From Kiritimatiellia bacterium (GTDB lineage Bacteria > Verrucomicrobiota > Kiritimatiellia > JAAZAB01): a stretch of DNA of 64,000 nt. The notes beneath the pieces were generated by a model. It was not told the DNA's origin. It made no database searches and was given only the letters and a program-made list of their open reading frames with translations. Location of the stretch: positions 128,001 to 192,000 of the forward strand of contig JAXGPF010000009.1 of NCBI GenBank assembly GCA_040767085.1, in the 5' to 3' direction. A program made the position numbers and the translations under genes. This document shows, piece by piece, positions 1 to 64,000 of the stretch (position 1 is its first letter; every line of letters begins with the position of its first letter).

Positions 1-1
1 T

Positions 2-532
2 AGTGAACGGGACTGGGCCAACCAGATCGCCAGAGTCCGCAGTGCGCTCCGACCTGTCATCGCGGAACAATGGAACGGAGAAGCAGAGACGTTTTGCCAG
101 TGGTCTACGGAGTTCGCCGGGCCAGCGAAATCCGAAGGGCACCAGACTCATACGATACCCAATCGCTATCGGTTTACCCATGGCGGGCGTTTCGTAGACA
201 TCGATGTCGGCACGATCCACAGTGCGAAGGGCCAGACGCACACCGCGACACTACTTATGGAAACTTATTTTAAGAAGCATGACATGGAGGATCTACTCCG
301 GTGGATCTCCGGAGAGATGTGCGGTGCCACTTCCGAAACGGGGAAGGAACGACCGGAGCGGATGCGCCTTGTCTACACCGCCATGACCCGCCCAAGCCAT
401 CTTCTCTGTCTTGCAATGCGAAAAACTATGATCGAACAAATAAACACGGAAAGCGAAACTCGGCATCGGCTTACGAAACGCGAATGGACGCTGATTGATC
501 TAGACTCCTCCAAAGGAGACCCTAATGGCTAA
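2..532 (+). CDS. UvrD/Rep (SF1) helicase, C-terminal part (5'-truncated by window)
   Basis: Frame is open from base 2 and reads ...IDVGTIHSAKGQTHTATLLMETYF...RMRLVYTAMTRP (SF1 motifs V and VI); its stop overlaps the next gene's start. Confidence 0.85.
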   Translation, partial: SERDWANQIARVRSALRPVIAEQWNGEAETFCQWSTEFAGPAKSEGHQTHTIPNRYRFTHGGRFVDIDVGTIHSAKGQTHTATLLMETYFKKHDMEDLLRWISGEMCGATSETGKERPERMRLVYTAMTRPSHLLCLAMRKTMIEQINTESETRHRLTKREWTLIDLDSSKGDPNG

Positions 533-2233
533 ATCTGAAACACCTGTAGAAGAATTGGTTGGAATGATCGAGCGCGGCGAACTGCGCTTACCCGAAATGC
601 AGCGCCGGTACGTCTGGCGCTCAACCAGAGTGCGAGATTTGCTCGATTCACTCTATCGCGGCTATCCGTCCGGTGCAATCCTCCTTTGGGAGACCGACGA
701 GACAGTGCCGTTGCAGGAGATGGCTGTCACTCAGCAGAAGAATCCCTATCAGAGCACAAAGTTGTTGCTCGACGGCCAGCAACGGCTCACCTCTCTACTT
801 GCGGTGGTCCATGGTTCGCCGGTTACGGTACGTGGAAGACGAAGACCCATCGAATTGCTCTTTAACTTGGAACACCCGGACCAGTTGTCCGTCGTGACCG
901 AAGTCAACGAGGACAATGACGACGACGATGACCTGATCGAGGACGAGCAGGATTCATCCGAAGACGAACTGCAGAAACGTTTTAACAAGATGACATTTGT
1001 GGTGACCACCAAGAAATTGGAGCAGCTTCCCCAGTGGGTGAAGGTCACAGATGTGTTCAAGACCGACAGCGACTCCATTTTTCTCAAACGAGCAGGCGTC
1101 AACAACTTAGATGATCCGCGATGTGAGAAATATAGCCAGCGCCTGGCTCGCCTGCGCAGCATCCGCAAATACGCCTATCACGTAGACGTTTTGGAAAGAG
1201 GGTTGTCCTACGCCGAAGTAACGGAAATATTCGTCCGCGTTAACTCCTTAGGCGCCAAGCTCCGCAGTTCTGATCTTGCGCTCGCCCAGATTACAGCGAA
1301 GTGGCGGAACTCTCTTAAGATCTTTCAAGCGTTCCAGACGCAATGCGCAAAACTTGGTTTCGACCTCGACCTTGGCATTTATATTAAGAATTTGATTGTC
1401 TTTGCCACCGGCCAGTCACGATTTCTGACCGTGGGTGGGCTCTCTCTTGAAATCTTGCAGGAGAGTTGGAAAAAATGCTGTGAGGGTATAGAATTCGCGC
1501 TCAACTTTCTGAAGTCCAACGCGGGGATCGACAGTCCGGCGTTGCTCTCTTCTCCATTCATGGCTGTGACACTGGCTTTTTATGGTCAACGATGCGACTA
1601 TCAGATCGCACCGGAGGAGGCTGAACGTTTGCGCTACTGGGTGTTGGTAGCCAACGCAAAGGGCCGCTATTCGCGCGGTTCAAGCGAAACGCTCCTCGAT
1701 CAAGATCTCACAACGTTGAAACAAAGCGGCGGCGCAGCAGCACTCATTGACCGGCTGCGTCTGCAAGTAGGTCGTCTCGACATCGCCCCGGACGAGTTAG
1801 TGGGTCGCAACCAGCGAAGCGCCTTGTTCAAGACCATGTTCCTTGCATTCCGTGCTGCTGGTGCCAAGGACTGGCGCTCAAACCTGTCCATCTCTCTCGA
1901 TCATTCCGGTTCACACCATCGTTTGCAGTTCCACCATATCTTCCCTAAGGCCTTACTCAAAAGTTCATACACCGGCCGGGAGGCAGACGACATCGCAAAC
2001 CTGTGTTTCATTTCTGGCAAGACCAACCGTCAGATCAGCAATAAGCCTCCAGTCAATATTTCCAGCCCCTGATCGACAAAGGCGGCCTCGTGGCGTTCGA
2101 GGCCCAAAGCATTCCGACAGATTCCGCCCTCCTGGATATTAACGGCTACAAGGCCTTCTTGGTCAAGAGGCGGGAGTCAATAGCGGCACGACTTAACGGA
2201 TTTCTCGGGCAAACAACCCATGGCAGACTGTAA
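525..2233 (+). CDS. GmrSD-like type IV restriction protein (DUF262 + C-terminal HNH/DUF1524), frameshifted near 2050
   Basis: LPEMQRRYVW, LLDGQQRLTSL and FVRVNSLG (DUF262); HHIFPK...IANL...N (HNH). The ORF stops at 2072, but another frame continues SQYFQPLIDKGG...FLVKRRESIAARLNGFLG to TAA at 2231-2233. Confidence 0.85.
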
Positions 2234-2396
2234 ACCATATGCGGCGTATCTGAACATGCTCGTCAAGAGCCTTTGGGATTATCAGCAGAATTATATTCTG
2301 GATGCGATGTCCCTTCTCGATAGGCCATTCGCTCAAGGTAAGCGTCCGGCCGGGCGCCTTCTATGCAGGGCCGCCGGGATGTGATAAACCGGCGGC

Positions 2397-2741
2397 ATGA
2401 AGACCAAACAATGCGGAGGCAGACGGGGGCGTGCGCTGCGGACAGCGGCGCAACGGCAGGAACTGGTTCAGGCATGGCGGGCGGCGGGCGTTACGCAGGC
2501 GAAGTATTGCGCCCGACACGGCATCCACCCCACCACATTCAGCACATGGTGCCGCAAGGCGCCCCAAGCAACTGGCGGCGGCCAGACCAAGGCTGGCGTT
2601 AAATTCGCGGAGTTCAAGATGGCTCTCGGCGGGATGGCGCCGATTGAGGTGGTGTTGCCCAATCGCGTGACGATCCGGCTGCGTGACGCGGGCTTGTGCC
2701 GGGAACTGCTGCCGGTGCTGCGCGGGGAAGTGTCATGTTGA
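2397..2741 (+). CDS. tnpA: IS66 accessory protein TnpA (HTH)
   Basis: WRAAGVTQAKYCARHGIHPTTFSTW HTH; overlaps tnpB. Confidence 0.85.
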   Translation: MKTKQCGGRRGRALRTAAQRQELVQAWRAAGVTQAKYCARHGIHPTTFSTWCRKAPQATGGGQTKAGVKFAEFKMALGGMAPIEVVLPNRVTIRLRDAGLCRELLPVLRGEVSC

Positions 2742-3085
2742 ACTTCACCGGGGCATTGAAAGTGTTTGTGGCGGTGCAGCCGGCGGACTTGCGCAAGAGC
2801 TTTTCCGGGTTATATGCGCTGACGGCGAATGTGTTGAACGAGCGGCCGGATTCGGGCGGATTGTTCGTGTTCACCAATCAGCGGCGGAACCGGGTGAAGG
2901 CGCTGTATTGGGACGGGACGGGATTTTGGGTTATGACCAAGCGGTTGGAGCGCGGGACGTTTTCCTGGCCGGCGGTGGTTGGTGAGCATAGCGGCAAGCT
3001 GGAGTTGCGTCCGGAAGCGTTGGCGCTGTTACTGGATGGGGTGGATTTGCGGGAGGGCCGGCTGCGCCCCTGGTACCAGCGGTAA
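2735..3085 (+). CDS. tnpB: IS66 accessory protein TnpB
   Basis: DLRKSFSGL...LFVFTN...KALYWDGTGFW...KRLERGTF signature. Confidence 0.92.
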   Translation: MLNFTGALKVFVAVQPADLRKSFSGLYALTANVLNERPDSGGLFVFTNQRRNRVKALYWDGTGFWVMTKRLERGTFSWPAVVGEHSGKLELRPEALALLLDGVDLREGRLRPWYQR

Positions 3086-3158
3086 AACGCAAAAATAATT
3101 TCACGCGCTGCAAGAATTTGCTTTTTATTCATGCGTCCATGCCCATATAATATGGGGC

Positions 3159-6100
3159 ATGCAAACGCCTGAAAAAGAGATGAAAACACCTGGCTCCCTA
3201 ACCAGAATTTGTGGGTAAAAAACAGGTTTTTAAAGTTTAAAGAAGTTCTCCAAGCAATGGCGCCCAAAAGATGGTGGAATTATTAACAGCCTGCGCTTTG
3301 GGCGTTTGGCGGCCCCGCAACAGCCTGATTATGCTCTGATTGGCGCGATGGCGGAACGGAGATAAAGCGGCGGCAAAAAAATGAGCTGGCCTTTCCGTAA
3401 TCCATTGCGTATGCAATGGGTGAACACAAAAAAAGGAGGACCAGCCCAAGGTGAAGCTTAAAACAATGGCTCACTAACCAGAATTTGTAGGTAAAACAGG
3501 TTTTAAAGTTTAAGAAGTTCTCCAAGCAATGGCGCTAAAAGATGGTGGAGTTATTAACAGCCTGCCGCTTTGGGCGTTTTGGCGGCCCCACAACAGCCTG
3601 ATTAATAACTCCTGATTAACGCGATGGCGGAACGGAGATAAAGCGGCGGCAAAAAAATAGGCTGGCCTTTCCGTAATCATTGCGTGGCCACGTGGGTGAA
3701 CACAAAAAAAGGGAGGACCAGCTGGGTAAGAGCTTAAAACAATTTTGAATCGTTTGCAACCTTTGAAACGTTTTATTTATCAGGAAACTTGTATGGTTTT
3801 GGATCATCGCGGCCAATGGAAAGTGGATATAAAGCATTCGTCCGCATCGCCAACGCGCGGCATGCTGCTCGCGTTGCGGGCGACCGCTGGCGACATACGA
3901 CACTCTGCCTGAACGGATATGGGCGTTTGTGCCCATTTTGAATGTGCCGGCTTTTTTGCATTATAGTCCGCGCCGGGTAAATTGCCCCGAACATGGCGTG
4001 GTGGGCGCTGCCTTGGAGCGATGGCAAACGACCCTACAGCAAGGCGCTGATGCTTTTTTGGGGAACTGGGCGCGGAGGTTGTCCTGGAAAGAGACGAGGC
4101 GCTGATTTTAAAGTCAGTTGGCAGGCGGTTTATCGGTCGGTCAGGTGGATGGTGGAATAGGGCTTGGCGCGGCTGAGTCAGCAATAACGGCGATTGGTGT
4201 TGATGAACTCCACGTAGGCAACGGTAAAAAGAGCAGGAGCATACGCGACTGATCTATCAGATTGATGCACCAATGCCGCCGATTGCTCTGGGTCGGCCAA
4301 ACCCGCCGGGCGGCCGCGCTGCGTAAGGGTTGCAATCTTCCGGGAAAACCCGTGCTGGCCGGCATTCGACATATATGTAGCGATATGTGGCGACCTTATC
4401 TGAAAGTCATTGCTGCGAGCCTCAGCCACGGTTGCCACATGATTGACCGCTTCCATGTCGTGCAAACCTTGAATGCCGCCGTGGACGAGGTCCGGCGCCG
4501 GGATATGGCGGCGATGACGGCGCGTCCGGCGGCCAAGCAAGAAACTCAAGAAAATGCGCTGGACCTTGCTGCGCCGCAAAACCGCGTGCGCAGCAAAGCT
4601 CGCGAAATGCTTGATCGGATATTGGGCACAAGACTGCAAACCGGCCGCGCCTATTTGTTCAAGAAAGCTTTCAGCATTTTTGGAGCTATCACAAGCCAAC
4701 CTGGGCGCGTAATTATCTCCAGGCATGGGTCAAGCGCGCCTGTCGTAGCCGCATTGCGCCAATCATTAAGGCGGCTAAAACCATTGCTAAACACGAGGAG
4801 CTGCTTTTGAACTGGATCAGAGCCCAGAAACGAGGTTTTTACTGCCGGCCGCAACCGAGGGCTTGAACAAGCGAAGCTCAGTGGTTACCAAACGATCTTA
4901 TGGCTTCAGAACTTTTCGGCGCGGAAATGGCTATATCGCTTTTACCGGGCAATTGCCAGGCGGTAATCACCCACAAATTCTGGTGAAACAAAACACTGAT
5001 TGAACTGCTTGAGCGCTACAAAAACAGCTTCAGGCGTTGCAAGATCAGGACCAGGCGTTGCGGATCGAGAACAAGCTGCTGCATGCTGAAGGTACAGTTT
5101 TTACTGAAGCGGATGTTCGGGCGCAAGAGCGAGAAGATAGACCCGCGGCAACTGGAATTGTTGTTGCAAGGGTTGGCAGTGGAAGAGACGCCGCCGGAAG
5201 ATGATCCGCCGCCCAGTCCCCCGAGTCCGCCGCGCGCGCCGCGCGAAAAGAACAAGCCGCGGATGCCCGCGGATTTGCCGGTGGAAGAAGAAGTCATTAT
5301 TCCGGAAGCCGTGGAACAGAATCTCGCGAAGGCTTACAAGTGTATCGGCGAAGAAGTCACAGAGGAACTGGATGTTGACCCGGCGCGGTATTTCCAGAAA
5401 CGCGGATCATTCGCCGCAAGTATGTCCGCAAAGACCGCGCGGAGCAGGCGCCGATCATTGCGCCGCTGAAGCCGCGTCTGATAGAAGGCAGCTATGCCAG
5501 CGTGGGATTGGTGACGGACATCATTTTGAAGAAATACGTGGATCACCTGCCGCTATACCGGCAGGAACGCATTTTAAAGACCCGGCACGGGATAGACTTG
5601 TCGCGGAAAACAATGTGCGACTGGGTGGGTAAGACCGCGGTTTTGTTGGGGCATTTTGCAGCATGTCCGCACGGGCTTGAAAAGCAGCGGATATTTGCAA
5701 ATAGACGAAACGCCGGTGCGATATTGCCGGGATGATGGCGGCGGCGGCGGCCAGGATACTTATGGGCGTATCATCATCGGTGAAGATGTGTTATTTGAAT
5801 GGCATACCAGCCGGAGCGCGGGATTGTTTGGAGCGGATGCTGCAGGTAATTTCAGCGGCACGGCGCAGAGCGGCGGATATGCGCTGCCCGGCTTTCGCGA
5901 AACAACCGGATTGTGTTGGCAGGCTGCTGGGCGCATGCGCAGCGCAAATTCAAGGATGCCGTAGAAGAAACGCCTGGGATGGCGGTGGATTGCTTGAATC
6001 AGATAGGCTTGTTATATGACATTGAAGCCGGTTTGCGTAATCCGGAGTATGCGCGCATTTGCGGCAGGTGGCCCGGAGTGCCGCCAGCCGGATGATTTTG

Positions 6101-6499
6101 GCGCGGATACAAAAAGCTTTGCGCCAGAAAATGCCGGCATATCTGCCGCAAAGCCGGATGGGGCTGGCAATCGGTTATGCGTTGTCCCGCTGGGAACAAC
6201 TGGAACGTTACATGCATGACGGCCGGATTGAAATAGACAACAACCTGGTGGAAAACGCCATCCGGCCGACGGCGCTGGGTAAAAAAAACTGGTTGTTCTT
6301 CGGCGCGCCGGATGCGGGACAAAGGTCCGCGATCATCTACACGCTGCTGGAAAGCTGCCGTCGGTACGGAATCAACCAGCGGGAATACCTGCTGGATGTG
6401 CTGACCCGCCTGCCGGCTATGAAAATCACTGAGGTGGCGGAACTGACGCCCGCCCGCTGGCAGGCCGCCAGAAAAGCCGCTCAAAATCAAGCGGCATAA
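3159..6499 (+). pseudogene. tnpC: IS66 transposase TnpC, interrupted by ISL3 and multiply frameshifted
   Basis: Starts MQTPEKEMKT at 3159 and resumes LIELLE at ~4997; fragments FGRKSEK, KYVDHLPLYRQ, QIDETPV, GCWAHAQRKF and IDNNLVENAIRPTALGKKNWLF lie in different frames. Confidence 0.9.
3192..4989 (+). mobile_element. Degenerate ISL3 copy with a duplicated left end, nested in tnpC
   Basis: Left IR GGCTCC-TAACCAGAATTTGTGGGT at 3192 and again at 3468; right end CCCACAAATTCTGGTGAAAC; flanks AAAACAC(C)T/AAAACACT; many indels relative to the intact copies at 17686, 19954 and 22571. Confidence 0.88.
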
Positions 6500-6771
6500 T
6501 TATTGCCAATGCAGTTTAACATGGCCGGACCGTTTGTATAGAAGGTGCTGGACCGGACGCTTACCGCTCAGGAGCACTTGGTCCAGTGTTCAAGAAGGTC
6601 GTCTGATCACACCATCCTCTTTCGTCCATGGGCACCAGAGCAAGAATGTCGTGCCCTTCTGAGCCTTATCAGTAATGAAAGCCGACACAGGTGGTTTTCG
6701 GCGCATGAAGGCGTAAGCGTCCGATCGAGCACCCCCTATGCAGGTCCGCCGGGATGTGATAGACCGGCGGC

Positions 6772-7116
6772 ATGAAAACCAAACAACGCGCAGGTAGACG
6801 GAGCCGGGTGCTGCGGACAGCGGCGCAACGGCAGGAACTGGTTCAGGCATGGCGGGCGGCGGGCGTTACCCAGGCGCAGTATTGCGCCCGACACGGCATC
6901 CACCCCACCACATTCAGCACATGGTGCCGCAAGGCGCCCAATGCAACTGGCGGCGGCCAGACCAAACCTGGCGTTAAATTCGCGGAGTTCAAGATGGCTC
7001 TCAGCGGGATGGCGCCGGTTGAGGTGGTGTTGCCCAATCGTGTGACGATACGGCTGCGTGACGCGGGCTTGTGCCGGGAACTGCTGGCAGTGCTGCGCGG
7101 GGAAGTGTCATGTTGA
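6772..7116 (+). CDS. tnpA: IS66 TnpA
   Basis: Near-identical to 2397-2741. Confidence 0.85.
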   Translation: MKTKQRAGRRSRVLRTAAQRQELVQAWRAAGVTQAQYCARHGIHPTTFSTWCRKAPNATGGGQTKPGVKFAEFKMALSGMAPVEVVLPNRVTIRLRDAGLCRELLAVLRGEVSC

Positions 7117-7460
7117 ACTTCACCGGGGACTTGAAAGCGTTTGTGGCGGTGCAGCCGGCGGACTTGCGCAAGAGCTTTTCCGGGTTATATGCGCTGACGG
7201 CGAATGTGTTGAACGAGCGGCCGGATTCGGGCGGATTGTTCGTGTTCACCAATCAGCATCGGAACCGAGTGAAGGCGCTGTATTGGGACGGGACGGGATT
7301 TTGGGTTATGACCAAGCGGTTGGAGCGCGGGACGTTTTCCTGGCCGGCAGTGGTTGGTGAACATAGCGGCAAGTTGGAGTTGCGTCCGGAAGCATTGTCA
7401 ATGCTGCTGGATGGGGTGGATTTACGTGAAGGCCGGCTGCGTCCCTGGTACCAGCGGTAA
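7110..7460 (+). CDS. tnpB: IS66 TnpB
   Basis: Near-identical to 2735-3085. Confidence 0.9.
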   Translation: MLNFTGDLKAFVAVQPADLRKSFSGLYALTANVLNERPDSGGLFVFTNQHRNRVKALYWDGTGFWVMTKRLERGTFSWPAVVGEHSGKLELRPEALSMLLDGVDLREGRLRPWYQR

Positions 7461-7725
7461 AACGCAAAAATAATTTCACTTGCTGCACAAATTTGCTTTT
7501 GTTCATACGTCCATGCCCATATGTAGATTCCGGAGCCTGACCACAGCAATTGGATGACAATTAAGGTTTTATAAAGACTTTGCCACCCTAAAAAAAGCTT
7601 ATACGCAATTATTGGCCTGAAAAATCGCTTTTAACTTATTGAATATTGTTCGCGGGCAGATCGAAACCGTCAATTCCGCCCGCCGGGGGATGTTAGGCCA
7701 AACAGACAGGTACGGATGCTTTTCA

Positions 7726-8763
7726 ATGAAAGCAAAATCAGTGATAAATTACCGGATGCCCGGAAATCTGTCGGTTTTTCAGGCAAAAATGTATAAGCAC
7801 TTGATTGACTGGAAACGCAGCCATATCACGGATAAACCGGGGTATTATGCGGGACGCGAATACGACACCGTTTTGCCGGATGAATTCAAGGGACAATTGC
7901 CGCATCTGTACAAGCCTGTCCGGCAGCGATTCCTTGACCACCAGCAGTCGTTTCACTTCAAAACCCACAAATTTTCCGACCACATGGCAAGTTCCCAGGT
8001 GGCCTGCGCGAATCTCTTCCTCCCAATTTTGGCACAGCCGGCTGTTGCCCCAGCAATCTTACAGGCGGTGAAACCTGATCTTGCGACGATCGCCACGGAT
8101 CAACTGGATTCAGGGTTCCGCATCGAGTTCTGGGATGAAGACCGGAATGGCAATCCCGGCCAGAAGGGGCTGCTTGGCGATCATAACCGCACCGCCGGCA
8201 CGGACGCCGATTTCGCCATCGCTTACCGGAACCATGACACTCAATTGTGCCTCTGGTTGATTGAGCACAAACTGACTGAGCAGGAATTCACAACCTGCGG
8301 CGGCGCAAAGAGCAAAGGTCGGCAGGCCGGCAAGCATTCATGTGATTCAATCGCTGAAATACTCAAAAACCCAAACTTCTGCTATTATCACAGCGCCTGC
8401 CGATATGAATACTGGAAGATTACCAACAGGGCCCCTGCCGAATTTCCCCGCAGTAACCTCTTAAAAACTGGTGAATGCCCTTTCAAGGGTGGACTCAATC
8501 AGCTTTGGCGTAATCAGCTCTTGGCAATTGCGATTGAAAACTCACCTGACTGGCCATACAAAAAAGTCTTTTTCTCCGTGGTCTATCATCCTAAGAATAC
8601 CGCATTGGCGGCATCCATGGATGCGTTTATGGCCCTCACGGGTAATTCCGGTCGGTTCACCAGCTTCACATCCGACGGCCTTGTCGAGAAGGCCGAGTCA
8701 TGCAATTCAACCGCACTCAGAGATTGGGCGGCTTGGTACAATGATTTGTATCTTGTCGGATAA
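7726..8763 (+). CDS. PD-(D/E)XK nuclease, PGN_0703-like putative restriction endonuclease
   Basis: HMASSQVACANLF, TDAD...LIEHKLTE (D-ExK), Cys clusters and NQLWRNQLLA; start codon uncertain. Confidence 0.7.
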   Translation: MKAKSVINYRMPGNLSVFQAKMYKHLIDWKRSHITDKPGYYAGREYDTVLPDEFKGQLPHLYKPVRQRFLDHQQSFHFKTHKFSDHMASSQVACANLFLPILAQPAVAPAILQAVKPDLATIATDQLDSGFRIEFWDEDRNGNPGQKGLLGDHNRTAGTDADFAIAYRNHDTQLCLWLIEHKLTEQEFTTCGGAKSKGRQAGKHSCDSIAEILKNPNFCYYHSACRYEYWKITNRAPAEFPRSNLLKTGECPFKGGLNQLWRNQLLAIAIENSPDWPYKKVFFSVVYHPKNTALAASMDAFMALTGNSGRFTSFTSDGLVEKAESCNSTALRDWAAWYNDLYLVG

Positions 8764-8764
8764 C

Positions 8765-9784
8765 CTAATATTCCCGAACCTGCCCGGGTTTAAGCCCGGC
8801 ACGAAGTTGGCGTATGTGCTGGACCTCGACCGATTCGTTTCCCGGAAGTGGATGGTCCTTTTTGATCGCGGCCGTTTTCGCTACGCTTTTCAGCTTTTTC
8901 AAGGTCTGGCTGCCGGCTAGTGCCCCACCCTGTTCGTCATACCAGTCAAACCATGGCAGGCCGGCTACCGTATATTCCTTAGCCGTGAACGGCACCACGG
9001 GCGAATGAGCGCCGGTAATTTGCCGCCATATCATGGAGTTGGCAATATGCACAAAGCACCGGCTGGTATTGGCCGTGTCCCAGTCGCTTAAATCATACGG
9101 ATCCTTGTAAATAGCCTGTTTCATCCGCCCGCCGGGCGCCAGCCCCATGCCGTATTCCATGCTTTTATCGCAGAGCACACAAGAGGCGCGTGTTGTTTCT
9201 CTGAATATTTGCCGGACTGGAAAACGGCGCAAAAAAACATCACGTTTCATGGGGCACGCCATGATTTGCAGTCCGCCATGCTCGGCTTTGGTGGTAATCT
9301 GTTCCTCAACGGTGTAGCCGGAACCGAGCGGCATTGCGACAAACTGCCGGATCACCCCTTTTTCGACACAGTAGCCGTCAAGCCAGGGCTGTTTCGGGAT
9401 GACCATGTAATTCTGAGGCTTGCAGGCGATGGTGTTTTGCCATACTTTGCCGGTAATGGCGTTGATTTTTCCAGTAGCCACAATCACGGCAAATGGATAT
9501 TCGACATCCCGGTTCCAATCATTTTCTGACTTAAAATTCAGCCAGAGCGCTTCGGATTGATACATGGGGAGCATAACGCCGCCATGCTCCAGCCAAGAGG
9601 ATGATACCTGGCCGTCATGGTCGTCCACATGGCAGAGCGGAAAACGTCCAAGGCCGGGCGGCAGTGGATAATATTTACCATCATCGGGAATGCGCAGTGT
9701 GCGTTGAAATCCCACCCGCATCGTGGCACTGGGATGGACTTCCGGGAATGAAAATACGAGTTGATTGTCTTGAATTTCAATCAT
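8765..9784 (-). CDS. Conserved uncharacterised protein
   Basis: 339-aa ORF with FQRTLRIPD..YPLPPGLGRFPL, PMYQSEALW and QPWLDG...IRQFVAMPLGSGYTVE motifs, which I recall from a widespread family of unknown function. Confidence 0.8.
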   Translation of the reverse strand: MIEIQDNQLVFSFPEVHPSATMRVGFQRTLRIPDDGKYYPLPPGLGRFPLCHVDDHDGQVSSSWLEHGGVMLPMYQSEALWLNFKSENDWNRDVEYPFAVIVATGKINAITGKVWQNTIACKPQNYMVIPKQPWLDGYCVEKGVIRQFVAMPLGSGYTVEEQITTKAEHGGLQIMACPMKRDVFLRRFPVRQIFRETTRASCVLCDKSMEYGMGLAPGGRMKQAIYKDPYDLSDWDTANTSRCFVHIANSMIWRQITGAHSPVVPFTAKEYTVAGLPWFDWYDEQGGALAGSQTLKKLKSVAKTAAIKKDHPLPGNESVEVQHIRQLRAGLKPGQVREY

Positions 9785-9813
9785 GGCGAATCCTTTTGAT
9801 GACGATGTTCAAC

Positions 9814-10164
9814 CTACCAATGCCCGTCGCGGACCTCCCGAACCACCCGCAAAACAGCATGATCTGGGGCGTCCTTTAATTCCCGGATCATATCCGCAAA
9901 CAGGCGGGGGCGCTTCATGATGATCTGGCGCAGGTCGGACGAGACTTTGCCCGCCATGGCAAGCAGGATGTCGTGGTCTTCCTGAAGCGCCTCGGCCAGG
10001 CGCCGGATAGTGGCTTCGGATGGTGGCGGAGTCGCATCTCTTTCTATTTTACTGAGATACGACGGCTCCAAGCCAATCCTACATGCCACCTTACGGACGG
10101 TATATTCCGACTTGATTTGCAATAATTTTTCTCTTTTTGCACGAATATATTTGCCAAAACTCAT
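9814..10164 (-). CDS. XRE-family HTH transcriptional regulator
   Basis: FGKYIRAKRE...VRKVACRIGLEPSYLSKIER HTH_3 pattern. Confidence 0.9.
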   Translation of the reverse strand: MSFGKYIRAKREKLLQIKSEYTVRKVACRIGLEPSYLSKIERDATPPPSEATIRRLAEALQEDHDILLAMAGKVSSDLRQIIMKRPRLFADMIRELKDAPDHAVLRVVREVRDGHW

Positions 10165-10237
10165 AGTGCTGTGTAGTATGTTCTACACAGAACTTTACGT
10201 CAAGAATATTTTGATGAATTTTTCATCTGGAGTACAA

Positions 10238-11386
10238 ATGACTGAACTTCAATTGAACCTTGATGGCGCGTTTACGCATACTGCCGCAGAACTTCAGCAG
10301 ATGATACGTAAATACATCCTGGACATACTCGAATCACAAAGCCAGCCAAGCGCGGGTGAGCTCCTAGCCAAATTAGAGAATCGTTTTGACTGGCGGGTAC
10401 GGCAGATGTTGTTTCCGGTGGTGAAGGAACTTTGCGAAGATAAAACCGTGTCTAGATATCAACGCGACTACCTTAAAACAAATCTGCATCAAGAGGATAT
10501 TGAACAAGCATTACGCGGAGCTGTCAAACCGTCACAGGACTTCAAGAGCACGATTGACAAATTGATTACGAAAAGCCGGCTCTATCGGTCGTCTTCCGCC
10601 TTCCAGGAAGCGGTTGCGTTTATGGCTAAGTTCCGTGCCTATGCCCCATTTAACAATCTACTCGTCAAAGTGCAGAATCCCGCATGTGGATTCTACGCCA
10701 CCGAGAAAGATTGGAATAATAAATTTAGACGGTGGGTTAAAGAGGATGCCCGGCCAATGCTAATTTTGGCGCCAATGCATCCGGTTATGCTGGTCTATGA
10801 TGTCGATTCTACGGATGGTCAGCCACTGCCCAAGCATTTTGAGGATTTCGGCATTACTCAAGCGGACAAAGATTGGAACTACAATATCCTTGAACAAACG
10901 CTCATGAATTCAAAAAGGGATTTGATTGATGTCCATTTCAAACCTTTGTCAAAAACCATGTCAGGTTTTACCACTACTCGCGTTCAGAACCAAGGATGCA
11001 AGATGCGGATTGTTGTGAATAATAAGGAAGACCTACCCAGCCGCTACTCAATTTTATGCCATGAACTTGCCCACATTTACCTTGGACATTTAGGCGGTGA
11101 TAGAGATCGCTGGTGGCCTTCTCGGATTAATTTATCACATCCTACTGTGGAGATTGAAGCCGAAGCTGCGGCATATACTGTGGCAATTCGCACTGGTCTC
11201 AGGCCAGCGTCTGATTCGTATTTATCTTCATACTTGACAGATAAAGGAGTGCCGGATTCCGTCAGCATGGAGCTAATCGCTAAGGTTTCGGGTCGAATTG
11301 AAGAGATGGGCAAGCGGAAACTGCCGCCGCGCAAACGATTAAAACAACCAACCCAACCTGCTGATAACGAGAATCTCCTTTTTTAA
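10238..11386 (+). CDS. ArdC-like ssDNA-binding domain fused to ImmA/IrrE-type zinc metallopeptidase
   Basis: FRAYAPFNNLLVKVQNP...ATEKDW...RWVKEDARPMLILAP (ArdC-N-like) and HELAH...EIEAEAAAY (zincin). Confidence 0.8.
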   Translation: MTELQLNLDGAFTHTAAELQQMIRKYILDILESQSQPSAGELLAKLENRFDWRVRQMLFPVVKELCEDKTVSRYQRDYLKTNLHQEDIEQALRGAVKPSQDFKSTIDKLITKSRLYRSSSAFQEAVAFMAKFRAYAPFNNLLVKVQNPACGFYATEKDWNNKFRRWVKEDARPMLILAPMHPVMLVYDVDSTDGQPLPKHFEDFGITQADKDWNYNILEQTLMNSKRDLIDVHFKPLSKTMSGFTTTRVQNQGCKMRIVVNNKEDLPSRYSILCHELAHIYLGHLGGDRDRWWPSRINLSHPTVEIEAEAAAYTVAIRTGLRPASDSYLSSYLTDKGVPDSVSMELIAKVSGRIEEMGKRKLPPRKRLKQPTQPADNENLLF

Positions 11387-11736
11387 GTACATACTAAATA
11401 TTTAAGAAAGTATCCATGAGCGAAGAAATTATTTTGCATATTGATCACGATGTGCTGCTAAAGAACCTTATTCCTTGGACTAAAGTTGAACGCCGTCGGA
11501 AACACGACAATGCAGTCTTGTCGTTTGACGGTACTTTACTGAACATAGACTGAGCAGGATCGGAGTAATTGATGTTTTTCCGGGTTGTTTGAGTCACGCT
11601 AAGTGATGGACGTGGGCAAGCGTCCATCAGATAAAGTGCTTCTTTTTGCTCCCCTTGATTTTTGAGCATGCGGTAGCCTGCTGCGTCAGCAGCGGGGGCG
11701 CTGCCTCCTTGCAGCGTGCCGTGGGCGATTTCGTTT

Positions 11737-12135
11737 TTATGGCAGCGACGCTTTTAAGACTCGGTCGAGGTCGGCTTGGATTGGTTGGAGCAGTTCTATA
11801 TCCATGAATCCGTCTTGCACCTGTTTTTGCGCCTTGACCAGGGCTTCCCGGAAGAATGCCGCGGCGAGCGCCGGGTGACCTTTTTTTTCGTAGACCATTC
11901 CCAGCCCGTTAAATCCGTCGGGCACATCGGGTTGCGCGAGCATAAGTTTGTTGAAAATTTCCTCGGCGTCGTTAAGCTTGCCGGCGTCAATCAGATCGAG
12001 TCCCTGATTCCACCATTCGATGTCGTCTTCTTCCTCGAGTGGCCGGATTTGCGGGTATTGTTTTCTGATATTTGCGATATATTCCGCGATATTTATGGGA
12101 GCACGCATATGCATAAGGTACTCAACAGCGGTCAT
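11737..12135 (-). CDS. TPR-repeat protein (passenger); start uncertain
   Basis: GLDLIDAGKLNDAEEIFNKLMLAQPDVPDGFNGLGMVYEKKG..ALAAAFFREAL TPR pattern. Confidence 0.7.
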   Translation of the reverse strand: MTAVEYLMHMRAPINIAEYIANIRKQYPQIRPLEEEDDIEWWNQGLDLIDAGKLNDAEEIFNKLMLAQPDVPDGFNGLGMVYEKKGHPALAAAFFREALVKAQKQVQDGFMDIELLQPIQADLDRVLKASLP

Positions 12136-12663
12136 TTTATCAAGTATTTAGAGCGATTTGATGGGAAGATTGCGCAGGCCGCCAAGGCGGAGATGTGCCG
12201 GTATTGCGGCGGCAAGCTGCATTGCGGCGATTATGCGCGCAAGCCGCGCGGTGTTGTCGGGTGGGATAAACGCCACAGTTTTAACTGTGCGCGGTGTCGG
12301 CGGCGCAAGACGCCGCCCAGCGTGCGTTTTCTTGGGCGCCGGGTTTATGCGGGCGTGGTGGTGGCGCTGGTGAGCGCGCTGATGCATGGTCTGAATGCTG
12401 GGCGCGCGCAGGTATTGGTTGAAAAACTGGGCATTGACCGGCGAACATTAAAGCGTTGGCTTGCATGGTGGCGCGCGGTGTTTGTGACGAGCGGGTTTTG
12501 GAAGGGCGCTCGGGCGAGTTTTATGCCACAGGTTGAGGCTACCCGGATGCCGTTGAGTTTATTGGAGGCGTTTGGCGCGGAGCGGCGCCGCGGGATGTTC
12601 AAGCTGTTACTTTTTATTGCGCCGATTACCACTGGTTCGTGTGAAATGGCGGTGGTTATGTGA
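12109..12663 (+). CDS. Zn-ribbon + HTH accessory protein of the transposon
   Basis: CRYCGGKLH...RKPRG...CARCRRRKTPPSVRFLGRRVY followed by LGIDRRTLKRW (HTH-like). Confidence 0.75.
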   Translation: MHKVLNSGHFIKYLERFDGKIAQAAKAEMCRYCGGKLHCGDYARKPRGVVGWDKRHSFNCARCRRRKTPPSVRFLGRRVYAGVVVALVSALMHGLNAGRAQVLVEKLGIDRRTLKRWLAWWRAVFVTSGFWKGARASFMPQVEATRMPLSLLEAFGAERRRGMFKLLLFIAPITTGSCEMAVVM

Positions 12664-12799
12664 TGGTTGTTTTTCTCCCGCAGAGCATGCCGCTGGAGCT
12701 TTGCGCGAGGGCGTTATACCTTGGGCGGCATTGCAACGGAATGGTCGGCGGAGCGGAATGGATTTCGCTTGGCGGCGGGCCAGACGGGAGGGGTGCGCA

Positions 12800-14296
12800 A
12801 TGCCAAAACAGGATGCGGATTATAGCGCGGGTGGCGGTGGTTCCGGGGGATGCGCGCGGTGGGCGCATTTTCGTTTCAGCGTAATTGGCCCATTATTGGC
12901 GGCGCCGCCGGGGCGGGGCGATTTGCAGGCGGAGATTGCGCTTCTGGCCGGCAAGCAATGGCGGCATCCGGTGACGGGGCAATGGGTGCGGTTTGGGTCT
13001 TCCACGATTGAGCGGTGGTATTACCGGGCTTTACATGGGGCCAAAGACCCGGTCGGCGTGTTGACGCGCAAGGTGCGCAACGATCATGGCGCCCATCGCA
13101 GTTTGAGCTTTGAGTTGCGCAATGCAATAAGCGTCCAGCACCAACAACACCCGGAGTGGAGTTGCCAACTGCATTACGACAACCTGGCGGTGCGCGTGGC
13201 GGAGGATTCGCGACTGGGAGCGTTACCGTCTTATGTGTCGGTGCGCCGTTATATGCGTGCCGCGGGGATGTTCAAGCGCCGCCGTTTGGGCGGGCGCCGG
13301 GATACCGCCGGCGCCCGGGCCGCCGAAGCGCGGTTTGCGGCTTTAGAGGTGCGCTCCTACGAAAGCGAGTACGTCAATGCGCTATGGCATTTGGACTTTC
13401 ATCAGGGATCAATCCCGGTCTTGACCAAGCCCGGCGAGTGGTTGCGGCCGCAATTACTTGGAGTGTTGGACGATCATTCCCGCATGTGCTGCCACTTGCA
13501 GTGGTACCTGGCGGAAACCGCCGAGAACCTGACGCATGGGTTAAGCCAAGCCATGCAAAAATGCGGTCTGCCAAGGGCGCTGATGACGGACAACGGCGGC
13601 GCCATGACGGCCGACGAAACCACGCAAGGACTCGCGCGTTTAGGTGTTTTACACGAGAAGACGCTGCCCTATAGCGCCTACCAGAACGGCAAACAGGAAT
13701 CCTTCTGGGGGCAAATAGAAGGGCGGTTGCTGCCCATGCTCGGCGGCTGCCCTGATTTGACGCTGGCACAGCTCAACCAGGCGACACAGGCCTGGGTCGA
13801 AATGGAATATAACCGCAAGGTGCATTCCGCGACCGCCCGATCGCCGGTTGATCGTTTTGTCAATGTCAAAGACGTGGGCAGAACTTGCCCATCCGCGGAA
13901 GTCTTGCGCCAGGCATTCACCGCCGGATGTTCGCGAACGCAACGCTTTAGTGATGGCACCATTAGCATTGACGGCGTACGCTTCGAGGTGCCTTCCCGCT
14001 ACCGCCATATCAAACGCATCGGCGTGCGATACGCCGCATGGGACTTGTCTTATGTTCATCTGGCCGACGCGCGTAGCGATCAAATCTTGACGCGGCTATT
14101 TCCGCAAGACAAACACAAAAACGCCGACGGCCACCGCCGCCAAAAGGAAACCATAGGCGACCATCCCGATCCAACATCGCCGCCGCCGCGGTCAACCGGC
14201 ATGGCGCCACTGTTGCGCAAATTCATCGCGGATTATGCCGCCACCGGGCTGCCGCCAGCTTATCTGCCAAAGGATGAACTCAAAATACAGGAGTAA
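12800..14296 (+). CDS. DDE transposase/integrase (rve core, Mu-like C-terminal domain)
   Basis: LWHLDFH / LMTDNGG / NGKQESFW catalytic triad; RTQRFSDGTISIDGVRFEVP C-terminal domain. Confidence 0.92.
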   Translation: MPKQDADYSAGGGGSGGCARWAHFRFSVIGPLLAAPPGRGDLQAEIALLAGKQWRHPVTGQWVRFGSSTIERWYYRALHGAKDPVGVLTRKVRNDHGAHRSLSFELRNAISVQHQQHPEWSCQLHYDNLAVRVAEDSRLGALPSYVSVRRYMRAAGMFKRRRLGGRRDTAGARAAEARFAALEVRSYESEYVNALWHLDFHQGSIPVLTKPGEWLRPQLLGVLDDHSRMCCHLQWYLAETAENLTHGLSQAMQKCGLPRALMTDNGGAMTADETTQGLARLGVLHEKTLPYSAYQNGKQESFWGQIEGRLLPMLGGCPDLTLAQLNQATQAWVEMEYNRKVHSATARSPVDRFVNVKDVGRTCPSAEVLRQAFTAGCSRTQRFSDGTISIDGVRFEVPSRYRHIKRIGVRYAAWDLSYVHLADARSDQILTRLFPQDKHKNADGHRRQKETIGDHPDPTSPPPRSTGMAPLLRKFIADYAATGLPPAYLPKDELKIQE

Positions 14297-14305
14297 TCAA
14301 ACATC

Positions 14306-15136
14306 ATGAGTAAAAAACTACTTGCGCTATACAGCCTGAAGTACAACCCGTTCTGCCAGGAAGTGCCGACCGCCGCACTATTCAGGACGCCGGCCGTCGA
14401 ACATTTTTGCTGGCGGATTGAAAATCAGGTCGGCGAAGGCGGCTTCGCGTTGGTTACCGGCTCGCCCGGATCCGGCAAAAGCGTGGCGCTGCGTATTCTG
14501 GCCGACCGGCTGCGCGGCATCCCGGATATCACCGTCGGCATCATCACCCGACCACAAGCATCCGTGGCCGACTTCTACCGCGAAATGGGCGATCTGTTCG
14601 CAACTACGCTGACGCCAAGCAACCGTTGGGGCGGCGCCAAGGCGTTGCGTCAAAAATGGCTGACCCATATTGACGCCTCGCTCTACCGCCCCGTCCTCCT
14701 CATCGATGAAGCCCAACTCATGACGCCGGGAACACTGGGTGAACTGCGCATGCTGGCAAGCGCCGAACTCGACTCGCGTAGCATCCTCACCGTGGTGCTC
14801 GCCGGGGATGAAAGACTGGTTAACAAACTGCGCAGCGACGACCTGTTGCCAATGGCCAGCCGTATCCGCTGCCGGCTGCCCTGTGACCCCGCCACCCCTC
14901 AACAACTACGCGAATGCCTCAACCATCAGCTAAAACAGGCCGGCAACACCAGATTGCTTTCAGACCCCGTAATCGCCGCGCTTTGCGAACATGCCGCCGG
15001 AAATTACCGGTCTTTAATGAACATGGCCAACGACCTCTTGGCCGCCGCATTACAACGTGAACTCGACCAAATTGATGAAAAACTCTTCTTCGATGTGTTC
15101 AATATCCGTGCCATATCAACGCAAAAATCCCAATAA
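14306..15136 (+). CDS. ExeA-like AAA+ ATPase (transposition helper)
   Basis: Walker A GSPGSGKS and Walker B LLIDEAQ; N-terminal YSLKYNPF. Confidence 0.9.
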   Translation: MSKKLLALYSLKYNPFCQEVPTAALFRTPAVEHFCWRIENQVGEGGFALVTGSPGSGKSVALRILADRLRGIPDITVGIITRPQASVADFYREMGDLFATTLTPSNRWGGAKALRQKWLTHIDASLYRPVLLIDEAQLMTPGTLGELRMLASAELDSRSILTVVLAGDERLVNKLRSDDLLPMASRIRCRLPCDPATPQQLRECLNHQLKQAGNTRLLSDPVIAALCEHAAGNYRSLMNMANDLLAAALQRELDQIDEKLFFDVFNIRAISTQKSQ

Positions 15137-15787
15137 AGCAACAACACTTAAACACGACAAGTAAAGACGGGGCGCCTACACGTCACGCCCAATTAAAAAG
15201 CGAATAGGCTCTCATTAAACAAGCCAGGCCAAACACATATCCATCAATTATCACGACAAATCATCCATCATTTTTTGTGATCGCTCTCAGACATGAGGGG
15301 CGTGTGCATCAAAGCGCCGGCCCAAGGCACATGGAACGGACAAGTTCGTATCTCTGCCTCGTTTATGGCAATGATAGCAAAGATGCCCTTCCCGGCTGGG
15401 CCCATAATCTTTCGCATTCAAGACAACCGCTTATGTGTAAATGTTTTCTCATGCCCATGCGTATGGCAATCCTCGGATCAATCAGTCATTAGGTTGCCAA
15501 TTAATGCCGATACTGCGCTGTTCCTTGCACTAAAACTCCGCTATTCAATGGACCGAATTCGTGCATCCGGTTTACTGGAAGCGGTGAACGCCGCAGAAGC
15601 ACAATGTAAACGAGATGTATATTCTGCCACCCTGGCGTTGTCAAAGTATGGGGTGCGTTCAGAGGATTTACGCGTCCTTATTGATCAGGCATTGATTGAG
15701 AATGGTTTGACCGGAAAAGCATAAAGACGACCATCACAGTAGCTGTCCATAATCACCGCTCAAAAGCCATTCTGTCGGAAGGGTTTC

Positions 15788-15988
15788 ATGAATTTTCAAC
15801 GCTACAAATGCCTAAAATGCGGACAGATGGCCGGCGTGCGAATAATTTATGGTTATCCCGGCCCGGAATTGTGTCAAGCAGAACAACGTGGCGAAATTAA
15901 ACTTGGGGGCTGTTGTGTGACCAGTGGTCAACCATATTTCCATTGTAATTCCTGTGGATATGAGTGGAATTTCAAGCAATCACGCTGA
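15788..15988 (+). CDS. Small Cys-rich (Zn-ribbon) protein
   Basis: CLKCG...IIYGYP...GEIKLGGCC...CNSCGYEW. Confidence 0.75.
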   Translation: MNFQRYKCLKCGQMAGVRIIYGYPGPELCQAEQRGEIKLGGCCVTSGQPYFHCNSCGYEWNFKQSR

Positions 15989-16081
15989 GCCGATCAAACC
16001 ACGCAATACAATTTAAACCAAGATTCAAAGCGCTACGACAAGATATTGTGTTTTCTATATTTATTATTGTGAGAATAACAT

Positions 16082-16900
16082 ATGGGCAAGAAGCCGACAT
16101 CATTACGCGATAATACAGACACAATATCTCCACGTCCTAAAGTGCCGTCATTTTCTTTTGCCACCCATGCTGATTTATGGCAAAGCTGGACAAAGTTTAA
16201 AATATCGTTGCAGGGAATGGTTCAATCAGGGAAGAATAACAACGAGCTAACAAGTTCACTGCTTATGCTGGCGGATGAAGTCGTCTGGGAATTAGATCAA
16301 CTTCGCCAAAATATGCCAAACGCCCTACTCCCTTACACAGGCGACCGGAATTCTTGGCCGATGAATATCCCCGTGAACAAAGTCCAACGAGCAATTGATA
16401 TTAATAGCGTTTTTAAATCACTACCGATCGGCATTTATTTCAACGGCCCTCAGAGAGAACACCGCACAAACAATCCGTTAGGCATAAAAAATAAATTTGT
16501 TTATGATTTAGTTGCTTTGGGGTTTATTAAGACCGGTAATATCACTAAAATAGCACCATGGTCGCCATTTAATTATAATCTCACAACAAACAAACAGCAT
16601 AAAGCCCCGTTTGCAGCACAGTTTGATTTACCTCTTTCATCTGATACGCTGCCGAATTTCCTCAAAGCAGCTATGCAATTTCTTCGTTATGATATTTGCA
16701 AGAACAATATTCAGTTAGCAGAGAAATTGCCTATTTTCTCAGGATTGGCAAAACAACGTGACCGACATCTATCTGAGAAGGACAAGGACGGCAAACACAT
16801 ATTTAATGTTGTAGTGTCTGATGATCCAAAGCGCTACTGGTCCCATGCAAGTAACGTACTTGCTCGCGTAATAAAACGTCATTCTGGCATATTTCGGTAA
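16082..16900 (+). CDS. Hypothetical protein (AT-rich)
   Basis: 272-aa ORF with no recognised motif. Confidence 0.6.
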   Translation: MGKKPTSLRDNTDTISPRPKVPSFSFATHADLWQSWTKFKISLQGMVQSGKNNNELTSSLLMLADEVVWELDQLRQNMPNALLPYTGDRNSWPMNIPVNKVQRAIDINSVFKSLPIGIYFNGPQREHRTNNPLGIKNKFVYDLVALGFIKTGNITKIAPWSPFNYNLTTNKQHKAPFAAQFDLPLSSDTLPNFLKAAMQFLRYDICKNNIQLAEKLPIFSGLAKQRDRHLSEKDKDGKHIFNVVVSDDPKRYWSHASNVLARVIKRHSGIFR

Positions 16901-16921
16901 GAGTCCACCCGAACACCTATA

Positions 16922-17591
16922 TGCAGTCCGGTCCAGCACCTTCTACACAAATGGTCCGGCCATGTTATACTGCTTCGGCAATAATTATGCCGCTTGATTT
17001 TGAGCGGCTTTTCTGGCGGCCTGCCAGCGGGCGGGCGTCAGTTCCGCCACCTCGGTGATTTGCATAGCCGGCAGGCGCGTAAGTACGTCCAGACAGTATT
17101 CGCGTTGGTTGATCCCGCGGCGACGGCAGCTTTCCAGCGGTGTGCATATGATCGCGCTGCGTTGCCCCGCCTCCCGGGAACCAAAGGATAACCAGTTGTT
17201 TTTGCCCAGCGCCGTTGGCCGGATGGCGTTTTCCACCAGGTTGTTGTCTATTTCTGTCGCAGTCGCAGAGAAAAGTCTTTCCCCCGCCAGTTGTTATCCT
17301 GCGGGCCGCCATCTGGAACTCCTTGAATTTAATACCAGGTTTGGTCGGCCCGCCGCCGGATGCCTTTGGCGCCGCGCGGAACCCCGTGCTGAATGTGGTG
17401 GGGTGTATGCCGCGGCGAGCGAAATGCTGCATATGGGTAACTCCCGACGCCCGCCATCCTGAACCAGTTCCTGCCGTTGCGCCGATGTCCGCAGCAGCCG
17501 GCCCTGCCTGCCTGCTCGTTGTTTGCTTTCATACCGCCTGTCTAACACATCCCGGCGGCCGTGCATAGGTGGTGCTTGGTTGGCCGCTTAT
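16922..17591 (-). mobile_element. Internally deleted, non-autonomous IS66 relic (~670 bp)
   Basis: Degenerate left end plus tnpA 5' part fused to the tnpC 3' end (ENAIRPTALGKNNW...KAAQNQAA) and the right-end sequence. Confidence 0.8.
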
Positions 17592-17685
17592 TTTCCAACT
17601 ATCACCAAAATATTATAGTCCGGGGACAAATTCTCGCTAATTCGCCCCCCCGACTGGGTATTGTCAATTGATTGCGTTGATTTAT

Positions 17686-19219
17686 GTTTCCTCACCAGAA
17701 TTTGTGGGTGATTACCGGTTCGGGCAATTGCCCAAGGGTATGATATAGCGCCATTTCCGCGCCATGAAAAGTTCTGAAGCCATAAGATCGTTTGGTAACC
17801 ACTCGAGCTTTATTGTTCAAGCCCTCGGTTGCGCCAGTAAAAACCTCGTTTCTGGCTCTGATCCAGTTCAAAAGCAGCTCCTCGTGTTTAGCAATGGTTT
17901 TAGCCGCCTTAATGATTGGCGCAATGCGGCTACGACAGGCGCGCTTGACCCATGCCTGGAGATAATTACGCGCCCAGGTTGGGCTGTGATAGCTCCAAAA
18001 ATGCTGAAAGCTTTCCTTGAACAAATAGGCGCGGCCGGTTTGCAGTCTTGTGCCCAATATCCGATCAAGCATTTCGCGAGCTTTGCCGCGCACGCGGGTT
18101 TTGCGGCGCAGCAAGGTCCAGCGCATTTTCTTGAGTTTTTGCTTGGCCGCCGGACGCGCTGTCATCGCCGCCATATCCCGGCGCCGGACCTCGTCCACGG
18201 CGGCATTCAAGGTTTGCACGACATGGAAGCGGTCAATCATGTGGCAACCGTGGCTGAGGCTCGCAGCAATGACTTTCAGATAAGGTCGCCACATATCGCT
18301 ACATATATGTCGAATGCCGGCCAGCACGGGTTTTCCCAAAGATTGCAACCCTTTACGCAGCGCGGCCGCCCGGCGGGTTTGGCCGACCCAGAGCAATCGG
18401 CGGCATTGCGCATCAATCTGATAGATCAAGGTCAGATAGTTCTTGCTCTTTTTACCGTTGCCTACGTGGAGTTCATCAACACCAATCGCCGTTATATTGG
18501 CCAATTCCCGGTGCGCCAAGCCCCATTCCACCATCCACTCGACCGACCGATAAACCGCCTGCCAACTGACTTTGAAAATCAGCGCCGTCTCTTTCCAGGA
18601 CAACCTCCGCGCCCAGTTCCCCAAAAAAAGCATCAGCGCCTTGCTGTAGGGTCGTTTGCCATCGCTCCAAGGCAGCGCTTCCACCACCACGCCATGTTCG
18701 GGGCAATTTACCCGGCGCGGACTATAATGCAAAAAAGCCGGCACATTCAAAATGGGCACAAACGCCCATATCCGTTCAGGCAGAGTGTCGTATGTCGCCA
18801 GCGGTCGCCCGCAACGCGAGCAGCATGCCGCGCGTTGGCGATGCGGACGAATGCTTATATCCACTTTCCATTGGCCGCGACGATCCAAAACCATACAAGT
18901 TTCCTGATAAATAAAACGTTTCAAAGGTTGCAAACGATTCAAAATTGTTTTAAGTTTCACCTTGGGCTGGTCCTCCTTTTTTTGTGTTCACCCATTGCAT
19001 ACGCAATGGATTACGGAAAGGCCAGCCTATTTTTTTGCCGCCGCTTTATCTCCGTTCCGCCATCGCGCCAATCAGGAGTTATTAATCAGGCTGCTGCGGG
19101 GCCGCCAAACGCCCAAAGCGGCAGGCTGTTAATAACTCCACCATCTTTTGGCGCCATTGCTTGGAGAACTTCTTAAACTTTAAAACCTGTTTTTTACCCA
19201 CAAATTCTGGTTAGGAGCC
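17686..19219 (-). mobile_element. ISL3-family element, intact copy A (1534 bp)
   Basis: IRs GGCTCCTAACCAGAATTTGTGGGT / GTTTCCTCACCAGAATTTGTGGGT; 8-bp TSD TGATTTAT. Confidence 0.95.
17692..18960 (-). CDS. ISL3 transposase
   Basis: CSRCG zinc finger, IGVDE, SDMW, DRFHV and EGLNNK motifs. Confidence 0.95.
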   Translation of the reverse strand: MKLKTILNRLQPLKRFIYQETCMVLDRRGQWKVDISIRPHRQRAACCSRCGRPLATYDTLPERIWAFVPILNVPAFLHYSPRRVNCPEHGVVVEALPWSDGKRPYSKALMLFLGNWARRLSWKETALIFKVSWQAVYRSVEWMVEWGLAHRELANITAIGVDELHVGNGKKSKNYLTLIYQIDAQCRRLLWVGQTRRAAALRKGLQSLGKPVLAGIRHICSDMWRPYLKVIAASLSHGCHMIDRFHVVQTLNAAVDEVRRRDMAAMTARPAAKQKLKKMRWTLLRRKTRVRGKAREMLDRILGTRLQTGRAYLFKESFQHFWSYHSPTWARNYLQAWVKRACRSRIAPIIKAAKTIAKHEELLLNWIRARNEVFTGATEGLNNKARVVTKRSYGFRTFHGAEMALYHTLGQLPEPVITHKFW

Positions 19220-19278
19220 TGATTTATTATACCCCCGGCTTTTGATAATACTGTGTAATAAATTGAAAGGAGTGTGTC

Positions 19279-19584
19279 ATGATTAAATCTGAGTTAATTA
19301 CATGGATTGCTGGACTCACAGATGATGCGCCCGATCTACTGAACATCGATGCAATTCGTCGCGGCATAGATCACCAGCATGCCGATGATGGCCGTGCGAT
19401 GACAATCACAGATGTTGCCATGCGTTCTGGTTACGCTCGCCCCTCGATCTATCGTGCCATTAAGGCCGGCACGCTCAAGGCATTCCGCCCATATCCTGGC
19501 GGTAGGCTAAGAATTACACAAGGGGCATTCTCACGCTGGATGACTGACCGACAAGGAGATGATGTGGTCCATGAAAACAATTAA
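19279..19584 (+). CDS. Excisionase/AlpA-like HTH DNA-binding protein
   Basis: MTITDVAMRSGYARPSIYRAIKAGTLKA..GGRLRI; preceded by an AAGGAG RBS. Confidence 0.8.
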   Translation: MIKSELITWIAGLTDDAPDLLNIDAIRRGIDHQHADDGRAMTITDVAMRSGYARPSIYRAIKAGTLKAFRPYPGGRLRITQGAFSRWMTDRQGDDVVHENN

Positions 19585-19617
19585 CAAACGAATTGCAAGC
19601 AATTCCTTAAATAAGAG

Positions 19618-19905
19618 ATGGTTATGAACAAATCAAACACTAATTTAGTAAAGCTTTCGAATGATGGTCAGGCGATTGTAATTTGTTTTGGAAATCAATA
19701 TTTTTGCGATATCGATCTTTCAAAAATCACAAGTGCACACGATATTATCGATTGGTATTTTCATTTGTCAGAAAAAATAGATGTAACCCCGGAGATCCTG
19801 GCTGAATTTATGTCAGCTATACAAATAGTGTGTTCTCTGTATTTCAATACTGATCCACGGAATTTATTCGTCGGCGGGGATCGGATCGAATGGCCAGGGG
19901 AATGA
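19618..19905 (+). CDS. Hypothetical phage-like protein
   Basis: 95-aa ORF (YFCDIDLSKI...IIDWYFHLSEK) co-oriented with the replication module. Confidence 0.6.
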   Translation: MVMNKSNTNLVKLSNDGQAIVICFGNQYFCDIDLSKITSAHDIIDWYFHLSEKIDVTPEILAEFMSAIQIVCSLYFNTDPRNLFVGGDRIEWPGE

Positions 19906-19953
19906 GGCGCGGCGGCGTTTTTTTGCGCCGAATTAGGCTACCATTAAAAATAT

Positions 19954-21487
19954 GTTTCCTCACCAGAATTTGTGGGTGATTACCGGTTCGGGCAATTGCC
20001 CAAGGGTATGATATAGCGCCATTTCCGCGCCATGAAAAGTTCTGAAGCCATAAGATCGTTTGGTAACCACTCGAGCTTTATTGTTCAAGCCCTCGGTTGC
20101 GCCAGTAAAAACCTCGTTTCTGGCTCTGATCCAGTTCAAAAGCAGCTCCTCGTGTTTAGCAATGGTTTTAGCCGCCTTAATGATTGGCGCAATGCGGCTA
20201 CGACAGGCGCGCTTGACCCATGCCTGGAGATAATTACGCGCCCAGGTTGGGCTGTGATAGCTCCAAAAATGCTGAAAGCTTTCCTTGAACAAATAGGCGC
20301 GGCCGGTTTGCAGTCTTGTGCCCAATATCCGATCAAGCATTTCGCGAGCTTTGCCGCGCACGCGGGTTTTGCGGCGCAGCAAGGTCCAGCGCATTTTCTT
20401 GAGTTTTTGCTTGGCCGCCGGACGCGCTGTCATCGCCGCCATATCCCGGCGCCGGACCTCGTCCACGGCGGCATTCAAGGTTTGCACGACATGGAAGCGG
20501 TCAATCATGTGGCAACCGTGGCTGAGGCTCGCAGCAATGACTTTCAGATAAGGTCGCCACATATCGCTACATATATGTCGAATGCCGGCCAGCACGGGTT
20601 TTCCCAAAGATTGCAACCCTTTACGCAGCGCGGCCGCCCGGCGGGTTTGGCCGACCCAGAGCAATCGGCGGCATTGCGCATCAATCTGATAGATCAAGGT
20701 CAGATAGTTCTTGCTCTTTTTACCGTTGCCTACGTGGAGTTCATCAACACCAATCGCCGTTATATTGGCCAATTCCCGGTGCGCCAAGCCCCATTCCACC
20801 ATCCACTCGACCGACCGATAAACCGCCTGCCAACTGACTTTGAAAATCAGCGCCGTCTCTTTCCAGGACAACCTCCGCGCCCAGTTCCCCAAAAAAAGCA
20901 TCAGCGCCTTGCTGTAGGGTCGTTTGCCATCGCTCCAAGGCAGCGCTTCCACCACCACGCCATGTTCGGGGCAATTTACCCGGCGCGGACTATAATGCAA
21001 AAAAGCCGGCACATTCAAAATGGGCACAAACGCCCATATCCGTTCAGGCAGAGTGTCGTATGTCGCCAGCGGTCGCCCGCAACGCGAGCAGCATGCCGCG
21101 CGTTGGCGATGCGGACGAATGCTTATATCCACTTTCCATTGGCCGCGACGATCCAAAACCATACAAGTTTCCTGATAAATAAAACGTTTCAAAGGTTGCA
21201 AACGATTCAAAATTGTTTTAAGTTTCACCTTGGGCTGGTCCTCCTTTTTTTGTGTTCACCCATTGCATACGCAATGGATTACGGAAAGGCCAGCCTATTT
21301 TTTTGCCGCCGCTTTATCTCCGTTCCGCCATCGCGCCAATCAGGAGTTATTAATCAGGCTGCTGCGGGGCCGCCAAACGCCCAAAGCGGCAGGCTGTTAA
21401 TAACTCCACCATCTTTTGGCGCCATTGCTTGGAGAACTTCTTAAACTTTAAAACCTGTTTTTTACCCACAAATTCTGGTTAGGAGCC
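19954..21487 (-). mobile_element. ISL3 element, intact copy B
   Basis: Same sequence and length as copy A; TSD AAAAATAT. Confidence 0.95.
19960..21228 (-). CDS. ISL3 transposase
   Basis: Protein identical to 17692-18960. Confidence 0.95.
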   Translation of the reverse strand: MKLKTILNRLQPLKRFIYQETCMVLDRRGQWKVDISIRPHRQRAACCSRCGRPLATYDTLPERIWAFVPILNVPAFLHYSPRRVNCPEHGVVVEALPWSDGKRPYSKALMLFLGNWARRLSWKETALIFKVSWQAVYRSVEWMVEWGLAHRELANITAIGVDELHVGNGKKSKNYLTLIYQIDAQCRRLLWVGQTRRAAALRKGLQSLGKPVLAGIRHICSDMWRPYLKVIAASLSHGCHMIDRFHVVQTLNAAVDEVRRRDMAAMTARPAAKQKLKKMRWTLLRRKTRVRGKAREMLDRILGTRLQTGRAYLFKESFQHFWSYHSPTWARNYLQAWVKRACRSRIAPIIKAAKTIAKHEELLLNWIRARNEVFTGATEGLNNKARVVTKRSYGFRTFHGAEMALYHTLGQLPEPVITHKFW

Positions 21488-21688
21488 AAAAATATCATGG
21501 CTCACCAGTGCATGTAAATACAATCTGTTACCTGATTACGGCGTCCGGATGAACCTCGAAACGTGCCGGAAGTAGATATACATAAAAAGGATCACACACA
21601 ACGACTTACGTAGTTTGTAACCATTGGCTGACCAATGGGTTTGGATCCAGGGAAATTCAGGCAAAAAGGCGGGCGGATTGGTGTTGAT

Positions 21689-22459
21689 ATGGGATCAACC
21701 ACAACAAAATTTATTCCCGGCGGCTACTACATCAAGGCGCGGTGTAGTGCCGACAGCGCGGTGGCGCATGCCCCACCCCATGTACGTGAAATTTGGGATT
21801 ACCTGCTGAGCCGGGCGCTCTTTAAGGACGGGAAGTGGCTTAAACGCGGAGAAGTCAGCACAAGTTACACAGAAATCAGGAGCGCCCTTTCGTGGTTTGT
21901 TGGGTGGCGCAAAATGCAGTATTCGAAATCGCAATGCGAAACTGCCATGAAATGGTTAAAGGCTGCCTCCATGATAACTACGCGTAGAACCACACGGGGT
22001 TTTATCATAACCATTTGTAATTACGGGAAATATCAAGACCCGAAGAATTATGAAAGCCACAGCGAAATCACGGTGAATGCCACAGGAACGCCACAAACCT
22101 CCGATACCACAGAGAAGAATGATGATAAACGGGATAAAGATAAAACCCTCTCGGGGGATGGGGGTGATCCAGTTTATCAAATACTTCATGTTTGTGCAAA
22201 GCTACGTGCTATGACCTACGATCAATATTGGAATGTACGCAAGGGGTTTTCGCCGCCGCCCACATTAGACTGGCTAGCTTTGTCACAACGCACAGTTGCG
22301 GAGGCAATATTAATGTCCGATCCGATCCGGAACCCAGCATTGTTTTGGCGGAGGCAGATCCAAAAAGCCCTAGGTGTGCAGCGTTCCTCCCAAATACAGA
22401 CATCGGCGCTGGATCATGCTGATGGCCAAGCGAGCATACGGGCAGCATTTAAGATTTGA
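21689..22459 (+). CDS. Phage-type replication initiator (replisome-organiser-like)
   Basis: GGYYIKAR...PPHVREIWDYL...RGEVSTSY...TTRGFIITICNYGKYQ pattern followed by a low-complexity linker. Confidence 0.65.
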   Translation: MGSTTTKFIPGGYYIKARCSADSAVAHAPPHVREIWDYLLSRALFKDGKWLKRGEVSTSYTEIRSALSWFVGWRKMQYSKSQCETAMKWLKAASMITTRRTTRGFIITICNYGKYQDPKNYESHSEITVNATGTPQTSDTTEKNDDKRDKDKTLSGDGGDPVYQILHVCAKLRAMTYDQYWNVRKGFSPPPTLDWLALSQRTVAEAILMSDPIRNPALFWRRQIQKALGVQRSSQIQTSALDHADGQASIRAAFKI

Positions 22460-22570
22460 AAGGCGTGCAATTTTATGGATGGACGATGCGTAAAAAATAT
22501 GCTCAACCAGCGCGCACAAAACGTGTGCGAGTTCCTGCTGCCTGGCGGCAAGGTTGAAGGCCACAATTAT

Positions 22571-24104
22571 GTTTCCTCACCAGAATTTGTGGGTGATTAC
22601 CGGTTCGGGCAATTGCCCAAGGGTATGATATAGCGCCATTTCCGCGCCATGAAAAGTTCTGAAGCCATAAGATCGTTTGGTAACCACTCGAGCTTTATTG
22701 TTCAAGCCCTCGGTTGCGCCAGTAAAAACCTCGTTTCTGGCTCTGATCCAGTTCAAAAGCAGCTCCTCGTGTTTAGCAATGGTTTTAGCCGCCTTAATGA
22801 TTGGCGCAATGCGGCTACGACAGGCGCGCTTGACCCATGCCTGGAGATAATTACGCGCCCAGGTTGGGCTGTGATAGCTCCAAAAATGCTGAAAGCTTTC
22901 CTTGAACAAATAGGCGCGGCCGGTTTGCAGTCTTGTGCCCAATATCCGATCAAGCATTTCGCGAGCTTTGCCGCGCACGCGGGTTTTGCGGCGCAGCAAG
23001 GTCCAGCGCATTTTCTTGAGTTTTTGCTTGGCCGCCGGACGCGCTGTCATCGCCGCCATATCCCGGCGCCGGACCTCGTCCACGGCGGCATTCAAGGTTT
23101 GCACGACATGGAAGCGGTCAATCATGTGGCAACCGTGGCTGAGGCTCGCAGCAATGACTTTCAGATAAGGTCGCCACATATCGCTACATATATGTCGAAT
23201 GCCGGCCAGCACGGGTTTTCCCAAAGATTGCAACCCTTTACGCAGCGCGGCCGCCCGGCGGGTTTGGCCGACCCAGAGCAATCGGCGGCATTGCGCATCA
23301 ATCTGATAGATCAAGGTCAGATAGTTCTTGCTCTTTTTACCGTTGCCTACGTGGAGTTCATCAACACCAATCGCCGTTATATTGGCCAATTCCCGGTGCG
23401 CCAAGCCCCATTCCACCATCCACTCGACCGACCGATAAACCGCCTGCCAACTGACTTTGAAAATCAGCGCCGTCTCTTTCCAGGACAACCTCCGCGCCCA
23501 GTTCCCCAAAAAAAGCATCAGCGCCTTGCTGTAGGGTCGTTTGCCATCGCTCCAAGGCAGCGCTTCCACCACCACGCCATGTTCGGGGCAATTTACCCGG
23601 CGCGGACTATAATGCAAAAAAGCCGGCACATTCAAAATGGGCACAAACGCCCATATCCGTTCAGGCAGAGTGTCGTATGTCGCCAGCGGTCGCCCGCAAC
23701 GCGAGCAGCATGCCGCGCGTTGGCGATGCGGACGAATGCTTATATCCACTTTCCATTGGCCGCGACGATCCAAAACCATACAAGTTTCCTGATAAATAAA
23801 ACGTTTCAAAGGTTGCAAACGATTCAAAATTGTTTTAAGTTTCACCTTGGGCTGGTCCTCCTTTTTTTGTGTTCACCCATTGCATACGCAATGGATTACG
23901 GAAAGGCCAGCCTATTTTTTTGCCGCCGCTTTATCTCCGTTCCGCCATCGCGCCAATCAGGAGTTATTAATCAGGCTGCTGCGGGGCCGCCAAACGCCCA
24001 AAGCGGCAGGCTGTTAATAACTCCACCATCTTTTGGCGCCATTGCTTGGAGAACTTCTTAAACTTTAAAACCTGTTTTTTACCCACAAATTCTGGTTAGG
24101 AGCC
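22571..24104 (-). mobile_element. ISL3 element, intact copy C
   Basis: Same sequence and length as copy A; TSD ACAATTAT. Confidence 0.95.
22577..23845 (-). CDS. ISL3 transposase
   Basis: Protein identical to 17692-18960. Confidence 0.95.
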   Translation of the reverse strand: MKLKTILNRLQPLKRFIYQETCMVLDRRGQWKVDISIRPHRQRAACCSRCGRPLATYDTLPERIWAFVPILNVPAFLHYSPRRVNCPEHGVVVEALPWSDGKRPYSKALMLFLGNWARRLSWKETALIFKVSWQAVYRSVEWMVEWGLAHRELANITAIGVDELHVGNGKKSKNYLTLIYQIDAQCRRLLWVGQTRRAAALRKGLQSLGKPVLAGIRHICSDMWRPYLKVIAASLSHGCHMIDRFHVVQTLNAAVDEVRRRDMAAMTARPAAKQKLKKMRWTLLRRKTRVRGKAREMLDRILGTRLQTGRAYLFKESFQHFWSYHSPTWARNYLQAWVKRACRSRIAPIIKAAKTIAKHEELLLNWIRARNEVFTGATEGLNNKARVVTKRSYGFRTFHGAEMALYHTLGQLPEPVITHKFW

Positions 24105-26022
24105 ACAATTATGTCATTGGGAACATCCGCGGTGATTCCGGACAAAGCCTTAAAATCGGTATCGTTGGTAATCAATGCGGCATTTTCCATGACTTTGCCG
24201 ATCCGGCAGTCAAGGGCAACAACTTGCTTGAATTGTGGCGCCAGGTGAAAGGCATTTCATTCAGGGATGCCCTGGCGCAGGCCAAGGAGTATCTTGGCGT
24301 GCGCGAAGATGCCTGGAAACGAGTTGGGCCCCCACCAGCCTCCAGGGAGCCGCAAGGTGGCACCAAGCGACTGGAAGACGAATTCAAAATTGTGACCGAG
24401 GGATCTCCGGTTTGGAAATGGCTCACCGAAAAACGCAATATCTCTCCCATGACGATTCTTAAATATCGGATTGGCGAAGCATTTATTCAAAAAGGTGGCC
24501 GTAATTGTATTGTTTTCCCCTCTTTTGACCTGGCCGGCAATTTGGTGCGTATGAAATTCCGCGATATTGCCGATAAAAAATATATGTTTTTGCATCCTAA
24601 CTCAACAAATGCGTCCTTATACCGGCACGGTGCACCCTTACACCTATTCGGTCTACAGGGGGTTGACGCGCAAACAGATATTCTCGTGATTACGGAGGGC
24701 GAGATCGATGCATTGTCGTTTGCCGAATGGGGATATCCTGCGGTTTCACTGCCAATTGGAGCCCAGCCACACGATACCTCTGAAAAATGTTCACATGACA
24801 CCTGGATTGAAGCCGATTATGACTGGCTGGAGGCGTTTGTTACGATATACCTCGCAATGGATGGAGATGATGCCGGCCAGCAAGCCGCAAAGCTTTTGAT
24901 TCCACGGCTGGGGCGTGAGCGGGTTATGGTGGTTGATTATCCGGCCGGCTGCAAAGATGGCAATGATTGTGTGATAAAGGGGGTTGGCATTGACGGCATA
25001 ATTGAGCATGCCCGTAATTTGGATCCCGATGAGCTGAAAAAACCCAGCCACTTCCGGGAAGAAGTCTGGGAGCGCTTCTATCCGGTGGGAGGAGTTGAAC
25101 CAGGTGATGATCTGCCGTGGTCCACGACGTCCGATCCGGATTCCACGCCATTCGCGTTTAGGTTCCGCGAATCTGAAGTAACAGTTTGGCAGGGCTTTAA
25201 CGGGCACGGAAAGACAATTGCCTTGAGCCACTGCCTAATTAATTTCGCAGCCTGTGGACGGCGCTCATGTGTGGCCAGCCTTGAAATGCCGGCCAGTTTG
25301 ACTTTGCAGAATATGGTGCGTCAGGCTATCGGGCACGGTAAGCCGGCTAACCGATCGGAATTTGATCAAGCCATGGACTGGTTGGATCGGAATTTATGGG
25401 TGTATGATTTTACAGGTTCGGCGGATTCGCGCCATATTTTAGAATGCTGGGAATACGCCGCGAAAAAATACGGCATACATCATTTTGTTCTGGATTCTCT
25501 TATGAGATTAAAGGATGTCTCCAGCGTAGATTTTGATGCGCAGAAAGATCTGATGAATCGGCTGAATGACTTTGCCAAGAAATTCAAAGCGCATGTCCAT
25601 TTGGTGGCACATAGCAAAAAGCCTGACATAAAACATCCGAAGGAGAAAAACTGGCCGGGAGAACTGGATATTTCCGGATCAAGCGATATCCCCAATGGTG
25701 CGTGGAATGTTTTATGCATGTGGCGCAACGAAGCCAAGCAAATTGAGTTAGAGGCCATATATCAAAAATTAAAGGTTCCGCGGCTTAATGCTGATGAGCG
25801 TTGCGAGCTTGAAATGGAGCTTAACGATGTTAATAAGAGGTATGATGCAATGCTTATTGTTCAAAAGCAGCGCACTACTGGCGCATTCCCATTATATCGT
25901 CAATTGTGGTTTGACGGCGGTCGGGATGGAAGCTGGCAATTTGGCCCAGAACGCGATTTCCGGGTGGTTTCATCTGTTGGACACGATGTTTTGAAATAAT
26001 TCTATTGATTTTTCATGTCGTT

Positions 26023-26054
26023 TGTCATATATATACCTTCGTCTATATATGACA
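26023..26054. promoter_or_regulatory. Inverted repeat upstream of the resolvase (candidate res/operator site)
   Basis: TGTCATATATA-N10-TATATATGACA, a perfect 11-bp IR just before the recombinase start. Confidence 0.55.
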
Positions 26055-26069
26055 GAAATGACGGGCGAC

Positions 26070-26747
26070 ATGAATACAACCGCAGAGAACAAGGGAAAAT
26101 TCGTAGCCTACTACCGTGTTTCAACCGAGCAGCAAGGCCGATCCGGGCTGGGCTTGGAAGCGCAGAAGAAAGCCGTCCTGGACTATTTGAGCGGCGGCCA
26201 GTGGGAGCTTATCGCGGAGTTCACCGAGATCGAGAGCGGAAAAAAGGCGGACCGGCCGGAGCTTGAGAAGGCGCTGAAACTGTGCAAGAAGATGCGGGCA
26301 TTGCTGGTTATCGCCAAGTTGGACCGCCTCGCACGCAATGTTCATTTTATTTCAGGCCTGATGGAGCGTGGCATAAAGTTCTGCGCCGTAGAATTCCCCA
26401 ATGCCGACCCGTTTATGCTCCACGTTCATGCCGCCATGAGCGAACACGAGCGCCGGCTGATTAGCGCCCGCACGAAGGCGGGGCTTGCCATTGCCAAGGC
26501 ACGTGGAGTCATACTGGGCCGGCACGGGGCCGTCCTGGCCCGCCAGAATGCGGCCAAGGCCAAGGCACAAGCACGGGAATTGAAGCCGGTTATCAAGCAG
26601 ATTCGCAATGCGGGCAAGCTCAGTGTCCGGGAAATAATGGAGGAACTCAACCGGCGCGATATCAAGACGCAACGCGGCGGCGCCTGGCACCCACACACCG
26701 TAAACGTCCTCCTCCATCGGATTGATGGCACAGGCAAGCCCAGCTAG
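26070..26747 (+). CDS. Small serine recombinase (resolvase/invertase)
   Basis: YYRVST (catalytic Ser), ESGK..DRPEL, KLDRLARN and ERRLISARTKAGL. Confidence 0.93.
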   Translation: MNTTAENKGKFVAYYRVSTEQQGRSGLGLEAQKKAVLDYLSGGQWELIAEFTEIESGKKADRPELEKALKLCKKMRALLVIAKLDRLARNVHFISGLMERGIKFCAVEFPNADPFMLHVHAAMSEHERRLISARTKAGLAIAKARGVILGRHGAVLARQNAAKAKAQARELKPVIKQIRNAGKLSVREIMEELNRRDIKTQRGGAWHPHTVNVLLHRIDGTGKPS

Positions 26748-27349
26748 ACGAGTAATCACTGCCACCCCTGCCCCAACGCCAGGCAAGCCGGCCCCCACCC
26801 ACCAAACTGACACGCCCACTACGATTTCACTCGCCCTGGGGCATCCTGGGACATCTAAAAAACACCAGCGCCAGCTACCAGATTCCGACACACCCAGTCC
26901 GGACACCCACAGCCTCCTTCCCATACTCAATCGGCACCACCTACCGGCAAACGCCCCCAGACAGGGGGCGGGGGGGGGTGCGCCCGCGCATGAGCCTGCT
27001 TGAATGAATAATGGGTTTACGCAGCACAAAATTTCTGGCAAAGGGCGCCGGCTCAGGCCGCACGTAATATCGAGATAAATTTTACACTGCGAAATATTCA
27101 AACATTGACATCCTAATATTTTTAACGACAATCCGGCTATTGACAATGCCGACATACGGGGTTGGCTTTATGCGGTGGAAATTGCCTAGCGTCGAATGCG
27201 CCCGCATAAAACCTGCTTCAATTACGTATAAAGTCTTCCTGGCCGGAATATTTTCAACCGCCAGATTGCGTAATGTTTTGTAATCAATAAGTTGCGAGAT
27301 CAATTAAGTTACACTTTTTAGTGTGTTTGGCGACGTCGCAAATCTGAAG

Positions 27350-27373
27350 TACGTATAATAACACTGTTCGGGC
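27350..27373 (+). other. Candidate integron attI / cassette core site
   Basis: AT-rich TATAATAACACT followed by GTTCGGGC (27366-27373), the exact complement of GCCCGAAC at the far end of the first gene. Confidence 0.5.
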
Positions 27374-27382
27374 GAGGACAAG

Positions 27383-27805
27383 ATGAACGAGAGAGAGATG
27401 CGGCAAGTTCTTGAGCTGGGCGACAAGCGCAACGATCTACTGTATCCCTGGTTGCGCTGGCTCATCGTCTTCGCTGCCGGCAGTCTCGCCGTTCTTGTCT
27501 CCCTCCATGGTGACAAGCCTTTCCATGGCATCCCAGGCATCATGATGAAGGCTTCATGGTTGCTTCTCGGAGCGGGCGTAGTCTTCGGGACGTTCGCCCT
27601 GTACATCGAAGTCTGGACTGCACGACGAATCCTGAAGGAATTCGTCCGGCGTAAGCGCGAGCGGGACTTGAACGGAGTTGAGACTGCCCCACGGTCCCCA
27701 ATCGTCGTGACAGCACCACGCGTACTCCGCCTCTGTGAACCGGCATGTTATGTAAGTCTTCTCGGAGCGGTCGTGGCACTCATGGCCTACATCGTGTTCA
27801 AATGA
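27383..27805 (+). CDS. Hypothetical membrane protein (cassette gene)
   Basis: Three hydrophobic segments; GAGGA RBS immediately after the core site. Confidence 0.75.
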   Translation: MNEREMRQVLELGDKRNDLLYPWLRWLIVFAAGSLAVLVSLHGDKPFHGIPGIMMKASWLLLGAGVVFGTFALYIEVWTARRILKEFVRRKRERDLNGVETAPRSPIVVTAPRVLRLCEPACYVSLLGAVVALMAYIVFK

Positions 27806-27813
27806 CAACCGGA

Positions 27814-27889
27814 GCCCGAACATGACGCCGGAGCATATTTCCAAAGGCCGCGGATGGCCTTCGGAAAATGCTCAGCGTCGGCGTACATG
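27814..27889 (+). other. Integron attC-like recombination site (R' degenerate)
   Basis: GCCCGAAC-ATGACGCCGGAGCAT...GGCC-loop-GGCC...ATGCTCAGCGTC-GGC-GTACATG: imperfect palindrome with an unpaired base in the L box. Confidence 0.65.
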
Positions 27890-27893
27890 ACAA

Positions 27894-28787
27894 ATGAAAG
27901 CTCCAAGGAAACACCTTTACCGCTATTATTCAAATGCGGACTTCATCTTGGACGTTCTGCGGTATAGACGGCTTTACCACTGCCTCCCCATGGAATTCAA
28001 TGACCCGTTCGACTGTAGACCGTTATTGACGATTCGGCATAGCAAGTGCAACAACGGCACATGGCATAAATTGTTTTTCCATTTAGCGAAATTCCAATAC
28101 CCAGAAGAGACCACTGAAGAACTCACAAAACACGCAGACGCTGCCATGGCAAAAGGACTCCATAAAGATACCGCATGGCTTAGCGAAGTTGACGAAACGT
28201 TCAAAACCATTGGTTCTTTAGTGCGGGTATGTTGTTTCGCTACAGATGCTCGCAACATGATGATGTGGACACACTATGCCGCCAACCATCAGGGACTGGC
28301 CCTCGTGTTTCGCACCGCCTTCCTGCTCGATGATCAATCGAAAGAATTTCGAGGACAGGCGGTGACCTATGTGCCTTCCGCACTTGGAGTTCACGAATAC
28401 GTGGATGCAATTGAAAAAGATTCGACCAATGAAGATTCTGCTGCAATGGCCCGCATAATCTACTCAACAAAGACTAAGCACTGGCGAGGCGAAGAAGAGA
28501 TCCGGTTCTTCACATCAAAAGAACGCACCCATCTTTCCTTTCCGGAATCAGCTCTCTGCGCTATCGTATTTGGAGATCGATGCTGGGAACACTTAATTGG
28601 ACATGTGATTGAAGCCCTTAAAGACTGGGATCATAAACCACGGCTATTTAAGGCATCCATAACAAAGGCAACACACAAACTCTGGATAGGAAGACACCAA
28701 TTGTCACCTCATCCTGTGGCAAATCAAGCCCACGATGATTCACGCCTTCCGCTAATAAATGACAAACAAAACATGAAACAGGAATAA
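27894..28787 (+). CDS. DUF2971-like protein
   Basis: LYRY...FNDPFDC...VCCF...MWTHYAANHQGLAL...K.KHW..EEEIR. Confidence 0.85.
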   Translation: MKAPRKHLYRYYSNADFILDVLRYRRLYHCLPMEFNDPFDCRPLLTIRHSKCNNGTWHKLFFHLAKFQYPEETTEELTKHADAAMAKGLHKDTAWLSEVDETFKTIGSLVRVCCFATDARNMMMWTHYAANHQGLALVFRTAFLLDDQSKEFRGQAVTYVPSALGVHEYVDAIEKDSTNEDSAAMARIIYSTKTKHWRGEEEIRFFTSKERTHLSFPESALCAIVFGDRCWEHLIGHVIEALKDWDHKPRLFKASITKATHKLWIGRHQLSPHPVANQAHDDSRLPLINDKQNMKQE

Positions 28788-28791
28788 TAGA

Positions 28792-29301
28792 ATGATTTGG
28801 CTCTTGGCAACTTTAGCAATCCTTGTGTTTTTGGCGCTTATTCTGACCAAATTAACCCAATCGGGCAGAGTCAAGCAGTCCGAATATCCTTACCATAAAA
28901 CCGACACATTATTTTCGCCAGCCGAGCGCTCTTTCTACGGAGTCCTTGTCCAAACCGTGGGTGCAAATATAAAAATATTTGGGAAAGTTAGGGTTGCGGA
29001 TCTGGTTATCCCGCAAAAAGGCCTTTCGCGAAGCGATTGGCAAAAAGCCTTTAACAAGATTGCGGGAAAACATATTGATTTTATTCTATGCAACAGCGAC
29101 AACCTGTCTGTTATTTGCGCCATTGAGCTTGATGACAGATCCCATCAAGCTGCGGAAAGGCAGCGAAGGGATGAATTTATACGTGGCGTATGTGACAAGG
29201 CAAAGATCCCATTGATTCACATCACCGCGAAAGCGAGTTATGCCGTCAACGATATACGTCAACAGTTGTCGCCATATTTATCTGGTCAAAACCAACAATA
29301 A
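28792..29301 (+). CDS. DUF2726-like protein (membrane-anchored, nuclease-like fold)
   Basis: N-terminal TM; LFSPAERSF, KVRVADL, KHIDFILC, IELDDRSH and RD.F motifs. Confidence 0.88.
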   Translation: MIWLLATLAILVFLALILTKLTQSGRVKQSEYPYHKTDTLFSPAERSFYGVLVQTVGANIKIFGKVRVADLVIPQKGLSRSDWQKAFNKIAGKHIDFILCNSDNLSVICAIELDDRSHQAAERQRRDEFIRGVCDKAKIPLIHITAKASYAVNDIRQQLSPYLSGQNQQ

Positions 29302-29332
29302 CGCACCACAATACACAGGAGGACATGTTGAT

Positions 29333-29656
29333 ATGAACCATTTAATTTCACTGGTCTTATTGGCGCTCATCGGTTTCGGCATATACTGGGTATTAGTCTT
29401 AAGAGCTCATGGAAAAACATGGAAGGCATTACCACAAGGAGATGACGCATTAATTGGCAAACACGGCATAGCACGATCTGCTTTAACGCCTTCCGGGATA
29501 GTGATCATTGACGGAAAACGTATAGATGCTTTTGCAGAAGGTGACATGATAGAATCGGGCAGAAAAATAATTGTAACCAGCGTGCGCCCTGGTCGTGTTG
29601 TTGTGGCGGCGGCCGATGAAATACCTGATCAGCCTTTAACATCAGAGCAAAAATGA
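29333..29656 (+). CDS. NfeD-like C-terminal domain protein
   Basis: TM helix followed by LIGKHGIARSALTPSGIVIIDGKRIDA..EG..IESG. Confidence 0.8.
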   Translation: MNHLISLVLLALIGFGIYWVLVLRAHGKTWKALPQGDDALIGKHGIARSALTPSGIVIIDGKRIDAFAEGDMIESGRKIIVTSVRPGRVVVAAADEIPDQPLTSEQK

Positions 29657-30653
29657 CATATCGCGATAAAGAAAAGAAACGGTACATCAGCATAAAATCA
29701 GAATTGTTTTCCCTGGAAGCATGTATTCATGGAACATATAACGGGGAAAAATATGGTTTTTGCCTGGCCGATAATCTGTCGGCAGAAAATTTGTTTGTTG
29801 GAATTCGAGATAAAGCGATTGAGTATTTCAGGAAAAGAAATATCCCCTGGCATGATGGGAAAAACCAACGATCGCTGCCAAGCAACCATTTGTGTTGATC
29901 TCAGTCCGCCTGCGTGAATATTTTGTTTCCATACATGGATCAGCCCGCGGCATTCTTACAACTACTCAATGCTCTCGGATACGACGCCAAAGAAACGCTC
30001 CCCCTTCTTGGTGACTTGGAGTCATCGAGCGGCTTCACTGGTTTTGAATGGATTGGCCAAAGGAATTACCTACAAGAATTATCCCGCGGGAAAATGGCTA
30101 ATGACAACCAAAGGAGCCGGGGACAAAATTTCACCAGCGCCGACTTTGTAATTCGGTTTCGCCAAAACAATGAAAAAGTCCATTTGATATTCGGCGAATG
30201 GAAACACACTGAATATTACGCGGCCAATCAATCCATTCAACATTCAAAAGCAGGGCGAGACAGAGCCACGATCTATGGATCGTATATTGAAAAACACCTG
30301 CCCATGGTAAAAAAAACTATATAATCCCGGCAGCTTCACTGTTCTTCGATCCGTTTGATCAGTTGATGAGACTACAATTACTGGCAGCGGAAGCTGAGAC
30401 CGCCAAAGAAATGGATGCCGACATTGTGTCGGTCATGCATGTGGCACCCAGGATGAATAAAGATCTCATGACGAGAATCACCTCTCCGGGGTTGAAATCG
30501 CTGGGCAACAACATTCATGAAATTTGGAAAATATTAACGATGCCAGGTAAGTTCAACGGCGTTTACCTTGAGGATCTGATCCCGAGAATCAAACATTCAA
30601 CACGGAACCAGGAGTGGGCCAAATATCTCAGCGTCCGTTATGGCGGAAGCTGA
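29653..30653 (+). pseudogene. PGN_0703-like PD-(D/E)XK nuclease with an in-frame TGA (29896-29898) and a frameshift in an A8 tract (~30309-30316)
   Basis: SNHLC*SQSACVNIL...TSADF...GEWKHTE, then FFDPFDQLMRLQLLA in another frame; motif order parallels 7726-8763. Confidence 0.7.
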
Positions 30654-30841
30654 GTTCCCCTACTCCGTGCTAAAAGTGTGTTGGTGGTTGTGTTGGATTT
30701 AGAACGTTCTGTAAAGCCATGTCAATCAGTGAGAAGTCGCCAACTAAATCTTTTGTAATTATCTTTCTTTTATGGAGTTACACACCCGCCAAACGGCGTT
30801 TTTCAAACATGCGAAAACAGCAAACTACCCCATTTTTACGT

Positions 30842-30886
30842 TTCGGGTCCAAAAGGTCGTGGGTTCAAATCCCACCGCCCCGACCA
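30842..30886 (+). tRNA. 3' half of tRNA-Pro(CGG): att-site duplication, not an intact tRNA
   Basis: TT-CGG-GT anticodon loop, GGTC variable loop, GTGGG-TTCAAAT-CCCAC T-arm and CGCCCCG-ACCA end; no acceptor 5' strand or D-arm upstream. Confidence 0.85.
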
Positions 30887-31000
30887 TACTTCGCTCGGAG
30901 CGGAGCGATGAGCGAAGTATGCCCTACGTAGCACGGCGCCGCGCCGGGCGAAGTAGGGCCGGCTTGATGAACCCCGCTCCGAGCTACGTATGGCAAGCCA
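30886..31000 (+). repeat. Multi-hairpin REP-like / structured leader of the GIY-YIG gene
   Basis: ATACTTCGCTC...GAGCGAAGTAT (11-bp IR); GCCCTAC...GTAGGGC; downstream GCTACGTATGGCA is nearly complementary to TGCCCTACGTAGC. Confidence 0.6.
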
Positions 31001-31013
31001 GCCTTCGAGAACC

Positions 31014-31256
31014 ATGCACCATGTTTACCTGCTCAGGAGTCTGACCGAGCCCAAACAGACTTACATCGGCCTGACGGACGACATGCGGGCACGGCTGAAG
31101 AGCCACAACGAGGGCGCCAACTTCCACTCCGCCAAGTATCGTCCCTGGGAACTGGTCTGCTGCATTTCCTTCCAGTCGAGGGAACGATCCGCGGAGTTCG
31201 AGAAATACCTGAAGGTGGGCTCAGGCCATGCATTCGCCCACCGGCATCTCTGGTGA
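31014..31256 (+). CDS. Small stand-alone GIY-YIG endonuclease
   Basis: HVYLLRS...TYIGLTDD...RLKSHNEG...KYRPWEL...FEKYLK.GSG. Confidence 0.92.
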   Translation: MHHVYLLRSLTEPKQTYIGLTDDMRARLKSHNEGANFHSAKYRPWELVCCISFQSRERSAEFEKYLKVGSGHAFAHRHLW

Positions 31257-31356
31257 GCCTGGCCGCCCGATCGGTTCAATGCCACCCTTCGTTTCCTGCG
31301 CGACCTTTTGTTTAATCCGGATTTTCCGCTTTCGAGATCTTTGCGATCTCTTGCGG

Positions 31357-34329
31357 TTAATTTATCCGTGCGGATTGCCGGCCGGCGCTAACCGGCAGCA
31401 AGACGCCGTCACGCAACTGCGGCAATGCGGAATCCGCCTGGATGCGCTTGCCCGAACTCCGATCGTACAGGCCGAAATACAGCCGTATTTTCCCGTCCGG
31501 CACATCAGGCGGCACAGCCATTTCGCGCTTATACATGAATACCGCCTTGTCGCTTTGGTTCCGCACAACCCAGCCGGGACAATGTTCCAGCAAAACGTGG
31601 TCATCCTGCAACAGGATCTGATCCTGCTCATCCAAAAAATGCACAAAAACCATGCACCTGTTTTTGTCGATATCCGGGGGACACGTCCAGTAATACGCCA
31701 GTGCGGCCCGTCCGCCGGGGCGTAGTTCAATCTCGCCTCCGCCCAACCCCAGGAATTCGACGCCATTGCCGAATCGCACCGCGGCGGGCAGGCCCGGTTC
31801 GGTCATGGCGCGGATTTCAGCCCTCAAGTCCTGCGCCGCCTGCGTTTCCCCGCATTGCGCGAACAAATCCGCCAGGAGCCGCTGGGCCGGGTGGTTATAG
31901 TTGCCGGGATATTCGTTGATCGCCGTTTTCAGCATGGCTTCCGTAAGGGCATCCGCGCGCCCGGCTTGCAACCGGCGTTCCGCCCGGCGCAGGAGGTTAT
32001 TCCAATACTCGATGTTTTCATCATCGCGCAAGACCAGGCTGAAGCCGGTCCAAAACAATCCGGCCGCTTCCGGATGGTCCCCTATCCCTTCATTTTCCGC
32101 GACCTGGAAAATCACCCATGGCGGGACTGCATGTTCGACGCAGGGGACATATCGGCTGCGCAAGGCATGGCGGGACAAAGCCGCGTCTTCCTGGCGCACG
32201 GCAAAGGCCGTCCGGCAATCAACGCGCACGCGCCCGATCTCATCCCGCGGCTGGGGCTGGACATAAGAATCGCGCGGCGTCCGGATGGCGCCGGACGACA
32301 ACACCGCGAGCTTGTTGGCGGCATACCGGTCGCAGTAAAGGGTTTTGACGCCGAGCGCGGTTAATTTTCCGCAAAGCGCCGGCGCCGCTTCCCGCTCATC
32401 CGGCCGCGGCGTGCCGGGCGCAAACAATTGTAAAAGCCGCGCCGACCACCACCAATCCGGGCGTTCGGGATAATTGCTGATGCGGATTTTTTTCAGATTG
32501 ACCGCCGGCAGGAAAACCTCGAACCGGTAATGATCACCGCCGTAAAACAACCGGTTGCCCGACCAATAATAATGTTTAAAGCCTGTCAGCGGGACCAATT
32601 CCCGCCATTCACTTTGGCCATCCGCCTGCCCTTCAATCCGCCAGCGGCCCGGGTATTCCTCCCGTTGCAAGGCATACAGCCGCAGCATGGCAACCGGCTG
32701 ATTCGTTCGAAACGACACTTCCAGCCAATCCGGCGCTTCTTTTTCCCGGGACCGCCAGGAATGGTTGATCCAGGCATTCGTCACCAGGAACCGGACATCC
32801 CTGCCATGAGCATCGACAGCGTATTCGATATCGGCCGGGGCGATCGGAGCAAGGTTGCGCGCCGGCGCTTGCAAGTCGTAATGCGCGGGGAAGCCTGAGA
32901 CTTCCGCGAATCGGCCCTGGCCGCCCCAACGATCGAAAAAGAGGGATGGCTCATCGTAATTGCCCAGGATACAGACATCGTCGGCCGCTTCAATGCGCGC
33001 GGCGTAAGGTGGATATCGTTCGCGGTCAATATCCGCCACCAGGATTTTTTCCGCGAGCGCGAAATTCAATCCATGACAGGCGTATTCCGCCAGCAGGTTG
33101 GTCCGGCCGGACGGCAATGCCGCATGCAACAACATTTGGCAACGCGACATGTAAGCCGTATCTTTGCGCAGGCCGGCGCGCGCCCAGGCCAGGCTGCCGG
33201 ATTGCGATGCCGCCAGCAGGATTGTCAGCAAGACGGCGCCGGCCGGGCAACGCCGCGCCAGGCGCGACATGGCCGCGCCGAAAATCACGCCGAACGCGGG
33301 CACGAGCGGCAGGAGGTACCGCGAAGCGCCTGAGATCAACGCGAAATGCGATGTGCTGAATAAGACTGCCGAAAAAAGGATAAAAAGGCCGATGGCCAGG
33401 TGGTAAACCGCCTGGTCCCGGCCGGCGCGCCGCAGGCGGATTGCGCAACCGGCATAAACCAGCAGGGCCAAGACGAGGCCGCAGAAATATATCTGTAAAA
33501 TCCAGCCAGGGGCGTTGATATCCAGCAGACTGATCAGCCTTTTGGAAAAAAACAGCCTCAAGCCATGTGTCACCGGCACACTGCCAAACGAACCGGCAAA
33601 CGAAAAAGTCGGCCAGCCATGGCGCCAGTTATAAATCCAGAAAGGCGCGCTGCCCGCCAGGAAAGCCAGGAAGGCGTAAACGGTCTTCAGGGAGAAAAGC
33701 CGGAACCGCAACGTCAACGCCATCAACACCGCCGCGGCCAGCAAGGCCGATAGAATCAACTGATTGGTCCACCACCCCAGCCCGGCAGACAGGCCCAGGA
33801 CAATGAATTCCGATGTCCGGATAGTTTGCGATTGCCGGAAACGCTGAACCATCCGGGCGCTCAGCCACAGGCATAATGCGCTGAACAGCAAAGTTGCCGC
33901 GTAACCGCCCCGGGGCGAGTGATTATAATGGAAAAAACCCTGCGGCCCGATCAGGCAGAACGCCATGGCGAACAAGCCGGCGGTTTTGTCGCAGGCATCG
34001 CGCGCCCAGCAATACAGCACCGGCAGCAGCAGGAAGGCAACCAGGGCCGTGCCCAGTGAGACGGCCAATCCGGTAGGGCCAAGCAATAAGCAAAACAACG
34101 CGCTGACTGTCGGCTCGAAACTGCCCATGTATGGCTGGCCGTAAAAAAAAACCGGCCACTCGCGTCCTTCGGCAATATGCCTGGCCATCAAGGCCGCGAT
34201 ACCGGCATCCGGGGCGAAATGGTGTTGCATGCACCAGGCGCCGTACAAGCGGAGCACGCCGCCTGTCACCAGCATCAGGAGCAGCCATCCGGAATCAGGC
34301 ACAAAGCGCTTACACTTTTCCCGGGACAT
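31357..34329 (-). CDS. GT-C fold (GT39/ArnT-like) membrane glycosyltransferase with a long periplasmic C-terminus
   Basis: PDAGIAALMA.HI..G.EWPVFFYGQPYMG, many TM helices and RYLLP; soluble C-terminal region. Confidence 0.8.
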   Translation of the reverse strand: MSREKCKRFVPDSGWLLLMLVTGGVLRLYGAWCMQHHFAPDAGIAALMARHIAEGREWPVFFYGQPYMGSFEPTVSALFCLLLGPTGLAVSLGTALVAFLLLPVLYCWARDACDKTAGLFAMAFCLIGPQGFFHYNHSPRGGYAATLLFSALCLWLSARMVQRFRQSQTIRTSEFIVLGLSAGLGWWTNQLILSALLAAAVLMALTLRFRLFSLKTVYAFLAFLAGSAPFWIYNWRHGWPTFSFAGSFGSVPVTHGLRLFFSKRLISLLDINAPGWILQIYFCGLVLALLVYAGCAIRLRRAGRDQAVYHLAIGLFILFSAVLFSTSHFALISGASRYLLPLVPAFGVIFGAAMSRLARRCPAGAVLLTILLAASQSGSLAWARAGLRKDTAYMSRCQMLLHAALPSGRTNLLAEYACHGLNFALAEKILVADIDRERYPPYAARIEAADDVCILGNYDEPSLFFDRWGGQGRFAEVSGFPAHYDLQAPARNLAPIAPADIEYAVDAHGRDVRFLVTNAWINHSWRSREKEAPDWLEVSFRTNQPVAMLRLYALQREEYPGRWRIEGQADGQSEWRELVPLTGFKHYYWSGNRLFYGGDHYRFEVFLPAVNLKKIRISNYPERPDWWWSARLLQLFAPGTPRPDEREAAPALCGKLTALGVKTLYCDRYAANKLAVLSSGAIRTPRDSYVQPQPRDEIGRVRVDCRTAFAVRQEDAALSRHALRSRYVPCVEHAVPPWVIFQVAENEGIGDHPEAAGLFWTGFSLVLRDDENIEYWNNLLRRAERRLQAGRADALTEAMLKTAINEYPGNYNHPAQRLLADLFAQCGETQAAQDLRAEIRAMTEPGLPAAVRFGNGVEFLGLGGGEIELRPGGRAALAYYWTCPPDIDKNRCMVFVHFLDEQDQILLQDDHVLLEHCPGWVVRNQSDKAVFMYKREMAVPPDVPDGKIRLYFGLYDRSSGKRIQADSALPQLRDGVLLPVSAGRQSARIN

Positions 34330-34471
34330 GTTACCTCCCCGCATATGCTGGGGGAGAGATAACTGTTTTACCCGGAAATGTCAACCATGCAACGCGGGGG
34401 CCCGCATTCGGATGGCAAATTAATCACCTGCGGGAACCGGACCGGATAAATTAACCAAAGATAACAAAACG

Positions 34472-34560
34472 GTAGGGCGGCCAGGCCCTGGGCCGCAATA
34501 CTCTGCCCCTTTGCCCCTCTGCTCCTTTGAGCCTTTATTCCTCTGCCCCTTTGCCCCTCC
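34472..34560. repeat. GTAG-type palindrome plus degenerate 8-bp tandem repeats
   Basis: GTAGGGCGGCC...GGCCGC followed by (C)CTCTGCCC/CTTTGCCC units. Confidence 0.5.
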
Positions 34561-34575
34561 TCTAAATTCCCCGTT

Positions 34576-36078
34576 TCACCGGAACGAAAACACCGTCCCG
34601 TCGCGCAAGCCTTCAAACGCGCCCATATCCACGATGCGCTGGCGGATGCGCGGGTTGCCGTCCAGGTCCAGTGCGCCGGCCATCCAAAGCTGGTTTAAGC
34701 CCGCATTGATGCATGGGGAACGCGATTGCAGCCGGTAATCGCCGGCTTCAAAATCCGCGAAGAGCGGATCATCCTCGATATTGCCCGTGCCGTAGTCGGC
34801 CACGGAGGGCGCCGTGCAGGTGTTGGTAAAGAAACCGGCCGTATACGTCCAATTCGAGCCGCTGATGCCGGCGGTGTTCAAATACACGATGGAATTTTCC
34901 ACCAGCCCTCCGCCCAAGTACACGCCCCCGCCGTTGGTCACCACCGCATTGGAGACGATGGTGGAACTGCGCACCACGGCGGCGGTATTGGTCTGCCAGA
35001 CGCCTCCGCCCTGGTTACCCGCGTTGTTGCCGGCCAGCAGGCAGCCGATGACGGCGCTATTGTGGTAAATCCCGCCGCCATTGCGCATGGCGTAATTGGC
35101 CATCAGCCGGCAATTGACAATCTGGCTGTTGGTCGCGGTATTGTAAATGCCGCCGCCGTCGCCGTTCGAGTGCGTGCGGTTGGAAACGACCGTACAATCC
35201 GCAATGACGGCATTGTTTAAATAAATCCCAGCCCCGAGAAAGGCCGCATTGCTGGACACAATGCAATTCGTGACAATCCAATCCGGCGCGGCGCTATCGG
35301 CTTTCACCCCGCCGCCGCGGCCAGCCGTGGAATTATTGCTGAACACACATCCGGAAAGAATATTCGAATGGGACGAACTATTGGCCCGAAACCCGCCGCC
35401 GCCAAAGGCGGCCGACCCGATGTTCGCGCGATTCCCGATGAAACGGCAATCCACGACCACGGACCCGGGTAAACTCAAATCCAGGCCGCCGCCGCCCCAG
35501 CCGGCCACGTTGCCGATGAAGGTGCAATTGGATACAAGCGCCGGAATCTTGCCGGCGCCGCCGGTTTGATCATAATAGGCCAGTCCGCCGCCGCCTTGCG
35601 CGCTGACGCAATTGACGAACACGCAATTTTTGACGGCATTGCCCGGTGAATTCGGGTGAATATAACATCCCCCCCCGTAGTTGGCGGAATTGCAGTTGGA
35701 AATCGTCAGCCCGTCCAAAACCACGCGGTGCCCGTCGAATCCAGGAAATGTGCCCTGGCCGTCAATGATCGTCTGCTCCGCCCCGCCGGCGCCGACAAAT
35801 TGCATTAATCCTTTATTGGGAACAACCAGTGTTCCAGTGATCGAGTGCGTGCCATTGGAGATATACACGGTAGAATCGTTGGTAAGGATGGAGACGGCGT
35901 AATTGAGCGTCTGCCAGGCGGTGCCCCAAGTGGCGCCGTCAGCCGCGTCGCTGCCGTTAGTGGCCACGTAATAAGTCGCGGCCGATGCCGACTGGCAAAG
36001 CATTCCGGCCAACCAGGAGATCAACAAGGCGCCGCGCAAACGCGCCGCCTGCCGCATTATAATTCCGGATTTAATCAT
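34576..36078 (-). CDS. Secreted right-handed beta-helix protein (choice-of-anchor-Q-like C-terminus) ending GTVFSFR
   Basis: Signal peptide, YYVATNGSD, repeated N.A..GGG, and DYRLQSRSPCINAG...DLDGNPRI...VDMGAFE. Confidence 0.85.
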   Translation of the reverse strand: MIKSGIIMRQAARLRGALLISWLAGMLCQSASAATYYVATNGSDAADGATWGTAWQTLNYAVSILTNDSTVYISNGTHSITGTLVVPNKGLMQFVGAGGAEQTIIDGQGTFPGFDGHRVVLDGLTISNCNSANYGGGCYIHPNSPGNAVKNCVFVNCVSAQGGGGLAYYDQTGGAGKIPALVSNCTFIGNVAGWGGGGLDLSLPGSVVVDCRFIGNRANIGSAAFGGGGFRANSSSHSNILSGCVFSNNSTAGRGGGVKADSAAPDWIVTNCIVSSNAAFLGAGIYLNNAVIADCTVVSNRTHSNGDGGGIYNTATNSQIVNCRLMANYAMRNGGGIYHNSAVIGCLLAGNNAGNQGGGVWQTNTAAVVRSSTIVSNAVVTNGGGVYLGGGLVENSIVYLNTAGISGSNWTYTAGFFTNTCTAPSVADYGTGNIEDDPLFADFEAGDYRLQSRSPCINAGLNQLWMAGALDLDGNPRIRQRIVDMGAFEGLRDGTVFSFR

Positions 36079-36288
36079 GATGCCTGCCCTTTCTGTTAAT
36101 TACATGTTTCTCTGAGTTAATTAATAATCATACCACATTTTTGTTACACAACAAGGCCTACGGCGCCGTTACACTGCTTTTGCAGCTACTGCCATTCTGC
36201 TCTGTAGCGGTCCGGCTTTGCCGGACATCCCGGATTCCGCCATGCACCACATCCCGCTTCGTCAGACTACGCAGGACGCGCAGCAGCG

Positions 36289-36368
36289 CTTTGGAGTGCG
36301 GGGGGGGGGGGGGGGCGGCCCCCCCAGCTTGACAAACCAAAGCGGCGTCAAGCCGCCGCACTCCATAA
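36289..36368. repeat. REP-like palindrome (GGAGTGCG...CGCACTCC type), left arm corrupted to poly-G
   Basis: TTTGGAGTGCG(G)n ... CAAAGCGGCGTCAAGCCGCCGCACTCCA. Confidence 0.6.
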
Positions 36369-36373
36369 ATCGC

Positions 36374-38467
36374 TCATATAAATCGCCTGGCCTCGAATTG
36401 CAGTTCGCTTTTGAAAATGAACCGGCGGTCCGGCGGTGGCAGCCCGCGGCCGCGTCTGTAGGCACAGCATATCTCATCAAATTTACCGGTCAGCCGCCGC
36501 AGATCCTTGTCGTAGGAAGCCAGGCGGTCGAGATGAAACTGTTTCAGCCCGGGCGTGCCCATGCCGGCAGCCCGCCACGCCGCCGCAATGCGCCGGCGCA
36601 GCGGCGGCAAGTCGGCGCGCAAGGCGTCAAGATTGCCGCGGATGCGCCCTAAATCGCGCAGGACGCCCGGGAGGTCCGGCGGCCCCATTTTTTCAAACTG
36701 CCAGTGATTAAAATGCTGGCGGCGATAGGCCTGGCGGTAAAGCTCGCGGCATTCCTCAATGAGCAAGACCCGCCGGGCAAACGTTTCAAACCGGTCGGCC
36801 GCCAGCCGCAGGCATTCTACAAAATGCCGGTTGCGCGCCACGCGCCCTTCCCATTGCGCCAGCACGTCCCGGGCGCGCCGGGTCAGCGGGAGGATGGCGT
36901 TAATCCGGGCAAGGACTTCCGCGCGGCTGAGACGGTCCAAGGCCAGGTCTTCGACGTCAAACATCAGGCTGACCGTGTCAAAGCGGTAGGGAAATCCGCC
37001 GCCATTGTCGAACACGTTGCACCGGCCCAGGTCCATGGCGGCGCGCGCGATGGCATCCGTGCCGGCGCCCAGGAACACCCGGTCGAATTGCGCCAGGAAA
37101 GCGCGGCGGCCAGCGGCGCGGGGGTTCCATGCCAGGCCGGCATGGCGCCAGACTCCCAGCCAGGACTGTGCCGTCCATGAACAATTGAAATTCCAGACGC
37201 AGGCGGTATGCGCCACGGTCCGCCGCCCGAGGGCCGGATCGCTATCCAGCAGGCGCGCGAACTCCTCGACATTCGCCAGCCGGTATTCATACGCGGGCAA
37301 CACGTTTTCCATCGTATGCACCGCCGAATACAGATGCAGCCGGCGGGCCGGCGCCCGGCGCGCGATTTCGCGGAAGCCCGGCGCGCCCATGCCGGGCGCG
37401 TAAAACCAGTAGGCCAGCTCGATGTCCGGGTCCAGCAGGTCCAGCGCCTGCCAGCGCGGGGATTGCGCCGGGGCGGCATGGAAGAAATCGGTCCAGACAA
37501 ACGGCTGTTTGCCGAGTTTTTTCAGGATACGGCAGACCATGTTGACGTGCCTGGCCCAACTCTTTTCCACGCCTAGTTTGCGGCAGGCGGGGCATGCCCC
37601 GAGCATTTCCACCTCGTCGCAGCCCGGCGAAAACCGGCGGGCGGGAAAAAGCTCGCACAGTTCCCGCAGGACTTTTTCGAGAAACTGCCCGGCCCGGGGA
37701 TTGCTGGGGCAAAAGTTCGTGCCTCTGCCGGCTTCGGACAAGTCCGCATGATGCCGGCCCATGACCGGCGACCAGTGTCCGAAGCAATTGAATGCCGGCA
37801 CGATTTCCACAAATCTTTCCCTGGCATAATTTACCAAGGCGCGCATGTCCGCTTTCGTCATAGCGCCGCGCGGCGCCAGTTCCGGGCAACTTTCCAGGCG
37901 CACCGAGGAAAACTCGTCGTAGTAAACCAGCGTGTTCAGCTTGCACTCGCTCATGCATTCGATCACCGACTCCAGGTAATCGCGCCGGATATGCGTGCCC
38001 GCCCGGGCCCATTGCCGGCAATCCAGCAGGATTGACCGCACCGGCGCCTGCGGCCAGTCATGGATCAAGACGCATGGCCAGGTTGTTTTCGCCGCCGAAT
38101 GCCGCGCCAGTTGGGTCAGGGTCCGTCCCGCATAAAACGCTCCGGCCGGCCCATTCGCGGCAACCGCAATGCCGTCGGGACTGATATCCAGCGCATACGC
38201 CTCGGCGCCTTTGCCGGCAATTGCCCGCGCCAAGTGCGCCTGGCGCTGCTGGCAGCGCTTTGCACCGGCACCGGCCGGGCTTGGAACGAATTGGACTTGA
38301 GCGCCATCCGCCCCTGCGAATCCGGCGAGTATTTGCTCCAGGCCGGCGGCGCCGGCCAAACGCGCGGCACGCCCGCCCGCCGCATCAACCAGTGTGAATG
38401 CGCGGCCACCGAAGTTGCCGGCCCGGCGCCGGACAATTTGCGGGGTTGGGATCAGGGCCGGCTTCAT
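36374..38467 (-). CDS. GH20-family beta-N-acetylhexosaminidase-like protein
   Basis: LIPTPQ, EAYAL.I, I.DWP...R..LLD, EIVPAFNCFGH and PGCDEV (catalytic DE). Confidence 0.85.
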   Translation of the reverse strand: MKPALIPTPQIVRRRAGNFGGRAFTLVDAAGGRAARLAGAAGLEQILAGFAGADGAQVQFVPSPAGAGAKRCQQRQAHLARAIAGKGAEAYALDISPDGIAVAANGPAGAFYAGRTLTQLARHSAAKTTWPCVLIHDWPQAPVRSILLDCRQWARAGTHIRRDYLESVIECMSECKLNTLVYYDEFSSVRLESCPELAPRGAMTKADMRALVNYARERFVEIVPAFNCFGHWSPVMGRHHADLSEAGRGTNFCPSNPRAGQFLEKVLRELCELFPARRFSPGCDEVEMLGACPACRKLGVEKSWARHVNMVCRILKKLGKQPFVWTDFFHAAPAQSPRWQALDLLDPDIELAYWFYAPGMGAPGFREIARRAPARRLHLYSAVHTMENVLPAYEYRLANVEEFARLLDSDPALGRRTVAHTACVWNFNCSWTAQSWLGVWRHAGLAWNPRAAGRRAFLAQFDRVFLGAGTDAIARAAMDLGRCNVFDNGGGFPYRFDTVSLMFDVEDLALDRLSRAEVLARINAILPLTRRARDVLAQWEGRVARNRHFVECLRLAADRFETFARRVLLIEECRELYRQAYRRQHFNHWQFEKMGPPDLPGVLRDLGRIRGNLDALRADLPPLRRRIAAAWRAAGMGTPGLKQFHLDRLASYDKDLRRLTGKFDEICCAYRRGRGLPPPDRRFIFKSELQFEARRFI

Positions 38468-41400
38468 TCCGCGCCTCCGATGATGATGCGGCCGAACTTG
38501 GACGGATCGCTGGATACGCCCTTCTCGCCGCCCCAGAGCATGACGGTTTTAACTTTAGCGCCTTCAACTTCGCCGAATCCTTTTTCGTCCTGGTCGCCCA
38601 GGTGCATGGCGAATCCCATGATCGCGCCGGGCTTGAATGCAAACTCCGGGAAGGCGGCGCGCGGAATTTTGATGACGTACGCATAGCCGTCCGGCAGGAG
38701 TTTAGAGGCATATTCCATCCCGGGAATTTCCATTCCCCGCTTGGCTTTCGACACATGATGGAAAGGCGGCAGGGCCGGGTCCATGCTGGGCGCGAACTTG
38801 ATGTGATAAACACCTTCGGAATAGGTCGGCGTGCCCTGCCCGGCCGGCCCGCGCCCGTCAATGAACAACTCGATGCAGTCGCCCTCGTAAATGTAAATCG
38901 GCTCGGTGCGGGCCAGGTTCATCACCTTGTTGTCCCAAACGCGCACGGCAATATAAAGGTTGGCGTCATCATATTTCACCGCCGCCCGGGCTGACAGGTC
39001 GTTGGTCCCGGCCCAATCCACATGCTGGTTCATCATGTATAACTTGGTGTACGGGATTCCCATGATCACCTGTTCCGGATTGTCAATCGCGGCTTGAAAT
39101 TGAGCCACATCGCCCCACTGCGAGAGATCGCCGTCCACGCGCAGCGGCTCCCGCGCCGGCCATGCGATGGTGCTTAGCCGGACCGGCAGAATTTCCGTCC
39201 GGCCAGCCGCGCCGATGAAAGCGTCCCCGGATGCAAATTCCACCCGCATGACCTGGTTATGCAAAACGCTTTGCGGCACTGCCACTTCGAATTCCAGGTT
39301 TGTGACCGCATCCCCGGCCAGGCGCACGGCGCGCTCTGGAATGGCGGCAAACGGCTCAGGCAGAGCCAAGCGCACGGCGCCTGAAACTTCCCGGCCCAGC
39401 GGGTTATGCACGGAAACCCGCACTCGGGCGGACAGGCCGGGGCAGGCGTGTTCCGCCGGCGCGTAGACGCCCAGCACCGGCCCGCATTCGTCGAGCCGGG
39501 CGATGCCGGACAACAGAACCGGGATATTGGATTGCAGCTTGAACTTGATGACATTGCCATCGCGCGCATGCGGGTACGGATTGGCGTAGTGGTCCCGGAC
39601 CAGCAGGCCGGCGCCGGCCAGCCGCAGGAATATTTCGGCTTCATCCCGATCGGTGAACGCCACCAGCCGGTATTCCGGCGCATCCCCGCCGGCTTGGAAC
39701 AAATAACCCCGCAAATAACCGGCGCCCAGGTCCACCCGGCGCATAAACTTGCAGCCGTTCAGCAGTCCGGTAATATTGGCATAGGCGGCGGACTCCGTCG
39801 AGGGAGTATGCGGAGCGAATTGCAGATCGGAAATCATGCTGCCGCCGATAGACGACCACCACAGGGCGTATTGACAGTCCGCCACCATGTTCAGCGTATG
39901 CCCGCGTACCGCCCGGAATGCGCCGGTGTGCCAGTCCACAAATGAGATGCGGCCGCGCTTGGTGTAAAACTCCGGCATTTCCTTGCCCTTGATGGACTCG
40001 TCAAACTCCGCGGCCGTCATGGGATATCCGTCCGGATGGATGGCCAACCCCAGCAACTGGTAGCAGCCGTATTCCGTGTTGGCCCAGCGCCATGGCCGCG
40101 CCGCCTGCCCCGGGGCGGAGCGATCCTGGAGCGCCTGTTGCAGAAACCGGGCATACGGCTCGAGATTTTTTTCATCGGTGAGCTGGCCCGCATCCGCCCC
40201 GCCCACCCATCCGTAAGGATGGAATGTGTAAACGTCGGCCTTGCCGACCGCCTCTTTGGCAACACCTTGAGCCCAGTCATGATAGCCGGCATAATTGCAG
40301 GCCACCCGGATGGCCGGATCCACGGCATGCAGCTCATCCGCGGTGATGGCCACCAGCCGGCCGTAATGCCGGGGGTCAGAACGCCCGTAGGCTTCGCCGA
40401 AGACTTCATAATCATGCACCTTGCCCCGGTAGCGTTCGCCGAGGGTGCGCACGTATTTCTTCCACAAGGCCATCCCGGCCTCATCCTCCGTATCGGGATA
40501 ATAATACCCCACATAGCCCCGGCTCTGGACACGTTTACGGAACCATTCCGGCGGGTCGTCCAGCATGATGATGGGAATACTGCCGGCGGCCAGCAGGCTG
40601 TTGACCTTCAAATCCAGCCGGTCGAAATACCACTCGCCCTCAGCCGGCTGCAGCGCCGCCCACCCGTCGTAGTGAATCAATCCCCACTTCTGGTAGGTCG
40701 GCGCATTCACCGCCTTGGCGACCGTGAACCCGCTGCGCATCTCCTCACCCGTGCATTCCCGCGGATTAACCGCAATTGTCCGGGCAAATTGAATCTGTAT
40801 CTCCTGCAACACACGGTCTTGATCCATCAGCTTGAACTCGCCCCAGAATAACCCGTTGGCCGCCAGGTCCTCCATCCCGAACGTAATCGCCGTCAATTCC
40901 CCCGCTCCCGCCGCCACCGCCACTTCCTTCTCCAGCACCAGCCGCCGGTCCAAGTCTTTAACCGTCCCGCGCAGCGCCAGCAATTTTTCCGCGGCCAGGG
41001 TGTTCAATACGCCGAAGTTAAACCGCGCCGCCTCGCCCGCGCGAAACGTGGCGTCCACCCGCCCGATATGCGCGGCCATCCGCACAACACCTCCCCCGCC
41101 CTTCACCCACCCCTGCGCCGTCAGCGTCCCTTCCATCCCCGCGTAAAACACCGTGTTGGAATCCACCTCCCAGGCCGCCGGCCGCTCATGCATGGACTTG
41201 ATTTCCGACTCCGTCAGCGCCCGGTCCAGCACCAGCGCCTCGTCCACCAGCGTGCCATGCGGCGAGCGCATGCTCACAAACAAATCCCCCGCCGGCCGCG
41301 CCGGCGCCCCGCCCGCGCCGTATGCTTTCTCGTAAATCTTTTCACCGTCCAGCCAAGTCTGCTCGCGCTCCGGCGTCCAGGTGAACACCGCGTGGTGGAA

Positions 41401-41793
41401 CGCCATGCAAAAATCATTGCTCAGCCAACGCGAGCCCCCGGGATACACCAGGCGCTGCCGCGCCCGGCCCCCAGCATGGCTGATCGCAATCGCCCCGATC
41501 TTCCCGAGCTGCAGCGGCGTCTGCCCGTCATAATGCTCCGACCGGGTCGGCTTGAACCAGCAGGCCATGGTGCCGGATGACGCGTTCGTGCCCGCAAACC
41601 ACGCCGGGTACTCCAGCGCCGGCCCCGTGAACAAACCCAGGCATCGCCCAACCCGCCCCTCCGGATACCAGGCTGCCGCCGGGTCATCGGCGTATTTTTC
41701 CGGGATTTCCACAATCCCGGCGACCCCCGCCGTCCCGCCTCTCAAAACCGCCCACATCACCGCCAATACCAACCGCCATGTGTTTCTTCGCAT
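38464..41793 (-). CDS. Large secreted LamG + clan GH-A (GH39/GH5-like) + CBM9-like protein, paralogue 1
   Basis: GTMACWFKP (LamG); W..LQPAEGEWYF..LD, YEVFGE, FHPY and NTEYG (TIM barrel); VDGDLSQW...YDDANLY...GDCIELFID (CBM9-like). Confidence 0.75.
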   Translation of the reverse strand: MRRNTWRLVLAVMWAVLRGGTAGVAGIVEIPEKYADDPAAAWYPEGRVGRCLGLFTGPALEYPAWFAGTNASSGTMACWFKPTRSEHYDGQTPLQLGKIGAIAISHAGGRARQRLVYPGGSRWLSNDFCMAFHHAVFTWTPEREQTWLDGEKIYEKAYGAGGAPARPAGDLFVSMRSPHGTLVDEALVLDRALTESEIKSMHERPAAWEVDSNTVFYAGMEGTLTAQGWVKGGGGVVRMAAHIGRVDATFRAGEAARFNFGVLNTLAAEKLLALRGTVKDLDRRLVLEKEVAVAAGAGELTAITFGMEDLAANGLFWGEFKLMDQDRVLQEIQIQFARTIAVNPRECTGEEMRSGFTVAKAVNAPTYQKWGLIHYDGWAALQPAEGEWYFDRLDLKVNSLLAAGSIPIIMLDDPPEWFRKRVQSRGYVGYYYPDTEDEAGMALWKKYVRTLGERYRGKVHDYEVFGEAYGRSDPRHYGRLVAITADELHAVDPAIRVACNYAGYHDWAQGVAKEAVGKADVYTFHPYGWVGGADAGQLTDEKNLEPYARFLQQALQDRSAPGQAARPWRWANTEYGCYQLLGLAIHPDGYPMTAAEFDESIKGKEMPEFYTKRGRISFVDWHTGAFRAVRGHTLNMVADCQYALWWSSIGGSMISDLQFAPHTPSTESAAYANITGLLNGCKFMRRVDLGAGYLRGYLFQAGGDAPEYRLVAFTDRDEAEIFLRLAGAGLLVRDHYANPYPHARDGNVIKFKLQSNIPVLLSGIARLDECGPVLGVYAPAEHACPGLSARVRVSVHNPLGREVSGAVRLALPEPFAAIPERAVRLAGDAVTNLEFEVAVPQSVLHNQVMRVEFASGDAFIGAAGRTEILPVRLSTIAWPAREPLRVDGDLSQWGDVAQFQAAIDNPEQVIMGIPYTKLYMMNQHVDWAGTNDLSARAAVKYDDANLYIAVRVWDNKVMNLARTEPIYIYEGDCIELFIDGRGPAGQGTPTYSEGVYHIKFAPSMDPALPPFHHVSKAKRGMEIPGMEYASKLLPDGYAYVIKIPRAAFPEFAFKPGAIMGFAMHLGDQDEKGFGEVEGAKVKTVMLWGGEKGVSSDPSKFGRIIIGGAE

Positions 41794-41839
41794 TTGTTCC
41801 TCCCTCCCTGGTTATGTATGTGAGTGTCGCCGCTCCAAA

Positions 41840-41878
41840 ACACCCACACACTTACACACCCGCACGCTCACACACCCC
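41840..41878. repeat. Short degenerate 8-bp tandem repeat (ACACCCAC-like)
   Basis: ACACCCAC ACACTTAC ACACCCGC ACGCTCAC ACACCC. Confidence 0.45.
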
Positions 41879-44780
41879 CTGCCCCGCTATTACCCTCGCA
41901 AAACAAAGTCAGCCGCATCCGGGCCGTCAAGGGGTCGGCTGTTACTCCCATCGAAACTTCCACCAGGTTTTCACCCGGCTCCAGCCAAAGCCCGCATCCG
42001 GGCAACATGGCGGATTCCACCGCCTCGCCCTGCAAGTTGTAACGCCGGCAGGCGCCGGCATCGTCCAGTTCCACATACCCGCCCGTGCCGATATCCATTG
42101 GTATTTTCACGGAATTTTGCCCAATCCGCAATTCCGGCTGCCGCAGGATTACCGGCGCCAGCGGCAGGGCATGAATCGGACCGACCCGGGCGGTTACCGC
42201 GCCGGCGCCGGGGATATTATTCAGCCAGAGATTAAGGCATTCAATCTGCTTGAAATCAACCTGCTCCCTGAAAAGGCAATACAAGTTCCCGGAATACGGC
42301 CAGCCATAATCTTCCAGCCGCGCGCTTTCCGGCTCAACCAGTTCGACGTACCGCCAACCGGTGAAATCCAGGACAACGTAATGATCGGCGAATCCCGTAA
42401 TATGCCGCGGACTGGTCAGTTGCACATTCAACACCGCTCCGCTGCCGTCGCCTTCCACCCAGAATCCCAATCCCAGCCGATCGCCGGATTCCAACTGCCC
42501 CTCCCGGCTGATGGCCGCCCAATCCGATTGATCGCCGGCCGCGCCGGCCGCGGGCCGGCACAAGTTCAACGGCGGATCAAACTTTTTGCCCACCCGCGTC
42601 CACGCCGGCTGCGGCCCGGGGATGGCGCGCATGCCATGGAAATCGCCCTGCAAGCGCGGCTCCGGCGCGCGGCTCGCGGCAGGCGTGCGCCATGCTCTCA
42701 AACAGCCCAGGCGCGGGCGCACGGGGTCGCCCGTGACTGCGGCGGAAAATTCCGCGGCATATCCCGGCGCGGCGGCGGGCGCGCCGAATTCGTCCGAACG
42801 AGCGAAACCGGCCATGACCAGCGCATTGGCATCCGCATGCGGCATAACGGAAAAAAGCGGCTCGATCCTCAGGCTGACCACCCGCGCACGTCCGTGGTGT
42901 GCAATCCTGCAGGTCGCCGGCCGGCCGGCCGGGGCGCTGAGGACATATTGCGCCCGATGCCGGCGCTGAAAAATCGGCTGGCCATCCGCCCGGCGGACCA
43001 GGTGGAATTCCGCGCCGGGCTGCGCCAATGCCGCGCGGGTTGCCGCGGCGACCGCACCGGACCGCCGCAAGTTTTCATATTCTCTGATGATGCCGGCGGC
43101 GGCTTGATTCGCGGGCCCGGCAAAAAACTTATCCGGACTTAAATCGGGTCCCACCAGCGCCAGGCCGTAATCGTTTGCCAGCGCCTTGCCGCACCAGTAT
43201 GCGACATCTTCCGGAAACATGCGATCGCCCTGGATGCCGGCCCAGCGGGAATCGAGCGTACTCGACCACCAGCCGAGCTGCGCGGGCAGCATGATGCTTT
43301 CCCCCCGGCGGTTGGCCGCCGCGTGGTGGTCCACAAAACGCTGATAATTTTTAGTCGGATAATCCCAGGCGCCGATCCGGGAGCGCACCACCCACAGGTG
43401 ATGGTGAAAAGTGGACATCTCCAGCAGCAGCGGCCGTTGCAGGCGCCGGCAGAATTCATACACGAACCGGGCGCCGTAATGCCAGCTTAACTCCGGATCG
43501 CCCATCCGGTCCTCGCCGTCCAATCCGTCAAAATACGCCATGTCGAATCCGCATGCGTTCACCAGTTCCGCCGCGGCGGCGGCGATTTCCGGGAGCAGGT
43601 CCGAATGGCCATCCGGAACGAAATGCCCCCAGACTTGCGACAACCGGGCAACCGTCGCGCCGGACTGGTGCGGCCGGGCAGCTGTGCCCCATGCGCCCCG
43701 CTGGCATCCCGCAAACGCCCAGGCGCCGTTCTGCCGGACGGCCTGGAATTTGATCAATTCCCCGTCCACCTGGAGCGTCAGGCTGTTGTCATTCCGGGGG
43801 GTCGGACGGGGATTGATGTCCGCGAGGCTTTCCGCCACCGGGATCAGCGCCGCATCGGCGGAAAGCGCCCCGGCCAGATGATAAACCGCATCCTTCGCCA
43901 ATCGCGCATCCGGCCGGGGGGTAATCCAGCGCGAGCGGCCGTCAATCACAAAGGAAAGCGAATGAAACCCGGCCAGGATGCCAGCCGCATGCAGCTTGTC
44001 TATCACGGACTTAAGACTGGCGCGACCACGCGGATAAAATTCGGGATTGACCTCGAAATCGCCATGGCGGTAGGCCCGATACCGGCCGTAAATGTTTAAC
44101 TGGGTGACGCCCAGCGTCCGGCACACGCGAATGTAGTCATCCACGTTCGACTCGGTCACACCGCGATCGAACACGTATGAATCCCGGTTGGCGGGATGAT
44201 CCAGCGCCCATGGCCCGCCCAGGGGCGAGTGCGGCAGTTCCGGCGCGCTGCGCACAACCTCCTGCAGCACTTCCCGCAACACGGGACGCGGGCAGACCAT
44301 GAAGGCGGCCTGCGCGCCCGTGAAATGCAAGGCGCGGAAAGCGCGCGCGGTCAGGCGGTCCTGGTCGCCGGGAAATCCCTCGACTTTCGTCCGGATGTTA
44401 AGCGCCAGGGCGCAGGCGGCCAGGCCTTGCGTTTGCAGTTGCGCCGCTTGCAGCGGAATATCCAGGAACAGGATTTCATCCACGTCCGGCTCGGATACCC
44501 GCCGGACTTCCACCACGAAATAACGCGGATGGACATGGAGCGCCAGCTCGGCGGTGACGCCAGACTCGCCGAATCCGAGTTCAAGGCCGTCCGGTATGGC
44601 GCGCGCGAACGTCGCCGGGTAATGCCGGCCCGCTTTGACGATCGAAGCTGCGGCCGGTTGCCCGGCGCAGACATTGGCGGCGGCCTGGCCGGCGCCGAAA
44701 TAAAGGACGCGCCCATGGCCGTTTATTTGCAGACGCGCCCATGAGTTTTTAAAATCAAGCGAACATAAAGTATTGCCCAT
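41868..44780 (-). CDS. Large uncharacterised TIM-barrel glycoside-hydrolase-like protein
   Basis: ~970 aa; YPRGRASLKSVIDKLHAAGILAGFH and GFDMAYFDGLD resemble GH27/36-type barrels; C-terminal DFTGWRYVEL CBM-like segment. Confidence 0.6.
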   Translation of the reverse strand: MGNTLCSLDFKNSWARLQINGHGRVLYFGAGQAAANVCAGQPAAASIVKAGRHYPATFARAIPDGLELGFGESGVTAELALHVHPRYFVVEVRRVSEPDVDEILFLDIPLQAAQLQTQGLAACALALNIRTKVEGFPGDQDRLTARAFRALHFTGAQAAFMVCPRPVLREVLQEVVRSAPELPHSPLGGPWALDHPANRDSYVFDRGVTESNVDDYIRVCRTLGVTQLNIYGRYRAYRHGDFEVNPEFYPRGRASLKSVIDKLHAAGILAGFHSLSFVIDGRSRWITPRPDARLAKDAVYHLAGALSADAALIPVAESLADINPRPTPRNDNSLTLQVDGELIKFQAVRQNGAWAFAGCQRGAWGTAARPHQSGATVARLSQVWGHFVPDGHSDLLPEIAAAAAELVNACGFDMAYFDGLDGEDRMGDPELSWHYGARFVYEFCRRLQRPLLLEMSTFHHHLWVVRSRIGAWDYPTKNYQRFVDHHAAANRRGESIMLPAQLGWWSSTLDSRWAGIQGDRMFPEDVAYWCGKALANDYGLALVGPDLSPDKFFAGPANQAAAGIIREYENLRRSGAVAAATRAALAQPGAEFHLVRRADGQPIFQRRHRAQYVLSAPAGRPATCRIAHHGRARVVSLRIEPLFSVMPHADANALVMAGFARSDEFGAPAAAPGYAAEFSAAVTGDPVRPRLGCLRAWRTPAASRAPEPRLQGDFHGMRAIPGPQPAWTRVGKKFDPPLNLCRPAAGAAGDQSDWAAISREGQLESGDRLGLGFWVEGDGSGAVLNVQLTSPRHITGFADHYVVLDFTGWRYVELVEPESARLEDYGWPYSGNLYCLFREQVDFKQIECLNLWLNNIPGAGAVTARVGPIHALPLAPVILRQPELRIGQNSVKIPMDIGTGGYVELDDAGACRRYNLQGEAVESAMLPGCGLWLEPGENLVEVSMGVTADPLTARMRLTLFCEGNSGAGGV

Positions 44781-44865
44781 ATTCCTAGCCGCAGTATACG
44801 CCCGGCAGGGGCAGATGAACATTTCAACAAATTCAACAAAACGACGGTTTAATTCAACCTTGCGA

Positions 44866-46170
44866 TTAAAAGCGCGCCGCCGGCCAAGATGGCATACTCC
44901 GGTAAACCTGCCGGCCATATTCCGGCAGATGACCGGGAAGGAAAAACATCCCCCCGCCCCGCCAGCGCTGGCCGCCGGCCAGAAAATTTGAAACCGCCTG
45001 CTGCAGGCTGGTCCGGGCGGGCGCCTCCCCCGGTCGGGCGTCTTCCCGCTGGAAGATGAACCAGAACCCGTCCTGGCCGTTGGACGGCACGGGAAACAGA
45101 TACAACTCGCGTTGGAACAAAACCAAATTTGACGAGGCCGGCAGAATCTCTGCCAGTTGGTTGTTGAAAATCCACGAATTGGACGATATGGCGCGGATGG
45201 GCGCATCCGGAAAACGGTCTTGGAAAAAATCCGCCGCCAAACGGAGGGATTCGGAGCATTTTGCCGGATGCATACCGCCGCCGGCGGGAATATGCATGTC
45301 CAAGGTCCAATCGCCCTTGCCGAAAACCCGTTCCCATGCGGCCAGCGGCAAACGCACTGCGCGTCGCTCCGCCATACCCCGCGGATTTATCGGCGCGCCG
45401 ATGACCGTGCCGCGTTCCTTCCGGAGGGATGACTGCCAGCCGCCCGCGCCCTGATCAGCCGGCCCGCCGACATTGCAATATCCGTCCGCGGTGAACCAGG
45501 CGCCATCCGGCGCCAATGCCAGCACCCGTCCATCCGTGCGGTTGGCGTACACTTCCACGCCGCCGCTGAATTTCTGGCGCACATACTCGAAACGGCCCAG
45601 ACGGTTGACCGTGCCGGTAATGTAATGGCGCAGCCAATGCAACCCCGTGGTAAAAGTGCCCCGTCTGCCGTTGTGCGAATCGCGATATAAGTCTGCGCGC
45701 GTCTTGATCCCACGGCAGGTTTCAGCCGTCATCGTTGCCGGCAAATTCAGCCGCCGATGCGCTTCAATAATCAGTGGCGGAGCGCCCAATGCCAGGAGCA
45801 GGTAAAATAAGCCGGCGGCATTGCCCAGCGTCGAGTTTAAATCGGGCCAGCGCGCCATCCGGCCGCCCGGATAATCAGGCTGGTCATAAAGCAGACGGTA
45901 ACAATGCCCCATCAGGAAACTCAGCGCGGGTGATGCCGCAATCCGCTCCGCCGTTTCCAGCAAGGCCGCCTCGTCCGACGCATCGAAACCGCAGCACCGG
46001 CAACTGTCATGGATGGCGGCCGAATCCAGGCAAGGCGGGGGTAGCGCCGGCCGGGCAGACGGCGCGACTTCCACACTCCGCAGCGCTTCCGCCGACGCCG
46101 AGGCATGCAGCACCCGCAATGACTCGTCCAGCGACATACAAGGCCGGAATTTTTTTGCTGATTTATTCAT
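44866..46170 (-). CDS. DUF5596-like acyltransferase-domain protein
   Basis: RLGRFEY, LDMHIPAGG and SWIFNNQL.EILP.SSNL..FQ. Confidence 0.75.
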   Translation of the reverse strand: MNKSAKKFRPCMSLDESLRVLHASASAEALRSVEVAPSARPALPPPCLDSAAIHDSCRCCGFDASDEAALLETAERIAASPALSFLMGHCYRLLYDQPDYPGGRMARWPDLNSTLGNAAGLFYLLLALGAPPLIIEAHRRLNLPATMTAETCRGIKTRADLYRDSHNGRRGTFTTGLHWLRHYITGTVNRLGRFEYVRQKFSGGVEVYANRTDGRVLALAPDGAWFTADGYCNVGGPADQGAGGWQSSLRKERGTVIGAPINPRGMAERRAVRLPLAAWERVFGKGDWTLDMHIPAGGGMHPAKCSESLRLAADFFQDRFPDAPIRAISSNSWIFNNQLAEILPASSNLVLFQRELYLFPVPSNGQDGFWFIFQREDARPGEAPARTSLQQAVSNFLAGGQRWRGGGMFFLPGHLPEYGRQVYRSMPSWPAARF

Positions 46171-46225
46171 TGCCGGAGGATACAATTTCACGGCTTAATT
46201 GACTCGGCCATTTCTAAACCTTAAC

Positions 46226-47212
46226 ATGCCCCATTCCATTTTTGCTCAAACTCGGCGCCTGCCGGCCAGGCAATACAACTACTTCGACGGCCTGCGGCAT
46301 TTCAACCAGGAACTGCCGGATAACATCATCTGTTTCCGCCGGACCGATAACCTGCGCGCCAATTTCATATCCCGGCATCACCGGTTTGTGCTGGTGGCCA
46401 ATTTATCGACGGATGGGACGGCCATCCTGAACGGCCAAGCCATATCCCTGCCGCAAAATCACGGCCTTTTGATCTTTCCCCACCAGGCGCACTCCTTCCA
46501 GGCGCCGCGACGCCTGAACTGGCTTTACATCACTTTCGAACTGGACCGCCCCAAATGGCTGCAGCCGCTGCACAATACCCCCGCCCCGCTGACGCCGCAA
46601 TGCCTGACGATGCTGGCGGACCTGCTGCAAATCTATCTGCGGCGGCGCGACATCCCCGAACGGGGATTCCGCTGCGCCTTGTCGCTGGCCTGGACGCTCC
46701 ATGCCATGCTGGCGGCAGCCGGCCCAACGGCATCCTCCCAGCCGGCGGCGGACAAAACCAGCCATGAAATGCTGGTGGAAAACATCAACCATTATGTTTA
46801 TGAACATATTGACACCCGCCTGACCATCCCCGTGATTGCCGGCGCCGTCGGCTTGAGCCCCAGCCATTTGCGGGCGTTGTTTCGCAAAAAGCTGAAGACC
46901 AGCCTGGGTGTATATGTGCGCAATATCAGGATTGACAAGGCGGTGAACCTGCTGAACGGCACCGACCGCCTGGTCAAGGAAATCGCCTTCGCCACCGGCT
47001 TCGCCTCCACCGCATCCTTCATCATGACCTTTAAACGGATGGTGGGTGTTACACCCAGCCAGTACCGGCAAGGACTTAACGCGCCGGCCATAAATCCTGC
47101 CAGTCCCCGCGCATATCGCTGGGGATCAGCGCCGCCACCTCGACCGCGTTCCGCTCGGCCATCGCCCGGGTCGCGGCATAGCCCACCGCCTCGGCGGCCA
47201 GCGCCTGCATGA
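46226..47212 (+). CDS. AraC-family transcriptional regulator
   Basis: IAGAVGLSPSHLRALFRK...VKEIAFATGFASTASF...FKR.VGVTPSQYR; 3' end overlaps the convergent gene. Confidence 0.92.
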   Translation: MPHSIFAQTRRLPARQYNYFDGLRHFNQELPDNIICFRRTDNLRANFISRHHRFVLVANLSTDGTAILNGQAISLPQNHGLLIFPHQAHSFQAPRRLNWLYITFELDRPKWLQPLHNTPAPLTPQCLTMLADLLQIYLRRRDIPERGFRCALSLAWTLHAMLAAAGPTASSQPAADKTSHEMLVENINHYVYEHIDTRLTIPVIAGAVGLSPSHLRALFRKKLKTSLGVYVRNIRIDKAVNLLNGTDRLVKEIAFATGFASTASFIMTFKRMVGVTPSQYRQGLNAPAINPASPRAYRWGSAPPPRPRSARPSPGSRHSPPPRRPAPA

Positions 47213-48320
47213 CTGTCGTGCGCGGCTGCTTTATCACGCCTCTGATCAATCCCAGGAAATGACGCGCAACCTCGGCCCCGGCATTGTAATGAATGCGGCC
47301 CAGATAGTCGAATTCCCACGTCCGCACATCATGGGCCGTGCCGTAACGGGGATAAACGGCAATGCGGCCGCGCTTGTGCTGCTCCGGCAGCGAATATGAC
47401 ACCTTCATCACACCCAGCAACCCGGTCACTTCATACTCACGGGTGGAATAACTCGCCGGCGAGAAATAACTGTGGGTATAGGCGGCGATGAGGCCGCGCT
47501 CGCATTCGATCAGGCATGACGCGCTGTCCGGCACGTCAATTTCACGCGAATATACACAGGCATCCGTCCGGTTTTCCTTTTCCATGTCCACCGCCCAGCC
47601 ATTCAAAATCCGCTGGCTGGACACACTTTCCGGACAGTCCATGCGCTCCGGACACCGGGAACATCTCAAATCATCAGGCTTGTCGCCGCCGAATGCGAAC
47701 CGGCCGCCCATGCCTGCCACCCGGATCGGGCGGACGCGCAGCCAATCGAGCATGATGTCAAAGTCATGCGTGGCCTTTTCGATGAACATCCCGCCGCCCC
47801 CGCGCATGGTGCGCCGGAATGTCCGGAACATGGAATTGCCATAGGAACAGTGCTGGATAAAGTTCGCCGAACAAATCCGGCCGATGGCGCCGCCGGCCAG
47901 CAATTCACGCGCCTGCCCGGAAATCGGGCTGTAACGCATGCAATGATCCACCATGATCGGCCCCGCATATTTTTTGGCAAAGCGCGCAACTTCGATGATT
48001 TTGTCCCAGGCCGCCTCAAGCGGCTTTTCGATCAGGATTGGAAACTTGCAGCCTTCCAATTCGCGCAGGCATGCAAGGTGCGCATGGTTCGGCGTGGCGA
48101 TAACCAAACCGTCAATTGCGGTTTGCCCGAGCAGATCGCGGATGGAATCAAACCGCGGCGGCTGGCGTTGGATAAAATCCGATCCAGCTTTATAGGCGGC
48201 ATCATCCGGCTCAACCACGCCGGCGATTTCCGCCATGCCGGCGGACACTGTGAGCAAATCATGCGTCAACCGCTTCCCCATCTGCCCCAATCCGACAACT
48301 CCGAGGTTGATCTTTTTCAT
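47076..48320 (-). CDS. Gfo/Idh/MocA oxidoreductase
   Basis: GVVGLGQMG, IATPNHAH, IEKPL and EKATHDFD. Confidence 0.92.
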   Translation of the reverse strand: MKKINLGVVGLGQMGKRLTHDLLTVSAGMAEIAGVVEPDDAAYKAGSDFIQRQPPRFDSIRDLLGQTAIDGLVIATPNHAHLACLRELEGCKFPILIEKPLEAAWDKIIEVARFAKKYAGPIMVDHCMRYSPISGQARELLAGGAIGRICSANFIQHCSYGNSMFRTFRRTMRGGGGMFIEKATHDFDIMLDWLRVRPIRVAGMGGRFAFGGDKPDDLRCSRCPERMDCPESVSSQRILNGWAVDMEKENRTDACVYSREIDVPDSASCLIECERGLIAAYTHSYFSPASYSTREYEVTGLLGVMKVSYSLPEQHKRGRIAVYPRYGTAHDVRTWEFDYLGRIHYNAGAEVARHFLGLIRGVIKQPRTTVMQALAAEAVGYAATRAMAERNAVEVAALIPSDMRGDWQDLWPAR

Positions 48321-48457
48321 ATACTTTTTCCACAAATGCTGGCGCAAGCCAGGAGCCTAAATATAACAGCGTTTATTTCGTCATTCGTCATTATTTTATC
48401 TCTCGCATATTATGTGGCGCAAAAATGCTGGTCCAGCGCAGCGGGATAAAGTCCTCT

Positions 48458-51400
48458 TCAAGGTTCCTTGAATACCGCCCGGCCAAAATAGGCTGGATTG
48501 ACTTCGGCGTCCACTGCGCCGGTCCAACGCAGCCGGCTGCGGATGGCATTCCGTTCCGGTTTGGGCTCGTCGCGGTCAGTCACCGCCAGATCGAACCCAA
48601 AGGCATTGCCCGGCGCGACTTCCTTGCGGAACTTGAAATTATATAGCGGAATCCGGACTTCCAGGGCGTAGCCATCAGCCATGACCGTGGCAGCATACGC
48701 CAGGGCTTCCAGGTATCTGCCCGGCGGCCGCAGCCAGTGGCAGGCCGGCGCCGGCAACGATTCCACCGGCGGGGTAAAGACCACATGATAAACGTCCGGC
48801 GTATAGGTATCGCCGGCCTGGCCGGCCATGGCGCGGCCATCGAGGAACAATTCAATCGCATCGCCGGCCGCGGCTGTCGCCGGGCTGGCGCTGTTGGTAT
48901 TCATCAGATTATCATCATAAACCCGGACCGCTACAAACAGGTTGGTAGCATCGTAACGCAAAGCCGCGCGCGCTGACACATCCTGCGGTCCGCGCCAATC
49001 CACCAGTTGGTTGTTCAGGTAGCTCTTGGTAAACGGGATGCCTTCCACCACCTGCGCCGGCCGGTCAATCGCCATGGCAAATGATTCCGGATCGCCCCAA
49101 TCGGACAAGTCGCCGTCAATCACGGGCGGATTGGCCGCCAAAAGCGCCGGCGCGCTCAGGCAAACCGGCAGGACTCCCTGATACGTCACAGTTTGCAGAG
49201 GGCCGGCGGGCCCGGCCAGAATCACCTCCATATCCTGCTTGTCCGATATGCCGGCGGGAACATCAATTTCAAACTCAACGCTGTTGGTTTGCCGCGCGGG
49301 CACTTCCACCGGCTGGGCGGCTGTCTCGCCGAATGGCGCGGGCATTACCACGCGCAGCATGCCGCTCAGCGGCTCCGGCATGGGATTGAACACCACCGCC
49401 TTGATCCGGGCGGTTTGGCCGGGGAAGACCTGCCGGGCTTCGCTGGCCGCGGTCAAGACCGGCGCGCTGACAGCGGGCAATGCCGTAATGCCGGTGATAT
49501 ATAGCGGGGCATTGGGGCGGCAACACAGCTTGTAAATGCCGCCGAATTTTTCCGTTGCGAGTTCATTGCCGTAAATATCAAGCGCCTTCACTTTCGCGCC
49601 GGCCAATTCCAGATACACCGTAGCCGCGCGGTGTTCCAGGATTTCATCCGTCCAAGCCGCGATAATGAATTCATTGCCGCGCTTGAACAGATAGCCCTTC
49701 AATGTCGCCGCGCCGCCCAGGTCCATCCGCCGCACAAATTTCGAGCCCGCCAGGATGCCGGTGACGTTGGCGTAGGCGACCGATGCCGGCGAAGGCGTGT
49801 GGGGCGCATATTGCAGGTCTGAAATCATGCTGCCGCCGATGGACGACCACCACAAGGCATACTTGACATTCAGAGCCAGGTTGAGCACATGCCCGCGCAC
49901 GGCGCGGAAGGCGGTGGTGTGCCAGTCGGTGAACGAATCGCGGCCGCGCTTGATGAAGAACGCCGGCATTTCGCGGCCAGGCAAGCTTGCTTCGAATTCC
50001 GCCGGAGTCATCGGATAACCATCCTCGCGCATGCCCCAGGCCAGAACTTGGTAACAGCCGTATTCCGTATTGGCCAGCACGGGGCTGGCACCGGCAGCCT
50101 TGAGCATATCCAAGATGGGCGTCAAACGGATGTCATCCTGCAATGATGCCGGGTCCCGGCCGCCGACAAAACCATAGGGATGGATGGTGTAATAATCAGC
50201 CTTGCCGGCCGTGAGTTCGGCGACTTTTTTGCTCCATGGGCTATGCGATATGTTGCACGCCACGCGGATGGCCGGGTCAACCGCGTGCAGTTCTTCCGCC
50301 GAAATATTGACCAGCTTGCCGTAATGATACGCGTCGGACCGGCCGTAGGCTTCCCCGAAGATTTCATAATCATGCACCTTGCCCTTATAACGTTCGGCCA
50401 CGGTCCGGACATACCGCCGCCATTTTGACATGGCGGCTTCATCATCGGCATCGGGATAAAAATAACCGTCCAGCACCGCCGTGTTCCCGGTTTGTTTCTG
50501 GAACCATTTCGGCGGTGCATCCAGCATGATGATGGGAATACTCACCGCCGCCAGCAGGCTGTTGACCTTCAAGTCCAGCCGGTCGAAATACCACTCGCCC
50601 TCCTCCGGCTCCACCGCCGCCCACCCATCGTAATGGATCAAGCCCCACTTCTGGTAGGTCGGCGCATTCACGCCCTTGGCGACCGTGAACCCGCTGCGCA
50701 GCTCCTCACCCGTGCAGTCACGGGGATTGACCGCAATGGTCCGGGCAAATTGTATCTTCATCTCCTGCAGCGCGCGGCCTTGCTCCATCAGCTTGAACTC
50801 GCCCCAGAACAGGCCGTGGGCGGTTATCTCTTCCATCCCGAACGGCGCCACCGTCAATGCGCCCGGTCGCGCCGTCACCGCCACTTCCTTCTCCAACACC
50901 AGTCGCTTTTCAAGATCCTTGACCATCGCCTGCAGCACCAGGGATTTTTCCGCGGCCAATGCGTTCAACACGGCAAAGTCGAACCGCGCCGGCTCGCCGG
51001 CCCGGAAGGTGGCGTCCACCCGCCCGGCATGGGCGACCATCCGCAACACATCACCCCCGCCCTTCACCCAGCCTTGCGCCGTCAGCGTCCCCTCCATGCC
51101 CGCGTAAAACACCGTGTTGGAATCCATCGCCCAGGCGGCCGGCCGCTCATGCATGGATTTGATTTCCGACTCCGCCAGCGCCCGGTCCAGGATCAGAACC
51201 TCGTCCACCAGCGTGCCCTGCGGCGAACGCATGATTACGAACAAATCATCCGCCGGCCGCGCCGGCGCCCCGCCCGCGCCGTATACTTTCTCGTAAATTT
51301 TCTCTCCGTCCAGCCACGTCTGCTCGCGCTCCGGCGACCAGGTGAACACCGCGTGGTGGAACACCCGGCAAAAATCATTGCTCAGCCACCGCGAGCCACC

Positions 51401-51778
51401 GGGATACACCAGGCGCTGCCGCGCCGCCCCGCCTCCATGGCTGATCGCAAACGCCCCGATCTTCCCAAGCTGCAGCGGCGTCTGCCCGTCATAATGCCCC
51501 GACCAGGTCGGCTTGAACCAGCAGGCAAGCGCGCCGGCGGCCGCGTTGGTGGTGGAAAACCATGCCGGGTACTCCAGCGCCGGCCCGTTGAACAACGCCA
51601 GGCATTGGCCAACCGGCCCATCCGGGAACCAGGCGGCGGCCGGATCTTCCGCGTATTTTTCGAATATTGGAATGACATCAGCCCGGAGTGAATTGACGGC
51701 TAAAACAGCCGGCAGGCATGCAACAACCGCCAAACGGAAATAATTGCAACTTGAAAAATGGAATTTCATCTTATTCAT
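48458..51778 (-). CDS. Large secreted LamG + clan GH-A + CBM9-like protein, paralogue 2
   Basis: Same architecture and motifs as 38464-41793. Confidence 0.75.
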   Translation of the reverse strand: MNKMKFHFSSCNYFRLAVVACLPAVLAVNSLRADVIPIFEKYAEDPAAAWFPDGPVGQCLALFNGPALEYPAWFSTTNAAAGALACWFKPTWSGHYDGQTPLQLGKIGAFAISHGGGAARQRLVYPGGSRWLSNDFCRVFHHAVFTWSPEREQTWLDGEKIYEKVYGAGGAPARPADDLFVIMRSPQGTLVDEVLILDRALAESEIKSMHERPAAWAMDSNTVFYAGMEGTLTAQGWVKGGGDVLRMVAHAGRVDATFRAGEPARFDFAVLNALAAEKSLVLQAMVKDLEKRLVLEKEVAVTARPGALTVAPFGMEEITAHGLFWGEFKLMEQGRALQEMKIQFARTIAVNPRDCTGEELRSGFTVAKGVNAPTYQKWGLIHYDGWAAVEPEEGEWYFDRLDLKVNSLLAAVSIPIIMLDAPPKWFQKQTGNTAVLDGYFYPDADDEAAMSKWRRYVRTVAERYKGKVHDYEIFGEAYGRSDAYHYGKLVNISAEELHAVDPAIRVACNISHSPWSKKVAELTAGKADYYTIHPYGFVGGRDPASLQDDIRLTPILDMLKAAGASPVLANTEYGCYQVLAWGMREDGYPMTPAEFEASLPGREMPAFFIKRGRDSFTDWHTTAFRAVRGHVLNLALNVKYALWWSSIGGSMISDLQYAPHTPSPASVAYANVTGILAGSKFVRRMDLGGAATLKGYLFKRGNEFIIAAWTDEILEHRAATVYLELAGAKVKALDIYGNELATEKFGGIYKLCCRPNAPLYITGITALPAVSAPVLTAASEARQVFPGQTARIKAVVFNPMPEPLSGMLRVVMPAPFGETAAQPVEVPARQTNSVEFEIDVPAGISDKQDMEVILAGPAGPLQTVTYQGVLPVCLSAPALLAANPPVIDGDLSDWGDPESFAMAIDRPAQVVEGIPFTKSYLNNQLVDWRGPQDVSARAALRYDATNLFVAVRVYDDNLMNTNSASPATAAAGDAIELFLDGRAMAGQAGDTYTPDVYHVVFTPPVESLPAPACHWLRPPGRYLEALAYAATVMADGYALEVRIPLYNFKFRKEVAPGNAFGFDLAVTDRDEPKPERNAIRSRLRWTGAVDAEVNPAYFGRAVFKEP

Positions 51779-51806
51779 AAGTTACCGTCATTAACAATTT
51801 GCCCAA

Positions 51807-51832
51807 GTCATTCCGAGCGAAGCCGAGAAATC
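51807..51832. repeat. Single GTCA-type REP-like hairpin
   Basis: GTCATTCCGAGCGAAGCCGAGAAATC in the intergenic gap. Confidence 0.45.
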
Positions 51833-51861
51833 TCGTATTCGTCTGAATCCCTTTATGCAAT

Positions 51862-53265
51862 TTATTTCTTAAATATCTCCACCGACTTGATCCAGCCTTC
51901 CAACATGTTGGTTGTCCCCTGGCTGTCGGAGCCGATGAAAAAATAGCCTGGCAATTTGTATGGCAACGGCACGCCCACCGCCTGGCCCACCGGCCGGCCA
52001 TCCTGCAGCAGCGTGATCTCGCTGCCGCGCCAGGCAAAACCCAGCCGGTTCCATCCATCATGATTCAACTTGACCGGCGCGCTGACGCTGGCCACCACGC
52101 GATCGCGCGCCAGGTTCTGCCATTCAAGCGTGCCGGCATCCTTCAGAACCAGGCGCATGCCCTGGCGCTGCGCGCGCACGACTGGATTTTCCAAGTCGCT
52201 GCAGTCAAACAGCACGGCCGGCCAGGCATTGGTTGACGCCAGGCGCGCCACCAACTCCATGGTCCCGATAAACCGGCAGATGTTATCCGATGAAGAGTAA
52301 CCCAGCGTCGCTTCGGGCAATACGCCGCCGCGCCGCAATCGCAACGCCCTGGCCCCGTCAATCTCTTCGAACTCCAATTGCCGGTTACTGACGCCAGCCG
52401 GCGCGCCCCGGGCAAACACCGCCGTGGCGCTCCGGCTGTAATCGGCGTAAAACAGTGTTTTATCCTGTTCCAAGCCGGCCTGTTCGGCGGCGGTTAATTC
52501 CGGCGGGGGCGGTGTTGGAACATTTTTCAGCGCCTGCAATGGGGCGTCGGGCGGGGTAAAACTGCTGACATAAAGTTTGCCGTCCGAAATCCGGACATCA
52601 TCGAATGTGCCCCAGCCCGACAGGAAAAACCGGTCGTCAAACGGCTTTTTGACGGCCCAATGATCCGCGCAGGCGATCAAGCGCCCGTTAATGAACAGAC
52701 GCGCTTCATCCTCATCCCAGGCAACCGCGAAATGCGACCACACCCCCTTTTCCCAGAACAATTTTTCCAGCGGGATCGTGCCGACCTGCGCCTTGGTTTG
52801 ATAACTGTATGAATATATGAAACTCAGGTAATTGTATTGATTTTTGTTCAGCCGGTAGCCGTATGGCGGTTCCGCCGTGCTGAACAGGGTAAACGAGGAT
52901 GCCGCGGCCGATTTCATCCAGTCCGGATCGTCATCGCATTTGTAATCCGAATCGTGCTCCGGCCGGAACCAGAATTCGACCGTCCCGCGCTCATAACAGA
53001 AATTTGAAATCGAGTCGTAACCGAACATGAATTCGCGCACATTCCGGTCGAGAAACAAGCCGCGGCCGAACCGGCCATCCGCCACCTGCCGGACGCCGGC
53101 CCGCGGCGCCCGGACGCTGAAGAATGCCTTGGGATCGCCCGCGGCGTATGCGGCATCCAGTCCCCGCTCGAAATCCGCCAGAAACGTGGTCGGCGGCGCG
53201 CCCGGCGCCGGCCGGCAACAGCCTGCAAGCAACACCATCATCCATAATGCAATACGCATATTCAT
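51862..53265 (-). CDS. Secreted tandem LamG/ConA-like domain protein
   Basis: Signal peptide; GTVEFWFRP, WSHFAVAWD..ARLFING and FDDVRISD, plus a second similar domain. Confidence 0.8.
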   Translation of the reverse strand: MNMRIALWMMVLLAGCCRPAPGAPPTTFLADFERGLDAAYAAGDPKAFFSVRAPRAGVRQVADGRFGRGLFLDRNVREFMFGYDSISNFCYERGTVEFWFRPEHDSDYKCDDDPDWMKSAAASSFTLFSTAEPPYGYRLNKNQYNYLSFIYSYSYQTKAQVGTIPLEKLFWEKGVWSHFAVAWDEDEARLFINGRLIACADHWAVKKPFDDRFFLSGWGTFDDVRISDGKLYVSSFTPPDAPLQALKNVPTPPPPELTAAEQAGLEQDKTLFYADYSRSATAVFARGAPAGVSNRQLEFEEIDGARALRLRRGGVLPEATLGYSSSDNICRFIGTMELVARLASTNAWPAVLFDCSDLENPVVRAQRQGMRLVLKDAGTLEWQNLARDRVVASVSAPVKLNHDGWNRLGFAWRGSEITLLQDGRPVGQAVGVPLPYKLPGYFFIGSDSQGTTNMLEGWIKSVEIFKK

Positions 53266-55856
53266 TTCACCCCCAATTCCGCGTCAATATCAAGCCGGCG
53301 CCCGCGCCAATTGACGGCCCAGCGGCTGGCGGCCGCCGGAACAAGTGATTTTCCAGCCGGCCGGAAATCCGCCGGGGCCATCAACAGTAACGTGACAAAC
53401 ACATGCCGGCGCGCCGGCGCCGAGCGGATGGTCAGGCGTTCAAACTCCGAATCGGCGTCGGTGTAATTCCGCGCCAGCCGGCAGGCAGACTGCTCAAGCT
53501 TCAATCCCATCCCGGCAGGCACGCACAGGCGCATGCGCGCCGTCCGGCCCAAAAACTCGGCTTGCCCGGCGCCGGCCATGCGCAATTGGTTGCGATGGAT
53601 TTTGCCCGCGTAAGCGGTTGGCTCTATTATGGGGAACGCAAAATGGATTTCCGCGCCGCGCGGCCTGAACAATTCCACATCATCCACAATCAGCACAATA
53701 TCAGGTTTATAAAACACCACATGCCGGGCAAACCGGCGCAACCCGATTTCCGGCGCATAGCATTGCGCGGCTTCGCCGGCCGCATATGCCACCCGGGCGC
53801 CGGGCCGAACGGCAATGATTTTGCCGGTGCTCGACCATTTTTGGCACACGCCGAATACCGAGCCATCGCCAATTTGACCCTGCTCTTCAATCGTCAGGGT
53901 GTTGCCTAAATCAGACGCCTGGCGGTATGTGTTGCCGACCGGCGCGGCGATCGTTTGGCCGAACCCGAACACGCCGACGGAGTTGGCATGCGGCGGCATG
54001 GCATAGGCTACCCGGTGTTCCTCCGCATAGAGTTTTTCACCATGCGCGTGCGCGGCGTTCAGCATCACATGCACGGTGTCAGATTCCCACCAGCCTGTCC
54101 GGAACAAGACCAGGCCGGCGCCAGCCAGATGCCGATCCGGATTACGCCGGCTGAAATCCGGGCGCGCGGGTATGCGCCAGTCGTAAAACAGGAACCGCCA
54201 CAGGGCATTTGACCGCGAGCAATTGCGCAGGCGATCAGATTTCATTGCCATGCCGCTTTTGGCGCGCGCCTTCTGAAAATAGCGCTCGGCCAGCCATTGC
54301 GCGTCCTGGTTGCCGGCCAGGCTCGCGTAAGCTTCCCAGGCGATGAAATCCGGCTCGTAATCCGGCCGGTAATAAGTGGGGAACATCTGACAATCTGCCG
54401 TTTCCTTGCGTATCCGGCAATCGGCGAATATTTTAAAAAACGGCCAGCAGGCCAGGATGTTTTTCCCGACAGCATGGCGGAACGCCATGGCGTAGTTGAA
54501 AAAGGCGCTCAAACAATGCTCCTTGGGCAGCAAGCCCAACGCGCCGTCCGGCGTCATGCGCCGCGCCGCCAACTCGAAATGGCGCGCCGCCCAGTCGGCC
54601 GCTTCCTGCGCCTCCGGTATTTCGCCCAGGAACGCCAGCCCGGCCAAACCCAGTCCGTGATAGTTGTAGGCGCTGTGTTCCATGCCGCCGGCATTGCCCG
54701 GCCATTCCAGCGAATTGAACTTGATATAATTGAGCCACCAGTGCAGAACACGAGCCGCGCTGGCGCGGATCAGCATGCGTTCCGATTCGTCCAATGCCGC
54801 ATGGCACCAATCGTAAAACACCGCGGCATACTCCAAAAGATGGCCTGGCTCCGCGCCGTTGACTTCCATGCGACCTTCCTCCGGCCCCGGCAATTCGGAT
54901 GCGAGCATGGCCATGAAGGCTTGGCGGGCAATCGCGAAATACCGGCGGCGGCCGGTCAGCAGGAACATGAATGACATGGGCATGACATCCAGGCTGTCCG
55001 GCGCCTCACCTGCCGCAATTCTTTTCAGGCGCTCCCTGATCGAGTGGCGCTCAAACAACTCGAAGCGCGCGCGCGCCGCGCCGGCTCGCCGCGCGCGCAA
55101 TTCCGGCAAACCTTTTGTTGTGAAATACAGGCGCGGATGGCGCCCGGCCAATCCCTGCCTCATCCGCACTGGCCGGAATGGCGCCCGCTCATCCCGCCGT
55201 TGATGGACGCGCAGGAATTCCATACGGTAACCGCGGCCATTGACGAGTTTCAATTCGTGCGCACCAGACGGCAATTCCAGGGCGAATTCGCCCAGATAAT
55301 ATCCGCGTTTCACTTCCGCATGGCTTGGGAATTCCGTGATGGCCGAGCCCTGCCAGGCATGATCGAGATAAATCTCGATGATCGGGCATACCATCTGGCG
55401 CGACGGCAGATGGCGGGTTTTTGGCCCGGCATGCTCGAATCCCGGCACGCGCCAGAACCGGGCCGTCGGCCCAACCGGCACGCCGTTCACCTTCAAAAAC
55501 ATGACGGATGGATCGAACGTGCCGCCGCCCAGCTCGAAAACAAACCGATACCGGCCCGGCCGGGCGTTGATTCGAATTATCAGATTGCCGTCCGAATCAA
55601 GCCGGCCGCCCGGACGCATGCGAGCCTGATCGTAAATTTTCCAACCGTAATTTTCCAATGCGCCACCCCATCGGCATTTTTTGCGCCACACACTTGATAC
55701 GCTGGTAATGATACCATACGGCAGCCTAACCAACAGCATCAAAAAATCAGCGGAACGATTTTCCCGTTCAATATTCCGACTTGGGCCGCTGTCACGGATA
55801 TAGACAATATTATCCCCCCATTGCCATGGCTGTCGGCAAAAACGATCTTTCAGCAC
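53262..55856 (-). CDS. Heparinase II/III-like (DUF4962-type) polysaccharide lyase-like protein
   Basis: HPRLYF, alpha-barrel region, GLVLFRTGW, NTLTIEEQGQ and FARHVVF..PD.VLIVDDV. Confidence 0.7.
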   Translation of the reverse strand: MLKDRFCRQPWQWGDNIVYIRDSGPSRNIERENRSADFLMLLVRLPYGIITSVSSVWRKKCRWGGALENYGWKIYDQARMRPGGRLDSDGNLIIRINARPGRYRFVFELGGGTFDPSVMFLKVNGVPVGPTARFWRVPGFEHAGPKTRHLPSRQMVCPIIEIYLDHAWQGSAITEFPSHAEVKRGYYLGEFALELPSGAHELKLVNGRGYRMEFLRVHQRRDERAPFRPVRMRQGLAGRHPRLYFTTKGLPELRARRAGAARARFELFERHSIRERLKRIAAGEAPDSLDVMPMSFMFLLTGRRRYFAIARQAFMAMLASELPGPEEGRMEVNGAEPGHLLEYAAVFYDWCHAALDESERMLIRASAARVLHWWLNYIKFNSLEWPGNAGGMEHSAYNYHGLGLAGLAFLGEIPEAQEAADWAARHFELAARRMTPDGALGLLPKEHCLSAFFNYAMAFRHAVGKNILACWPFFKIFADCRIRKETADCQMFPTYYRPDYEPDFIAWEAYASLAGNQDAQWLAERYFQKARAKSGMAMKSDRLRNCSRSNALWRFLFYDWRIPARPDFSRRNPDRHLAGAGLVLFRTGWWESDTVHVMLNAAHAHGEKLYAEEHRVAYAMPPHANSVGVFGFGQTIAAPVGNTYRQASDLGNTLTIEEQGQIGDGSVFGVCQKWSSTGKIIAVRPGARVAYAAGEAAQCYAPEIGLRRFARHVVFYKPDIVLIVDDVELFRPRGAEIHFAFPIIEPTAYAGKIHRNQLRMAGAGQAEFLGRTARMRLCVPAGMGLKLEQSACRLARNYTDADSEFERLTIRSAPARRHVFVTLLLMAPADFRPAGKSLVPAAASRWAVNWRGRRLDIDAELGVK

Positions 55857-55946
55857 AGTCCGCGCGGCTCGGAAATAGAACGGGGAGAGTTCGAGGCGAT
55901 GAATGGAATCCGCCGGCTGATTGGCAATTATTGCCGGAAAATGGTT

Positions 55947-56627
55947 TTACCGGACGGAAAACACCGTCCCGTCGCGCAAGCCTTCAAACGCGCCCATGTC
56001 CACGATGCGCTGGCGGATGCGCGGGTTTCCGTCCAGGTCCAGTGCGCCGGCCATCCAAAGCTGGTTTAAGCCCGCATTGATGCATGGGGAACGCGATTGC
56101 AGCCGGTAATCGCCGGCTTCAAAATCCGCGAAGAGCGGATCATCCTCGATATTGCCCGTGCCGTAGTCGGCCACGGAGGGCGCCGTGCAGGTGTTGGTAA
56201 AGAAACCGGCCGTATACGTCCAGTTCGAACCGCCGATACCGGCGGTGTTCAAATACACGATGGAATTTTCAACCAGCCCTCCGCCCAAGTACACGCCCCC
56301 GCCATTGGTCACCACCGCATTGGAGACGATGGTGGAACTGCGCACCATGGCGGCGGTATTGGTCTGCGAGACACCTCCGCCGTAATTCCCCGCGCTGTTG
56401 CCGGCCAGCAGGCAGCTGATGACGGCGCTATTGTGGTAAATTCCACCGCCATTGCGCATGGCGTAATTGTCTATCACACGGCAATTGACGATTTGGCTGT
56501 TGGTTGCGGCATTGTAAATGCCGCCGCCATCGCCGTTCGAGTGCGTGCAGTTGGAAACGACCGTGCAATCCGCAATGACGGCATTGTTGAAAAAAATACC
56601 AGCCCCGAGGAAGGCTGTGTTGTTCAC
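55947..56627 (-). pseudogene. 5'-truncated duplicate of the beta-helix gene 34576-36078
   Basis: Nearly identical to the C-terminal ~225 aa; ends GTVFSVR; no signal peptide. Confidence 0.85.
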
Positions 56628-56630
56628 CGA

Positions 56631-56820
56631 TCAATCATCCCTTGCCGAGTCCAACCGCATCATGATTCTTTTGGCAAGAATTTCGTTGATCTCGCGATGG
56701 CGTGGCACAGGGTCCGAGTGTCCGGTAGTAGGATTGTGGTAGATGTCGTGACGGTTACCGTGCCAGAAGCAGAACACACCCAATTTTCTCTATTCGCTTT
56801 ACGAGGGCAAGTCGCTTCAT
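56631..56820 (-). pseudogene. hicA: HicA toxin with a one-base frameshift
   Basis: MKRLALVKRIEKIGCVLL, then after one extra base HGNRHDIYHNP...PVPRHREINEILAKRI. Confidence 0.8.
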
Positions 56821-57008
56821 GCGTATTCCAACTCCGCAATCTTCCGTATCCCGGGAATTTCCTCGGAACCGAAGACTTCAAGGAGATCGCGCAGGTTCTC
56901 CTTCAAATCGTCAAGATTGTCGCCTTGCGTCCAATGGCCGGGGTAATCGTTCAGATAGCCAAGATAGCGTCCGTCCGATTCTTTCCAATATGTGAATGAA
57001 ACTTTCAT
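56817..57008 (-). CDS. hicB: HicB antitoxin (short form)
   Basis: YW.E.DG.YLGYLNDYPGHWTQGDNLDDLKENL; ATGA overlap with hicA. Confidence 0.85.
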   Translation of the reverse strand: MKVSFTYWKESDGRYLGYLNDYPGHWTQGDNLDDLKENLRDLLEVFGSEEIPGIRKIAELEYA

Positions 57009-57014
57009 AATTAT

Positions 57015-57390
57015 GGTTCTTCACTAATTTCCGTGTGATTTTTCATTGAGTCAAAACTGGGTACAGGTCGAGACCGCCAAGATGAAAGAATACATCACGC
57101 TTAAACCGATCACGGTTTCTGTAACCACAGGACTTCTGGATCAGCTGCTGAACACGGCTGTTGAGCCCTTCCGCAACCGCATTGCTCAGGTGATATCGGA
57201 AATACGTCACGATGTTATCCCAATGGCTTTTGAGCAGGCGGACGACTCTTTTAACCGGCTCCAGTCTAGTTGCCATGGCCTCGCGGCACCACTGCTTGAA
57301 GTAATCCACGGCCTCGTTCTCATCCTCGCACTGCCACAACGACCGGAGCAGCTCTTTGACCTTCCACGCCTTAGCCGTCTGCGTCAACGA
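57015..57390 (-). mobile_element. 3' fragment of a second, different ISL3 element
   Basis: AWKVKE...SNAVAEGLNSRVQ...GYRN..RF...GGLDLYP; right IR GGTTCTTC at 57015. Confidence 0.8.
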
Positions 57391-57456
57391 CGCCCTCAAA
57401 TCCTTAAAGCGGCTGGCACATTCCGGCGCGGCTCCCCCATGGCCCGGATGCAGGCG

Positions 57457-58491
57457 TCACAGCCGGACAACGCGGCCCCGGGCCTGCGACGCCCGGACGG
57501 CATCGAGAATGCGGGTCAGGTTCAACGCGCTTTCGGCCGCAACCGGATAAGTACATTCCCCGCGCAGCGCGCGGGCAATCTCGGGATAGATGACAAACGG
57601 ATCGCCATACCGGTTGTTCATGGTGATCCGATGCGATCCGTTCAATTCCTCGCGGGTGACTTTCACCGGCGGCCGGTTCCCGTAACTGGCGGGGTCCAGG
57701 TTGGCCGGATATTCGAATTGGTGGATTTCCACGGACTTATCCTTCACGAAAATCGTACCGCGATCGCCCTGGACCACCCAGTTCGGCAACTGGTCCACCC
57801 CAATGGAATATTCGCAGGCCAGGATGATCCCGGAGGCCGTGGTCAGGATGGCCATGAAATTGTCCTCCACATCGCCGGGATTGATCACCTGGCGCAATTG
57901 CCCATAAACGGTTTTCACGTCTTCCCCGGCCAGTTGGACCGCCTGATCCACGATGTGCGGCCCCCAGTTGAGCAGGTAGCCGCCGCCGCATTTTTTCTGT
58001 GTCTGCCAGTCAAACCGGATGCCGATGCTGAATTCGCGCCGGCGCACCAGGAACACCTTGCCGATGGCGCCGGATGCTACCAGTTCCTTCAACCGCACCA
58101 GGTCGCACCCCCAGCGCGCCGGCAGCCAGGGCAGCAGCATCCTGCCGCTCTGCCTGGCCGCCGCGATCATCCGCCGGGCCTCCGCGGCATTGACCGCCCA
58201 GGGCTTGGTTACAAGGACATGCACTCCGCCGCGCAGGCAATCGCAGGCCATCCGGCAATGCTGGTCGCTGCGGGTGACGATCACGACCAGGTCCAGGTCC
58301 GCGGACCGGAGCATTTTACGGTAGTCGTCATAGATGGCGCAGCCGAACCGGTCGCGCGCCTTTTTTTGCGCCGCCGGATCAATGTCGCAGACCGCGGTCA
58401 CCGCGAAGTCATCCTTCATTTCCGCAAGCGGATTGGCATGCAGCGTGCTCCCGCTGCGGCCATACCCCAGAATCGCCGTCTTGATTTTCAT
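57457..58491 (-). CDS. Gfo/Idh/MocA oxidoreductase
   Basis: ILGYGRSG, VLVTKP and GGGYLLNWGPHIVDQ. Confidence 0.92.
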   Translation of the reverse strand: MKIKTAILGYGRSGSTLHANPLAEMKDDFAVTAVCDIDPAAQKKARDRFGCAIYDDYRKMLRSADLDLVVIVTRSDQHCRMACDCLRGGVHVLVTKPWAVNAAEARRMIAAARQSGRMLLPWLPARWGCDLVRLKELVASGAIGKVFLVRRREFSIGIRFDWQTQKKCGGGYLLNWGPHIVDQAVQLAGEDVKTVYGQLRQVINPGDVEDNFMAILTTASGIILACEYSIGVDQLPNWVVQGDRGTIFVKDKSVEIHQFEYPANLDPASYGNRPPVKVTREELNGSHRITMNNRYGDPFVIYPEIARALRGECTYPVAAESALNLTRILDAVRASQARGRVVRL

Positions 58492-59679
58492 TTAATACCT
58501 TCCATATTCCCGCCAGGCTTCCCACATGGCCATGATGTTTTCCGGCGGCACATCCGCCTGGATGTTGTGCACCGTGTTGAACACGAACCCGCCGCCCGGC
58601 ATCAGCGCTTCCAGGTTGCGGCGGACATCGTCCCTGATCTCCGCCGGCGTGCCGCGCGGCAAAACCTGCTGGGTTTCCACCCCGCCCCCCCAGAAGGCGA
58701 TGGCCGACCCGAAATCGCGCTTCAACGCCGCCGGCGCCATCCCGGCGGCGCTGACATGGATCGGATTGAGGATATCCACGCCGATTTCAATCAAATCCGG
58801 GATGATCGGACGGACATTGCCGCAGGAATGGAAGAAAATCCAGCCGCGTTCGCCCACCGGCTTCCGGGCCTTGAATTTCCGGACAATCGCGGCGAAAATC
58901 CGGCGCAGACGCGGTTTCATCAAGCCGCGGAAGGTGTCGGGCGCAATCAACTGGCTGGCCTGCGTTCCGTAATCGTCGTTTTCCACCGCGATATCCACCA
59001 ATGCGCCGAGTTCCTCCAGCGCCATTTCCCAGAATTCCAGCTTCAGCTCGGTAATTTTATCCAGTAAAGCCCCGGCAACTTCCGGCGCCGCCAGCGTATC
59101 GCATAAAAAATTTTCCATACCGCGCAGCCGCTGCCCCATTTCAAACGGCCCGGCGCAAATTCCCTTGAGCATGACGATTTTGCCGGCGGCGCGGAATTTC
59201 ACGGCCTGCTCGCGCAAGCCGGCAATCCGTTCCGGCCAGGCCGCCCGGGGCCAGGGATATTCCTGGATTTGCCGCGCCCCGGCGTCAGCGCCATCCAGCG
59301 GCGAGCGCGCCAGGCTCCACCAGTACCCCCCCTTGGGGAAGCGCTGCACCAAGCCCCACTCGTCAACGTGCTCCAGGTAATCGCCCTTTTCAGCGGGATG
59401 GATGTTCCAGTTGTGGCTGCAGAGGGGAAACAGGCCGCGCGTGTCCACCAGCAGCCGGCCGCATAGCTGTTCGCCAGGAATCGCAATCTGCTGATACACG
59501 TCGGCCAACGGCGCCGGCGCGCCGGCCAGCCCCAGATGCCCGCACAGGTTGCGATAGGCCTCACGGTGAATGCCGGTGACATGCGTGCCGCCCAGATCGA
59601 ACGGTACATGGTCGGGTTCCCGATGTTCCAGCGCCGCGATAATTCTTGCGCGCGAATTCACGCCTTGCCTCCAATCCAT
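58492..59679 (-). CDS. Uroporphyrinogen decarboxylase (URO-D/MtaA-like) family protein
   Basis: EPDHVPFDLGG, DDYGTQ, FFHSCG and GGGFVFNTVHNIQ. Confidence 0.9.
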   Translation of the reverse strand: MDWRQGVNSRARIIAALEHREPDHVPFDLGGTHVTGIHREAYRNLCGHLGLAGAPAPLADVYQQIAIPGEQLCGRLLVDTRGLFPLCSHNWNIHPAEKGDYLEHVDEWGLVQRFPKGGYWWSLARSPLDGADAGARQIQEYPWPRAAWPERIAGLREQAVKFRAAGKIVMLKGICAGPFEMGQRLRGMENFLCDTLAAPEVAGALLDKITELKLEFWEMALEELGALVDIAVENDDYGTQASQLIAPDTFRGLMKPRLRRIFAAIVRKFKARKPVGERGWIFFHSCGNVRPIIPDLIEIGVDILNPIHVSAAGMAPAALKRDFGSAIAFWGGGVETQQVLPRGTPAEIRDDVRRNLEALMPGGGFVFNTVHNIQADVPPENIMAMWEAWREYGRY

Positions 59680-59916
59680 GCCTTACGATATAACTCCGGC
59701 CGGCAAGGCCCGCCCGGCCGGAGGCGCACCGCCTGCTTGGCCTTCGATTCCAAAATCAAAACCATATTCAATATTACGGCGGAAGTCCATGCGAAAACCA
59801 GGTTTTACAGAATGATATGTTTTGACTTGGCCGGATTTTTAAGCTATTAATTGTTGGTTTTTGCCAGTGATTTGAGGTATAATTTTTCACATTCATCATC
59901 ACATAGGGTGTCCGGT

Positions 59917-60558
59917 ATGCCGACGAAAATTAAATCAAAACAGACCATTCTGTTTGCAGGCGACAGCATCACCGATTGCGGGCGGCGCGTGGATGGCTTT
60001 CCTTTCGGCAATGGCTACGTCCGGATTTTCCGCGATTTGATGGCCATCCGCGAGCCGGAAAAGAAGGTGACGATCATCAACAAAGGCATCGGCGGCAATA
60101 CGGTGGTGGACCTTTCCGCGCGCTGGACGGACGACGTCTTGCGCATGCGCCCCGACTGGCTCTCCATCCTGATCGGCATCAATGACTTGCACCGCTACAT
60201 GCGCAACCTCGAAACAACCGTCCCGCCGGCACTCTACGAGCAGAAGTACCGGGAGATTCTGGAACGCACCCGCAAAATCCTGCCGGGATGTCAATTTATC
60301 CTGATCGAGCCGTTTTACATCAGCGCCGAAAACTCGCCCAACAGCCTCCGGCATAGCGTGCTGCAATTAATGCCGGAATACCTGGCCGTGGTGCATAAAT
60401 TGAGCCGGCAGTACAAAACCCGCCTGGTGCGGGCGCATCAGATGTTTCAGAAAATCATCCGGACGCAGCCGGCGGACATGTTATGCCCCGAGCCGGTCCA
60501 CCCCAACTCCACCGGCCACCTGGCGCTGGCCGAAGCGGTTTATGCCGGTTTTTGCTGA
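59917..60558 (+). CDS. SGNH/GDSL hydrolase
   Basis: GDSITD, NKGIGG, GIND and EPVHPN. Confidence 0.92.
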   Translation: MPTKIKSKQTILFAGDSITDCGRRVDGFPFGNGYVRIFRDLMAIREPEKKVTIINKGIGGNTVVDLSARWTDDVLRMRPDWLSILIGINDLHRYMRNLETTVPPALYEQKYREILERTRKILPGCQFILIEPFYISAENSPNSLRHSVLQLMPEYLAVVHKLSRQYKTRLVRAHQMFQKIIRTQPADMLCPEPVHPNSTGHLALAEAVYAGFC

Positions 60559-60584
60559 ACCGCCGCCTTGCATCCGAGGACGCC

Positions 60585-61046
60585 ATGATTATAGATCAAT
60601 TGCAGAATGCCGCCTTTTATCAAGGACTGGGGCGCCGCATTGCCGCAGGCCTGTGTTTCCTGGCGGAGCATGATTGCCGGACGCTGTCCCCGGGCCGGCA
60701 TGCCATAGACGGCGACGCCGTCTATGCCCTGGCGCAGGAATACCAGACCAAGCCGCGGACCGCCGGCCTTTGGGAAGCGCACCGCCGATATCTTGATATT
60801 CAATATATCGCCAGCGGCTCCGAAATCATGGGCTACGCCCCCATCACGGCGCTGTCAGTGCAAGCGCCCTACACCGCGGAAAAGGATTGCGAACTCTTCG
60901 GCGGGCCCACGGCGGGGCTGGGCGAGTTTTTCCGCATGCCCGCCGGCTTTTTTGCGATTTTTGCGCCAGCCGACGGACACATGCCCGGCCTGGCGGACGG
61001 CGCGCCGGCCGCGGTGCGCAAGGTCGTTGTGAAGGTTAAAATCTGA
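60585..61046 (+). CDS. YhcH/YjgK/YiaL (NanQ-like) family protein
   Basis: WEAHRRYLDIQY and FAIFAP.DGHMPG...VRKVVVKV. Confidence 0.92.
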   Translation: MIIDQLQNAAFYQGLGRRIAAGLCFLAEHDCRTLSPGRHAIDGDAVYALAQEYQTKPRTAGLWEAHRRYLDIQYIASGSEIMGYAPITALSVQAPYTAEKDCELFGGPTAGLGEFFRMPAGFFAIFAPADGHMPGLADGAPAAVRKVVVKVKI

Positions 61047-61109
61047 GGCAAGTTGGCGGCAGTTCGCCACAATCAAACAGCCAGAAGACAAAATTCAGAG
61101 ACGGGGAAT

Positions 61110-61182
61110 CAACCGCCAAAGAACGCAAAAAAGCACAAAGCAATACAGTTCCCTTTGTGATCCTTGCGCTCCTTTGCGGAAA
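61110..61182. repeat. Imperfect palindrome of ~9-bp units
   Basis: CCGCCAAAGAACGCAAAAAAGCACAAAG...CTTTGTGATCCTTGCGCTCCTTTGCGG; a similar half-site lies at ~31330-31360. Confidence 0.5.
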
Positions 61183-61209
61183 ATTAATTACAAGGAACAG
61201 GAGGAAATC

Positions 61210-61392
61210 ATGGACAACTGCAAAACCAAACACGACCATCACGGACATCTTTGCGTGCTGGCGAGCGCGAAACAATTCGCGGAAATCGAAAAGCTGGTCA
61301 ACCGGCCGCGCTTCATCTGCTTTAACTGCGGCCGCGTGGCACATGCGGCCAGGAACCTGTGCAATCCCATGCCCCTGAAGGAAAATTCTTAA
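61210..61392 (+). CDS. Small Cys/His-rich putative metal-binding protein
   Basis: GGAGG RBS; HLC...PRFICFNCGRVA....NLCNP. Confidence 0.75.
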   Translation: MDNCKTKHDHHGHLCVLASAKQFAEIEKLVNRPRFICFNCGRVAHAARNLCNPMPLKENS

Positions 61393-62651
61393 TGCAACGC
61401 GCGCAACCCGCCGACCACAGCCGGCATCCCAATCCGGCCATCCGCGCCGCCTGGCAGCGCGGCCTGGATGTGCTGAAACCGACCCCCGCGCAACTCCAGC
61501 ACGGCTTGGAACTGCACGCCTCCCTTTTGACCTGCGATAATTTCGGGTTTATGCCCAGCATCTGGACGAAGGAGTCCGCGCGCATCTGGACCGAACTCCA
61601 GGACGGCGAAATCGGCGCCCGCGAACACCATTTTCTCTCCAGCGTGGCCCGCACGCTGGGCCCCACCCGCGACCTGGAGGCCGCGCGCGAATTTGTCGCG
61701 GCTTTCGACGCCACGGGCCTGCGCTGCATGGTGCTGACGGTTGCGGAAGGCAAATCGCGCGAAGAGGATATCAAGCGCATGGCCGCCTACCGGCAGGTGC
61801 TGCGCGTTTTCCGGCAACGCCTGACCCAGGCCGGCAGCGCGGCGGAAGTCCGCGAAGCCGCCCGGGCCGGGCGCACCGCCGTCGTCTGGAGCGTGAACGG
61901 TCCGCCCATCGTCGGCAGTCTGCGGGATCCCGACGAAGAACTCGGCTGGATTGAACCATGGTACAACCTGGGCGTGCGGCTGATGCACCTGACATATAAC
62001 CGGCGCAATTTCATCGGCGACGGCTGCGCTGAAACCGGCAACGCCGGGTTGAGCGAACTGGGCCGGGAGTTGATCAGGAAAATGAACCAGGTCGGCATCA
62101 TCGTGGACACGCCCCACAGCGGCGACCGCACGACCATTGAAGCCGCGCGCGCCTCGGCCAAGCCTATGACCGCCAGCCACACCGGCGCCAAGGGTGTTTT
62201 CGAACACATGCGCTGCAAGAGCGACGCCGCCATCAAGGCCATCGCCGATACCGGCGGACTGCTGGGCGTTTACGTGCTCCCCAACATGCTGGGGCCCAAG
62301 GCCAACCTGAACACCATGCTGGATCACGTGGATTACATCGCCCGGTTGGCCGGCACAGACCACGTGGCCATCGGCACGGACACCTCTTTCGTCACGCCGT
62401 TCCCCCCCGGGATTGAACGCCGGAAAAACGCCCGGTTTGACGCGCGCTGGTGGGGCAATTGGAAACCCGACAACCATCCCCTGCCCGTTTCCGACGAGGC
62501 TTCCGCCGGCAGCCTGGCCTGGACGAATTGGCCGCTTTATACCGTCGGCCTGGTGATGCGCGGTTACAGCGACGACGACGCGGCCAAGATTCTGGGCGGC
62601 AATTTCATGCGCGTCCTGGAAGCCAACCGGCCGGCGGAGGAAGTTGAATAA
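61392..62651 (+). CDS. Membrane dipeptidase (M19) family protein
   Basis: HLTYNRRN.IGDG, GLSELG, VDTPHSG, SHTG and HVAIGTD. Confidence 0.9.
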   Translation: MQRAQPADHSRHPNPAIRAAWQRGLDVLKPTPAQLQHGLELHASLLTCDNFGFMPSIWTKESARIWTELQDGEIGAREHHFLSSVARTLGPTRDLEAAREFVAAFDATGLRCMVLTVAEGKSREEDIKRMAAYRQVLRVFRQRLTQAGSAAEVREAARAGRTAVVWSVNGPPIVGSLRDPDEELGWIEPWYNLGVRLMHLTYNRRNFIGDGCAETGNAGLSELGRELIRKMNQVGIIVDTPHSGDRTTIEAARASAKPMTASHTGAKGVFEHMRCKSDAAIKAIADTGGLLGVYVLPNMLGPKANLNTMLDHVDYIARLAGTDHVAIGTDTSFVTPFPPGIERRKNARFDARWWGNWKPDNHPLPVSDEASAGSLAWTNWPLYTVGLVMRGYSDDDAAKILGGNFMRVLEANRPAEEVE

Positions 62652-62670
62652 CTCAACCAGAACAAGGAGA

Positions 62671-63999
62671 ATGGAATCAATGTCCTTGCGCAACATAGGC
62701 AAACGCGGACTGTGGCTGGCGGTGGCGGCGCTGCTGGGTTGGAACCTGGTGGTGGGCGCCAAACTCGCCGCCCAGGCGGATAAAACCAGCGACACCACGA
62801 GCGTTGCCTTTGAAAAAATGCAGTTGCTGGCCGAGGTGATGCTGCAAATCCGCCAGAATTACGTGGACGAGGACAAGACCGGTTTCAAGGAACTGATGTA
62901 CGGCGCCCTGCGCGGCATGCTGCAGTCGCTCGATCCCCACAGCCAGTTCATGGACCCGGATATGTTCAACGACATGAAAAGCGATACCGCCGGCGAGTTC
63001 GGCGGCGTGGGTATCGTCATCGGCCACCGCGACGGGGTGCTGACGGTCATCGCCCCCATGGAAGACACGCCGGCTTTCCGCGCCGGCATCCTGCATGGCG
63101 ACAAGATCGTGGAGATTGACGCCGAATCCACCGAAACGCTTTCGCTGCAAGACGCCGTCAAGCGCATGCGGGGCGAACCGGGCACGAAGGTGAAATTGAA
63201 AATCCTGCGCGTCAATCCGCAGGAGATCAAAGAAGTCGAAATCATCCGGGCGGTGATCAAGGTGGACAGCGTCAAGGACGCGCGCATGCTGGATGACGGC
63301 ATCGGCTATGTGCGCATTACCCAGTTTAACGAACCCACGGCCGACGCCTTGCAAATTGCCATGGAAACCCTGCTGAAGCAGCAAATGCGCGCGCTGGTGC
63401 TGGATTTGCGCAACAATCCCGGCGGGCTGTTGAGTTCCGCGGTGGAAGTCAGCCAGAAATTCCTCGAAAGCGGCGCCAAAATCGTCACCACCCGCGGACG
63501 CCAGAAGGCCATGACGCAAACCCAGTACGCCGCGCGGGGCCGGCACCATTACCTGGATTTCCCCATGGCGATCCTGGTCAACGGCGGCAGCGCCAGCGCC
63601 TCGGAAATCGTGGCGGGCGCCCTGCAGGATGCCCGCCGCGCCGTGCTGGTGGGCGAACGCACGTTCGGCAAGGGATCGGTGCAAAGCGTGGTGCCGATGC
63701 CCGACGGCTCCGCCATCCGTTTGACGACGGCCAAGTATTATACGCCGAATGAACGCATGATTCATGAAAAAGGCATTGATCCCGATATCATCGTCCCCCT
63801 CTCCGGCGAAGACTGGTTCAAAATTCTTGCCCAGCGTTCGCGCGAGGAATACGGGGAGGCCGCGCCGACCAACAGCCTGCCGCAGGCAATGGTGCAGCCC
63901 GCGCAGGATAAAGTGACGGATGCGCAACTGGAACGCGCCGTGGACGTTCTCAAGGGCATCATGCTTTTCAATTCCGCCAGTCATGCCGCCCGGCGTTGA
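62671..63999 (+). CDS. ctpA: S41A C-terminal processing peptidase (CtpA/Prc-like); start uncertain
   Basis: LDPHS, PDZ FGGVGI, LDLRNNPGG, SASASEI and GERTFGKGSVQ. Confidence 0.93.
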   Translation: MESMSLRNIGKRGLWLAVAALLGWNLVVGAKLAAQADKTSDTTSVAFEKMQLLAEVMLQIRQNYVDEDKTGFKELMYGALRGMLQSLDPHSQFMDPDMFNDMKSDTAGEFGGVGIVIGHRDGVLTVIAPMEDTPAFRAGILHGDKIVEIDAESTETLSLQDAVKRMRGEPGTKVKLKILRVNPQEIKEVEIIRAVIKVDSVKDARMLDDGIGYVRITQFNEPTADALQIAMETLLKQQMRALVLDLRNNPGGLLSSAVEVSQKFLESGAKIVTTRGRQKAMTQTQYAARGRHHYLDFPMAILVNGGSASASEIVAGALQDARRAVLVGERTFGKGSVQSVVPMPDGSAIRLTTAKYYTPNERMIHEKGIDPDIIVPLSGEDWFKILAQRSREEYGEAAPTNSLPQAMVQPAQDKVTDAQLERAVDVLKGIMLFNSASHAARR

Positions 64000-64000
64000 G

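Follow-up and report, generated by a model that had tools for sequence, protein, structure and literature searches.

Regulated transposition is best understood from transposons in which an ATPase assists the transposase, such as Mu, Tn7, IS21 and the CRISPR-guided elements, and programmable DNA-insertion tools are built on them. Tn7 and Tn5053 generate a fixed 5-bp target duplication. IS481 elements are defined by ISfinder as having a single transposase gene and a length of about 1-1.3 kb. IS3-type elements have TG...CA ends and a 3-bp duplication (ISfinder), and the IS3 family has two overlapping frames with a programmed -1 frameshift. The closest named relative of the element described here is Tn6049 from Cupriavidus metallidurans CH34, which also occurs on the Pseudomonas aeruginosa plasmid pHS87a. 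Tn6049 was reported in the 2010 CH34 genome paper, which gives 12 copies in that strain (PMC2864759); according to a 2018 paper, its transposition module "could not be categorized" (PMC6210171). The literature we searched contains the group only under the name Tn6049, and the mechanism of the family appears never to have been studied. In RefSeq the Tn6049 enzyme is named 'IS481 family transposase'.

The 64,000-nucleotide stretch of DNA analysed here (the window) contains a new member of this named but mechanistically unstudied family, and not a new kind of element. Our main reading, to which we give a probability of about 80%, is that of a transposon of the Tn6049 group that was active recently, is probably autonomous and has a conserved three-gene operon as its transposition module. 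The unit is 3739 bp long (11551-15289), begins with TGAG, ends with CTCA and is flanked by GAC on the left (11548..11550) and right (15290..15292), as identified by flank comparison. It has five matches in its own genome, four at 100% (bases 1-3739) and one at 97%. All four identical copies share their start and stop bases and have TGAG...CTCA ends, and the 3-bp direct repeats around them (GAC, GTC, ACG and TTC) are all different, the chance of a match for any one such repeat being 1/64. The boundaries are thus firm rather than a guess, and the precisely bounded transposon with a GAC/GAC duplication proposed in an earlier note on this DNA is borne out. The fifth copy, on contig C27, has decayed, with ends TGAA...CTCC, flanks GAC/GAA, 52 mismatches and 43 indels. 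In contigs from four public runs (three studies), the sequence stops or passes into a different flank precisely at 11549-11551 and 15289/15290, and the same element is present in digester, landfill and wastewater metagenomes from 11 studies. The public-run assemblies, which comprise contigs only, showed neither a circle junction nor an empty site or cointegrate. The copy has evidently been active recently.

The element interrupts a gene of 188 codons. Its 5' piece (an ORF of 45 codons, 11416..11550, + strand) and 3' piece (143 codons, 15293..15724, + strand) come into one frame when the element and one GAC are taken out. P0001, an intact protein of 187 aa and the only homologue found, runs colinearly through the join, the two pieces neither overlapping nor leaving a gap: residues 6-45 of the 5' piece correspond to residues 5-44 of P0001 (53% identity) and residues 2-142 of the 3' piece to residues 46-186 (63% identity). 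This agrees with the earlier proposal that removing the element restores a single in-frame gene. In silico removal leaves long open frames of 183-391 codons at all four copy sites, which have no evident target in common. Such interruption is ordinary for this genome, at least four of whose genes are knocked out by this multicopy transposon.

The left end of the element reads TGAGCAGGATCGGAGTAATTGATG and the reverse complement of the right end TGAGAGCGATCACAAAAAATGATG; the motif TGAG-N3-GATC-N8-TGATG, previously noted at matching offsets, can be read directly in both at equal offsets. The terminal repeats L1 (TGAG...TGATG, 11551..11575, + strand) and R1 (reverse complement TGAGAGCGATCACAAAAAATGATGG, 15265..15289, - strand, also recognised by comparison of the ends) match the family end consensus. 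Three subterminal sites accompany them. L2 (TGAGTCACGCTAAGTGATGGACG, 11590..11612, + strand) is end-like, is oriented as L1 and is an inverted repeat of both right-end sites. L3 (11621..11638, - strand) is inverted with respect to L2, so that the two form a hairpin-capable pair (arms 11595-11612 and 11621-11638), and R2 (15240..15257, - strand) is an inverted-repeat match that carries TGATGGA. The extra TGATGGA motifs and left hairpin that had been reported are therefore both present, with TGATGGA at 11604 (+), 11623 (-), 15240 (-) and 15264 (-). Across the whole window the motif is not enriched (11 copies against 7.9 expected, with 13 of 100 shuffles reaching 11); 4 of the 11 copies, however, are no more than about 90 bp away from one or other end of the element.

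The transposase (498 aa, 12800..14296, + strand) combines an rve core (E 2.4e-9; D199, D264 and E300) with a beta-barrel domain and a conserved C-terminal tail. Across 44 sequences D199 and E300 are invariant, D264 is present in at least 90%, and residues 482-490 of the tail are nearly invariant. The best Foldseek matches of its structural model (pLDDT 83.6) are ShCAST TnsB (5e-18), Tn7 TnsB (6e-15), IstA (8e-14) and MuA (3e-13), all of which rank above retroviral integrases. The predicted layout, with HTH domains, an RNase-H core, a beta-barrel, a flexible linker and a conserved C-terminal helix, matches that of TnsB, IstA and MuA, while the nearest sequence models are those of IS481 and IS3. 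The best NCBIfam model is IS481 (NF033577, E 3.1e-32, 112.2 bits, below the cut-off of 224), and the IS3 model (NF033516, E 3e-20, 72.6 bits) and IstA model (NF033546, 36.6 bits) also score below their cut-offs of 160. We rejected membership of IS21 on the basis of this sub-threshold IstA score and the lack of an IstB family match, and regard the IstA match as fold likeness only.

The ATPase (276 aa, 14306..15136, + strand) was identified from profiles and conservation as an AAA_22 P-loop protein (E 3.4e-19; PHROG 'DNA transposition protein', 5e-20). Its Walker A (G52-K58-S59) and Walker B (D134-E135) motifs are invariant in 42 sequences. The solved relatives best matched by its profile are MuB (E 2.9e-6) and ShCAST TnsC (E 1.3e-3), and comparison with TniB of a Tn402-type element gives an hhalign probability of 63% (E 7e-5) over 101 columns, spanning the stretch from Walker A to Walker B. 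The Pfam families IstB, TniB and TnsC gave no match at E <= 0.01. These profile comparisons suggest that the ATPase is a distant relative of MuB, TnsC and TniB. The earlier note was right in calling it ExeA-like but overdrew its separation from IstB, MuB or TnsC, given the MuB and TnsC matches and the weak one to TniB. The ATPase gene starts 9 nt past the transposase stop, the two genes overlapping in Tn6049, and only 153 bp separate its own stop from the right end.

The first core gene encodes a Cys4 zinc-ribbon and HTH protein (184 aa, 12109..12663, + strand), recognised from conservation, a structural model (pLDDT 79) and similarity to its Tn6049 counterpart. Among 46 sequences C33, C60 and C63 are invariant and C30 is present in at least 90%; HTH_23 is detected in 34 of the 46 and TniQ in none (Pfam, E <= 0.01). 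The protein has no significant solved relative, with no Foldseek match at E <= 0.001 and a best VIA Z of 4.1. Clustering at 90% identity gives at least 3265 clusters of this protein; among the 120 listed, the only source name is 'hypothetical protein' and the only Pfam domain a single HTH_23. At 12661..12684 (+ strand), in the gap before the transposase gene, lies a conserved non-coding motif composed of TGATGG and, 16 nt on, CCCGCAGA; the box C[CA]CGCAGA occurs at this gap in 47 of 63 distinct loci. The frame difference between the two genes is 0, 1 or 2 in 24, 19 and 20 of these 63 loci. This lack of any fixed relation indicates that the genes are not joined by an IS3-like frameshift fusion and, together with the low IS3 model score, led us to reject IS3 membership. 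No sigma-70-like promoter was found inside the element (0 against 2.4 expected), a point that counts against the main reading.

Divergent from the core operon is a gene for a TPR protein (132 aa as listed, although later ATGs may be the true start; 11737..12135, - strand; TPR_2 E 2.8e-8). A TPR homologue is found at the same place and in the same orientation in 6 of 80 relatives, so the divergent TPR gene previously described is real but is not a one-off cargo. It would be an optional accessory module outside the core.

Relatives were confirmed in 202 of 229 candidate stretches, taken from contigs of one genome per species and spread over many phyla, and a set of 80 loci was retained. In 70 of these the zinc-finger gene precedes the transposase gene, and in 78 the ATPase gene follows it. 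Missing core genes coincide with contig ends, except in locus L030, where the match begins at residue 98, and the three-gene core is kept wherever the DNA of the relatives suffices. The three-gene core proposed in the earlier note is borne out, its members being a Cys4 zinc-ribbon/HTH protein, an rve DDE transposase and an AAA_22 ATPase. The relatives share a 25-bp end consensus of TGAG followed by TGA[T/G]GG at positions 20-25, and a relative on a PsJN plasmid has TGAG...CTCA ends with a 26-bp perfect repeat. Target duplications in the relatives range from 3 to 7 bp and can vary even for one element. Duplication length is hence no fixed family character, and aligning the flanks upheld the shared ends while removing the 3-bp duplication as a family trait. 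A direct repeat is absent in 20 of the 36 relative loci that have both ends and both flanks, which also counts against the main reading; chimeric metagenome assemblies or miscalled ends are possible causes.

Tn6049 shares the gene order and strand of the present element, with 36% identity in the zinc-finger protein, 54% in the transposase and 57% in the ATPase ('gspA' in the CH34 papers). It is slightly shorter (3517 bp versus 3739 bp) and ends in TGTG...CACA rather than TGAG...CTCA, both of which fit TG[A/T]G ... TGA[T/G]GG (positions 20-25). Like the present element it has the inner TGATGG and more TGATGG(A) sites near both ends. Three copies of Tn6049 have duplications of 6, 4 and 5 bp, the 4-bp length agreeing with PMC4739549, compared to 3 bp in all four copies here. 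Tn6049 lacks the TPR gene and has a small ORF of 71-90 aa after the ATPase gene. The refuting case named in the earlier note, a close match to a named family with equal ends and duplication, thus applies in part: the ends are related, but the duplications are 4-6 bp, not 3. The suggestion of a poorly described transposon family consequently holds as regards mechanism, but the kind is not unnamed, since Tn6049 agrees with it in gene order and resembles it in its ends.

For transposition we propose that the transposase would bind the repeated end sites (TGAG-N15-TGA[T/G]GG; three left, two right), pair the ends and insert their 3'-CA termini into the target at positions staggered by 3 bp. Bound to DNA, the ATPase would regulate the transposase by delivering or activating it, in the manner of MuB, TnsC and IstB, probably via the conserved C-terminal tail of the transposase. 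The zinc-finger/HTH protein may serve as a DNA-binding third component, which would either act as a regulator at the ends or at an operator, or choose targets. We infer these roles for the ATPase and the zinc-finger protein from homology and conservation.

The transposase might instead act alone, as in an ordinary IS481/IS3-type insertion sequence, with the zinc-finger, ATPase and TPR genes as passengers. The ranking of curated models (IS481, then IS3), the RefSeq label and the TG...CA ends with a 3-bp duplication all point this way, but at 112 bits the IS481 score reaches half the cut-off, and across relatives from many phyla the two extra genes keep their places (70 and 78 of 80). The tight or overlapping junction of the ATPase and transposase genes, the fact that the nearest solved relatives of the ATPase, MuB and TnsC, are transposition ATPases, and the beta-barrel and tail of ATPase-assisted enzymes in the transposase likewise make this account improbable. 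Slightly less probable still is that the element belongs to the Tn7/Tn5053 group (TnsB/TniA, TnsC/TniB, TniQ), in which case the zinc-finger protein would be a short target selector resembling TniQ. Against it stand hhalign probabilities of 0.2% for the zinc-finger profile and one TniQ, although a remote relation may lie beyond the reach of such comparisons, and of 2% for the transposase profile and TniA, as well as the absence of TniQ, TniB or TnsC Pfam matches at E <= 0.01. No TnsA or resolvase gene is found among the element's genes, a duplication of 3 bp in this element, and of 3-7 bp in its relatives, differs from the fixed 5 bp of that group, and the four sites lack an evident shared target; these points outweigh the top-ranking TnsB structural matches, the TniB similarity of the ATPase and the three-component design.

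A further reading concerns autonomy. In 47 relatives the DNA beyond the ATPase gene extends for 900 bp or more; 36 of these, including the nearest relatives L023, L027 and L028, have an AAA_25 gene there, and 2 have a DnaG-like primase. This copy, with its 153 bp, has no AAA_25 gene, and so could be a reduced, non-autonomous form that needs a helper. However, its own genome encodes nothing closely related to the AAA_25 protein of these elements (best E 2.6e-5, 25% identity) and no further transposase of the Tn6049-like family, yet holds four identical copies; Tn6049 itself also lacks AAA_25 and yet has 12 copies in CH34 (PMC2864759). We consider this reading quite unlikely and retain that of a probably autonomous Tn6049-group transposon.

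More tentatively, and with the balance against it, the Tn6049 group could constitute a separate, very large and uncategorised class of ATPase-assisted DDE transposons with three distinctive properties. The Cys4 zinc-ribbon/HTH protein would represent a novel type of third component in transposition, a conserved operator-like box would lie upstream of the transposase gene, and the commonest form would carry a RepA/DnaB-like AAA_25 protein or a DnaG-like primase. If so, the AAA_25 and primase forms would supply replication functions of their own for a replicative or copy-out step, and the element in the window would be a naturally minimal active form suited to dissection of the core. With its exact ends, clean 3-bp duplication and only the TPR gene as an extra, this compact copy makes the roles of the ATPase and zinc-finger protein directly testable.

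Compared with known systems, the element shares with IS481 and IS3 its best curated transposase models, a D-D-35-E core and TG...CA termini, and with IS3-type elements the 3-bp duplication. Its relatives vary in duplication length, as has been reported for IS481-like elements (PMC10045372). IS481 and IS3 elements have one or two genes, in contrast to the three conserved here, and the present transposase adds a beta-barrel and a conserved tail; at 3739 bp and with four genes, three of them conserved in relatives, the element falls outside the size and gene content of IS481. No phage genes lie within the 3.7 kb, and 50,697 phage records gave one weak match to the transposase and none to the ATPase. 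We rejected a Mu-like phage A/B pair because the element has no phage genes and no close phage relatives, the likeness being at profile level only. With Mu, Tn7 and its CRISPR-associated relatives, IS21 and Tn5053/Tn402 the element has in common the transposase fold, the domain order and an ATPase gene directly downstream, and like these systems it has several asymmetrically arranged transposase-type sites at each end. The Tn6049 group is from this standpoint a further group of the ATPase-assisted type, which shares their general design but has a different protein as its third component.

The element at 11551-15289 begins TGAGCAGGATCGGAGTAATTGATG and ends ...CATCATTTTTTGTGATCGCTCTCA. Read from the tip inwards, both ends are TGAG-N3-GATC-N8-TGATG, with GAC on either side. 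A search of its own genome with the 3739-base query returned five matches, four at 100% over bases 1-3739 (contigs C28, C26, C22 and C3) and one at 97%. All four identical copies have the same first and last base, and their flanks are GAC/GAC, GTC/GTC, ACG/ACG and TTC/TTC. Four independent insertions that share their end bases and carry 3-bp repeats establish both the boundaries and the 3-bp duplication, and the own-genome copies thus bear out in full the account of the ends, the GAC/GAC flanks and the duplication in the earlier note. The element has inserted repeatedly and recently, with a 3-bp stagger. The fifth copy (C27:263410-267126; L005:1501-5217 in our extracted locus) has altered tips, TGAA...CTCC, and flanks of GAC/GAA. 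Its 52 mismatches and 43 short indels are evenly spread over its length, with G>A and A>G the most frequent changes, and it may be an old copy in decay or a stretch of poor assembly or polishing.

Sampled words of the stretch are present in 20 public runs from 11 studies (X1-X20), which are anaerobic digester, landfill, bioreactor, wastewater and sludge metagenomes. Contigs from four public runs (three studies) end or switch flank at 11549-11551 and 15289/15290, and one such contig, of 3740 bases, is the element without anything else. Two of these four runs contain the element with 4-6 base differences over its full length and with other flanks, indicating that it circulates in such habitats. 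No empty-site or circle joints were reported among the contigs of the four runs, in which rare forms are invisible.

The insertion in the window separates an ORF at 11416-11550 (45 codons) from one at 15293-15724 (143 codons), and the two fall into one frame when the element and one GAC are excised. The interrupted gene has no Pfam, NCBIfam or PHROG match, and no homologue of the 143-aa second piece was found in 60 related genomes. A large protein collection yielded one homologue, the intact 187-residue protein P0001, whose residues 5-44 pair with the first piece and 46-186 with the second. Since D44 of P0001 corresponds to the last codon before the element and R46 to the second codon after it, the join of NID to MRG is colinear with IVD-T-RG of the intact protein, confirming the earlier claim that excision restores a single in-frame gene. 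The other three identical copies lie inside open frames of 333, 391 and 183 codons (with the element removed in silico), two of these targets being a CobW/HypB/UreG-type GTPase gene and an AAA_25 gene. Both named targets (CobW-like, AAA_25) are P-loop NTPases, and on our reading of the flank an ATPase-like gene is likewise interrupted by the relative in genome G056; this recurrence of ATPase-like targets may be chance. The window copy and those on C26 and C22 each interrupt a long open frame after 51-56 codons and are co-oriented with it, which may likewise be chance. The insertion region in the window has a GC content of 49-51%, against 56% window-wide. It adjoins a divergent XRE-type HTH gene (9814-10164, minus strand) and an IrrE/ImmA-like M78 peptidase gene (10010-11386, plus strand), and a remnant of an IS66-family transposase C-terminus (16985-17236, minus strand) lies 1.7 kb downstream. 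These surroundings look like a mobile-element or defence-island setting.

Within the element, a TPR protein gene (11737-12135, minus strand; TPR_2 E 2.8e-8) is followed on the plus strand by genes for a 184-aa zinc-finger protein with two CxxC pairs and weak HTH matches (12109-12663), an rve-core transposase (12800-14296; rve E 2.4e-9) and a P-loop ATPase (14306-15136; AAA_22 E 3.4e-19). The TPR and zinc-finger ORFs, which start at 12135 and 12109, overlap head-to-head by 27 nt; the two ORFs would abut if the TPR gene began at one of the later ATGs in its frame, and the TPR homologue at the related locus L027 is shorter by 11 residues. No sigma-70-like promoter was found within the element. 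Both ends contain more than the terminal site. On the left, the terminal site (11551-11575) is accompanied by a second end-like site that points the same way (11590-11612) and a third that is inverted (11621-11638), and on the right the terminal site (15265-15289) is accompanied by an additional one (15240-15257). The second and third left sites are what the earlier note described as a hairpin; as a candidate terminator, the hairpin (11604-11629) is absent from a terminator scan. Over the window as a whole, the TGATGGA 7-mer shows no enrichment (11 seen vs 7.9 expected), but 4 of the 11 fall in these end sites.

A one-genome-per-species scan confirmed 202 relatives among 229 candidate stretches, and the best 80 of the 202 loci, at 52-70% identity, were kept (L023-L102). 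They span Verrucomicrobiota, Planctomycetota, Myxococcota, Acidobacteriota, Thermodesulfobacteriota, Pseudomonadota, Actinomycetota and others. A zinc-finger homologue lies upstream of the transposase in 70 of the 80 and an ATPase homologue downstream in 78, the loci missing either gene being, on our reading of the coordinates, contig ends except for L030, where the match begins at residue 98. The three co-oriented genes and the multi-site ends are conserved. The family end consensus is TGAGCnnGnTCACGnTAATTGAGGG, with the strongest conservation in TGAG at positions 1-4, C at 11 and TGA[T/G]GG at 20-25. On a transposase tree built by a quick method the window element clusters (support 98) with L023-L027, a set drawn from five phyla.

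A further conserved feature is a non-coding motif between the zinc-finger and transposase genes (12661-12684), TGATGG...CCCGCAGA, which is found at the same position in the related loci and in the named transposon Tn6049 of Cupriavidus metallidurans CH34 (~3375-3410 of locus L006). The box C[CA]CGCAGA occurs in this intergenic position in 47 of 63 distinct loci, with TGA[T/G]G 16-17 nt upstream of it in 25 of the 47; in 22 that TGA is the stop codon of the zinc-finger gene. The motif resembles an internal copy of the end core with a second box beside it, and may serve as an operator or promoter element. The transposase frame in the window is open from 107 nt upstream of the zinc-finger stop, and in Tn6049 the two genes share one frame with a TGA as the sole stop between them, an arrangement that might be read as permitting a zinc-finger/transposase fusion by frameshift or read-through. 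We rejected this reading: the frame differences divide 24/19/20 over the 63 loci, and only 12 of the 63 have an overlapping open frame.

The TPR gene and a fourth downstream gene vary between relatives. At 6 of the 80 loci (L027, at 63% identity, L051, L059, L062, L065 and L090) the zinc-finger gene is preceded, as in the window, by a TPR homologue encoded on the other strand; four of the six have an N-terminal SEC-C motif that the window protein lacks. The transposase tree (quick method, with some rows lacking upstream DNA) has at least five gains or losses of the gene. The TPR gene, which the earlier note took for cargo, is therefore an optional module that recurs in the family and no chance passenger. 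After the ATPase gene, 36 of the 47 loci with at least 900 bp there have a gene for an AAA_25 (RepA/DnaB/RecA-like) protein (for example L027:3554-4612, L038:7309-8334 and L062:7273-8217), some of these proteins having a C-terminal winged-helix match and one a DnaA_N domain. Two of the 47 instead have a DnaG-like primase with a Zn ribbon and Toprim (L043:3944-4927 and L067:3523-4461). The domains of this fourth gene hint at element-encoded replication functions. The window element has no AAA_25 gene and no close copy of one was found elsewhere in its own genome; the gene was thus dispensable in cis and in trans for the four insertions seen.

Duplication length was assessed with ends called by the consensus. 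Both ends were called at 39 of the 80 loci, three of which have less than 8 bp of flank, leaving 36 testable. Direct repeats of 3, 4, 5, 6 and 7 bp are present at 6, 2, 3, 1 and 1 of these loci, repeats of 1-2 bp at 3, and none at 20. Repeats of at least 3 bp thus occur at 13 loci, where less than one is expected by chance. The 20 repeat-less loci could possibly reflect chimeric joins where the repeat is multicopy, miscalled ends or recombination between copies. In one assembly two copies of a single element (L077, L080) have repeats of 4 bp and 7 bp. A second assembly has four copies, of which two show 3-bp repeats, one a 2-bp repeat, and the last is truncated. Duplication length therefore varies within the family, as it does in Tn6049, and the strict 3 bp of the window element is one end of the family range. 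A 3-bp duplication, as proposed earlier, holds for this element (four of four copies) but not as a family character (3-7 bp).

The transposase has invariant D199 and E300, a nearly invariant D264, and a nearly invariant tail at ~470-490 (APLL..., AATGLPPAYLP). Its best NCBIfam model is IS481, at 112 bits against a cut-off of 224, with IS3 at 73 bits. The structural model (pLDDT 83.6) predicts helical DNA-binding domains (15-180), an RNase-H core (195-340), a beta-barrel (375-433), a disordered linker (441-463) and a terminal helix (470-481). The top structural matches are full-length ShCAST TnsB (E 5e-18), Tn7 TnsB, IstA (8e-14) and MuA (3e-13), all ranking above retroviral integrases, although this ranking partly reflects which transposases are solved. 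In the ATPase, Walker A and Walker B are invariant. The best solved relatives of its profile are MuB (E 2.9e-6) and ShCAST TnsC (1.3e-3), its PHROGs match is 'DNA transposition protein' (5e-20), and it aligns with TniB at 63% probability. These matches place it, as a distant relative, within the MuB/TnsC/TniB neighbourhood, so that the contrast previously drawn with IstB, MuB and TnsC goes too far. Phage genomes contain no close relatives of the ATPase or the transposase.

Three cysteines of the zinc-finger protein, C33, C60 and C63, are invariant across 46 sequences and a fourth, C30, is nearly so. Conservation extends to the RKPR and TPPSVRFLGRRVY stretches and to a T-x2-R-W motif within the HTH; 34 of the 46 family members have an HTH_23 match. 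Its model (pLDDT 79) combines a long helix with a small beta zinc ribbon, and the C-terminal half is helical. Foldseek returned nothing with it at E <= 0.001, the matches being local zinc ribbons alone (Rpb9/TFIIS, NudC; 41-52 columns), and in a wider structural search the best Z was 4.1, LuxR/TrpR-type HTH domains matching weakly at 3.3-3.8. At E <= 1e-5 a profile search retrieved 3265 clusters; of the 120 listed, none has a name other than 'hypothetical protein' and one has a precomputed Pfam domain (PF13384). Kinship with the transposase N-terminus was rejected (hhalign probability 1%), and no relation to TniQ was detectable. A protein atlas ties distant clusters to DUF6431, which we treat as a lead only, there being no match at E <= 1 in the 46 members.

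By analogy with TnsB, IstA and MuA, the transposase would bind the TGA[T/G]GG-bearing sites, pair the ends and join their CA-3' ends to the target. The ATPase, on DNA, would act as a MuB/TnsC/IstB-like partner that sets where and when the transposase acts, and probably contacts the conserved transposase tail; a complex prediction of the ATPase with tail residues 436-498 scored 0.00 (mark 0.32), which weighs neither for nor against such contact. The zinc-finger/HTH protein would bind DNA, and may act on the ends, on the internal box or on targets. As to the route, the affinity to IS481 and IS3 suggests copy-out/paste-in transposition, and the TnsB/MuA-like build without a second nuclease suggests replicative transposition.

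The earlier note is right to see here a poorly described kind of DDE transposon assisted by an ATPase, but the kind is not unnamed. Among 290 plasmid records with a transposase match, 23 have one that spans 80% or more of the protein, always at less than 60% identity, the best being a Paraburkholderia phytofirmans PsJN plasmid (54%) and many C. metallidurans replicons (53%). The block on pMOL30 encodes a 'transposase' (181 aa), an 'IS481 family transposase' (479 aa), an 'AAA family ATPase' (277 aa) and a small hypothetical protein, the first three being 36%, 54% and 57% identical to the window zinc-finger protein, transposase and ATPase. This block is Tn6049. A passage of PMC2864759 describes Tn6049 in CH34 as a 3.5-kb transposon in 12 copies, each with an ATPase gene provisionally called 'gspA'; one in PMC4739549 gives the pHS87a copy 12-bp imperfect inverted repeats and a 4-bp duplication; one in PMC3414803 (2012) mentions Tn6049-related transposons in Acidithiobacillus, with a supplementary table of them; and a 2018 paper (PMC6210171) states that the Tn6049 transposition module defied categorization. 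In the literature on IS481/rve transposases with ExeA/AAA ATPases we found the family under no other name. We rate the element as a new addition to a kind that has a name but whose mechanism is unstudied; the interest lies in the size and uniformity of the family and its unexplained third protein, and not in this copy. The relative on the PsJN plasmid is tipped by TGAG...CTCA and bounded by a perfect inverted repeat of 26 bp, with flanks that do not match. Three Tn6049 copies are each 3517 bp long, with ends TGTGCATAAGCA...TGCTCACGCACA, and are flanked by duplications of CTATCG, CTGC and TATGG (6, 4 and 5 bp). Tn6049 resembles the window element in lacking an AAA_25 gene, but makes duplications of 4-6 bp whereas the window element makes strictly 3 bp.
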